DNA of 38,878 nt from a virus (IMGVR_UViG_3300040801_002051:1-38878), one strand, 5' to 3'; counted from the stretch's first letter, positions 1 to 38,878 are shown. A program made the numbers and translations. Notes: generated by a model from the letters alone, not told the origin.

Positions 1-117
1 CCAGCGGTTGGTTTGCGGGTCGCGGCGCTCGCTGGTGATGCCGGTCGGCCAGTTCTCCGGCGTGTCGCTTGGCAAGTGCCACCAGCGATCTGCAGGGGCT
101 TGGCTGGCGACCATGGC
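1..117. repeat. Terminal direct repeat, identical to 38762-38878. Best read as the assembly overlap of a circular or circularly permuted genome with unit length 38,761 bp.
   Basis: Read directly: ccagcggttggtttgcgggtcgcgg...ttggctggcgaccatggc occurs at both window ends. It lies inside the terminase large-subunit frame, which is continuous across the junction. Confidence 0.95.
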
Positions 118-1737
118 GAGGCGATCGAGGATGGTGTCTTTGGCCTTGTCGACACCAACGATGTGATGCACGCCGTTGCGCGGGACGGCTTCGCCGCGCC
201 ATGTGTATTGGTGCGCGCGAGGCGGGCCGATGAGCGGGGCGCTAGGGGTTGAGGCGCCTTTGACCGCAATCCATGCGCGGCGGGTGCGCTGGTTGACGGC
301 GGCATAGACTTCTTGGGTCCAGTTGCCTGAGTCGACGGCGTGGATGCGTGGCAGCAGCTGCACGCCGAAGCGGTTGACGATAGGCCGCTGGAGGTAGGTG
401 TCGAGATCGGCCCAGGTCTGCGGGTCGAGCGGGCTGCCAAGCGTGATGTGGTAATCGACTAGGTAGATTTGCGGGTCGGTCGGAGTCGCGCCGCGGCCAA
501 AGCCCAGAATGCAGGTCTCGAGTCGGTTGGATTGCACGTCAGTGCCGGCGGAGAGGATGAGGCACCCGTCGGGCGGGTGACGCATGGGCCATGACTCAAG
601 CGCGCCGCGGATGTCTTCGGCCTCGATGGTGCCGGGTGCTTCATAGGGGATGGCCAGCGAGGTGGACGTAAACGCCTTGATGAGCGCCGGGTTGTCGCCT
701 GCATCAACGCGCTCTTGATGCAGGTCTTTCCAGGTCCGCCCAAGACCGACGGGCGTGTACAGGCTGGGCAGCCGATAGCTGTGATGCGAGCCGTCGCCAG
801 GGTTGCCGGGTATCCAGGTGCCGGCGGCGAGCATGTCGGTTTTCGCGGCGTGCGGAATGGGTGTGCCGCAGTGCTCGCAGAGGTATTCCCCGGTCGGCAG
901 CACCTGATCGATATGCAGCACTTGCGGAGCGTCGCAGTGCGGGCACGGCACCCAATATTCGCGCTGATCGCCTGCGAGGTATTCGCGCCAGATCAGGCTG
1001 GCGCCCATGAGCTTCTTTGGGCTGCTGCACTGGTAGATCTTGCGCCGGGTGCCGAAGGAGTCGGCGCGACGGCGCAGCGTGATGAGCGGGTCACCCTCTG
1101 CGCCCTTCAGCTCTTCATAGCTGTCGACCTCGTCGGCGAGGACGTAGCGGGCGGAGTACATGCCGAGCGTGGCGGCGCTGGCGGCATGGGAGACGATGAG
1201 CCAGCCGCCAGGAAACTTGACCCGGGCCATGGTGTTGCTGCTCTCGCGCCGCTTGGTGCGGGTGAGCGTGGCAGCCAGCGAGGGCGTAGACTCGACTAGG
1301 GCGTCGAAGCGCATCAGCTTCCAGGCGTTGCCGAGCTCTTGCGTGGGCTGGCAGACAATGACCGGGGCGGGGTCGTGATCCAAGACGTAGCCGACGAGGT
1401 TGTTCAGCGACTCGGTCTTGACCGTTTGCACACCCGCCACGCAGGTGACGATCTGCGCGCCGCTGTGCGGGCTGAGGCTTTCCATGATGCCGCGCGCGGG
1501 CGGGTTGCGATCGGTGCGCCAGCGGCCGGGCTCTTTGCTGGTCTCCCGCGGGAGCACACGGTGGGCGTCGGCCCATTGCCAGACAGAGAGTCGATCCGGG
1601 ATTGTCCAGCCGGCAGCCCAAGCCCGAAGGTACGCGAGTCTGGCGCGAGCGCGGGCTCGCGCGTCGAGTTGGCGCGTGATGGCCGGCCGGCGAGTGGGCC
1701 GGCGGGCCGTGGCTTGGGGCTGGGATGCGGCGGTCAC
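1..1737 (-). CDS. terL: Terminase large subunit, lambda GpA family, 5' portion. The gene continues across the circular junction into 38761->38510 (662 aa in total).
   Basis: Absent from the ORF track because it runs off the left edge. My reverse translation of 1737->1 is stop-free. It reads VTAASQ..LSVWQWADAHRVLPRETSKEPGRWRTDRNPPARGIMESLSP..AGVQTVKTE..QPTQELGNAW..FPGGWLIVSHAAS..LADEVDSYE..CPHCDAPQ..CEHCG..SLAIPYE, the GpA (PF05876) pattern. The GTG start at 1737 overlaps the TGA of the preceding small ORF. 1737+252 nt = 1989 nt, which is in frame. Confidence 0.93.
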   Translation of the reverse strand, partial: MTAASQPQATARRPTRRPAITRQLDARARARARLAYLRAWAAGWTIPDRLSVWQWADAHRVLPRETSKEPGRWRTDRNPPARGIMESLSPHSGAQIVTCVAGVQTVKTESLNNLVGYVLDHDPAPVIVCQPTQELGNAWKLMRFDALVESTPSLAATLTRTKRRESSNTMARVKFPGGWLIVSHAASAATLGMYSARYVLADEVDSYEELKGAEGDPLITLRRRADSFGTRRKIYQCSSPKKLMGASLIWREYLAGDQREYWVPCPHCDAPQVLHIDQVLPTGEYLCEHCGTPIPHAAKTDMLAAGTWIPGNPGDGSHHSYRLPSLYTPVGLGRTWKDLHQERVDAGDNPALIKAFTSTSLAIPYEAPGTIEAEDIRGALESWPMRHPPDGCLILSAGTDVQSNRLETCILGFGRGATPTDPQIYLVDYHITLGSPLDPQTWADLDTYLQRPIVNRFGVQLLPRIHAVDSGNWTQEVYAAVNQRTRRAWIAVKGASTPSAPLIGPPRAHQYTWRGEAVPRNGVHHIVGVDKAKDTILDRLAMVASQAPADRWWHLPSDTPENWPTGITSERRDPQTNRW

Positions 1738-1841
1738 GGGCTGGTTTTGTCGGCGAGATCTAGGCCTAGGTCGCCAGCGGCAAGCGAGGCTTCTAGGTCG
1801 GCGATCAATTCGGCCTCGGTGGATTCGGTCGGGTTGGTCAT
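1734..1841 (-). CDS. Small acidic ORF (35 aa) translationally coupled between terS and terL
   Basis: Hand translation gives MTNPTESTEAELIADLEASLAAGDLGLDLADKTSP. Its ATG overlaps the terS stop (ATGA) and its TGA overlaps the terL GTG (GTGA). It is below the size cutoff of the ORF track. Confidence 0.45.
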   Translation of the reverse strand: MTNPTESTEAELIADLEASLAAGDLGLDLADKTSP

Positions 1842-2449
1842 TGTGTTTGCTCGCTGGCTGGGGCGTCGTCATCGGCATCGGCACTGCGGGAGGCCGCGGC
1901 GGCGATCTGTTGGCAGACGTTGCGCAGCTCTGCGTCGAGCAATCGGTCAACCTCGGTCTCATCGTCGATGGCCGCAAGCTGCGGGGCGATGCGGGCAGGG
2001 ATGGCCATCAGCTGTTGCACGGCCTGGCGGGCCGTGTCTTCGGCGACGTGCGCCATCGTTGCCAGGTCGCCATAGGTGCCCTCCGCCTTAGCCGTTTCCA
2101 GGATGTCGCGCTTGGCTTGCTCGCGCGCGCTGACAGTCTTGGCGCTATGCCAATCCAGCGTGTCGATGTGCGCCTCGAGCTCTGGACGATCGGCGGCCGT
2201 TGCGAGCTTGTCGGTGGCGGCTTGCTGCGACTCCGTCTCGCGGTCAAACCACTCCAGGAACTCCAGCCATCGGAATAGATGCGCCTGCCCCGGCTTGCCC
2301 TTGTAGGCGACCGGGAGCGGGTTGTCGGGCCGCTTGACCCAGGAGCGGATGGCCTCACGGGACAGTCGCAGCCCGAACTCTTCCTCGATGGCAGCCAGCA
2401 GTTCTGGTGTGGTTAGGGTGCCAGGCTCTTTCGAGCTCGGGTCGCTCAT
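1838..2449 (-). CDS. terS: Terminase small subunit, Nu1-like
   Basis: 203-aa ORF directly upstream of the GpA terminase. It has an N-terminal HTH-like segment (TTPELLAAIEEEFGLRLSREAIRSWVKR..PLPVAYKGKPGQAHLF) followed by a helical acidic C-terminus, as in lambda Nu1. There is an ATGA overlap with the upstream gene. Confidence 0.75.
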   Translation of the reverse strand: MSDPSSKEPGTLTTPELLAAIEEEFGLRLSREAIRSWVKRPDNPLPVAYKGKPGQAHLFRWLEFLEWFDRETESQQAATDKLATAADRPELEAHIDTLDWHSAKTVSAREQAKRDILETAKAEGTYGDLATMAHVAEDTARQAVQQLMAIPARIAPQLAAIDDETEVDRLLDAELRNVCQQIAAAASRSADADDDAPASEQTQ

Positions 2450-2805
2450 CGTTTGCCCCCGTTCAGCGCGCTGAGTCTCGGTGAGCCCTTCGCGCGAATC
2501 CTCTCGGCCAACGTCGCAGCCTTGCTGTCTGTTGCGGCCTGCCGCTGCTCGGTGCGGTATTGCTGTTGCAGTTTTGCCAGGTCCACGGCGATGCGGTGCG
2601 CCAACGACAAATCCGCGTTTTGCATCGCGAGCCGGTACAGCTCTTCGCGTTTGGCCACGTGCAGCGCAAACAGGTGCGCGTCGTCGGTTTCAGCCGCGGC
2701 AATCCATTGATCGACGCATGCGGCGTATGCCGCGTCAATTTCGCCGCGCCGCCAGCCGCGCAAGATGGCCGATCCAACAGCATCAACAATGCGAGCATCA
2801 TTCAT
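2446..2805 (-). CDS. Hypothetical protein (119 aa), helical, coupled to terS
   Basis: ORF-track entry with an ATG start. Its stop overlaps the terS ATG (ATGA). Same strand and frame logic as the late operon. Confidence 0.6.
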   Translation of the reverse strand: MNDARIVDAVGSAILRGWRRGEIDAAYAACVDQWIAAAETDDAHLFALHVAKREELYRLAMQNADLSLAHRIAVDLAKLQQQYRTEQRQAATDSKAATLAERIRAKGSPRLSALNGGKR

Positions 2806-2845
2806 AATAATAACCCAAACCGTAACGCCAACAGTTCGTATCTAC

Positions 2846-3079
2846 TCAAATTCCGCGCCTCTGCCGACCGCTTAGGCGTTTGTTGTCAAAGGACCCTTCG
2901 GCTTCGATCATCCGGCACAGCTCGGCCCAGTGGTCGCGGTCGTTGTGGCTTGCGTGCCATAGCTGCGCGGCTCGCGCGGCTTCGGCGGTTTGCGGTGCGT
3001 GCTCTACGCACAGGCTGACGCTGTCGCCTGGCTCGGGGCACGTCGTGTTGTAGCGGGCGCAGCTATCACACAGGTTCAT
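2846..3079 (-). CDS. Small Cys-containing hypothetical protein (77 aa)
   Basis: Internal ATG at 3079 (MNLCDSCARYNTTCPEPGDSVSLCVEH..) is preceded by GAGGA about 9 nt upstream. The longer track ORF (to 3112) overlaps the upstream gene. Confidence 0.5.
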   Translation of the reverse strand: MNLCDSCARYNTTCPEPGDSVSLCVEHAPQTAEAARAAQLWHASHNDRDHWAELCRMIEAEGSFDNKRLSGRQRRGI

Positions 3080-3446
3080 CGGTCTGATCCTCGGTTGCCG
3101 CAGCCGTCGCATCCTTTGCGCACAAGGCGCGGGCCGCTTCGGCGGAGTCTGCGCGGCCTAGCAGCACCCGCGGTTGCGGTATGCGCTCGCCGACCTTGTA
3201 GCGGGCCTTGGGCTCTTGGCCACTCCAGTGCGGTATCTCGCCACGGCTCCAGTCGCGATAGCTCCAACCAGCGGCCCGGTCAGGGCCAAGCGCGAGATAC
3301 ACCCAGTGATCGCGTACACGGCAGGCCAGGACACGGTGACCCGTCTGCGCATCCCACCACGGCGCGTTGTTCGGCCCGCGCGTCCACGTCAACGCCTGCG
3401 GCGCTGCGCTTTCGGTCTTGGCCATGTTCTGTACTGCCTCCGACAT
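3066..3446 (-). CDS. Hypothetical protein (126 aa, or 119 aa from the ATG at 3425), first gene after the palindromic intergenic region
   Basis: ORF-track entry. The alternative ATG at 3425 has a GGAGG about 11 nt upstream. Trp-rich, with no family recognised. Confidence 0.55.
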   Translation of the reverse strand: MSEAVQNMAKTESAAPQALTWTRGPNNAPWWDAQTGHRVLACRVRDHWVYLALGPDRAAGWSYRDWSRGEIPHWSGQEPKARYKVGERIPQPRVLLGRADSAEAARALCAKDATAAATEDQTDEPV

Positions 3447-3452
3447 GCGTCA

Positions 3453-3610
3453 GTGTCGATGCGTCGATGATGTCGATCTTCCCCAGCGCTCGGGAAAAGT
3501 GTCATTAAGCAACAGCGCTAAGCGGTTCATCGGGCAAAAACTACCGTTCGTTCCTTAGTGACACTTTTCCGCGTACGTGGCGTTTATCGACATCATCGAC
3601 ATATCGACAT
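3453..3610. repeat. Nested imperfect palindrome with 3+3 GTCGAT/ATCGAC iterons and an inner 17-nt inverted repeat. Candidate origin or operator region.
   Basis: GTCGAT occurs at 3455, 3463 and 3472. ATCGAC occurs at 3586, 3595 and 3603, with mirror-image 8/9 and 9/8 spacing. GGAAAAGTGTCATTAAG (3493-3509) matches CTTAGTGACACTTTTCC (3554-3570) at 16 of 17 positions. Both pairs share the same centre (~3531/3532) and align in register over 58-nt arms. Confidence 0.85.
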
Positions 3611-3626
3611 AATCAAAACTTAGTCT

Positions 3627-5504
3627 TCAACTCGCCGAAACGACCCGCCAGCGGCGCGGGACAACTCGCGTTTCGTCTTGCTCAATCAATCGGTTACCGA
3701 ATATTCGCCCGCGGAATTTGCGCAGCTTGTAGCCCAGCGCCTGCGATCCCCCGCCCCGTGGTACGTCGCCAAGCATCGACACTATCGACTCATGTAAGCC
3801 GGGCCGCTTAGGTCCACCACCCGCGTATTCGGGCTCACGCTCCGACGCCAACTGCCACAGCTGCGACGCTGTAACTGCTTGATCTCCAAGCTCTGCGTGC
3901 CATGCTTCCAGCAGCGCCATGATTGACGCCTGCTCGTGGTCTTCGTCGCGCAGGTTGCGGCTTGGGCCTAACGGATCGGCCTGGCCCGCCCAGATCAACG
4001 GGAAGCGCACCATGCGATCCCACAGCCCGAAGCGCGTGCGCGACACGCCCTCGGGCATCGGTGAGCCTGCGTCGATATAGGCCTTGGCGATCGTCAGCAC
4101 GGCCCGCACCGCCTCTGCCCGGTGCCGCAGGACATGCTCGCGCGCGTCGCGGCCAAAGGTGCGCTCTTCCGGTCGCTCGACGCCGGCATCGAGGCGCACC
4201 AGCAGGACGCGGGAGGTCAGGTCGCCGAGAAATGTCAGGTTGTTGCCCGTGGCCAGCCAGCAGACGTTGGTCGGCGCCTCCACCTGCTTGGAGAGTCCGA
4301 GCACGCGGCAGACCTTGGAGCGCTGGGTCAGCACCATGCACATGGTCGCGGACTTCCATGCGCGCTCGATGTTGTCCCACACGACGACGCTATCGCCGGT
4401 CATCAGCGCCGTATCGACGCGCTTCTCGGTCTCGGTCTCATCCGGGCCAATGTTGGCGACCGACGGCTCGCGGCCGGTCGAGACCAGCGCGATGCAGTCG
4501 GCCAGCAGACTCTTGCCCGTCGCCGGGGTCGACGCCGATATGCCGCCCATCGGCGCGGAGGGGAGCACGCGCCGGAGGACGGCCGTCATCATCAGCGCCA
4601 GCGCTGCGGAGCGATCCGCGTCGGAGACGAACGGGAATGTGCTCACCAGCTCGGCGAGCACCGCGCAGGCATCTTCGGCGGCCTCGCTTCGGCAGCCTGG
4701 GTCGGATTCGATGGGGTTGTTGCCGAGGTCGAGATCGTGCGTGAGGTACAGCCCCGTTCCCGGGTCATAGCCGGCATCCCGCAGCACCTCGCCCCCCGGC
4801 GTGAGGGTCGGGGATTCGCAGAAGCCCGTCAGCCAGGGGAATCGCCACTCGCCCTGACGGCTCAACAGCGTATCGGCCACCTTGCGTGGGGCATCGATGC
4901 GCACCCAGTCGGCGGTGCGCCCGTCCCACTTCTCCCAGTCAGCGCACCGGCACAGGCGCTCGAGCAGCCAATGCGGCGAGATCTCGAACAGCACGGCCGC
5001 GCCCTGCTGCCGTTCGTAGTCGAGCGATGGCCGCCCGGTTGAGTCCCAGGCGCCCACCCGGACCAGGCGCGTGCCGTGTTGGAACAGCCCGGCGCCCTGC
5101 TCGGACAAGGCCGCCTCGGCCTCGTCGACGATGCGCGGCAGCTCGCCGTTGACAACGCGGATTGTGCGCCGCCCATCCGGGCCAATCAGCCCCGTGCCAG
5201 CACCGGCCCCCGGCCCGTTGCCGCCGGCCGCCGCACCGCGCTTGCGCTGCGGCTTGTCGGCCGCGGCAAAGGCGGCTGCTGCCAGGTCGGACGTGCTCGC
5301 AGCCGCCGCAGCGGCTCCGGCAGGGCGGCCGGGGCAGGGCGGTACGTGCTTAGACCGCACTGGCTGTTCGCCGGGGGCCTCAAACGTTTGATACCAGCCC
5401 GATCCATCGGGCTCGATGATGTTGCGCTTCTGCATCCCGCAGCGCTCGCAGACATAGCGATGCGGCTCGGGATGCGCCCACTTGTGGCGAGGCTTGCCTG
5501 CCAT
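3627..5504 (-). CDS. Putative replicative helicase / replication initiator, SF3 (P4-type) P-loop NTPase with an N-terminal CxxC element
   Basis: Track ORF is 3627..5909. I place the start at ATG 5504 (MAGKPRHKW..), which overlaps the upstream stop (TGATG). The extra 135 N-terminal codons are Arg/Gly-rich and overlap that gene. Motifs: YVCERCG, an Ala/Gly linker, Walker A ASTPATGKS and Walker B-like DSVVVWDNIE. Confidence 0.65.
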   Translation of the reverse strand: MAGKPRHKWAHPEPHRYVCERCGMQKRNIIEPDGSGWYQTFEAPGEQPVRSKHVPPCPGRPAGAAAAAASTSDLAAAAFAAADKPQRKRGAAAGGNGPGAGAGTGLIGPDGRRTIRVVNGELPRIVDEAEAALSEQGAGLFQHGTRLVRVGAWDSTGRPSLDYERQQGAAVLFEISPHWLLERLCRCADWEKWDGRTADWVRIDAPRKVADTLLSRQGEWRFPWLTGFCESPTLTPGGEVLRDAGYDPGTGLYLTHDLDLGNNPIESDPGCRSEAAEDACAVLAELVSTFPFVSDADRSAALALMMTAVLRRVLPSAPMGGISASTPATGKSLLADCIALVSTGREPSVANIGPDETETEKRVDTALMTGDSVVVWDNIERAWKSATMCMVLTQRSKVCRVLGLSKQVEAPTNVCWLATGNNLTFLGDLTSRVLLVRLDAGVERPEERTFGRDAREHVLRHRAEAVRAVLTIAKAYIDAGSPMPEGVSRTRFGLWDRMVRFPLIWAGQADPLGPSRNLRDEDHEQASIMALLEAWHAELGDQAVTASQLWQLASEREPEYAGGGPKRPGLHESIVSMLGDVPRGGGSQALGYKLRKFRGRIFGNRLIEQDETRVVPRRWRVVSAS

Positions 5505-6049
5505 CAGGCCGCGACCGACAGCGGCGCGGCAATCCAGGCCCGCAGACGCCGGTGATAGTCGGCGGCGAGCTGATCCGACCAAGGCGCGGGCCACGCCCCC
5601 GCAAGCACGGCGCGCTGCTGCCGCCGCGCATCCTGTGCCAGCCAGCGCGCATCGCAGGCGTCGCGCACCCACTCCGGGCCGCAATCGGCCCACGCCAGAT
5701 CCTGGAACAGCACCTGCACCGGCGCCGCCACCCGCGCCACTTCGCCGGCCAGCGCGATCAGGCCAAGCCACCCGACTGGATGCGCCTCCGGGGCCTCGTC
5801 GTCCGCCGGCGCGGTCTCTCCGAACGGCCACGTGCACCACACATCCACCGGCAACCCCGCCAGCATCCGCCAATCCGTTGTGCCCGGCCGCCAACGCGGC
5901 CCGACCCACACCGCAGGAGCCCCGCGCACCGTCGCGCGCTGCGGCCCACCCATCACGACGTGGGCGGCATAAGGGTGCACGCCGGCGCGCCGTGCCGCCA
6001 GCAGCTCGCCGCCGAACACCGGCATCTGCAACCGACTCATCGTCGTCAT
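5504..6049 (-). CDS. Hypothetical early protein (181 aa)
   Basis: ATG at 6049 (MTTMSRLQMPVFGG..) overlaps the stop of the upstream 60-aa gene (ATGA). The longer track ORF (to 6385) overlaps two other supported genes. Confidence 0.5.
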   Translation of the reverse strand: MTTMSRLQMPVFGGELLAARRAGVHPYAAHVVMGGPQRATVRGAPAVWVGPRWRPGTTDWRMLAGLPVDVWCTWPFGETAPADDEAPEAHPVGWLGLIALAGEVARVAAPVQVLFQDLAWADCGPEWVRDACDARWLAQDARRQQRAVLAGAWPAPWSDQLAADYHRRLRAWIAAPLSVAA

Positions 6050-6228
6050 CGCTCCCGTGTCGGTGCCTGGAATGCCGCCGCAGCCTGCAGCCGCTGGCGC
6101 GTGTCTGCTTGGCGGCCCGGCCGCCGGCTGCGCCAGTGCCGGGCGCAGTACCAGGGCCCTTTGCCCGCCGTGCTGCTGCTCAGCGTGCCGACGGCGCGGC
6201 AGCCGGGATAGGCGCAGTGGGTCGTCAT
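6046..6228 (-). CDS. Small Cys/His protein (60 aa)
   Basis: MTTHCAYPGCRAVG..WYCARHW. ATGA overlaps at both ends (with the Cro-like gene and with the 181-aa gene) support translation. Confidence 0.5.
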   Translation of the reverse strand: MTTHCAYPGCRAVGTLSSSTAGKGPWYCARHWRSRRPGRQADTRQRLQAAAAFQAPTRER

Positions 6229-6470
6229 GAAGACTTCGTGCTGTTTGTCTGAACACTTCGCAGCGCAGCCCCAAACACGTCTGGCCGCAGGTCATAGCAA
6301 GTGACTGCGCCGCCCGTGAGAGCCTCAATCTGCCCGCAACGCTCAGCAGGAACCCTTGACAGCTCCCACTTGCGCACCGCCTCACTGGTCACGCCAATCG
6401 CTGCAGCAAACGCGGCGCGCGATCGGTACTTACGCAGATACGCGTTCCTCAAGATGGCGGGTGTACTCAT
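6225..6470 (-). CDS. Cro/YdaS-like HTH regulator (81 aa)
   Basis: MSTPAILRNAYLRKYRSRAAFAAAIGVTSEAVRKWELSRVPAERCGQIEALTGGAVTCYDLRPDVFG matches the Cro/YdaS-type pattern (..aVsqW...iP..r...iE..T.G.V...dLrPd.F). It is divergent from the CI-like gene. The ATG at 6470 is preferred over the TTG at 6509. Confidence 0.7.
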   Translation of the reverse strand: MSTPAILRNAYLRKYRSRAAFAAAIGVTSEAVRKWELSRVPAERCGQIEALTGGAVTCYDLRPDVFGAALRSVQTNSTKSS

Positions 6471-6561
6471 AATGCCGCCCAGCTTAGCCACCAATAGTTG
6501 CGATTGCAACCAAACGAAGCAACAACTGATTGTTGTGCCGCCTGCCGCTAGACTTCAACTT
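6471..6561. promoter_or_regulatory. Divergent promoter/operator region between the Cro-like and CI-like genes
   Basis: Contains the palindromes GTTGCgattGCAAC (about 6497-6510) and CAACAActgaTTGTTG (about 6520-6535). It also contains the 11-mer ATTGTTGTGCC (6529-6539), which recurs at 9841-9851. Confidence 0.6.
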
Positions 6562-6939
6562 ATGGTTGCCACGCCAAAACAAGCCTTTGCGCGTCGACTG
6601 AACGCGCTGTGCGATGCAGAGAACGTCCCGCAGCGCGGGCGGCGTGTCGCGTTGGCAAAGGTGACAGGCGTCAGCGGCGAGGCCGCAAGGAAGTGGATAT
6701 CGGGTGAGGCAATCCCGGCCATGGACCACGTCGTGATTTTGGCGACACACTTTAGGGTCAACGCGCAATGGCTACTTACCGGGCTAGGCCCGCAAGAGAT
6801 AGGAGCGGGCGCGCTTACGGAAGAGGAGCAAAGGCACATTGAACGTCTCCGCTGCATGCCCTCTCCCGATCGCGCCCGCGCCTTTCGAGTCATCGAGGCG
6901 CTTAGTTTGCCGGACGTGCCCCGCGACAACGCGGCTTAG
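6562..6939 (+). CDS. CI-like XRE-family HTH repressor (125 aa, no S24 peptidase domain visible)
   Basis: MVATPKQAFARRLNALCDAENVPQRGRRVALAKVTGVSGEAARKWISGEAIPAMDHVVILATHFRVNAQWLLTG is a typical lambda-CI/XRE HTH ending in ..WLLTG. The ATG is at 6562. The upstream part of the track ORF (from 6301) is antisense to the Cro-like gene. Confidence 0.7.
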   Translation: MVATPKQAFARRLNALCDAENVPQRGRRVALAKVTGVSGEAARKWISGEAIPAMDHVVILATHFRVNAQWLLTGLGPQEIGAGALTEEEQRHIERLRCMPSPDRARAFRVIEALSLPDVPRDNAA

Positions 6940-6960
6940 GTGCCGGTCGCGGCGTATGGC

Positions 6961-8703
6961 TTAGGTGTTACCCAGATAGCGAAACTCGTTCGGTGCCTGC
7001 TGCGGGTCTCGTTTGATCGGCGCGTCGAACGGCAGGTCAAGCACACGGTTAGCAATGCCGAGATTCGACTTCATGTACACAGGCACCCCCGCGGCGTCGG
7101 CCTGGCGTACAAGGTCTTCAATCCACCGATATGGCGGATGCCAGGCGGGGGTCTGCGTGCTGCTGCTGGCGCCTCCGATCACAAGCCAGTCGAACAGGTC
7201 CAGCCGCTCGAACCGCAACGGCTCAATCAGCGGCTCAACCGACAGCCAGCGCACTTTCCCCCCCACGTTTTCAAACGCGTTCTCCGCGTTTTTCACGCGC
7301 GCCTGCATGTCGACCGTGGCCCCCATCCATGCGTTGTCTGGTATATCGAACTCCTTCATGCGCTGCGGGAACTTCGTCAGGAACAGGAAGTTCCACTCAG
7401 CACTATCGCGCACCGTGCCGAGCACCGCGTCAATCCACTCCGCCGGCACCCAGCGCCCGAACAGGTCGGCCATGGAGCAGGTGAAGACGTTGCGATGGCG
7501 CGTGTCTGCCGCCGCATCCTTCGGCACCTTGGTGCGCGCAGGCGCGTTCAGTGCGTTACTGCGGAACGTCGGGGCAAAGCCGTTCGGGTAGACCTTCGCC
7601 ATGCGCTGGCTCAGCGCAATGTCGCGGGCGTAGCAGTATGGGCAGTCATGCTTGCATCCCGTCACCGGGTTCCACGACCACTGCGCCCACTCGATGGCGT
7701 CGTTGTCTTGCTTGTTGAACGCGCCCCCTTCGCTTTGCAAGGGCGTCAACAGCATGTTGCGCTCGTCGTCGCCGATGTCTTTCCACTCATCGAGAGAGCA
7801 GTTGCGCCGCAGGCTGACCACACGTGCCTGTGCGTCTTCTTCGGCACGCTGGCGCTCAACCTCTTCCGCCCTGGCCGCGGCGTCAATTTTGGACTGCTCG
7901 TCTTCGTACCCCGCAACGATTGCGCGCACCGCAGACAGCCGCGCGGGCAGCGTGTTCGCAATTTTGGCGAACATTGCCGACGTCAGATCGCCGTCACGCA
8001 CGCCATGCTGATCGATGACGTCGTGCATGCGCGCAATCTCCGCCGGCTTCATAGCGCCGGACAGCACCGCCGCTGCGATCCCGCCGCGGTCAAAGCACGC
8101 GCGCGGCTCCTCGATCCCCTTGACGCCCTGCACCCGCTCGCGCGTCTGCGCCACGGTCCACCCGGTCTCGACCATCTTCGCCACGAGCGCGGACCAGAGC
8201 CAGCGCGGCGCGGCGTGGATTTCGGCGAGGTTGGACCATGTGCGTCGGGCATCCTCGATCTCGATATCGAGATGAGTCGCATGCAGCACGTTCCACGCGC
8301 GCACCTTGGTGTGCATCGTCTTGTGGTTCTTCCCTGCCACCTCCGCATACGCCTTCAGGTCCATGCCCGACTCGGCGGCGTGCTTGCCTTCCTCCAGGGC
8401 GTGCAGCTCCGATTGCGTGTTGCACAGCACCAGCTGCATGTAAGCGTCGGCGTCGGACAGCTCACGCACCCAGCACGGGACCGAGGGCAACCCGGCCTGC
8501 TGCGCCGCCAGCCAGCGATGGTGGCCGCTGACGATCTGGTAGCCGTCGTCAAGCGGTCGCACAATCAGTGCGTGCGCCGGGTCAAAACCGTCGGCGATAC
8601 GCGCGGCGAGCTGATCGACGACATCTTGCCGCGGCTCAATACGCGGGTTGTTCGGGTGGGGGTGCAGAGCGGTGACGGCGAGTGTGACGTGTTCAGTGTT
8701 CAT
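6961..8703 (-). CDS. Fusion protein: N-terminal ParB/Srx-like domain plus C-terminal Gp37/Gp68 (DUF5131, radical-SAM-like three-Cys) domain (580 aa)
   Basis: N-terminus: LHPHPNNPR..IVRPLDDGYQIVSGHHRWLAAQQAG. C-terminus: IEWAQWSWNPVTGCKHDCPYCYA (CX3CX2C), VFTCSMADLFG, FLFLTKFPQRM, RWLSVEPLIEPL, DWLVIGGAS, AGVPVYMK, which is the PF07505 pattern. The ATG at 8703 overlaps the HNH stop (ATGA). Confidence 0.85.
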   Translation of the reverse strand: MNTEHVTLAVTALHPHPNNPRIEPRQDVVDQLAARIADGFDPAHALIVRPLDDGYQIVSGHHRWLAAQQAGLPSVPCWVRELSDADAYMQLVLCNTQSELHALEEGKHAAESGMDLKAYAEVAGKNHKTMHTKVRAWNVLHATHLDIEIEDARRTWSNLAEIHAAPRWLWSALVAKMVETGWTVAQTRERVQGVKGIEEPRACFDRGGIAAAVLSGAMKPAEIARMHDVIDQHGVRDGDLTSAMFAKIANTLPARLSAVRAIVAGYEDEQSKIDAAARAEEVERQRAEEDAQARVVSLRRNCSLDEWKDIGDDERNMLLTPLQSEGGAFNKQDNDAIEWAQWSWNPVTGCKHDCPYCYARDIALSQRMAKVYPNGFAPTFRSNALNAPARTKVPKDAAADTRHRNVFTCSMADLFGRWVPAEWIDAVLGTVRDSAEWNFLFLTKFPQRMKEFDIPDNAWMGATVDMQARVKNAENAFENVGGKVRWLSVEPLIEPLRFERLDLFDWLVIGGASSSTQTPAWHPPYRWIEDLVRQADAAGVPVYMKSNLGIANRVLDLPFDAPIKRDPQQAPNEFRYLGNT

Positions 8704-8924
8704 GCGGCTTTTCCGTGAATCTTGCAGTGGCATGCGTGGCAAATCGGATCGAGGTTTTCAGGCACATCGAACGTGCCCCAGGGCTTTGGATAGCGCACGT
8801 GGTGCACCTCAGATGCCGGCGCACCGCAGTGCACACAGCGCCCATCTGCGCGGTCGATGGCAACTGCCCGGATCGCCTTGAACAGCGGGTGGTTCAGATA
8901 CTCGTCGTAGTTGCTGAAGTGCAT
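8700..8924 (-). CDS. HNH endonuclease-like small protein (74 aa)
   Basis: MHFSNYDEYL..GRCVHCGAPASEVHHVRYPKPWGTFDVPENLDPICHACHCKIHG has the CxxC..HH..N..CxxCH..H arrangement. The ATG at 8924 lies 2 nt after the upstream stop. Confidence 0.7.
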   Translation of the reverse strand: MHFSNYDEYLNHPLFKAIRAVAIDRADGRCVHCGAPASEVHHVRYPKPWGTFDVPENLDPICHACHCKIHGKAA

Positions 8925-8926
8925 CG

Positions 8927-9706
8927 CTAGAGCCCCAGCGCCAGTTGGCCATGCTGCTCGGCGCCCTCGATGCGCGCCTTGCACCGCGACAAGATGTGCC
9001 GCCCCATGTCCGAGTCCAGGTGATAAAACCCCATCGTGCGGTGCTCTCCGATGCGCGTGTTACGCCCGATCAGCACCGTCCACTGGTGCGATCCCATCGG
9101 CTTGCGGATCAACCAGTGGCGCTTGTTGATCTGTGCGATTGCCTCGTCAATGTCGACAAAGTGCCAGTCGTGGCCGCGGTACAGGCGTCGCACACGGCTG
9201 TTCCAGTGGATGGCCACATCCAGCCGCGGGCACTGCTGCGACAGCCAAGCAAGCTCATCAATTGGCGTCTCGAACCCGTTGGGGTCAGACAGCACCAAGC
9301 CCGTCGCGAACTGCGGCTTGTCGTTGTACGTGCTAACGATGCGGGGAATTGCCTGGATCAGCGAAGCGTTGCGCCCGTGGAAGCAAAACGCAGCGCGGTT
9401 GCCGCTGATGCCAGGGCGAGCCATCAGCGACCGCAACGCTTGCGCGTCCGTGTCGCAGAACCCCGCCATATAGCGCAGCGACTCGAACTGCGCGGCTGCA
9501 CGCAGGAACGCCAGCGGCGAGCCGATGCACCCCACGTCTTCGTTGATGCCGCTGCCGCTGTTCAGGTCGAAGTGCCAGTAGGGGTGTCGTGCCCCGAACT
9601 TCGCGTAGAACACCCGCAGGTTGATCGTGAACGCGGCTTCCAGCCCGCGCTCCTTGAACTCAGTATCGCGCGACTGCCCCTGTCGCGCTAACGTCTGTCG
9701 TGTCAT
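8927..9706 (-). CDS. TcmP-like (three-Cys-motif partner) protein, Rossmann/methyltransferase-like (259 aa; 277 aa if the TTG at 9760 is used)
   Basis: YWHFDLNSGSGINEDVGCIGSPLAFLRAA..FCDTDAQALRSL..GLVLSDPNGFETPIDELAWL resembles the TcmP (TIGR04474) pattern y.DlfaG.G...GSp..al...f.E.d...L...flDPyG. It sits in the same operon as a DUF5131 protein. Assignment is by motif memory only. Confidence 0.6.
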   Translation of the reverse strand: MTRQTLARQGQSRDTEFKERGLEAAFTINLRVFYAKFGARHPYWHFDLNSGSGINEDVGCIGSPLAFLRAAAQFESLRYMAGFCDTDAQALRSLMARPGISGNRAAFCFHGRNASLIQAIPRIVSTYNDKPQFATGLVLSDPNGFETPIDELAWLSQQCPRLDVAIHWNSRVRRLYRGHDWHFVDIDEAIAQINKRHWLIRKPMGSHQWTVLIGRNTRIGEHRTMGFYHLDSDMGRHILSRCKARIEGAEQHGQLALGL

Positions 9707-9760
9707 CGTCAGATACCTACTCTGTCTGTCGGTGATAGCCGCCGCTTGGGTCGTGTCCAA

Positions 9761-9870
9761 GCGGCGGCGCCACTTTCAGTTTCGGTTACTGCGCGCGCAA
9801 AAGCAACTATTGGTTGTTGACGTTACAACCGAAGGTGGTTATTGTTGTGCCTGAACGCAACCGAAACTTG
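9761..9870. promoter_or_regulatory. Divergent early promoter/operator region
   Basis: A perfect 10-nt inverted repeat, AGTTTCGGTT (9778-9787) and AACCGAAACT (9859-9868), brackets GGTTGTtgacgttACAACC (9812-9830). It also brackets ATTGTTGTGCC (9841-9851), the same 11-mer as in the cro/cI intergenic region. Confidence 0.55.
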
Positions 9871-9958
9871 CGGACCGAGCCGCCAACGCCGGCCCAGTGG
9901 CGCGATCAGTAACGCCGGCAGCCGCAGCGTGATCCCGCAGCGATTATCAAAGTGGGGC

Positions 9959-10675
9959 ATGGACGCCCGACGGGCGCGTGATGCGGCACCCATCAACAGC
10001 AGAGACAGTGACATGCCCACGACAAACAGTCTCGCCGCCAAGCGGCCGACCAACGACAGTCGCCGCGCCCTGCGCGCCCGGCTCGATACGCTGCACATGC
10101 GCCTGGAAGTTGAGCGGAACGCCCGAGATCGCTTTCTGAGAAACGGCGATGACACGCTGCACGCCGGAGCGGTGACGCGCATTGATGACATTGAACATGA
10201 GATCGCCACGATTGGCCGCGAGCTCGACGCCCTCGCGTCGATGTTTGGCGACACCGAAGACGCCGATCGGCCGACGTTCACGGCCATCGACCTGGGTATC
10301 GACAACCTTCTTGTCGCCGGCGCCGCGTTGGCGCAGACGGTTCAAGACCTTGCCGACGACACACTCGACAGCGCAAACGACGACCCGGAGACGGTCACCG
10401 CCGCGACCGCGCTGCACACGATCGTGAACGAATGGGAAGCGGCCTATGCGTCGACTCAACGGGCCAGGCTGCGCGCAGAGATGCGCCGGCTTGGCGAGTG
10501 GCGGCGCGCGGCACTGGAAAGCGCCAACCATTACCGGAGCACTGGCCAGCTGGCCGCTGCCGCCAATGCGTTCTGTGACGTGCATCAGTACGACCAAGAA
10601 CTCGCCGCACTTGCCGCCGAATTAGACGCCGTGTCGACCGACACGCCCACTGACGGAGCCAGCCCCGATGTTTGA
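9959..10675 (+). CDS. Hypothetical acidic, helical early protein (238 aa; start uncertain, alternative ATG at 10013)
   Basis: Track ORF 9842..10675 starts at a TTG. The first ATG at 9959 is preceded by GTGGGG. It is the first gene of the plus-strand operon. Confidence 0.5.
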   Translation: MDARRARDAAPINSRDSDMPTTNSLAAKRPTNDSRRALRARLDTLHMRLEVERNARDRFLRNGDDTLHAGAVTRIDDIEHEIATIGRELDALASMFGDTEDADRPTFTAIDLGIDNLLVAGAALAQTVQDLADDTLDSANDDPETVTAATALHTIVNEWEAAYASTQRARLRAEMRRLGEWRRAALESANHYRSTGQLAAAANAFCDVHQYDQELAALAAELDAVSTDTPTDGASPDV

Positions 10676-10946
10676 TCTGATCCACGACCCATTGATTGGC
10701 GTGCTTGCCATCGTCGGCGCCCTGGCGCTGCTGTTTGCTGCACTCGGCGTGCTGGCCTGGCTCATCGACAAGCACCAGCGCCGCGATACATGCCCTGCGA
10801 GTGACGCGGCGACACTCGGCACGGCGCACGACCCCGAGCGCGACCCCGCGCTATCGCCCGCCATCCGCGCCGCTTACATCGTCGAGCGGGATCACCTGGC
10901 AGACCTGAGCAACGCTTGTGAGCGCGGCGCGCGGAGGGTGTGCTAA
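10668..10946 (+). CDS. Small membrane-anchored protein (92 aa)
   Basis: N-terminal hydrophobic helix PLIGVLAIVGALALLFAALGVLAWLI followed by KHQRR. The ATG overlaps the upstream gene end by 8 nt. Confidence 0.55.
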   Translation: MFDLIHDPLIGVLAIVGALALLFAALGVLAWLIDKHQRRDTCPASDAATLGTAHDPERDPALSPAIRAAYIVERDHLADLSNACERGARRVC

Positions 10947-11233
10947 TGGGGGGCTTGGCCTATAGCGCGCACGAAGACGCGACACTGCTCGATCTGCGCG
11001 ACAAGGGCGTGGGTTACAAGGACATCGCCAAGCGCCTAGGCCGAACGCACCAAAGCGTTAAAGCGCGCGGCATGGTCTTGAACAAACGCGGGGCGACAGT
11101 GGACACCGTGCGATCAGCCGGCGCGCAAGATTCGCGGCTCGCAGCGATACGCGCTGAAAACAACCGCCGGCTTCAGGCCGCGCGCGCGCGCTACCAAACG
11201 ACCTGGCAACCCGGCCAGCCTACGCAGTGGTAA
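10946..11233 (+). CDS. Myb/SANT- or GcrA-N-like HTH protein, paralogue 1 (95 aa)
   Basis: HEDATLLDLRDKGVGYKDIAKRLGRTHQSVKARGMVL. The C-terminal motif is RAENNRRLQAARARYQTTWQPGQPTQW. The ATG at 10946 overlaps the upstream TAA (TAATG). Confidence 0.6.
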   Translation: MGGLAYSAHEDATLLDLRDKGVGYKDIAKRLGRTHQSVKARGMVLNKRGATVDTVRSAGAQDSRLAAIRAENNRRLQAARARYQTTWQPGQPTQW

Positions 11234-11238
11234 CCGTC

Positions 11239-11427
11239 ATGAGCAAATCGTTTTGCGACTGGACAGAAGATAGAGAGTATTGGGCGGCAGCCTGCGGACA
11301 GTTGTGGGCTTTTGTGGACGGCGGGCCAGAAGACAACAACGTGCGGTACTGCCACTATTGCGGGCGCCCTGTGCGCGTGCTGCGCACTGACTACAGCGCG
11401 CCCGATCCTGACGCCGAAGAGGCTTGA
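11239..11427 (+). CDS. Small zinc-ribbon-like protein (62 aa)
   Basis: MSKSFCDW..AAACGQLWAFVDGGPEDNNVRYCHYCGRPV has C..C and CxxC pairs. The ATG lies 5 nt after the upstream stop. Confidence 0.5.
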   Translation: MSKSFCDWTEDREYWAAACGQLWAFVDGGPEDNNVRYCHYCGRPVRVLRTDYSAPDPDAEEA

Positions 11428-11440
11428 GGAGCATGACGCT

Positions 11441-11779
11441 ATGAGCTTGGCCGGTAGCCTTTGGACCAAGAGTGACGAAAAGAAGCTGGCGCGACTGTAC
11501 CGCAAGGGCGTCGGCGATGCCGAGATCGCCCGAAAGCTGATGCGCACCGAGCGGGCCATCAAGTACAAGCGTCAGCAATTGGGCCTGGTGCAAGCTGTGC
11601 AGCTTTGGCAGGGCCGCGGCCCAAGCCCGCGCAAGCCGACCCCGGCGCGCCGCTACCGCAACCGCCCGGACCCCTCGCCCAACCTCGACCTGCTGCGCGC
11701 CGAGAACGACGCCCGCCAGCGTGCGGCCCGCGCCCGGCATCACAGCAACTGGACGCCGGGCGAACCGGCAGAGTGGTGA
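11441..11779 (+). CDS. Myb/SANT- or GcrA-N-like HTH protein, paralogue 2 (112 aa)
   Basis: WTKSDEKKLARLYRKGVGDAEIARKLMRTERAIKYKRQQLGL. The C-terminal motif is RAENDARQRAARARHHSNWTPGEPAEW. GAGGAG lies 7 nt upstream of the ATG at 11441. Confidence 0.6.
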   Translation: MSLAGSLWTKSDEKKLARLYRKGVGDAEIARKLMRTERAIKYKRQQLGLVQAVQLWQGRGPSPRKPTPARRYRNRPDPSPNLDLLRAENDARQRAARARHHSNWTPGEPAEW

Positions 11780-11784
11780 AGACC

Positions 11785-12030
11785 ATGCACGCAGACAACA
11801 ACGGCACCCCAACGCAACAAGCTCGAGCGCGCGTGCATTGGATGAGTGCGTCAGCAGCCAATGCGGTCGATCGCGCCAAGCGGCGGCGATGCGGACATTG
11901 CGCGTTTTGCACAAGCACGGGACGGCGCAGCTATACGTGCATAAAGCATCGTTTTGCAACAACGCGCATGGCGTTTTGCGACACATGGGCGGCTCGATGG
12001 CCCGGAGAAGTGAGGAAGATCCTATTATGA
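11785..12030 (+). CDS. Small basic Cys-rich protein (81 aa)
   Basis: MHADNNG..RRRCGHCAFCTSTGRRSYTCIKHRF... The stop overlaps the ATG of the next gene (ATGA). Confidence 0.4.
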   Translation: MHADNNGTPTQQARARVHWMSASAANAVDRAKRRRCGHCAFCTSTGRRSYTCIKHRFATTRMAFCDTWAARWPGEVRKILL

Positions 12031-12878
12031 CAACGCCTAACAATTTGACGGATTACGAGTCGTTTTTGCGCGCCAAAACAGCGGTTGCAAGCCCCGCCGG
12101 TACGCCGATCTCCCCAGAGCGCATCAACCCCCGGCTTAAGCCGCATCAGCGGCTCATGGTTCAGTGGATGGTTGAGATGGGCCGCGCGGCCTGTTTTGCC
12201 AGCTTCGGCATAGGCAAGACGGTGATGCAGCTTGAAACGTGCAAGATTCTTGGCGAGCGCGGTCACGGAGACGCACTGATTGTCGCGCCGCTTGGGGTTC
12301 GCGGTGAGTTTACCCGCGATGCCGAGATGCTTGGCTACCAGCTGACGTTTATTCGCACCGACGAAGAATACGCCAACACGAGCGAAAAAACGCCGGGTCT
12401 TTACATCACGAACTACGAATCGATTCGAGACGGCAAGCTAGACCCGCGTCAATTTACCGTGACCAGTCTCGACGAGGCGGCCGTGTTGCGCGGCTTTGGC
12501 GCCACCAAGACCTTTCGCGAGTTCATGCGGCTATTCGATGGAGTGCAATCCAAGATCGTGGCCACGGCGACTCCGAGCCCCAACGAGTTCGTCGAGTTGC
12601 TGGCTTATTCCGCGTACCTAGAAGTTATGGATGTCGGCCAGGCGAAGACCCGTTTTTTCAAGCGTGACAGCCAGAAAGCCGACCGGCTGACAATTCACCC
12701 GCACAAAAAGCGTGAGTTTTGGCTATGGGTCAGCTCCTGGGCGCTTTTTGTGCAGCACCCGCGCGACCTCGGCTGTGACGCGCAAGGGTACGACCTGCCG
12801 CCGCTTAGGAGGCGGGGCGGAAAAGCGAGCGACGACAACGGCTTGCGGTCCAATGCTGGGAATATTGCAGGCGGGTAA
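12027..12878 (+). pseudogene. SNF2/DEAD-like helicase with the N-terminal RecA lobe only, apparently truncated (283 aa)
   Basis: MTTPNNLTDYESFLRAKT..LKPHQRLMVQW..FGIGKTVMQLE (motif I)..LIVAPLGV..VTSLDEAAVL (motif II)..ATATPSPN (motif III)..WLWVSSWALFVQHPRDLG..YDLPPL. It then reads 23 unrelated residues and a TAA. No C-terminal helicase lobe (motifs IV-VI) follows in any frame. Confidence 0.6.
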
Positions 12879-12899
12879 GCGGCTGTTTTTTCGTGTTGC

Positions 12900-13028
12900 G
12901 TGGTGCAAATATTCCCAGTCAAGCTCAGCGACATTGAGCTGGCGAAAGCCAAGCGGCTAGGCGACGGCAACGCGAGCCGCGGCATCCGCCGCGCGCTTGA
13001 AAATGCAACAGGAGACGACGATGCGTAA
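12900..13028 (+). CDS. Ribbon-helix-helix (Arc/CopG-like) mini-protein (42 aa, GTG start)
   Basis: Hand translation gives (M)VQIFPVKLSDIELAKAKRLGDGNASRGIRRALENATGDDDA, which has a beta-strand, helix, helix layout ending in ..S.GIRrALe. It is not in the ORF track (<60 aa). Its end overlaps the ATG of the next gene. The start codon is uncertain (GTG at 12900 or 12903) and no SD is evident. Confidence 0.4.
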   Translation: MVQIFPVKLSDIELAKAKRLGDGNASRGIRRALENATGDDDA

Positions 13029-13221
13029 GCGGGCTGGGCAGTTTGCCTATGTTGGCACGATGACCGGGGCGTGGCTGCTGGCGGGGCCGTTGATGGCCGT
13101 CGGAGTTCTTCAGGTGTTCAGCGGGAGCTTTGTCGCGGCGGTTGTCGCTGTGGTGGTCGCGCTGATGATTGTCGGCATCGGCCGCGCGGTCGGCGGCGGG
13201 CTGCGTAAGCTGATGTCCTAG
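13021..13221 (+). CDS. Small two-TM membrane protein (66 aa)
   Basis: MRKRAGQFAYVGTMTGAWLLAGPLMAVGVLQVFSGSFVAAVVAVVVALMIVGIGRAVGGGLRKLMS. A strong AGGAG lies 7 nt upstream of the ATG at 13021. The stop codon overlaps the stop of the convergent gpD-like gene within a CTAG. Confidence 0.65.
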   Translation: MRKRAGQFAYVGTMTGAWLLAGPLMAVGVLQVFSGSFVAAVVAVVVALMIVGIGRAVGGGLRKLMS

Positions 13222-14207
13222 TCTGCTGGCAGCTTGGCGCGGATAGTGGTGACGAAGCCGCTGTTGTCTATGCGGTGCGTCACCTCGTCGGCAATCCACC
13301 GGCCATCGATGCCGGCGCCAAAGTCGCGCAAAACCAGCGGTGCTTGTGCGCCGATGGTGGGGTCTCCGACGTGCGTCAGGTTGGCTCCGCCCTCGTTGCG
13401 GACCAAGGCGCGAATCTTCCCGCGCGCGGCCTCAAGGGCACTTTCTTCGTCGGGGTACGTGGCGCGCAGCTCGTACGTCGCGCTGGCGTCGATGCTATCG
13501 TCGCGACCGGCTTCGACCCACTTATCCTCTGCAGCGTCGAAGTCGTGATACCGCGCCTTGGCGGCAGTGTACTTGCCGCGGTCGACGCGCTCGAAGCACC
13601 AGCGCGTGCAGTTCGATTCCAGGATCTCGACTTCCGGAATCGGCGCGCCGCTCGCGGTTTCGCCCACGCCGGCCGGAACGAACGTCAGATGGCCCTGCTT
13701 GACGGTCGCCACGGCATCGAAACGGCGGGCCAGCCGGGTGACTGCGTTCATGGGCGACTCTGTCACGCGGTCCAACACAGGCACCGGCCTTGGGCCCAAG
13801 TCCGGGTGTATCGCCGCGGTGTAGCCCATTTCGCCAGCCAGATCGCCGACGACCTCGCCCACGGTGGCGTCCTCGTAATGCAGCCGCGTGCGCTGCTTGA
13901 CTCGATCTGACTGCAGGTCGGCGCTATTGCCACGGATTGAGATCACCCGAGGCGGGTTGCACACGCGGACCTCATCGACCACAAACGTGCCCATCTGAAC
14001 CAGCCCCGTGTGCTGGTAGCCCATAGCGACCATGAGCTCGGCGCCGTGCTCCGGCCACGCGATGATGGCGCGCGGGTCTGCGATCTCAAGACTCAGCTTG
14101 TCGGCCTCGGTGCCGCTGCCGTCTTGCACGCTCAGGCTCAGCAGGTAGTCGGCCAGCTGCTCCGTGATGTCGGCCGTGCCCAGCTTGACGCTCCAGATTG
14201 GGCGCAT
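13218..14207 (-). CDS. P2 gpD-like tail protein (late control D family, 329 aa)
   Basis: MRPIWSVKLGTADITEQLADYLLSLSVQDGSGTEADKLSLEIAD.. matches the PF05954-type N-terminus. It is the last gene of a P2-order tail module (T-U-X-D). Confidence 0.85.
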   Translation of the reverse strand: MRPIWSVKLGTADITEQLADYLLSLSVQDGSGTEADKLSLEIADPRAIIAWPEHGAELMVAMGYQHTGLVQMGTFVVDEVRVCNPPRVISIRGNSADLQSDRVKQRTRLHYEDATVGEVVGDLAGEMGYTAAIHPDLGPRPVPVLDRVTESPMNAVTRLARRFDAVATVKQGHLTFVPAGVGETASGAPIPEVEILESNCTRWCFERVDRGKYTAAKARYHDFDAAEDKWVEAGRDDSIDASATYELRATYPDEESALEAARGKIRALVRNEGGANLTHVGDPTIGAQAPLVLRDFGAGIDGRWIADEVTHRIDNSGFVTTIRAKLPAD

Positions 14208-14211
14208 GCGC

Positions 14212-14424
14212 TCAGCTCCAGAGCCGCACCCAGTCGCGCACCGGCCGGGTTGGCAAGCTGATGTCGATCAAGTGCACCTCCTGCCCCGCCGGGTACAGGG
14301 TGCCGCGGGCGGCCAGCCCTTGGTTGGCGTCGAGCACTTCTTCAATTGCACCGGCTTGGCGCCCGTAGAAGCGCCAGCAGATGTCGTCGAGCATGTCGTC
14401 GTCTTGCGTCACGTGGAGGTGCAT
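14212..14424 (-). CDS. P2 gpX-like tail protein X (70 aa)
   Basis: VTQDDDMLDDICWRFYGRQAGAIEEVLDANQGLA..LPAGQEVHLIDI is the LysM-like tail X pattern (PF05489). Confidence 0.8.
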   Translation of the reverse strand: MHLHVTQDDDMLDDICWRFYGRQAGAIEEVLDANQGLAARGTLYPAGQEVHLIDISLPTRPVRDWVRLWS

Positions 14425-14426
14425 TG

Positions 14427-15011
14427 TCAGACTCCCAAGATGCCGCGAAGGATGCTCCAGAACCCCGAGGGCGGCGTGCTCGCCTCGTCGACGGGCTCAT
14501 CGCCGTAGTAACTGATGGACACGTCGAACTCGACGCGCATCGACGCACCGTCGGCAAAGTGGCGGCTTTCGCTCTCGCGCAGGCTGTCGACGACCCAATA
14601 GCCCCAGTTGCGCCCGCGGCCATCGATCATCAGCAGCGGCACGCCGAGCTCTGCGTCTTGGCGCAGCGCGTCGAGCTGCCATTTGCCATCGCCCAGGGCA
14701 AGCAGGTTGATGTTGCCGCGCTGCAGGATGCTTTGAATTGTCGCGACGTGCCCCAGGGCTTGTGCGATTTCAGGCACGCGGCTGATTAGGTTGGGCAGCC
14801 CGAGCAGCCCCTTGTGCGCGGGCAGCACCAGGCCCTTGAGCGTCACGGTGCGATTACCCGGTCCAACCCATTGCCGCACAGGAAAGCGCCCGATCACGTC
14901 CTGTTGCGGCCAGCGCCACTCGGCGTTGCGCTCCAGCGCCTGATAGGCCGCTGTGCTCAGGCTGAAGCGGTAGCTGCCCAGCGACAGCATGACGGACAGC
15001 GGCGAAAACAT
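14427..15011 (-). CDS. P2 gpU-like tail protein (194 aa)
   Basis: LGSYRFSLSTAAYQALERNAEWRWPQQDVIGRFPVRQWVGPGNRTVTLKGLVLP is the GpU (PF06995) pattern. It lies immediately after the tape measure gene. Confidence 0.8.
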   Translation of the reverse strand: MFSPLSVMLSLGSYRFSLSTAAYQALERNAEWRWPQQDVIGRFPVRQWVGPGNRTVTLKGLVLPAHKGLLGLPNLISRVPEIAQALGHVATIQSILQRGNINLLALGDGKWQLDALRQDAELGVPLLMIDGRGRNWGYWVVDSLRESESRHFADGASMRVEFDVSISYYGDEPVDEASTPPSGFWSILRGILGV

Positions 15012-15014
15012 GCG

Positions 15015-17300
15015 TCAGACCTCGTCGGGATCGTCGTAGAGGGCACTGATGTGCCGCGCGGCCTCGCCGGTCGCCTCGCGCACGCGCGCCTCGATGAGTG
15101 CCGCCAGCTCATGGCTATCGGCACCGGCTGGAGCGGAGATGTTGATGGTAATCGGCATGTCGACGCGCGCCGGGGTGGCGCGGCGCGGCGCCGTGATGGC
15201 GGCCGGCGGCCGGTAGGTCTCAACGACGCCTTGCGGCACGTTAGCCGTGGCGGCCATGGGAATTGCCGTCACAGCAGCGGCGACAGTGCGCACGGCGCTC
15301 AGCGGCTTGACGCTGACCCGATCGATGCCGATCTGCAGGCCGCGCATCAGATCCTCGCCAATCCCCATGAAGACACGCGACGGCGAGCGCGTCTCTGTTT
15401 CGCGACGGAATATGCTGGCAACGCTACCGGCGACGCCGGCGGCCCACTCTTTCAGCTCGGCCCACTTCTGCCGCATGCCCGACAGCAGCCCGCCGATGAT
15501 GTTGATGCCGATCTGCAGCATCTGGCTCGGCAGATTGGCAAACGCTGCCAAGATCCGACCGGCCGCACGAATCGCAGCGGCCACGGCCTCGCCAAACTTG
15601 CGGCCCATGGCTTCGGCGGCGGCGCCGGTCCCTCGGACAGGCTCGAGCAAACGCCCAAGCCAGTCAATGAGCCCGCGGATGGCAGCCTCGACCGGCGCCA
15701 GCAGCGGCGCAAGCGGCGCGAACGCCTCACGCAGCGCGGCGCCGACGGGCGCAAGCCCCTCGGTCAGCCCGTCCCACATGCCGCCGAGAAAGCCCTTGAT
15801 CGGCTCCCAGTATTTGCGGACAAGCAGCGCTGCGCCCACCAGGGCGGCAACGAACAGCCCGACCGGCGTCGAGATAAGCGCGGCGCCAATGCCGCGCAGC
15901 ACAAGCAGCACCTTGGACAGCGGCCCGGGTGTCATCATCACGCCGGCTGCCATGCCGCGGAAGCTTGCGGCCAAGCCCCCAAGCTTGATGGCGCCCAACG
16001 CCCCGCCCAGCGTGCCGAGCGTGGCCGTCACCGCGCCCAGGCCGCCGGCCAACAGGCCCATGCCGCCCACGAGCATGCCAACGCCCATAATGATCGGGCC
16101 GAGCACGACACCCATGGCGCCGAGCGCGGCAACGGCCAGCGTGATGTTGCTGGCCAGCGCGGGGTTGGCCGCAATCCACGTTTGAATCCGCTGCAGTAGC
16201 GGCGTCAGGCGGTTAGAGAGCTGCTCGATCACCGGCAGCAGCGCCGACCCGAGCGCGCGCTTGAGCTCGTCAACGCGATTGGCGAGCAGCTGCAGCCGGT
16301 TGGCTGTCGTGTCGGCGCGGGCGGCGAACTCCGCTTGCATCGAGCCGGCATAGGCGGATTCGTTGGCCACTAGGCCCATGACGCGGCGGGTCTCGTCGAT
16401 GTTGCCTACGAGCTTGGCGATTTTGGCGCTATGCTCGGTGCCGACCAGGCCGGTGAGCACGCCCATTCCAGCCTGCGCATCGAGCTGGCCCAGTGTCTCG
16501 ATGAGCGCCATCAGCGCGGCATTGGGGCCTTCGGCGACGGCGCGCTCGAGCTGCTCGGCGGTGTAACCGATCTCGGCCAGTGCTTCCTGAAACTTGGGCG
16601 TTTGACGGGTGGCGGTCTGCAGCCGCTGCAACAGAAAGTTGAGCGCGGTTCCTGCTCGCTCGGGCGTCTCGCCGAGGGCGATCATCGCCGTGGCGTAGGC
16701 TGCGGTCTCTTTGGCGGCGAGCCCGAACCGGGCCGCGTTGCCCGCGCGGGTTAGGGCGTCGACGATCTCCGGGGCCGATGCGGCGGCGTTGTTGGAGAGC
16801 TGGTTAATCGCGTCGCCCAGTGTGCCGATCTCGTGGACCGGGATGCTGTAGACATTGGCGAGCTTGGCCATTGCCAGCCCCGCCTCCTGCGGGATCATGT
16901 CGAACGCAGTCGCCGCCTTGGCGACGGTCTCCGTGTAGTCCGGCAGGTCGGGCGCGGCAATGCCCAGTTGCCCCCCGGCCGCGGCGATGTCGGCAAGCTG
17001 CGACGCGGTCAGCGGGATAGTGCGGCTCAGCGCCTCAAGCTGGGCTTGCAGCTGGCCCAAGCCCTCGGGCGTGGCAAAGTCCACGACCTTGCGCACGTCG
17101 GCCATGGCCGACTCGAGCTCCATCGCCGCGGCCGTGGCCCCTTGCAGAGGCATCAACAGTTGCCGGCCGCCATAGGACGCACCGGCGCCGATCATGCTGA
17201 GATTGGCACCGGTGCGCTGCAGCTTGCGACCCATGCGCGCGAGCGGCTTGGTCAGTCGGTCGACCATGCCGACCAGCACCTCGACCTTCAACTTTGCCAT
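15015..17300 (-). CDS. Tail tape measure protein (761 aa)
   Basis: Long Ala/Gly/Leu-rich helical protein with a central block of hydrophobic segments. It is located after the tail chaperone pair, and the ATG lies 2 nt after the E+E' stop. Confidence 0.9.
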   Translation of the reverse strand: MAKLKVEVLVGMVDRLTKPLARMGRKLQRTGANLSMIGAGASYGGRQLLMPLQGATAAAMELESAMADVRKVVDFATPEGLGQLQAQLEALSRTIPLTASQLADIAAAGGQLGIAAPDLPDYTETVAKAATAFDMIPQEAGLAMAKLANVYSIPVHEIGTLGDAINQLSNNAAASAPEIVDALTRAGNAARFGLAAKETAAYATAMIALGETPERAGTALNFLLQRLQTATRQTPKFQEALAEIGYTAEQLERAVAEGPNAALMALIETLGQLDAQAGMGVLTGLVGTEHSAKIAKLVGNIDETRRVMGLVANESAYAGSMQAEFAARADTTANRLQLLANRVDELKRALGSALLPVIEQLSNRLTPLLQRIQTWIAANPALASNITLAVAALGAMGVVLGPIIMGVGMLVGGMGLLAGGLGAVTATLGTLGGALGAIKLGGLAASFRGMAAGVMMTPGPLSKVLLVLRGIGAALISTPVGLFVAALVGAALLVRKYWEPIKGFLGGMWDGLTEGLAPVGAALREAFAPLAPLLAPVEAAIRGLIDWLGRLLEPVRGTGAAAEAMGRKFGEAVAAAIRAAGRILAAFANLPSQMLQIGINIIGGLLSGMRQKWAELKEWAAGVAGSVASIFRRETETRSPSRVFMGIGEDLMRGLQIGIDRVSVKPLSAVRTVAAAVTAIPMAATANVPQGVVETYRPPAAITAPRRATPARVDMPITINISAPAGADSHELAALIEARVREATGEAARHISALYDDPDEV

Positions 17301-17302
17301 AG

Positions 17303-17730
17303 TTACGCCATCAGCTGTGAATGACCGCCGATCGCTTTGATCCAGCGTTCGGCCCGTTCTGCCCAGTGCATCAGCTCACCGAGCGGCATGGTGTCCAGCT
17401 CGCTGGGCTGCCAATGGAACGCTACTGCAACGATTTCGTAGGCGTCTTCGATGCGCTCTGGGAGTCGGCCGGGTCCATCGTCAGCTCCATCTCCGCCGGC
17501 CCGAAAAAACCCACCACCTCGCTCATGACCTCCATCATGTCGCGGGCGCCGAGCTGGTAGAACTCCATCGCGGTCATGTCGCTAATGCGCGGCAGCACCG
17601 CGGCATGCGCCATCGCGTCCATCTGGAGCACGTCGAGCATCTTCACGCCACGCAGCGCTCCGGCCTTGGGCTCGCGGATCGTCAGTTCGCGGCCCGTGCT
17701 AAGGGTCAGCGTCTTGTCAGTGTCACTCAT
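17303..17730 (-). CDS. Tail assembly chaperone fusion (P2 gpE+E'-like), made by a -1 frameshift at 17509-17503 (about 142 aa)
   Basis: After the slip the -1 frame reads ..FFRAGGDGADDGPGRLPERIEDAYEIVAVAFHWQPSELDTMPLGELMHWAERAERWIKAIGGHSQLMA*. The FHWqPsEld.mpl.EL..W motif is typical of GpE' (PF06528). The TAA is at 17305-17303. Confidence 0.75.
17422..17730 (-). CDS. Tail assembly chaperone (P2 gpE-like, 102 aa)
   Basis: ORF-track entry lying between the tube and tape measure genes. It contains the slippery heptamer in frame. Confidence 0.8.
   Translation of the reverse strand: MSDTDKTLTLSTGRELTIREPKAGALRGVKMLDVLQMDAMAHAAVLPRISDMTAMEFYQLGARDMMEVMSEVVGFFGPAEMELTMDPADSQSASKTPTKSLQ
17503..17509 (-). 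promoter_or_regulatory. -1 programmed ribosomal frameshift slippery heptamer T_TTT_TTC
   Basis: The minus strand reads GGT TTT TTC in the zero frame of the gpE-like gene (plus-strand run aaaaaa at 17504-17509). Confidence 0.7.
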
Positions 17731-17740
17731 GGCTTAGCCC

Positions 17741-18250
17741 TCAAATGCCGATGGCGCCGCGAAGCTGGGCCATCTGGTCCTCACCGCCGATCTCGCGAAT
17801 CATCATTTCCGGGTTGATGTGAATCACGCGATCGCCGCCGATCTCCAGGATGAGATCGCGCGCGTTGACCGTGCCCTCCATGCTGACCTTCGACCCGGCC
17901 TCCCACGAGCCAAGCCCCGCTTCGTGCCACTGACCTTCGACCTCGAGCTTGACCTGGATCACCTGCGTGGCGTCGTCGGACTGCTGTGCGCCGCGCGCTA
18001 CCAGGCGCACGCCCTGGCCGTTGGCGAGGCCGTAGAACTTGAGCACGTCGGGGATGTATTCATAGAGGGTGAACTTGACGTCCATGGCCTCCATAAGCGC
18101 CATGTCCGCCTTGATTTTGCCGGACATGCCGCCCGCGGCGTACTCCTCGGTGACGACGGTCAGGGTCGGCAGCTCGATGTCTGCCTTGCCGGCGTAGTGC
18201 TCGCCGTCGATGAACAGCGCGTACTGCTTCAGTAGTCGTGGAATGGCCAT
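17741..18250 (-). CDS. Major tail tube protein (P2 FII-like, 169 aa)
   Basis: MAIPRLLKQYALFIDGEHYAGKADIELPTLTVVTEEY..GMSGKI is the PF04985 pattern. It follows the sheath gene. Confidence 0.88.
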   Translation of the reverse strand: MAIPRLLKQYALFIDGEHYAGKADIELPTLTVVTEEYAAGGMSGKIKADMALMEAMDVKFTLYEYIPDVLKFYGLANGQGVRLVARGAQQSDDATQVIQVKLEVEGQWHEAGLGSWEAGSKVSMEGTVNARDLILEIGGDRVIHINPEMMIREIGGEDQMAQLRGAIGI

Positions 18251-18340
18251 TCGCTTGCGCTCCAGTTAGTAAATGGTGCCCCACCGACCGCCACCGCACA
18301 CCACAGATTGATGAAAAGCGGCCGGCGGGGCATTGATCGG

Positions 18341-19900
18341 TCAGCCGCGGTCGATGTCTTGGCCGATGCTCGCCAACACGCCGTTGTTGCGGCTCATGCC
18401 ATCGCGCAGCGGGAATAGGTTGGCGATGTACTGATTGGTGAGATGGCTGCGGAACGTGACGCGCTCCGCCGGGAACGGCGGCGTAAAGTCGAAGTCGAAA
18501 TAGACTCGACCGTTGGCGATGCTCTCCGGGCTGTTCAGCTCCTCGTCCACCCAGCACGTCCCGCCGAGCACGGCGCCGACGATGGTGAGGTGATTCAGGA
18601 ACGAGCGCACCCCCATCACCACATCTTCCATGTAGGTTTTGGTGATGTTGCGGTCGACCGCCCAGAGGTGCGACCGCTGCAGGGCCTCGTGGATCATGTC
18701 GGCCGTGCGGCGCACGCTCAGGAACTGCCATTTGGGATCCTCCGAGCAGCTGCGGTTGCCCCACAGCCGCCAGCCTTCCTTGCGCACGATGGTCGCCACA
18801 TCGTGCTCGTTGAGATAGTTCGCCCGGCTCTGCGGGTTGCCGATCTCGAAATCAATATCGCGCTTGGTGCCGACAATGCCGTTGATCTCGCGGTTCGACG
18901 GGCTCCACCAGAAGCCGCGCTCGTTGTCGGATTTGGCGATGATGCCGGCGACACGCGGCGAGGCCGGACGGTACTCATAGCCGTGCGTCGCAACGTCCCA
19001 GGTCTTGACCTGCGGGTCGACGATGTAGACGCGATCGCTGCCGAAATTCATCCGGTAGTCAATGGCGGCGGCGTCGGTCGTGTTCGGGCCGTCGGCAATC
19101 ACCACCGCCTTGAGCATCTCGGCAACGCCGATCATCTCTGCGATCACCGCTTGCTCGTCGCCCCACGTCGGCGCAATCAGGATGCGCGGCGTTACAAAAA
19201 TGGACGGCTCGGCGCTCAGGAAGGCCTTCACGCCGGTTCGCAGGGTCAGGTCGCCAATGATGTTGCTGATGGTCGCAGCGTCGTCCACGCCCTCGGCGAC
19301 CCGGACCACGACGACCCAGGCGCCGTACTGATCGAAGATGGCATCGATGGCCTTGGGCAGCGTGCCGGTAGAGCCCAGCCGCGCGGCATCGGTGCGGCGG
19401 CCAGCAACGAGGACGGGCGTGTTGAGCGGGAACGCCTCATCGAGGCCGCCGGCCAGATACTCGATGCGCATGCTTGCCTCGGCCACGCCAGAGCCGTCGG
19501 ACTCGCCGGTGTCCGACACGGTGACCAGCGCGGCCGCGTCGGTGTTAGCGTTGACGGCGGCCAGCACTTCGGCAGCGGTGCTCTGAACGACGCCCGTAGC
19601 GTCGGTCTCAAGCTGCACTGTGATGACGCCGTTCGACACGTCGACGGCCAGGGCCTGGCTCAAGCCTCGGGCCTTGAGATACACGCCGGTGTTATTGCCG
19701 CCGACGCCCTCGCTGGTGGCCGTCCACGTCAAGGCGTTGTCATTGACCACGGCGCCAGTGGTGAGCGTTGCGGTGGCCGCCGCATCGCTATCCGGCGCGG
19801 TGCCGATCAGGCCGATAATGCTCGACCGGGCGGTTTCGATAGGGCGCGTACCGTCGTCGATCTCGACGATTTCTACGCCATGCAAAAATTCTTCGCTCAT
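18341..19900 (-). CDS. Contractile tail sheath protein (519 aa, larger than P2 FI)
   Basis: MSEEFLHGVEIVEIDDGTRPIETARSSIIGLIGTAP.. at the N-terminus, and ..FWWSPSNREINGI..WGNRSCSEDPKWQFLSVRRTADMI.. at the C-terminus, are typical sheath motifs. GAGG lies upstream of the ATG. Confidence 0.9.
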   Translation of the reverse strand: MSEEFLHGVEIVEIDDGTRPIETARSSIIGLIGTAPDSDAAATATLTTGAVVNDNALTWTATSEGVGGNNTGVYLKARGLSQALAVDVSNGVITVQLETDATGVVQSTAAEVLAAVNANTDAAALVTVSDTGESDGSGVAEASMRIEYLAGGLDEAFPLNTPVLVAGRRTDAARLGSTGTLPKAIDAIFDQYGAWVVVVRVAEGVDDAATISNIIGDLTLRTGVKAFLSAEPSIFVTPRILIAPTWGDEQAVIAEMIGVAEMLKAVVIADGPNTTDAAAIDYRMNFGSDRVYIVDPQVKTWDVATHGYEYRPASPRVAGIIAKSDNERGFWWSPSNREINGIVGTKRDIDFEIGNPQSRANYLNEHDVATIVRKEGWRLWGNRSCSEDPKWQFLSVRRTADMIHEALQRSHLWAVDRNITKTYMEDVVMGVRSFLNHLTIVGAVLGGTCWVDEELNSPESIANGRVYFDFDFTPPFPAERVTFRSHLTNQYIANLFPLRDGMSRNNGVLASIGQDIDRG

Positions 19901-19909
19901 GCTATTGCC

Positions 19910-20524
19910 TCAGTATTCAAGGGCCAAAAGGCCAGGACCGCCATTGGGATACGTCGCTGAACCGCCGCCCCCATAACCGGCCGGCGCTACGTCGGTGGCG
20001 CCAAAGCCAAAAACAGTTGACCGCAATCGATAGTCGCTTCTGCCGGTAGGCGACCCAATAACATAAAATCCCGCCGGCGCTACCGTGCATAACCCACCTG
20101 CAATGCCTTGGTCGCCGTCGCCGCCGCTGCCTTTGCCGCCGCCGGCTTCGTACCCGCCAAACGTCGTGCTAGCGCCGCCAGCGTTTGTAGTGCCTGGGTT
20201 TATTCCCGGCACGTTATATGCAAACGTCGCTCCGGGTGTCGTCAATATTGGCAAGCGAAACAGCACCCCCGCACTCCCACCGTTGCTGCCGCTGCCGCCT
20301 TGTCCCACCATGGACAGCCAAAAAATGTGCACGCCCGACGGAACGGTCCAGTTGCCAGAGTCGGCCCCAGGGATTTCCTCGCGCGTATGCGGCACGTATT
20401 GCGCTTGCAGATGCGCTGCAAGCGTCGGCGTCCATGTCGCGCCGTCGGCTCGCGTGTTGATTTGCGCCTCCATGGTCGTCAAGCCGCGTTGCAGCAAGCC
20501 GAGAAACGCCGCGCTCAGGTCCAT
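19910..20524 (-). CDS. Glycine-rich distal fibre/tip protein (204 aa)
   Basis: NWTVPSGVHIFWLSMVGQGGSGSNGGSAGV..GGGKGSGGDGDQG..GYGGGGSA follows the 'wtvP.GV..v.v.vG.GG.G' glycine-rich domain pattern seen in phage fibre proteins. The start overlaps the upstream stop (TAATG). Confidence 0.55.
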   Translation of the reverse strand: MDLSAAFLGLLQRGLTTMEAQINTRADGATWTPTLAAHLQAQYVPHTREEIPGADSGNWTVPSGVHIFWLSMVGQGGSGSNGGSAGVLFRLPILTTPGATFAYNVPGINPGTTNAGGASTTFGGYEAGGGKGSGGDGDQGIAGGLCTVAPAGFYVIGSPTGRSDYRLRSTVFGFGATDVAPAGYGGGGSATYPNGGPGLLALEY

Positions 20525-21063
20525 TATTCCGCTACCTCCGTCACCAGGCCGGTGACTAATCCGTCTTCGTCATACGACAGGGTCATGGTCTGCGTCTGCC
20601 CATTAAGCACAGATACCACCTCCGTCAACTGTCCTGCTGGGTTGTAGGCCATTGTCTGCACTTCCTGGCTGTCATCGAGATAGGTTGCCGTTACGGTGTC
20701 AATGCGCTTTAGCTCATCGTATGTGATGGCCACCGACGGATAGGGGTCCAGCGAGGCGACAACTTGCGCTGCGGTATTAGCGTCTTCCTGCAGCTGCGTC
20801 AACAACGGCGTAATGGCGTCGTCTATTTGCTGCGGAAACTGGGCAATCTGGCTTTCGGCCAACTCCAACAGCGGGCCCAGCGCGCCGTCTATGCGCGCAA
20901 GCCCGCCAGTGGTCAGCGTTTGCACGGCATCCTGCCAGCTGACAGATTCCGCCTCTAAAGCTGCGGCCCGCGCATCCAGATCACGAAAGATCTTGTTGAA
21001 TACGGCCGCGCTCAGCGGCGTGCGACCATCGACGAAACGATAACTGTCGAACCGGATAGGCAT
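20524..21063 (-). CDS. Tail fibre-associated protein (179 aa) with a YD-like C-terminal segment
   Basis: ATG at 21063 (MPIRFDSYRF..) with GAGG 9 nt upstream. The longer track ORF (to 21555) overlaps the 737-aa gene. The C-terminus reads AITYDELKRIDTVTATYLDD..MAYNPAGQLTEV..LSYDEDGLVTGL. Confidence 0.6.
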   Translation of the reverse strand: MPIRFDSYRFVDGRTPLSAAVFNKIFRDLDARAAALEAESVSWQDAVQTLTTGGLARIDGALGPLLELAESQIAQFPQQIDDAITPLLTQLQEDANTAAQVVASLDPYPSVAITYDELKRIDTVTATYLDDSQEVQTMAYNPAGQLTEVVSVLNGQTQTMTLSYDEDGLVTGLVTEVAE

Positions 21064-21077
21064 CTGCTGACCTCGTC

Positions 21078-23291
21078 TTATACCGCCACGTCTGTGCGCT
21101 CGATAATCGTAAATGGCCGCACGGCGCCAGAGAGCGTTGCGGTGATCTTGATCTGATACGTCGTGATGCCGGTGCCATCCTCCGGCGTGAAGATTACGCT
21201 CATGCGCGTTGCATCCGCTTCCGGCTTCGTCGTCACGCTGTCTGCGGTGTAGGTCGTGCCGCCGTCCTCCAGGGTCACGGTGATGGTGTGCTCGTCGGAA
21301 TCGTAGCCGTCGATCAGTAGCCGGACCTCGATGTTGTCGGAGGCGCTGTCGAGCGTGCGTTCTGCGCTCCAGTGCACGAGTGACGTCCCAGGACGGCTGG
21401 CTTGCAGCCCGGTGGTGTTGGCGCGGAACGCTGGGGCCATATCGGTTGTGTTGGTGAACACGGCACGCATGGGCAGCAAGCTGGGGCTTGCGGCAGACAG
21501 GTTGGCGCCACTGGCGCTCAAGTCGCGCCACACACCGTTGATCTGCACTTCCCACGTGAGCTCGGTCCCCTCGGGCACATGCTGCTCGACCTCGAGGTCG
21601 ATGTCCGTCATGCCTCCTGCCAGTTCGACCGCGTTGAGGCTCACTTCTGTCCGCGTCTGCGTGAACTTGGCGCCGTAGAGGCTGAACATCAGGTCTTTGG
21701 TCAGGTCGCCGGCCAGATACTCGCCGTCGGTGCCAAAAAACAGTGTGCCTTGCGTATATTGCGCGCCGCTGACAACAGCGAGGCTGTGCGCCCCCGCGCT
21801 TACGAGCACGACTGCATAGCGCTGCCCGGCCTCCAAGAACGAGGGTTCCAGCTCCACTTGCGTCTCAGTGCCGTAATCGGCCGCAGCGTCGTCGGCGGCC
21901 AGCGTGGTTGTCGTTACGACTTTGGTCAGGTCCGGCTTGCCAGCATCGCACTCGCAGATCATGACCGTGATGTCATGTCCGGCCTGGACGCTCGTGAAAT
22001 GCAGGCCAACACGCGTCAGCCACATGGCGTTGGCGTTCAAAAACGTCTGCGCAAGCATGGAGCCGGTCTGCGATGCAGGCGTGGAGCCTAGCTCATAAAT
22101 GTAGGTGTACTTGTACCGCCAGTATCGCCGAATAGGATCGAAATATTGGACCAAGACGCGGCCCGTGCGGTAGTTGACCGGCCGCACGCGCGCGTAATAA
22201 CCGCCGTAGATCGTGTTCCAATAATAGGTGTTGTACGGCCACGCCCAGCCCCAGTGCCAGCGCCATCCGTACCACCGATACGGATACCAGGTCCACGCGT
22301 AAGCCGGATATTGATTGATCGGGACAGACCCGGCAAAGCCGATGGTTTGCAAGCGGCGCTCATGCGTATGCAGCGGCAGCACAAGGTCTGCCGCGCTCCT
22401 GCTCACCGCCGGATCGCTGGGGGACAACAGATCGAACGGCGCCACACTTGCCCCAGCGTGACCGGGGCGGAGGCCCGCATCGGTAATGCAGGTGTAACCG
22501 GCGCCGGTGTCGTCGCTCTTCTCGTCGTCGAGAAAGTGGTCGGTGTCCCAGTTGATGACGCTGTCGGGCAGCGACAGCTCCTGCCGAAGATTGGCCAGAT
22601 CGCTGGCGACGTTAATGATCGCTTCCCGGTCGGCCAATCCCGCCGTGCGCTCGGCAAGCGCGGCGAGATCGGACGAAATCGACGTAATGCGCGGCTCCGC
22701 CTGATCCTTCCACCCCTCGACCGTCTTTAGGCGCAGGTCGACGCGCTGGGATTGCGGCAGGCGATTGTCCGTCTGCATCTCAATGGACTCGATACCGGTC
22801 GTGTTGAGCGTCACAAGCGCCACGGTGGTCTGCGCGCCAGCAACGGTCGGCGGCTGCGGACTGGCGGATTCCAGGCCGGCCACGTAATCGACGACGGCCT
22901 GTTGGTGCCGAGTCATCGCCACGGCTTGCGGCTCGGTCTCGCCAGACGTCAAATCGACCAGGAAGTCTCTCGGCTCAACGTCGGTATCGACCGTATCGCC
23001 CCAGACGGTGATTGCGACAATCTTTTTCGTCGCGACCGGAAGCACCGAGAACAGCGATTTGTTGGTCTCGGACTCGGCAACGTAGATGACGCCGCCGTTG
23101 TAATAGCGCCCGGCAGCAACAGTCACCTCGGTTGCGGTATGCTCCGTCACGCCGAAGCCCGCGTACTTGGGGTCGCTCGCAACTGCATCAGTCACCAGAT
23201 CGCCGAACGTCTGCGCGGTGTAGTCTTGCGCGTGGTTAGGGTCGGCGGCCTGAAACTCTTGACGGTCTCGATATAGCACTTGCTTTTGCAT
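21078..23291 (-). CDS. Large tail fibre / baseplate-distal structural protein (737 aa) with an internal Trp/Tyr-rich segment
   Basis: It occupies the position of P2 gpH after the gpI-like gene. There is a coiled segment around residues 200-240. Residues 327-400 read QYPAYAWTWYPYRWYGWRWHWGWAWPYNTYYWNTIYGGYY..RRYWRYKYTYIYELG. Confidence 0.7.
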   Translation of the reverse strand: MQKQVLYRDRQEFQAADPNHAQDYTAQTFGDLVTDAVASDPKYAGFGVTEHTATEVTVAAGRYYNGGVIYVAESETNKSLFSVLPVATKKIVAITVWGDTVDTDVEPRDFLVDLTSGETEPQAVAMTRHQQAVVDYVAGLESASPQPPTVAGAQTTVALVTLNTTGIESIEMQTDNRLPQSQRVDLRLKTVEGWKDQAEPRITSISSDLAALAERTAGLADREAIINVASDLANLRQELSLPDSVINWDTDHFLDDEKSDDTGAGYTCITDAGLRPGHAGASVAPFDLLSPSDPAVSRSAADLVLPLHTHERRLQTIGFAGSVPINQYPAYAWTWYPYRWYGWRWHWGWAWPYNTYYWNTIYGGYYARVRPVNYRTGRVLVQYFDPIRRYWRYKYTYIYELGSTPASQTGSMLAQTFLNANAMWLTRVGLHFTSVQAGHDITVMICECDAGKPDLTKVVTTTTLAADDAAADYGTETQVELEPSFLEAGQRYAVVLVSAGAHSLAVVSGAQYTQGTLFFGTDGEYLAGDLTKDLMFSLYGAKFTQTRTEVSLNAVELAGGMTDIDLEVEQHVPEGTELTWEVQINGVWRDLSASGANLSAASPSLLPMRAVFTNTTDMAPAFRANTTGLQASRPGTSLVHWSAERTLDSASDNIEVRLLIDGYDSDEHTITVTLEDGGTTYTADSVTTKPEADATRMSVIFTPEDGTGITTYQIKITATLSGAVRPFTIIERTDVAV

Positions 23292-23298
23292 ACGGGCC

Positions 23299-24558
23299 TC
23301 AGCTGTATTGGTAGTCGCCGGCGATGATTTGCCCGGCGAGGACGGTTTGTTTTGCGGCGACGGGCCGGCTAGCGCGTGTAGTCAATAACGTCTGGTCGCG
23401 CACCGCGCAGCCGAAGCGCAGCGCAGCCTGGAGCGTGCGCAGCCGAGACTTGTCGGTCGCGACCCAGTAGCCACGCGCGAACCGGGACACGCACGGCTTC
23501 GGTCGGCGCCCTCGCAAGCGGGCGGCCAGCTCAGCGATGAACGGCGGGAAGCGAAAGCGCTGCGGGCCGACAAATAACAAAGCGCCACGCCCCGCCACGC
23601 TGCGTTCGGGGTCAAACAGGGGCTGGTAGCGTCCCAGTCGGTCAGTCGCCATGCTTTGCACCGGTGCGCTGCCGACATGCCCGCCGCAGTGCAGGCCGCG
23701 ACGCACGCCCGGCAGGCGCAGGGTGCGCCAGCCGGGCGTGATCGGCGCCAGACCCGGATTGATGGTTGTGCTGTGCACGCGGCGCGCGGGGTCGATGTAC
23801 GTATCCTGCACTTGCAGGCTGTAGAGGCGCCGCGCGGCATCGGACGCGGCCAGATAGGCCGGCGGCGCGCGCCCGACGAAAGACACCCGCCCGGCAGCGC
23901 TGGGGACTGCAACGCGCCGAACCCGCGTGTAATCGATCTCGCTGCTGGTGACCTCCTCGATCCAAGTGACCAACGCCCGCTCGCTGCCGTCGCGCGGCTC
24001 AAACAGCCATGCCCGTTCACCAAAGCGTTGAGCGGCACCGTTGTCGGTCGGCACGTCTTGCCAGCGCGCGCCGTCGGCCGCGCCGCAGAACAGCCGGTGC
24101 AGCATGGCGCCGCGGCGAGTCCCCGCGTTGCGGAAACGGTACAGGCGCAGTTGCGGGTAGCGCGACAGGAAGGCGTCGCGCTCCTCCAGCGTCATGGACG
24201 CGCCGCAGAACGTGCGCGTGCGAGGCGTCTCGACGTTGACGATCTCCGCGCCGGCATAGCGCGCCAGCGCCCGCATGCCGGCCACTGTTCCGGCTTGGCG
24301 GTGCAGCGCGCGGCTATCGCGCAGCAGTCCACGGCGCGTCGCGTCGTCCATCCAGCGCGGCCAGATCGGCACATCGCGATCCCAGGCGAGCCAGGGCATC
24401 AGCTGCGAGGGGATTTCGGCCGGGCGCTGCAGCGTCTGCACGACATCCACAGCGGCGGCGGTGCGCGCCGTCTCGGCTGTGTCGAGCGCGTGCACCAGCG
24501 CGCCCTCCAGTGGCGTCTGGTTGGCGGGCAGGAGTTTGGTGAAGGTCGCGCTAGACAT
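23299..24558 (-). CDS. P2 gpI-like baseplate/tail protein with a long C-terminal extension (419 aa)
   Basis: KLLPANQTPLEGALVHAL..IPSQLMPWLAWDRDVPIWPRWMDDATRRGLLRDSRALHRQAGTVAGMRALA is the Tail_P2_I (PF09684) pattern. About 240 residues beyond it are unassigned. Confidence 0.75.
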   Translation of the reverse strand: MSSATFTKLLPANQTPLEGALVHALDTAETARTAAAVDVVQTLQRPAEIPSQLMPWLAWDRDVPIWPRWMDDATRRGLLRDSRALHRQAGTVAGMRALARYAGAEIVNVETPRTRTFCGASMTLEERDAFLSRYPQLRLYRFRNAGTRRGAMLHRLFCGAADGARWQDVPTDNGAAQRFGERAWLFEPRDGSERALVTWIEEVTSSEIDYTRVRRVAVPSAAGRVSFVGRAPPAYLAASDAARRLYSLQVQDTYIDPARRVHSTTINPGLAPITPGWRTLRLPGVRRGLHCGGHVGSAPVQSMATDRLGRYQPLFDPERSVAGRGALLFVGPQRFRFPPFIAELAARLRGRRPKPCVSRFARGYWVATDKSRLRTLQAALRFGCAVRDQTLLTTRASRPVAAKQTVLAGQIIAGDYQYS

Positions 24559-25486
24559 CGCGAGCTTCCGCCACAGCTACCGCGATCTCGGGGCTTACGG
24601 TCATGCCGTAAGGGCCGACGACGACATCCTCGGCCGGACTCGTCAGCGTTACATTCTGGACGCCCGGCACGACCAACGCGTCCACGATGCCGGCGCGGGT
24701 CAGGTCGTAGCCCACTTTGTGGATGCTGGCCAGATAGGCATCGAGCGCTGCTCGAGCGTCAGCGATGAGTAGGTCCGCATCGGGGCCGGGGTACAGCGTC
24801 AGCGTCGCATCGATGGGCACCGGCTGAATGTCGACCGCGAGCACGCTCACGGTATCGGTTAGCGGCATCACGTCCTCTTGGCTCAATGCGCCGCGCACGG
24901 TATCGATCAGGGCACTGTCGTCAGTGAGCGGCACAGGCAACAGGTTATTCCCATTGCGTGTCGTGCCCCACAGGTGAGCGCCCCAGTCGAGCCGGTCGTC
25001 ATCGGTGTCATAAACCCACTCTTTGCCTAGCACGACAACGTGCACATGGCCCGGCTGGGGCGAGTGCACGCCGACGTTGACTACATCCGCGCTTGCGCTC
25101 ATGGCGTGCCAGCGATAGGCGCCCGCCGGGCCAGCCGATGCCGTGCTCCACCACGCCTGTTGCGCGCGCAGCCGCAGGGCGGTGTCTGACTCGCCACTGA
25201 GCCGCGTTACGCCGACGTTGGCCGCAAGCTGGTCTAGCGCTGCGCCGGCGGCATACGCCAGCAGCTGCGCCTTGATCCCGTCATTGACCCGCGCGCGCAG
25301 CAGCAGATCCAAGTAGGCGCAGACTTCCATGATCTTGTTCGCCGGGTCCGACTCGACGGCGGACACGTCCCACTCGGGCAGCAGCTCGATTAGCTTGGCC
25401 TTGGCCGCGGCCAGCTGCGCCTCGTAGTCCAGCGCCTCGATGGTCGCAGGCAGGCCCAGTCGGGCAAAGTCGATCAAAGTCGGCAT
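24551..25486 (-). CDS. Baseplate J-like protein (P2 gpJ-like, 311 aa)
   Basis: ATG at 25486 (MPTLIDFARLGLPATIEALDYEAQLAAAKAKLIELLPEWDVSAVESDPANKIMEVCAY..) overlaps the gpW-like stop (TGATG). The extra 72 N-terminal codons of the track ORF overlap that gene. Confidence 0.85.
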   Translation of the reverse strand: MPTLIDFARLGLPATIEALDYEAQLAAAKAKLIELLPEWDVSAVESDPANKIMEVCAYLDLLLRARVNDGIKAQLLAYAAGAALDQLAANVGVTRLSGESDTALRLRAQQAWWSTASAGPAGAYRWHAMSASADVVNVGVHSPQPGHVHVVVLGKEWVYDTDDDRLDWGAHLWGTTRNGNNLLPVPLTDDSALIDTVRGALSQEDVMPLTDTVSVLAVDIQPVPIDATLTLYPGPDADLLIADARAALDAYLASIHKVGYDLTRAGIVDALVVPGVQNVTLTSPAEDVVVGPYGMTVSPEIAVAVAEARDV

Positions 25487-25824
25487 CAGACCGTCATCCC
25501 CTGCAAGCTGATACCGGCACCGGTGGCACGGTGCCGCGCGGCGATGTTGAAGGTCAGCCGGCCGGCATCGGTGGCGGTGTCTACGCCGACGGACTCCACA
25601 ACGACGCGCGGCTCCCAGCGATTGATGGCACCGACCACGCTTTGATAGATGTCCATGATCGTCACCGGGTCCATGGGCGCGTCGACCAAGGCACGAATCC
25701 ATGACCCATACTCGCGGCGCATGACGCGCTCGCCCGGCAGCGTCCGCAGAATGTCTTGGATAGACTGCCGAATATGCGGTAGCTCATCGATCGTCTCGCC
25801 GGACTCACGCTGAATCCCTGTCAT
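25486..25824 (-). CDS. Baseplate wedge protein, GPW/gp25 family (112 aa)
   Basis: LPHIRQSIQDILRTLPGERVMRREYGSWIRALVDAPMD..IYQSVVGAINRWEPRV is the PF04965 pattern. Confidence 0.88.
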   Translation of the reverse strand: MTGIQRESGETIDELPHIRQSIQDILRTLPGERVMRREYGSWIRALVDAPMDPVTIMDIYQSVVGAINRWEPRVVVESVGVDTATDAGRLTFNIAARHRATGAGISLQGMTV

Positions 25825-26768
25825 ACATCCCCCGGCGGGTCAAACGATTCCGGCGGCGGACAGTCTAGCCCCTCGGGGATGTAGAATTCGTCTTCACCGC
25901 AATTCGGGTCATCTCCCATGACCTGGCAATAACAGCTCTTGTCGCCAGAACTGCCGCCTGCATTGTTTTCGCACATGTGCGCCCAGCAATCACTGCCCGC
26001 GCCTGGATCAAAATACCATTGCTCATCTTCCTCCTCCTCCGGGTCTTTCCCTGGAGGCGGCTCTGGCACTGGCGGCTCGCCGAGCTGATGGCCGTCTCTT
26101 GGCACGCACAATAGATCCTGGCAAATATGCGTGTGCTCATTCAGGCTGACATCAATGGCCACAATATCTTGGTTGAGCGTGCGCATATAACCTGTATCGG
26201 CGATTACATTGCCACGATACAATCGCATGCCTTCTTCGGTCAGCTCCCAGCTCGGATTGGTCGGCGGTGGCGCCTCCCTGTCCGGCGGCTGCCCTGGATG
26301 CACCGGCGTTGACGTGAACGCGCGCTGATACGGATCACGCACAATGCGATCCGCGCGCAGCACGATCGTCGGGGCCGTTAGGAACAGTGTGCCGTCTTCG
26401 CTCAGCTCAATATGCTGATGCTTGCTGTCCGGGTTATATTGGTTTACGGTCGAGTCACGCCATACCTGAGCCCGCTCATTAAAGCGGCGCGGCGGCGGAT
26501 AGTTATCCGAAAAATACCCGCCCATGATGACGCCATTGCCAGGCTCACCGTCAGGGCAGAACACCATGACCTGCTCGTCTTTTGCCGGCAGCCAGTAATC
26601 CCTGTCTCTGCCGGCTCGCTGCTGCAACACAGGGAGCAAGCCCGTCTCGACCTCATCCAGATAGATCGATGCGCGTACTTGCTCCGCGTCAACATCCTTG
26701 ACTCGACCCACGCGCAACATCTGGTTGCGTGTGCGCTCGACCTCGGATTGTGATCGGACTTGCGTCAT
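25821..26768 (-). CDS. Baseplate central spike, P2 gpV-like, with a ~100-aa Cys-rich acidic C-terminal extension (315 aa)
   Basis: N-terminus: MLRVGRVKDVDAEQVRASIYLDEVETGLLPVLQQRAG.DRDYWLPAKDEQVMVFCPDGEPGNGVIMGG (Phage_base_V pattern). An HxH element (NEHTHI) lies near residue 212. It is followed by ..PEPPPGKDPEEEEDEQWYF..CWAHMCENN..SCYCQVMGDDPNCGEDEFYIPEGLDCPPPE. Confidence 0.8.
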   Translation of the reverse strand: MTQVRSQSEVERTRNQMLRVGRVKDVDAEQVRASIYLDEVETGLLPVLQQRAGRDRDYWLPAKDEQVMVFCPDGEPGNGVIMGGYFSDNYPPPRRFNERAQVWRDSTVNQYNPDSKHQHIELSEDGTLFLTAPTIVLRADRIVRDPYQRAFTSTPVHPGQPPDREAPPPTNPSWELTEEGMRLYRGNVIADTGYMRTLNQDIVAIDVSLNEHTHICQDLLCVPRDGHQLGEPPVPEPPPGKDPEEEEDEQWYFDPGAGSDCWAHMCENNAGGSSGDKSCYCQVMGDDPNCGEDEFYIPEGLDCPPPESFDPPGDV

Positions 26769-26781
26769 TGCTGTTTGTCTA

Positions 26782-27438
26782 TCACCGCAACCTCGACCGG
26801 CGCGCCGCGCGGGCCAGCTTGGTGTCGTACTGGTTGGCGCGGTAACCAGACCCGTTGTAGCCGCGCGCGAAGCTGGCCCAGCGCCCGTTGCGCAGGTGGC
26901 CCATCAGCTCGTTGTTGTCGATGAAGTTCAGCATGTGCTGGAACTGCTCCTTCTCGCCGGTGAACGCCTCGACGACGAACTGCTCGATGTTCTCGCAGCC
27001 GGCGGCCGTGTAGTTGAACCCCATGACCTGGCCGAGGCCCCAGCTCGCTGACTTCAACGCCTGGCGCGGGTCGAACTCGAACGCATCGCGCAGACGGTCC
27101 CATTCAGCGCTGCCGCCCTTGTACAGGCGGCGGTTCCAGAACCGCGACGACAGGTCGGGTCGGGTCTTGCTGACCGGCAGAGGCGTCAGCTTGTAGAACC
27201 AGTGTGCCTCGAACAGAATCTTCGGGCGCGACGGGGGAGGCTCGCGCAGTATGAAGCCGGACCCAGCCGCTTCCACTTGCAACACCGCGTCGAGGTGCGC
27301 CGGGGAGACGTTGTACACGTCGGCCAGCTCGCGGAGGTCGTCGTCGCTGATTGCCGGCTGCTCGGGGATGGAGCCCTTCCAGGCGACGGGGCACCAGCGC
27401 CCATCGTCCAGTGTGTGCGGCATGAAGGTGAAGCACAT
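26782..27438 (-). CDS. Endolysin, N-acetylmuramidase (DUF3380/PF11860-like, 218 aa)
   Basis: LQVEAAGSGF..KILFEAHWFYKLT..SWGLGQVMGFNYTAAGCENIEQFV..GEKEQFQHMLNFI..LRNGRWASFARGYNGSGYRANQYDTKLA. Confidence 0.85.
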   Translation of the reverse strand: MCFTFMPHTLDDGRWCPVAWKGSIPEQPAISDDDLRELADVYNVSPAHLDAVLQVEAAGSGFILREPPPSRPKILFEAHWFYKLTPLPVSKTRPDLSSRFWNRRLYKGGSAEWDRLRDAFEFDPRQALKSASWGLGQVMGFNYTAAGCENIEQFVVEAFTGEKEQFQHMLNFIDNNELMGHLRNGRWASFARGYNGSGYRANQYDTKLARAARRSRLR

Positions 27439-27677
27439 TACGCTTTGCCTGCGTCTCGCAGCTTGAGCACCACGATCTCTAGCGCGGCGTTGACCGCGAC
27501 CGTACCAAGCGTCTTCGCTTCCTCGCTCAACGCTGCCAACACCCGATCTCGCTTTGTCGCGCCGGAGATGTCCTCGTCCGCCACGGCCTCGACAAGGTAC
27601 GTCATTCTGCGCATGAACCCTCCGCCGATGAATCGAGCCATGATGGTATAGAGCAAGCCAATCAAAACGGATTTCAT
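27438..27677 (-). CDS. Small N-terminally membrane-anchored lysis-cassette protein (79 aa), a holin/antiholin or i-spanin candidate
   Basis: MKSVLIGLLYTIMARFIGGGF is followed by a soluble helical part, SGATKRDRVLAALSEEAKTLG. The start overlaps the lipoprotein ORF stop (ATGA) and the stop overlaps the endolysin ATG (TAATG). Confidence 0.55.
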   Translation of the reverse strand: MKSVLIGLLYTIMARFIGGGFMRRMTYLVEAVADEDISGATKRDRVLAALSEEAKTLGTVAVNAALEIVVLKLRDAGKA

Positions 27678-27856
27678 TGCATCCCCCAGTGTCTACAGTT
27701 GATCTCTACCGCTACTCCGTCGAGCGTCTCACTCAACGACGAAATCGCCGTAAATGTCTCCCAACTCCCGAACACGTCGGACGGGATCAGCCTCGGCTTC
27801 GCTTGGCAGTTCGTCAGCGTCGCGCAACCGCTCAGGCAGGCGACGCTCCACAGCAT
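27674..27856 (-). CDS. Putative outer-membrane lipoprotein (o-spanin-like, 60 aa), out of frame with and overlapping the 3' end of the 106-aa gene
   Basis: MLWSVACLSGCATLTNCQAKPRLIPSDVF.. has an L-S-G-C lipobox. The stop overlaps the ATG of the next gene (ATGA). The start may lie further upstream at a non-ATG codon (..RWKSALLMLW..). Confidence 0.5.
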   Translation of the reverse strand: MLWSVACLSGCATLTNCQAKPRLIPSDVFGSWETFTAISSLSETLDGVAVEINCRHWGMQ

Positions 27857-28049
27857 CAGCAGCGCGCTTTTCCATCGGCTTCGTCGGGAGCAGGGCAAGA
27901 AACACTGCTGCCGCACCAATACCCAGCATCGTGATGCCCTCCCAAAGGCCCGGCTCAATCGTAACGCCAAAGGCCGACAGCGCCGCGCCGATCGCGAACC
28001 ACGTCGTCTTTTCATCGAGCCTGTCGAGCAGCATGCGCAGTAGTTTCAT
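27729..28049 (-). CDS. Two-TM membrane protein with a charged C-terminal tail (106 aa), a class II holin candidate
   Basis: TM segments are TTWFAIGAALSAFGVTI and ITMLGIGAAAVFLALL, followed by KPMEKRAADAVERRLPERLRDADELPSEAE... The ATG overlaps the stop of the upstream 59-aa ORF (ATGA). Confidence 0.6.
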   Translation of the reverse strand: MKLLRMLLDRLDEKTTWFAIGAALSAFGVTIEPGLWEGITMLGIGAAAVFLALLPTKPMEKRAADAVERRLPERLRDADELPSEAEADPVRRVRELGDIYGDFVVE

Positions 28050-28225
28050 CGCTCATCCTCCGGCTTGCCTGTCCACGCCTCACGCTCTGCGACGGGGCGT
28101 TGCTCTGGGGCTGCGTCTGCGTCGTAGGTCGCGCAGCCAGGCCCGCAGTCGAGAAACGCGATCCGGCCGGCTTGGCAGCCCATCAGCTCGCCGAGGACAG
28201 GCTGGAAATGTCTGCAAATTGTCAT
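28046..28225 (-). CDS. Small Cys-containing ORF (59 aa), not in the ORF track
   Basis: Hand translation gives MTICRHFQPVLGELMGCQAGRIAFLDCGPGCATYDADAAPEQRPVAEREAWTGKPEDER. The ATG lies 3 nt after the upstream TAA with AAGGA just before it. Its TGA overlaps the next ATG. Confidence 0.45.
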   Translation of the reverse strand: MTICRHFQPVLGELMGCQAGRIAFLDCGPGCATYDADAAPEQRPVAEREAWTGKPEDER

Positions 28226-28228
28226 TCC

Positions 28229-28432
28229 TTACCCGCAATTAGGCTCTCGCAACGCCGCACGGACAAAACAATCTTTTGCTTCTAAAAGCTTGCGCAGCCC
28301 CGCACTTTTCTCCGGGCCGCTCGGCAAAATTGAGTTCATTTCCTCCGCCAGCATGCAAACCTCTTTGCTTATTTGCTGCAAGTCTTCGGGCAAGTGCTCG
28401 TACTTGAAAAACTTCATTGCGTGCTCTTTCAT
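28229..28432 (-). CDS. Small conserved-looking hypothetical protein (67 aa) in an AT-richer patch
   Basis: MKEHAMKFFKYEHLPEDLQQISKEVCMLAEEMNSILPSGPEKSAGLRKLLEAKDCFVRAALREPNCG. The ATG at 28432 overlaps the upstream stop (ATGA) and GAGGA lies upstream. Confidence 0.6.
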   Translation of the reverse strand: MKEHAMKFFKYEHLPEDLQQISKEVCMLAEEMNSILPSGPEKSAGLRKLLEAKDCFVRAALREPNCG

Positions 28433-28590
28433 CTCTCGTTCCTCGCCAGCGCCTTCAGCAATTCGTCTTTCGTCGGCCGCGTCGTCTCCCATCCCTGCCG
28501 CTGCAATATCCGCCCGGTGTATGTGCCGTCCGGGTTGCGGCGCACCTCGGCGGTTGCGTTTGGGATGGTCAGGTACTCTTTCTGCGGCAT
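28429..28590 (-). CDS. Small hypothetical protein (53 aa), weakly HicB/DUF1902-like in pattern
   Basis: MPQKEYLTIPNATAEVRRNPDGTYTGRILQRQGWETTRPTKDELLKALARNER. GAGG lies 8 nt upstream of the ATG at 28590. Confidence 0.45.
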   Translation of the reverse strand: MPQKEYLTIPNATAEVRRNPDGTYTGRILQRQGWETTRPTKDELLKALARNER

Positions 28591-28667
28591 CTCGGCCTCG
28601 CATTGAATGGTGCCCCCACTGACGCCCACCAAACCGCAGGAATTAGCGCCGGCAGGGGCATTGATCG

Positions 28668-29069
28668 TCAGTCGTCTATTTTCTGCTCCAGCCTCAGAAT
28701 CCGTTGCTCCAGCCGCTGCCCATCCGTTCCGGTAAATGGGTCTGGACGGGCTTTGGCGTCGCTTGCCAAAACGTCAATCCGGGCGTGCGCGCGGTCCGTT
28801 TCGCGTTCATTGTCACGGATGCGCTTGATGTTTTCGCCGATTCTGTCAACCCAATAGTGTCGTTGGCCGGAATCCTCATCTTTGTATTGCCGAAACTCGG
28901 CGCAACACTCGCCGTGAACACGAAGCTCGCGGTAAATACGATTAGACACAGTGTCCCACAAAGTCCCCGCGGCCAATCCGAGACCAACCAGCGCGGAAAA
29001 CGCACCAATGCGCGCCCATGGCCTCGCTTTTGCGCTGAAGCCGTTTTCTGCCGTGGGCTGCTCTGGCAC
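28668..29069 (-). CDS. Membrane-anchored coiled-coil protein (133 aa), an i-spanin-like or exclusion protein candidate
   Basis: Single TM segment WARIGAFSALVGLGLAAGTLW, then a charged helical region ending RLEQRILRLEQKIDD. Confidence 0.55.
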   Translation of the reverse strand: MPEQPTAENGFSAKARPWARIGAFSALVGLGLAAGTLWDTVSNRIYRELRVHGECCAEFRQYKDEDSGQRHYWVDRIGENIKRIRDNERETDRAHARIDVLASDAKARPDPFTGTDGQRLEQRILRLEQKIDD

Positions 29070-29112
29070 TTTCTCACCCTGCTTTTCTCCGCGTCAATAA
29101 TGACGCTGTTGT

Positions 29113-29745
29113 TCAAGACGGCCAATTCGAATCGTCCGTGATCGACGACTCTAAGGCATCGAAGTCCGCCGGCTCAGCGGCGGCGATCTGCGCCTTGAGC
29201 GCCTGGCTGGCGGCGTCGCACTGCGCGCCCCAAGCCACAAAGCTACTGTGCAGCGCGAGGATGCCTGCGGCGGTGTTGATCCGTGCCACGCCCTCTGCGT
29301 CGCGCCAGCCCGCGCCGAGAGCCGCCTCATATGCCGCAACGGCCTCGGGGCCAGCGGCGAGGGCGGACTGCGCATTGATTGCGGCAGCGGTCATCAGCGG
29401 GATGGAATCTTTTCTGTCCGCGAAGTAGCGGTGCCCATTGTGCGGGAACGTGTCAGTCTGCCGGTTCCCCCGCTCCTCGCTGCGCAGCGCCTGAAGCTGC
29501 TCGCGACGGGCTTCGATCTCCTCGGGCGTCAGGTCGCGCGTCTGGCGCGTGTAGAGCGGGCCTTCGGCGTCGCTGGTCAGCTCCCAGTCGCCGTAGGGCG
29601 CGGCGCCGATGGACTCGTGACGGTAGAGCCCGAGACTAGCCATGCGGGGTACGTCGCCCTGCTGGATAAGCGCGGCGGAGGCGACGGTGCCGGAGCCGGT
29701 GTTGATCAGTCGCGGGGCGCGTTGGTGTTGGTTGGTGAGGATCAT
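29113..29745 (-). CDS. Hypothetical fibre-associated protein, DUF4376-like C-terminal part (210 aa)
   Basis: ..GHRYFADRKDSIPLMTAAAINAQ..GWRDAEGVARINTAAGILALHSSFVAWGAQCDAASQALKAQIAAA resembles the DUF4376 pattern found near tail fibre genes. Confidence 0.45.
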   Translation of the reverse strand: MILTNQHQRAPRLINTGSGTVASAALIQQGDVPRMASLGLYRHESIGAAPYGDWELTSDAEGPLYTRQTRDLTPEEIEARREQLQALRSEERGNRQTDTFPHNGHRYFADRKDSIPLMTAAAINAQSALAAGPEAVAAYEAALGAGWRDAEGVARINTAAGILALHSSFVAWGAQCDAASQALKAQIAAAEPADFDALESSITDDSNWPS

Positions 29746-29747
29746 GA

Positions 29748-30404
29748 CTAGAATCTGACGCAGCTTATTGCTTCACTACTCGGGTCTCCACCGTTACCAT
29801 CATAGGTAAACGTATAAGACCCGGCACTGTCGAAGTTCTTGTGCGCGATCGCTAAATAGTGGTTTCCATTAACTAATCCGTAGTCTCTTGGATTGAGCGC
29901 ATTCCTGCCATTGTCAATATACAAATTTTGTATGCAAAGAGCACACCCGCCTATGACGCTGTCTACCGTAAATCCGCGAAGACTATCTTCCACTAGATCA
30001 TTAACTGTTGCTGCTTCTTTTTCTAAAATCCAAAAAGACCCAGCATTTATGGTATTCGAACCTATACTGTAAGCCACCGTCTCACTTGCTTGAGCTGAAG
30101 CCAAAGGGTAAACATAAACTTTAACTATAGAATAGGGGGCGGTATCGAGAAATACCTGATCAAAATCTGCTCCACTACTACCGCCCCAGCGCACGTAATC
30201 TATCCCTGTACCTAGGCTTAATTGCTGAGTTACAAACAACAACCATTTATTGCTACCGGCTTCCGCGTCAAGACCGGAGAGTGGAATAATGTATTCTCCT
30301 GTTTGGGATAGGATAACGGACTGGAAAGGGGTAATAGATGCACCACCCACCGCCTGAGCAGCCGCCCGCATCCCAGCCGCTAATCGTCGGTGCAGCGGGT
30401 GCAT
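29748..30404 (-). CDS. Hypothetical protein (218 aa) encoded by a strongly AT-shifted cassette, a possible distal receptor-binding module
   Basis: The ATG at 30404 overlaps the stop of the collagen-like gene (TGATG). Hand counts give 37-45% G+C on lines 29761 and 29881, against about 65% elsewhere. Confidence 0.65.
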   Translation of the reverse strand: MHPLHRRLAAGMRAAAQAVGGASITPFQSVILSQTGEYIIPLSGLDAEAGSNKWLLFVTQQLSLGTGIDYVRWGGSSGADFDQVFLDTAPYSIVKVYVYPLASAQASETVAYSIGSNTINAGSFWILEKEAATVNDLVEDSLRGFTVDSVIGGCALCIQNLYIDNGRNALNPRDYGLVNGNHYLAIAHKNFDSAGSYTFTYDGNGGDPSSEAISCVRF

Positions 30405-31332
30405 CACGGCATCACCTCGCGCTGCTGCGCCGTGAATTGAATCGTCGGCGCGGTATCGCTGTCATTGTCCGTCGACAGGATGACAATGATCGGCTCATCG
30501 CCCGCTGTCAGACTGATCGCGTCCAGTGGCCCGAGCTTGCCCCAGCCGCTCGGGATAGCCACTGTCTCCGGCCCACCGGCGGCCGGTGCCGTGATTTTGA
30601 GATAGGCGCCGTACTGCCGTGTCGTTGCGTCGTTGGCTGGCAGCGTGTAGGCCAGCACGTCAATACCCCCGGCTGGGATCTGGCATGCGTAGCTGCCACC
30701 GTCGAGGGGCACGGTAAGCGTGACGGCTGGGTCGGTGCCGGTGGTGGTGAGGGTGGACCATGCAGGTTCGGCCACGCCGTCGGCGCCATCCGCGCCGGCT
30801 GGCCCGGTTGGTCCTGCTGGGCCGGTGTCTCCGGTGTCGCCCTGGATGCCTTGCGGGCCGGTCGGGCCGGCTGGGCCTGTCTCGCCTTGGATGCCTTGAG
30901 GGCCGGTCGGGCCTGTCTCGCCTTGGATGCCTTGTGGGCCGGCCGGGCCTGTGTCGCCCTGGATGCCTGCGGGCCTTGCGGGCCTTGCGGGCCAGTGTCT
31001 CCGGTGTCGCCCTGTATGCCTTGCGGCCCCTGCGGGCCTTCCAGAGACACAGGCCCGGTGCCGGTCCAAGTGCCGGCGTCCTTCGGGCCGTACCAGGCGC
31101 TTGCGTCGCTGTCTAGGTAGTAGTCGCCGTCGTTGCCGAGCCCGTCGGCGGGTGCGCCGCTGTCGGTCAGCCAAACGCCGAGCGTCGCGTCAGCGATCAG
31201 CGCATTGAGCTTGGCCAGGGTGTTGACGCTGGACGGCTGCAACGCGGTGCCGGCCGCCGCGAGGCGCGCTTCAAGCGTTGCGCCGTCCACGTCCATTTGG
31301 TAGCCGTCGGTGTTGGGGTCTTGATCGGCCAT
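30404..31332 (-). CDS. Collagen-like (Gly-X-Y) fibre protein, interrupted by a 1-nt frameshift near 30964-30972 (about 309 aa if repaired)
   Basis: Frame A (31332->) reads [62 protein letters not shown], then nonsense. Frame B reads ..[24 protein letters not shown]...[16 protein letters not shown].. down to the stop at 30404. 929 nt = 3n-1. Confidence 0.8.
30775..31038 (-). repeat. Coding Gly-X-Y triplet repeats (about 29 triplets) with near-identical 18-27-nt DNA repeat units
   Basis: Recurring units are CCNCAAGGCATCCA(A/G)GGCGA(G/C)ACAGGCCC and GGCGACACCGGAGACAC. Confidence 0.9.
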
Positions 31333-32009
31333 TACTGCACTCGCGTGTAAACCGTCTGCCAGCCGTCGCCGTCGGGCACTTGCAGCAGGTCATAGCCGCC
31401 CGCGCCGTTGGCAACGTAGACCGGCTCGTATCCCGTCGGCACTTGGTCCGGCTCGCCGTGGATGAGGATGTAATCGGCCGCGGTGCCATCCATGTCGCCG
31501 ACCAGCGGCGCAAGGCCGAGCCAGACTTGCGTTGGCGTGATGCCCGCGCCATCCCAGACGTTGGCGCCGAGCATGGCCAGCTGCTCCCACATGACGCGCC
31601 AGACGACATAGCCGCCGGTGCCGGGCTTGAGCTCTGCCGGCTGGCTGCTGAGCGCTTCCGGGTCGCCCATGGTCGGGCGCAGGCCCCAGGTGTTGCGCCA
31701 GATGTGCGCGGCCACGGCGGCGCCGAACTCGCGCACCTGCGCGGCGGGGTTGTCGATGCTGGCCGGAAGGAAACAGTCTGCGGTCAAGAACAGCCGCGTC
31801 GGAATCCGGTCCGTGCCGTCGCTGTCGGCCTCTTCGTGATCGATCTGCTCCAGGTTCAGCAGGATGGCCGGCGTCAGGACGGCCAGCCGCTCTTGGTCGT
31901 CGGCATCCGGCAGCGGATCGAACCACTCGATCGTGCGCACGCGGTCGGAAAACTCCGCGCCCAGGTCCGCCTCGATGGCTGTCTGGATGCCGGCCAGGCT
32001 GTAGATCAT
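31332..32009 (-). CDS. Putative neck / tail-terminator-region protein (225 aa), possibly Gp37/DUF1834-like
   Basis: Assignment rests on position after the gpZ-like gene and on ATGA/TAATG overlaps on both sides. The family call is weak. Confidence 0.45.
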   Translation of the reverse strand: MIYSLAGIQTAIEADLGAEFSDRVRTIEWFDPLPDADDQERLAVLTPAILLNLEQIDHEEADSDGTDRIPTRLFLTADCFLPASIDNPAAQVREFGAAVAAHIWRNTWGLRPTMGDPEALSSQPAELKPGTGGYVVWRVMWEQLAMLGANVWDGAGITPTQVWLGLAPLVGDMDGTAADYILIHGEPDQVPTGYEPVYVANGAGGYDLLQVPDGDGWQTVYTRVQ

Positions 32010-32578
32010 AGGACCGCCTCGACGTTCAGCGCGTAGTTCAGCTCGCGGGCCAGCAGCCGCTCGTAACGGCGCCCGCCTTGCTCGGCGACGGCCGACAGTG
32101 CCGATTGGACGGGGTCGTGCGGCGGCTCTTCGATGCGCTCGATCGGTAGTCGCTCCGGACTGGTTCTGCGCATGACGGCGCGCGACGTCTTGCTATCCAA
32201 CCGTCGCCACGAACCCGCATATTGCTTGCGGTTCACGCGTGCGCCTTTCATGCGACGAGTCCATTGCACTGTTCCGAGGCGGTGCACCGGCACGGGATTG
32301 GTGCCAATCCAGACCGACACCGCCACCGGGATCCCGTTGGCCATAATTGGTTGGATGTAGAAGCGCAGCGCCTGGAGCCAATACTTCTGCGGGAATCCCG
32401 CCGCCTGCGACGCGGCGCGCACACAAACGCGCTTGAGCCACGTTTCTAACTTGCGGTTGGCTCGGAACATGGCTCGGGCCGCTGCCTCTGGCATCCGGTC
32501 AAACGCCGCAACGACGCGGCGCAGACTCGGGCCGTCAACGTCGATGCCCATGAGGATCGGATCGGCCATCAGCGCCAC
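32006..32578 (-). CDS. Lambda gpZ-like minor tail / tail completion protein (190 aa)
   Basis: Its size matches lambda gpZ (192 aa). The C-terminal pattern SPERLPIERIEEP..RRYERLLARELNYALNVE parallels lambda Z ..NRYPIDVVKIP..RERLPKELGYALQHQ. Confidence 0.55.
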   Translation of the reverse strand: MALMADPILMGIDVDGPSLRRVVAAFDRMPEAAARAMFRANRKLETWLKRVCVRAASQAAGFPQKYWLQALRFYIQPIMANGIPVAVSVWIGTNPVPVHRLGTVQWTRRMKGARVNRKQYAGSWRRLDSKTSRAVMRRTSPERLPIERIEEPPHDPVQSALSAVAEQGGRRYERLLARELNYALNVEAVL

Positions 32579-32946
32579 CCCTCCCCGGTCGGCAGCGCCG
32601 TTTCAGGCTCAGCCGCCGCGGGCACCAGGCGTAGCAGCGTCAAGCCATAGCCGTCTGGCAGGAGCTCCACGACGCGATACGCCACGCCGCGCATGCTGAT
32701 CTGCTCACCCTCATGCACGCCCGCCGCATCCGCCTCCAGCACCCAGCACGTCGGCTCCGACTGGTGCTGCAGCAGGTCCACCGCGCCGCTGCGCGTGCCT
32801 GTGACGCGCAGCATCGGTTGCGCCGACGGCACGCCAACAACGCCCGTGACTGTGCCAGTCGGCAAAGTCACGGGCTCGCCAAAGCCAACGCCGGCGTCGA
32901 TGACAACGGCGTTGACGGCGGCGAAGCTGTCGGCCCAGTCGGTCAC
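32569..32946 (-). CDS. Lambda FII-like head-tail attachment protein (125 aa, GTG start)
   Basis: MTDWADSFAAVNAVVIDAGVGFGEPVTL..VTGVVG..EGEQISMRGVAYRVVELLPDGYGLTLLRL parallels lambda gpFII (..F.aa.....fG....it....v.GVf...rGD.l.i....y.V..v.pDg.G...l.L). Confidence 0.55.
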   Translation of the reverse strand: MTDWADSFAAVNAVVIDAGVGFGEPVTLPTGTVTGVVGVPSAQPMLRVTGTRSGAVDLLQHQSEPTCWVLEADAAGVHEGEQISMRGVAYRVVELLPDGYGLTLLRLVPAAAEPETALPTGEGWR

Positions 32947-32951
32947 GAGGC

Positions 32952-33905
32952 TTAGGTGAGCGTGACGAGGCAGGCGTGTTGCCAGTAGCCGTAGCCGACA
33001 TTGCCGTTGGTGCGCAGGCCGTATTGATGGCGCTCTTGCTCAAACTCGATCGGCGAGCCTTCGGCCTGGGCGCTGAGCTGAAGAGGTAGCTCTTCCTGTC
33101 GGATGAACGGCCGGGTGTTGCCGTCGGTGCGGAAGACGGCCAACTTCGTTGTCCAGTCAAGGCGCGGGTTGACCTGAACGCGAAAATTGAAACCGTCGGC
33201 GGCGGTGACGATGTTGGTGGCGCCCTGTGCCAACGTCGGTGCACCGACTGCGGCGATGGAGCTTTTCCAAAACGAGGTGGGCACCATAATCAAGAAATCG
33301 CGCGCGTTTTCGTTGAGCGGCTCGCCCACGTCATCCACGAAGCCGAGCACCTGCTGCGCGCCTTCTAGGATGGCGTGCATCAGCTCTTCTGGGGATGGCG
33401 CGGTTGCGCTTCCGTGCGCGGTCTCGGGGACCGGAAGAGCGGAGATGTCAACGCTGATATCGTTGCTTTGGACGCCGCTGTCACCTTCGGAATGGTCAGT
33501 GTCGAAAAATGATTGGCCGTCGTAGCACGCCGTCGACTCGGCGCTGATGATGAGCGTTGAGAGCAGCCGCGCCCAGTGGGCGTTGGCATTGGCGACGTGT
33601 TCGCGGACACGAACCATGATTTGCCCGGTCTTGTCGCGCCGCATGTCGTCGGTGCTGATCTCGATTGTCGACTCGAACGGCTTATTGCGAATGGTATACC
33701 CGTTTTCGCGCAGGCCCTTGGCGATGCGGCCGCCGATCCACTCGCGCATGACCGGAGCGGAGCCGAGCCACTTGTATTCCTCGCCTGCCTGGTCGGAATC
33801 GAACTGATTGGACAGCAGGTTAGCCCATGTCGGTTGTGCCGCGTCAAGCAGCCGGTAATACTCGCCGATGATGGCCCGCGAGCTGAGGCCGGATAGATCA
33901 CTCAT
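32952..33905 (-). CDS. Major capsid protein, Mu gpT-like family (317 aa)
   Basis: EEYKWLGSAPVMREWIGGRIAKGLRENGYTIRNKPFESTIEISTDDMRRDKTGQI aligns by eye to Mu gpT YGWLGKFPTLKEWVGKRTIQQMEAHGYSIANKTFEGTVGISRDDFEDDNLGIY (PF10124). Confidence 0.9.
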   Translation of the reverse strand: MSDLSGLSSRAIIGEYYRLLDAAQPTWANLLSNQFDSDQAGEEYKWLGSAPVMREWIGGRIAKGLRENGYTIRNKPFESTIEISTDDMRRDKTGQIMVRVREHVANANAHWARLLSTLIISAESTACYDGQSFFDTDHSEGDSGVQSNDISVDISALPVPETAHGSATAPSPEELMHAILEGAQQVLGFVDDVGEPLNENARDFLIMVPTSFWKSSIAAVGAPTLAQGATNIVTAADGFNFRVQVNPRLDWTTKLAVFRTDGNTRPFIRQEELPLQLSAQAEGSPIEFEQERHQYGLRTNGNVGYGYWQHACLVTLT

Positions 33906-33919
33906 GTTTCAGTCCTGTC

Positions 33920-34378
33920 TTAGGCGTCGGCCTTCAAAGCCAGTGCCGCGGCCGTGGCCATGGTTTCGGCGGAAAACAGCGCGTCGAACTCCACAACGGC
34001 ATAACCGCTGCTGACCCAGCGCGAAACCCGGCCAATGGCGGTGTTGCTGCCGGCAGTCAGGGTGAAGGTGTCGTCATCGCTGGCGTAGACGAGCGGGCGG
34101 TCGTTGGCGGTTACGGCAGTGGCGCCGGCAACCGGGAGCACGACTCGGCCGGTGGTGCGCACGCGCACGCTGACGTCCCCGGCGCTGCCCGCGCTGTTGT
34201 CGGCCTGCGCCTCGGCAAAGCCGAGGAACGGCTTGCCGGCGACGAGCGGCTGGGCATAGCCGGAGTCGTTCTCGCCGACGGCGGCGCCGGCATAGATGAT
34301 GTCGGTCGCGACAACGGGGTATTCCTCGATCGGGCCGAGGGCGTATTCGCGGAGGGTGTTGGCGGCCAGGGTGGTCAT
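33920..34378 (-). CDS. Head decoration / DUF2190-like protein (152 aa)
   Basis: It lies between the protease and capsid genes. The sequence is Gly/Ala/Val-rich and beta-type (IIYAGAAVGENDSGYAQPLVAGKPFLGFAEAQ..VSVRVRTTGRVVLPV). There is an ATGA overlap with the protease gene. Confidence 0.6.
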   Translation of the reverse strand: MTTLAANTLREYALGPIEEYPVVATDIIYAGAAVGENDSGYAQPLVAGKPFLGFAEAQADNSAGSAGDVSVRVRTTGRVVLPVAGATAVTANDRPLVYASDDDTFTLTAGSNTAIGRVSRWVSSGYAVVEFDALFSAETMATAAALALKADA

Positions 34379-35685
34379 GACTTGGCACCTCGCAGGACTT
34401 TGACGCGGCCGGAGCTGGTGGCGCGCTGATAAGCGGCGTAGCGGTCGAAGTCGTTACCGAACTCCGAGCGCAGCTTGGCGTTGCTGTCCCAGTCGGCGCG
34501 GGCGGCCTGGTCGGGGTCGGCGGCGATGTCGCCGGCTGCGGTGCTGGCGTCGGCGGCTTGCTGGCGGCCTTCCTCGAGCAGCGCGGCGCGGTAGTCTTCG
34601 CGGGCGCTGGCGTCGTCGGGCTCGGCGCGCAGGGGCTCGGGGACGGCGGCGATCATGGCGCTGGCTTGCTCTGCGCTCAGCCCCTGCGTGATGGCGGCGT
34701 CTGCGACGGTGCGCGCGTGCGGGGATGCGGCGGCAGCGGTCGTGATGGCGGCGACGCGCTCACGCTCGGCATTGATGCCGATCTGTTGGGCTGCGCTTTC
34801 GATTTCGCTCAAAAGGGCCGGATGCTCGGCGGCGAGGGTTTCTCGCGTGATCTCCGGCGAGGGGTTGTCACTCATCGTGATGCCTCGGTTGGTTGCACCG
34901 GGTGATCCGGCTTGGAAAAGGGACTCAAACGTGCCAATAGCGTCGGCCATGCCGGCGGCAACGGCGGCGGCGCCGACCAGGACACCACCACGGCCGAAAC
35001 CTGCGGCAACGGCCTCTGGCGTCGTGTTGCGATAGGCGGCGATGTCGGCGACAAAGACGGCGGCGAGCTCGTCGACGATGCGCTGCGCTTCAGCGCGGCC
35101 AGCCTCAGTCTCGGGGGTGGCCTGCTTGAGCGGGGAAATGGTGCTGATGATCTTGATTGGGCCGTCTTTCTCCGGCCGGTAGGTGCCGACCACGCCGATA
35201 CTGCCGAGCAGGGCGGTTGGTGCGGCGACGATCTGATCTGCCGCGGCGGCGAGCCAGTACGCGGCGCTGGCGGCGGAGCCGTCGACGTAGGCAACGACGG
35301 GCTTGTCGATGGCGCGGATTTGTCCGGCGAGCTCGGCGATGCCGGTAGCCTCTCCGCCGGGGCTGTCGATCTCCAGCACGATGCGCTCGACGCGGGGGTC
35401 GTCGGCGGCGGTGCGAAGGTCTTGCGCCAGCACCTCGACGGACGTGGCCCCGCTGATTTCCGTCAACAGATTGGCGCGTCGGAAGATCGGCCCGGTGATG
35501 GGGACGATGGCGCTACCGGCGCGCTCGGTGACGTTTCGTGCGTTCTGGAGCGGCCGGCCCAGCTGCGCGGCCACGGCTTCGGGCGAACCGTTCACGCGCT
35601 CGGCAACGGCGATGATGGTTTGCAGCGCCTCGGGCTCGATGGCCCAGGCGCGGCCGGTGATAAGGTCGGCGGCGCGGGTGGTCAT
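34375..35685 (-). CDS. Head maturation protease, S49 (SppA/ClpP-fold, lambda gpC-like) with a C-terminal scaffold-like domain (436 aa)
   Basis: IVPITGPIFRR..VERIVLEIDSPGGEATGIAELAGQIRAIDKPVVAYVDGSAASAAYWLAAAADQIVAAPTALLGSIGVV is followed by an Ala/Glu-rich helical C-terminal half. Confidence 0.88.
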   Translation of the reverse strand: MTTRAADLITGRAWAIEPEALQTIIAVAERVNGSPEAVAAQLGRPLQNARNVTERAGSAIVPITGPIFRRANLLTEISGATSVEVLAQDLRTAADDPRVERIVLEIDSPGGEATGIAELAGQIRAIDKPVVAYVDGSAASAAYWLAAAADQIVAAPTALLGSIGVVGTYRPEKDGPIKIISTISPLKQATPETEAGRAEAQRIVDELAAVFVADIAAYRNTTPEAVAAGFGRGGVLVGAAAVAAGMADAIGTFESLFQAGSPGATNRGITMSDNPSPEITRETLAAEHPALLSEIESAAQQIGINAERERVAAITTAAAASPHARTVADAAITQGLSAEQASAMIAAVPEPLRAEPDDASAREDYRAALLEEGRQQAADASTAAGDIAADPDQAARADWDSNAKLRSEFGNDFDRYAAYQRATSSGRVKVLRGAKS

Positions 35686-37241
35686 GGGGTGTCGTCTCGA
35701 TCGAGGTCGTCGGCGGTCGGCATGGCCGGCGCGGCCGTCACGTCGTCAGGGTCGGCGCGCTGCTCTTTGGCGCGCTGTCGGCGCACGTGGTCGTAATCCT
35801 GGCCGGTGAGCGCCGCGGTCTCGCGCTTCTTGGTGCTGATGCCGATCTCGAGCCGATCGCGCGCGGCCGTTACGGCCTTGTTTTCGTCGATGTGCGGCGG
35901 GGCGTCGCCGATCCACTCGCCGCCGAGCCATGCTTGACGGGCGCGCGGATCGGTGACGAAGCCAGGCAGGCTAAGGCGGCCGGCGGTGACGGCATCCAGC
36001 AAGACGGCCTCCAGGACTGGATTGCAGATGCGGTTGGCCAGTCGCGACCGGCGACGCCCGAAGAACTGCCACGCCATGAGCAGCGCGCCGCGCGCGGCGC
36101 TGTAGCTGCTCGCGAAATGGCGCAGCAGCACCTCTTGCGGGATCTCCAGCGCGGCGCCACAGATGCGGGCAAACGCGCTGATGAAGTTATCGGCCGCCGG
36201 GTTTGGGCTGTTGGGATTGGCGAATTCGACGCTGTCGCCGGGAAACAGGTTGGCGACGCTCGAATGGTCAATCGCGTACTTGCGTTGCTTGAACTTGCCG
36301 TAGAAGCCCGCGCGCTCCTCTAACAGGGTCTCGTCGAGTCGCAGTCCTTCGCCATCGGCAGTGGTGACAAACGCCATGAACAGTGCGCTGTTGACGGCGC
36401 GGTCGACTTCCGCGTCGATGTACTTGTCGAGCTGCTTGAGCACTTCCAGTACCGGCGCGAGATAGGGCACGCCGCGGGTTTGTCCGGGCCGCAGCACGTC
36501 ATGGTGGTGCAGCACAAGCTGCCGGCCGGTGCGGGGCCCGTAGGCGTCGAGTCGTGTCCAGGTCTGCGCGCGGCCAAGGCGGCCAAGCGCTAGCGGGTGG
36601 AAATCCGCGACATGCACGCCTTGCCAGGCGCCTTGCGCGTCTTTCTCTATGCCGGCGACCAAGGTCGCCGTGTCGGCCTGGTGCTGCGGGTTGCAGACGC
36701 GATCCGCCTCGATGTGCTGCAACGCAAAGCTGAACGGCCAGCCGGGGCGCGCGCGCTTGAGCGTGACCAGCGCCACAAAATGATCGCCACGGGCCAGGGC
36801 CGAGCGCTCAACGAGGTCTTGCTGCTCGGCGAATGAGAGCTTGCGCAGCAGGTCGCAGTTCGGCGAGTGGGCGAATAGGCGCCACTCGCTCTCGATCTGC
36901 GCCTCGATGGCGTCGGCCTGATCGTCGCTGAGCCGAAGGTAGTCGCGGTCGATGGCGGCGTTGAGCCGGAGGCCGGTGCCAACGACGTTTGTCACGTCGG
37001 CATTGACGGCGGCGACGGCCAGCGGGTTGTTGCTCAGGGCGGCGCTGGAGCGCGCGCGCAGCGTGGGCAGGTCTTGCAGCGTGGCGGTGTCGGCGTCGGT
37101 GTCGAGCACGCCGCCAAACACGTCGCGGTCGCGGCGGGCGGACTTGTAGCCACGCTCGGTTGGCGCCGACTGGCCATAGTCCGCGGTGTAGCCCACGCGC
37201 GGACTGCGGTAGGGGTCGAAGTCGACGGCGGGGTTAGCCAC
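35682..37241 (-). CDS. Portal protein, lambda gpB family (about 519 aa; start uncertain, GTG 37241 or TTG 37253)
   Basis: ..RPGQTRGVPYLAPVLEVLKQLDKYIDAEVDRAVNSALFMAFV.. parallels lambda B ..DGQTRGANVFYSVMEQMKMLDTL... The track ORF (to 37595) has no in-frame ATG near the 5' end and overlaps the gpW-like gene. The GTG at 37241 overlaps the gpW stop. Confidence 0.88.
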   Translation of the reverse strand: MANPAVDFDPYRSPRVGYTADYGQSAPTERGYKSARRDRDVFGGVLDTDADTATLQDLPTLRARSSAALSNNPLAVAAVNADVTNVVGTGLRLNAAIDRDYLRLSDDQADAIEAQIESEWRLFAHSPNCDLLRKLSFAEQQDLVERSALARGDHFVALVTLKRARPGWPFSFALQHIEADRVCNPQHQADTATLVAGIEKDAQGAWQGVHVADFHPLALGRLGRAQTWTRLDAYGPRTGRQLVLHHHDVLRPGQTRGVPYLAPVLEVLKQLDKYIDAEVDRAVNSALFMAFVTTADGEGLRLDETLLEERAGFYGKFKQRKYAIDHSSVANLFPGDSVEFANPNSPNPAADNFISAFARICGAALEIPQEVLLRHFASSYSAARGALLMAWQFFGRRRSRLANRICNPVLEAVLLDAVTAGRLSLPGFVTDPRARQAWLGGEWIGDAPPHIDENKAVTAARDRLEIGISTKKRETAALTGQDYDHVRRQRAKEQRADPDDVTAAPAMPTADDLDRDDTP

Positions 37242-37473
37242 GGGCGGAGACAATGCGGCTGACGGCGGCGGCGCGGCCTCGTGGATCGAGGCGTTTGCAG
37301 CGCCGGTCCCAATAGTCGATCCGCTCGGCAATCTGGGCAAGATCAGCGCGCGTGAGCGTGCGCCCGTCAAAGCTGACGGACTGCCCACTGAGGACTTTCG
37401 CTTCCGCGTCGAGCGCTTCCTGCAGCCGGCTTTCTGCGGTGCTGAGGTCGATACCTGCCATGGAACAAAGCAT
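37234..37473 (-). CDS. Lambda gpW-like head-tail joining protein (79 aa, or 75 aa from the ATG at 37461)
   Basis: LSTAESRLQEALDAEAKVLSGQSVSFDGRTLTRADLAQIAERIDYWDRR parallels lambda W (..[44 protein letters not shown]). It lies directly upstream of the portal gene. Confidence 0.7.
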   Translation of the reverse strand: MLCSMAGIDLSTAESRLQEALDAEAKVLSGQSVSFDGRTLTRADLAQIAERIDYWDRRCKRLDPRGRAAAVSRIVSARG

Positions 37474-37546
37474 GGCAGGCGGTCGGGTGGGGTGTACCGG
37501 CGGATTTTCCCGGTTTTGCGGGGGTTTTCGCCGGTTGGCTGGTTAG

Positions 37547-38026
37547 CTATACCAAACGCGGTTTCCACTGCACGCTGTTGCCCGCCTGCTTCCACATCGC
37601 ATCAGCGTCGCCACAAACCCAATTTTCTACTGATTCGATTCCACCGCCCGCACCGTGTGCCATTTCCCAATACGTTACAGAAGGATCAATGCCAAACGCC
37701 GCAGACGCATCTGCCGGAATCAGGTCAATTACGCCGTTTTCCTCCATATATTCACCATACGCGTACTTCATGCACGGATGTTCATTAAATTCTGCGATAC
37801 TATAATACGGTTTAACTTCGACCAACAGCACGTGTGATCCGGAACATTCAGAATGCTGACAAGGAAACTCAACCCAAAAATCGGGACACCAGCTTGTAAG
37901 GTCTATTGGCTCGTATTGCCAATTCCACTTTGCTAAATCAAAGAAACACGCCCACCTGGCTTCTAGCCGTGATCGAAACTGGACGCCGTTGTATTTTGTT
38001 GGGTGTGCTTTAATTGCGTAACTCAT
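37547..38026 (-). CDS. PD-(D/E)XK-type nuclease (159 aa; alternative ATG at 38038) in an AT-shifted insert
   Basis: MSYAIKAHPTKYNGVQFRSRLEARWACFFDLAKWNWQYEPIDL..WCPDFWVEF..HVLLVEVKPY has the E...D...E-x-K arrangement. A hand count on line 37801 gives 43% G+C. Confidence 0.65.
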   Translation of the reverse strand: MSYAIKAHPTKYNGVQFRSRLEARWACFFDLAKWNWQYEPIDLTSWCPDFWVEFPCQHSECSGSHVLLVEVKPYYSIAEFNEHPCMKYAYGEYMEENGVIDLIPADASAAFGIDPSVTYWEMAHGAGGGIESVENWVCGDADAMWKQAGNSVQWKPRLV

Positions 38027-38132
38027 CTGGATAACCATGCTGTTGCACGCGGATAGGTAAATCCGCGCGTTTTCAGATAACAAGCCAACCTTTGCCGATC
38101 CACGAACACTGAAGCGGCGCACGCAGAGCGCT

Positions 38133-38501
38133 TTACCGCCGATGCGCGAACAACGGCGCCTGCACCTGGTTATCGGTCGCATTTGCCGGTGGCGCCGGCT
38201 TGCGCTTTGGCTTGCGGGCGGGCGCGGCCGGCTTTTGGTGGGCAGGTGTCAAGTGATCCTTGACAGGTGCGGGCGCTGGGTCGGCGGCGGACTCCAGGCG
38301 CTGGCTGCGCGGGCCTGCGACATACGGGCGGCCGTGCTGATCCATGAGGGCCAGCACGCGCGTGGCCCAGCGCGGGACGCCGTAGTCGTTGCCCCAGCGT
38401 CGCACGGTGTCATAAGCCACGCCGAAGTCGTCGGCGAAGCTGGCCATGGTGTACCCGTGGCGCTGGACGGCGGATCGGAACTCGGTTTGTGTCATTGCCA
38501 T
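38133..38501 (-). CDS. HTH DNA-binding protein with a basic Pro/Ala/Lys-rich tail (122 aa)
   Basis: ATG at 38501 (MAMTQTEFRSAVQRHGYTMASFADDFGVAYDTVRRWGNDYGVPRWATRVLAL..) lies 9 nt after the terL stop. The first 114 codons of the track ORF overlap terL. Confidence 0.6.
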   Translation of the reverse strand: MAMTQTEFRSAVQRHGYTMASFADDFGVAYDTVRRWGNDYGVPRWATRVLALMDQHGRPYVAGPRSQRLESAADPAPAPVKDHLTPAHQKPAAPARKPKRKPAPPANATDNQVQAPLFAHRR

Positions 38502-38509
38502 AGCATTAC

Positions 38510-38878
38510 CTAGAGGACGTCGAGCAGGTCGTTGGAGCAGGGCGCGCTGGATGGTGCGGCCGGTTGTTGCGGGTCGGCGAAGAGGTCGCCCTGTACTGGG
38601 CAGACTGTGTCGCGCAAGCGCTCCCAGTCTTTGGCGCGCATGTACTGCAAGCCGATGCGACGGCCGGGGCCAATGGCGCGGCTGCCGGAGAGGTGGGCGG
38701 CTGCCCAGGCGTAGACGGCTGTGTCGACGGCCTCGTTGCGGGCGGCTGAGCTGATCTTGACCCAGCGGTTGGTTTGCGGGTCGCGGCGCTCGCTGGTGAT
38801 GCCGGTCGGCCAGTTCTCCGGCGTGTCGCTTGGCAAGTGCCACCAGCGATCTGCAGGGGCTTGGCTGGCGACCATGGC
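38510..38878 (-). CDS. Terminase large subunit, 3' portion (C-terminal 84 codons unique; 38762-38878 duplicates 1-117)
   Basis: ..RWWHLPSD..RWVKISSAARNEAVDTAVYAWAAAHL.. matches the GpA C-terminal motif (lambda ..KKRRNEALDCFVYALAAL). It is in frame with 1737->1 across the circular junction. Confidence 0.93.
   Translation of the reverse strand, partial: AMVASQAPADRWWHLPSDTPENWPTGITSERRDPQTNRWVKISSAARNEAVDTAVYAWAAAHLSGSRAIGPGRRIGLQYMRAKDWERLRDTVCPVQGDLFADPQQPAAPSSAPCSNDLLDVL
38762..38878. repeat. Terminal direct repeat, identical to 1-117
   Basis: Direct comparison of both window ends. Confidence 0.95.

Follow-up and report, generated by a model that had tools for sequence, protein, structure and literature searches.

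The window analysed here, all 38,878 nucleotides of a complete myovirus-like phage genome with a circular assembly, contains a cassette of three translationally coupled minus-strand genes, which encode a TcmP-like protein, a small HNH protein, and a ParB::DUF5131 fusion (Table 1). The three open reading frames listed in the original prediction are all present, and the motifs quoted for them are found in the translations. The stop codon of the TcmP-like gene is followed, after 2 nt, by the HNH ATG, and the HNH stop and the start of the fusion share an ATGA overlap. These junctions, together with the cI-like and Cro/YdaS-like genes on the flank, bear out the proposed operon structure and its siting beside an immunity switch. 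An inverted repeat, GCCGCCGCTTGG-N7-CCAAGCGGCGGC, perfect over 12 bp, lies at 9738-9768 in the intergenic region between the cassette and the plus-strand early genes; the search of this region for sigma-70-like sites returned a single weak one on the plus strand (9817-9845), no better than those in shuffled sequences.

Table 1. Features of the cassette and its flanks, with positions in the window
Feature	Position	Strand	Basis or remark
TcmP-like partner, 259 aa	8927..9706	-	class-I SAM-methyltransferase fold
Small HNH endonuclease, 74 aa	8700..8924	-	Pfam / PHROG HNH matches
ParB::DUF5131 fusion protein	6961..8703	-	Pfam ParB_N + DUF5131
ParB/Srx N-terminal domain, fusion residues 7-96	8416..8685	-	Pfam ParB_N
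ParB/Noc-type HTH DNA-binding domain, fusion residues ~97-200	8104..8415	-	PDB profile, Foldseek
Helical spacer, fusion residues ~201-330	7714..8103	-	AF2 secondary structure, conservation
DUF5131 (predicted radical-SAM) domain, fusion residues ~331-580, with stop codon	6961..7713	-	Pfam DUF5131
Divergent intergenic control region, 135 bp	9707..9841	.	between cassette (-) and + strand early genes
cI-like HTH gene	6301-6939	+	cassette flank
Cro/YdaS-like gene	6225-6509	-	cassette flank
Primase-like gene	3627-5507	-	cassette flank

The N-terminal part of the fusion matches Pfam ParB_N above threshold (E=3.4e-12, 46.7 bits vs a cut-off of 26.3, residues 7-96) and contains the box-like motifs PHPNNPR, GHHR, and xNTQSEL; residues N19, P20, R49, G60, H61, R63, N95, and Q97 of this domain are invariant in the alignment of homologues. 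Longer matches were obtained with PDB profiles of Noc, Spo0J, and ParB (residues 3-201, E=3.9e-19), with an NCBIfam noc-like model (residues 7-195), and in a Foldseek comparison with Noc/ParB (E=1.9e-9, about 200 columns). By these comparisons, this part of the protein is a full Noc/ParB N-domain with an intact HTH. The ~200-aa helical linker proposed earlier stands as a spacer for residues ~200-330, whereas residues ~100-200 are assigned by the PDB profile to the ParB/Noc HTH. The canonical CTPase motifs GERRxRA and ENLQRE are degenerate in the fusion (GHHRWLAA and LCNTQSEL), with the second Arg, the Asn, and the Gln kept and the Glu residues, including the catalytic Glu of ENLQRE, lost. The ParB C-terminal dimerisation domain is absent and the radical-SAM domain stands in its place. 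No ParA was found among the subset of ORFs scanned with Pfam or PHROGs, and no repeated palindromic parS-like site was found in the genome.

The spacer includes a 43-residue helix (residues 256-298 in the AF2 model) and a conserved lead-in to the radical-SAM domain, SLxEW..ER..LL / FNKQxNxxIEWAQWSWNP, which also occurs in long relatives that have no ParB match. The Gp37/Gp68 family (DUF5131, PF07505), named after gp37 of Burkholderia phage phiE125 and gp68 of mycobacteriophage Che9c, is matched over residues 336-546 (E=6.4e-41, 140.9 bits vs a cut-off of 28.9), and TIGR04471 (radical SAM mobile pair protein A) is matched with E=7.7e-21. The CX3CX2C motif reads CKHDCPYC (nt 7633-7656; C350, C354, and C357), with an aromatic residue preceding the third Cys. 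In 48 fusion homologues none of its three Cys varies. The claimed fusion of ParB-N to a DUF5131 domain with a radical-SAM-like Cys triad was confirmed, with Pfam matches to both domains. The only further near-invariant Cys of the domain is C409. In three homologues inteins are inserted exactly at C357, which marks the motif as a critical site. The AF2 model of the domain has six beta-strands alternating with helices, and the best radical-SAM matches of Foldseek in the PDB, RlmN (1e-3) and spore photoproduct lyase (SPL, 5e-3), are weak because the query held several domains. The DUF5131 domain is a predicted radical-SAM barrel, which would bind a [4Fe-4S] cluster and cleave SAM. The partial TIM-barrel predicted for it is the radical-SAM fold of SplB and RlmN/Cfr, enzymes that act on nucleic-acid bases, carry CX3CXPhiC, and give the best, if weak, matches among solved structures; however, their sequences show no significant similarity to it over the full length, no counterparts of the two additional catalytic Cys of RlmN can be recognised here, and SplB and RlmN/Cfr are neither fused to ParB nor paired with a methyltransferase-fold protein.

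For the TcmP-like protein, the AF2 model (pLDDT 86.6) shows a seven-stranded Rossmann-like class-I topology and the top Foldseek match is RlmJ (E=6e-9, TM about 0.5), so the methyltransferase-like fold of the suggested TcmP stands. The family assignment does not stand in full, as the TIGR04474 score (E=7.1e-7, 29.4 bits) is below the curated cut-off of 53, and the relatives score 26-39 bits; the protein is therefore a divergent relative, outside the family as the curated rule defines it. It has no match in Pfam, PHROGs, or PADLOC, and its family comprises 1,349 representatives of 50%-identity clusters. The SAM-binding motif I (FDLNSGSG, nt 9548-9571) and the acidic residue after beta-2 are retained. 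Residues D47, G51, G53, N113, D141, and N143 are invariant, and D85, P142, and G144 are near-invariant (P142 and G144 at least 90% conserved). The (D/N/S)PP(Y/F) motif IV of amino-methyltransferases is absent; the motif-IV position, in the loop after beta-4, is occupied by DPNG (D141-P-N143-G144, nt 9275-9286). Lacking the DPPY catalytic motif, the protein may therefore be no methyltransferase at all. The best structural matches of both proteins are rRNA enzymes, RlmJ (m6A2030) for the TcmP-like protein and RlmN (m2A2503) for the radical-SAM domain, and some prophage DUF5131 genes carry the depositor annotation “RNA methyltransferase.” These observations would fit the modification of host rRNA or tRNA, not DNA, with translation being reprogrammed during infection. 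We consider this quite improbable, given that the ParB/Noc N-domain and HTH fused to the enzyme would form a double-stranded-DNA-binding module, that an HNH DNA nuclease makes up the third component and is joined in some lineages to the TcmP-like protein, and that the neighbours are DNA-metabolism genes.

The 74-aa HNH protein scores marginally below the cut-off of Pfam HNH (PF01844; E=4.7e-4, 20.7 bits vs 21.4) and matches PHROG HNH families with E down to 4e-9, its best PHROG match being a family labelled terminase small subunit; it has no match in PADLOC. The pattern CxxC..HH..N..CxxCH..H is intact (C30/C33, H41-H42, N57, C62/C65, H66, and H70). Across 23 cassette HNHs these residues are largely conserved, with the last His changed to Glu in several and the few other variations confined to single sequences. 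The gene lies between the TcmP-like and DUF5131 genes in 26 of the 65 non-redundant pair loci (~40%), with its position and strand fixed, and in several diverged lineages (identity to the query between 97% and 29%) it is fused in frame to the TcmP-like gene, long DUF5131 genes coming after the fused gene. Because diverged lineages fuse the two in frame, the HNH is regarded as a real component of the cassette and not a stray homing gene, and its recurrence at the junction agrees with the claim that it is an additional member of the pair. The association could also be partly accidental, the HNH being a selfish homing or packaging endonuclease between conserved genes and the ParB part serving the partition of a plasmid-prophage. 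The 60% of pair loci without an HNH, its terminase-labelled best match, and its pairwise identity, which does not follow that of the neighbouring genes, could be read in this way. However, the in-frame fusions, the fixed position and strand, a mean identity (52%) close to that of the DUF5131 domain (58%), the lack of ParA among the ORFs scanned, and the replacement of the ParB dimerisation domain by an enzyme make an accidental origin the least probable of the explanations considered.

ParB::DUF5131 fusions are common among metagenomic and viral contigs. A word-index search with the fusion protein gave 2,101 matches, stand-alone DUF5131 proteins included, the best 120 of which are nearly all full-length ParB::DUF5131 fusions, and a relative is encoded in 434 of the 599 IMG/VR candidate stretches. 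Neither fusion nor partner is present in the cultured phages of the collection searched. A TcmP-like gene adjoins 54 of 60 non-redundant ParB::DUF5131 genes (~90%), the other ~10% being without a detectable TcmP-like neighbour. It is the only strongly conserved neighbour of the long form (61 of 76 loci), the flanks of which are non-conserved and form a variable accessory neighbourhood. In contrast, a locally built HMM detected no TcmP-like neighbour for 41 of 42 stand-alone DUF5131 genes sampled, and the gene upstream of phiE125 gp37, a stand-alone phage gene without the partner found here, is not TcmP-like. The conservation originally claimed for the DUF5131/TcmP pair thus applies to the long clade and not to the stand-alone genes sampled. 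From these homologue searches, the TcmP-like pairing appears to belong to the long, N-terminally extended clade and not to DUF5131 in general. Stand-alone DUF5131 genes were also seen in replication modules beside a beta-clamp-like gene (its identity read from sequence) and, in annotated or Pfam-marked records, near SSB, processivity-factor, DNA-polymerase, and primase genes; one has an Ogg-like glycosylase gene directly upstream.

In RadicalSAM.org, DUF5131 is a subgroup in Megacluster-5-2, and SPL (5-3) is in the same megacluster. Weak NCBIfam matches lead to the PA0069 and Rv2578c radical-SAM families, which we take to be SplB-like “DNA repair photolyase” proteins. Together with SPL among the best structural matches, the replication-module setting of stand-alone DUF5131 genes, and the glycosylase gene beside one of them, this is consistent with a role in DNA repair or replication support, in which an SPL-like lyase would scan DNA via the ParB module and reverse or process a lesion, with the HNH nicking and the TcmP-like protein as an accessory. 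Such a role seems improbable, as the SPL-like family matches are limited to the Cys-motif region and lie far below cut-offs, there is no evident task in lesion reversal for a methyltransferase-fold partner that about 90% of the fusions possess, and no lesion requiring such a system is known in temperate phages.

The PADLOC models PDC-M41B and PDC-M30B both match the DUF5131 domain (residues 335-546, E about 1e-39), and since these are the B components of two candidate systems, a function in defence or exclusion is just as conceivable. These matches, and the canonical TcmP gene listed beside the Hna defence gene in S. meliloti, fit defence as well as self-protection. The cassette might be a phage-borne conflict system that excludes superinfecting phages, defends against phages, or attacks the DNA of the host; the radical-SAM enzyme, tethered by its ParB part, and the HNH would then damage or cut DNA of foreign or host origin, and marking the phage’s own genome would not be the main purpose. 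It adjoins the immunity region within a variable accessory neighbourhood, the catalytic residues of the HNH are kept, and in two loci (L004 and L090) a TIGR-Tas nuclease gene takes the TcmP-like position, which is therefore a hotspot for conflict genes. However, we hold a conflict system to be unlikely, if less so than a repair function. The B component of PDC-M30 and PDC-M41 is a DUF5131 protein, as here, but neither the TcmP-like protein nor the HNH matches any PADLOC model, so the cassette is not PDC-M30 or PDC-M41 as defined. Those two are bacterial systems without a ParB fusion and are themselves mere candidates. The nuclease is absent from 60% of pair loci, and most occurrences are on viral contigs amid early and replication genes and not in bacterial defence islands.

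On the basis of the established domain identities, conserved catalytic-type residues, gene coupling, conserved synteny, and gene fusions, we favour a DNA-targeted radical-SAM system, most likely installing a chemical modification on DNA after replication, and give this reading slightly less than an even chance. The substrate, the chemistry, any nucleotide gating, and the preferred role, protecting or marking the phage’s own DNA, are what we infer from that basis. It is proposed that the Noc/ParB-like module (N-domain and HTH) binds DNA, maybe in a nucleotide-gated and clamp-like manner, and that the long helical spacer keeps the DUF5131 domain on the duplex. The latter would bind a [4Fe-4S] cluster via C350, C354, and C357 and convert SAM to a 5'-deoxyadenosyl radical, which would take a hydrogen from a base or sugar, as SPL and RlmN do on nucleic acids. 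The TcmP-like protein, as an RlmJ-like SAM-binding partner, would prepare or complete the modification of the same site by group transfer. The HNH would be an optional nuclease arm, either cutting unmarked DNA, in the logic of restriction-modification, or nicking to give the enzymes access. The original argument that the enzyme is directed to DNA gains strength from the full Noc/ParB N-domain and HTH of its N-terminal half and from the nearest radical-SAM folds, RlmN (RNA) and SPL (DNA), both of nucleic-acid enzymes. A bolder version, to which we assign a small probability, is that the cassette is possibly the first phage radical-SAM DNA hypermodification or restriction-modification-like system, in which the ParB module would load the enzyme on the phage’s own DNA and carry the radical-SAM domain along, the radical-SAM and RlmJ-like proteins would together create a base modification that no known pathway makes, and the HNH would cut unmarked DNA. 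Its chemistry could be the radical functionalisation of a methyl group or an adenine carbon, which would make it an oxygen-independent counterpart of phage methyltransferase/TET pairs.

No functional study of DUF5131 or TcmP was found in the literature searched, in line with the original statement that the pair has no assigned function. What is known is the uncharacterised TcmP/DUF5131 pair (TIGR04474 and PF07505), with which the cassette shares two adjacent, co-directional protein lineages, the same Cys triad, and phage and prophage contexts. What is new is the ParB/Noc module on the enzyme, which adds ~330 N-terminal residues (ParB N-domain, HTH, and helical spacer), and the small HNH as a third component, separate or fused to the partner; the partner itself scores under the TIGR04474 cut-off and represents a divergent subfamily. 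Within the radical-SAM enzymes DUF5131 forms a large subgroup associated with phages, TcmP being its named partner, and the present variant, abundant among uncultured phages, gives two strong indications that DNA is what the pair acts on, the fused ParB/Noc module and the HNH repeatedly beside or fused to the partner. If a new DNA modification is made, phage DNA chemistry would be extended to radical-SAM enzymes, two PADLOC candidate defence systems would be explained, and there would be a new means of evading restriction or of labelling DNA; should the cassette serve defence or exclusion instead, it would represent a new effector type.

The combination of a ParB-superfamily component with DNA-modifying enzymes, predicted here, has parallels. 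In the Dpd system, DpdB is a ParB-superfamily protein. DndB, also of this superfamily, belongs to a DNA-modification system, Dnd, in which the ParB-superfamily component acts with DNA-modifying enzymes and associated nucleases (PMC10853773). In both systems, unlike here, the ParB-like component acts as a regulator or ATPase in a protein of its own, and their chemistry (phosphorothioate and 7-deazaguanine) is carried out by unrelated enzymes; no homology to Dnd or Dpd catalytic components was found in the cassette. ParB-N is also found in a phage DNA-methyltransferase PHROG (phrog_498), where, as in the cassette, an N-terminal ParB/Srx domain is placed on a SAM-using early-region enzyme that acts, here putatively, on DNA. 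However, the catalytic domain of the fusion is a predicted radical-SAM barrel and not an N6/N4 methyltransferase, and the fusion keeps the Noc/ParB HTH as well. The surroundings of the 76 long-form loci give a further link to DNA, with a ParB::methyltransferase gene no more than 5 kb away in 9 of them and a C5-methyltransferase gene in 7.

The ends of the window share an exact 117-bp direct repeat (1-117 and 38762-38878), which indicates a complete, circularly assembled genome of about 38.76 kb, and the tail sheath, tape measure, baseplate, portal and head protease encoded in it point to a myovirus-like phage. The three minus-strand genes of the original prediction were found as open reading frames, and the motifs quoted for them are present in the translations. 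Two nucleotides separate the stop codon of the gene for the TcmP-like partner protein from the ATG of the HNH gene, whose own stop overlaps the start of the fusion gene as ATGA; upstream of the cassette, the first plus-strand ORF begins at 9842. Opposite the fusion gene, the plus strand has a 592-aa ORF (6940-8718); this was discounted as a shadow ORF of the kind that high-GC genes produce, since the minus frame has a GC3 of 0.80 and carries all the homology.

Features of the cassette and its surroundings in the window
Feature	Position	Strand	Size or arrangement
TcmP-like ORF	8927-9706	minus	259 aa
HNH ORF	8700-8924	minus	74 aa
Fusion ORF (ParB::DUF5131)	6961-8703	minus	580 aa
Divergent intergenic region	9707-9841		135 bp, upstream of the cassette
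cI-like HTH repressor	6301-6939	plus	convergent with the cassette
Cro/YdaS-like gene	6225-6509	minus	
Primase-like gene	3627-5507	minus	

The N-terminal part of the fusion protein contains a ParB_N domain (residues 7-96, Pfam, E=3.4e-12) and a Noc-like NCBIfam match (residues 7-195) far below the equivalog cut-off. A profile of 48 homologues aligns with the solved structures of Noc, Spo0J and ParB over residues 3-201 (E=3.9e-19), and the AF2 model of the fusion (pLDDT 89.8) matches the same structures at E=1.9e-9, so that the first 200 residues correspond to a full ParB N-domain with its HTH. The proposed helical linker of about 200 aa after ParB-N was thus drawn too long: residues ~200-330 are helical, one helix being 43 residues long, but the HTH part up to ~200 is not linker. 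The spacer ends in a conserved lead-in, SLxEW...FNKQxNxxIEWAQWSWNP. The nucleotide-binding boxes of ParB are recognisable but degenerate (NPR for QPR, GHHR for GERR, and xNxQxEL for ENLQRE, with the Glu lost), and on these motifs nucleotide gating of the fusion would be possible. Reading the protein as a partition ParB was rejected; no ParA was found among the scanned ORFs, and the enzyme takes the place of the dimerisation domain.

The C-terminal domain, in which six strands alternate with helices, matches DUF5131 (residues 336-546, Pfam, E=6.4e-41) and, far below the equivalog cut-off, the NCBIfam "radical SAM mobile pair protein A" (E=7.7e-21). Its cluster motif C350-KHD-C354-PY-C357 is invariant in 48/48 sequences. 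Among PDB structures, the radical-SAM proteins that the domain matches best are RlmN (1e-3) and spore photoproduct lyase (SPL; 5e-3). At RadicalSAM.org DUF5131 is entered as Megacluster-5-2, and SPL belongs to the same overall megacluster (PMC9477430). Three homologues of the fusion protein (P0008, P0020 and P0060) carry intein and LAGLIDADG domains; in P0008 and P0060, which were aligned, the insertion lies between Y356 and C357, corresponding to window nt 7633-7638, and P0020 was assigned by the same Pfam domains. The third cluster cysteine, C357, is therefore the +1 extein nucleophile. Inteins are typically located in essential active sites, and their position at C357 independently marks CX3CX2C as the functional centre.

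For the partner, no match was obtained in Pfam, PHROGs or PADLOC, and a sequence search of the PDB gave no credible match. Its assignment to TcmP (TIGR04474) holds as relatedness (E=7.1e-7) but not as membership, the score being 29.4 bits against a cut-off of 53. Relatives of the protein reach 26-39 bits, and one bears the JGI label "three-Cys-motif partner protein"; together these scores and the name place the protein as a divergent relative of TcmP. Its AF2 model (pLDDT 86.6) shows class-I methyltransferase topology, with the m6A rRNA methyltransferase RlmJ (E=6e-9, TM about 0.5) and a DUF519 protein as the best PDB matches, and a BFVD fold search returned generic methyltransferases only. 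Conserved residues occupy positions typical of SAM-dependent methyltransferases: D47, G51 and G53 after beta-1, the near-invariant D85 after beta-2, N113, and a D141-P-N143-G144 loop after beta-4, at the DPPY position of amino-methyltransferases. When 1.84 billion cluster representatives were searched with a profile, 1,349 members of the family were recovered at E<=1e-3.

A word-index protein search with the fusion gave 2,101 matches, and the best 120 of these are nearly all full-length ParB_N+DUF5131 fusions with 48-69% identity. Among 599 candidate stretches of IMG/VR, 434 were confirmed as relatives, and a one-genome-per-species set contributed 103, mostly stand-alone DUF5131 genes in Firmicutes. 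The gene neighbourhood was analysed by calling ORFs in 164 loci and scanning them with HMMs that were seeded on the window's family and refined iteratively, which gave 114 non-redundant DUF5131 genes. ParB-fused forms account for 60/114, and 54 of these 60 have a directly adjacent TcmP-like gene on the same strand, upstream in 53. Further long forms without a match to the census ParB HMM (13/114) have it directly upstream in 12 cases and directly downstream in one; a Pfam scan of eight non-ParB N-terminal extensions could name one, DUF3102. The DUF5131/TcmP pair, described as conserved in the original prediction, is thus conserved in the long forms, whereas none of the 41 short stand-alone genes has a TcmP-like neighbour by the census HMMs. 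The TcmP-like gene (61/76 long-form loci) is the only strongly conserved neighbour, and the flanks vary, with ParB::methyltransferases in nine loci, C5-methyltransferases in seven, and also integrases, helicases and repressors, so that the cassette behaves as a mobile accessory module of phage early regions.

Loci lacking the TcmP-like gene contain unrelated genes, except for two, L004 and L090, where a TIGR-Tas RNA-guided endonuclease gene (L004 5060-5983; L090 7081-7983; NF052498 at about 202-204 bits against a cut-off of 100) occupies its usual place directly upstream of ParB::DUF5131; Tandem Repeats Finder detected no array in L090. Among the stand-alone genes, that of Flavonifractor porci (L025) directly follows an Ogg-like HhH-GPD DNA glycosylase (5145-6005; TIGR00588, E=5e-40, below cut-off). 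In Firmicutes prophage regions (L015-L044) stand-alone DUF5131 genes belong to a conserved module without a TcmP-like gene, in which, as read from sequence, a Cys-rich protein of about 715 aa with zinc-finger-like motifs lies upstream, and proteins of 134, 204 and about 350 aa, the last DnaN beta-clamp-like, lie downstream.

The 74-aa HNH protein falls 0.7 bits short of the Pfam threshold; against PHROG HNH families it reaches E about 4e-9, and its two CxxC pairs and H-N-H residues are in place. It had been put forward as an extra component of the pair, and the comparison bears this out: the same small HNH lies between the TcmP-like and DUF5131 genes, or is fused, in 26/65 non-redundant pair loci, the window included. 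In L153 and L151 the TcmP-like protein and the HNH share one reading frame, and using the L153 protein as query brought up more such fusions, with identities to it ranging from 97% to 29%; six that were read contain two different HNH forms, and in L166-L168 long DUF5131 genes directly follow them. Mean pairwise identity is 52% for the HNH, 58% for the DUF5131 domain and 28% for the TcmP-like protein, and the HNH catalytic residues are largely retained across cassettes. In a co-inheritance test for the HNH based on pairwise identities of the three proteins, the correlation was weak even between DUF5131 and TcmP themselves (rho=0.16). From its recurrence and fusions the HNH is part of the system; an accidental association is very improbable, as a selfish homing or packaging endonuclease fails to explain the recurrence and the in-frame fusions. 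In L001 a 53-aa, N-terminally truncated copy (5843-6004), missed in the source's gene calls, lies between the TcmP-like and fusion genes and might represent a minimal version of the gene or one in decay. The cassette is new as a ParB-tethered form of the known TcmP/DUF5131 pair, three-component in about 40% of cases; it occurs widely among uncultured phages and can be tested directly.

A ParB/Noc module, a radical-SAM domain, a SAM-binding partner and a DNA nuclease in one cassette converge on an enzyme complex acting on double-stranded DNA, whose substrate, chemistry and role we infer. The ParB/Noc module would be the DNA-binding part, the radical-SAM domain would resemble its nearest solved relatives, which work on nucleic-acid bases, the TcmP-like protein would be a SAM-binding partner with a methyltransferase fold, and the HNH, as a DNA nuclease, a restriction-like or nicking arm. 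The original prediction is accordingly confirmed as an observation and supported in part as an interpretation. We tentatively favour, at somewhat less than even chance, post-replicative DNA modification with the HNH as such an arm; DndB, of the ParB superfamily, belongs to a phosphorothioation system (PMC10853773). The shared biochemistry would fit defence or exclusion too, which we consider rather unlikely; DUF5131 is the B component of two PADLOC candidate defence systems (PDC-M30 and PDC-M41), and a TcmP gene is listed adjoining the Hna defence gene in S. meliloti. Less likely than either are a role in DNA repair, to which the SPL match might be related, and, with a slighter chance still, modification of RNA, the substrate of the RlmJ match. 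Full-text literature searches gave no functional study of DUF5131, TcmP or PDC-M30/M41, only annotation tables and the RadicalSAM.org listing. In INPHARED, blastn of the 2.8-kb region and tblastn of the TcmP-like protein found no match, and tblastn of the fusion found stand-alone DUF5131 domains only (phiE125 gp37, Che9c gp68 and many actinophages), none full length, which left the comparison without a cultured phage whose DNA chemistry is known. The phiE125 gp38 gene, upstream of gp37, was tried as TcmP and is not TcmP-like.

No repeated parS-like site emerged from a search of the window for repeated palindromes and 12-mers, palindrome counts being close to shuffle expectation, and promoter and terminator candidates were no better than in shuffles. 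A perfect, relatively AT-rich 16-bp palindrome, ATCTCGATATCGAGAT, lies inside the fusion gene (8258-8273), where the codons LDIEIE encode a variable loop in the ParB HTH region. Homologues do not share the palindrome, and its genome count is within chance. The leader contains a perfect 12-bp inverted repeat, GCCGCCGCTTGG-N7-CCAAGCGGCGGC (9738-9768), placed 32 nt upstream of where the TcmP-like gene starts and possibly serving as an operator or as an RNA hairpin; its 12-mer shows no genome-wide enrichment and has a third copy at 11876-11887. The plus-strand early operon also encodes two paralogous small HTH proteins (10940-11233 and 11312-11779) with similar C-terminal tails, both matching phrog_323 ("transcriptional regulator, D5-like").
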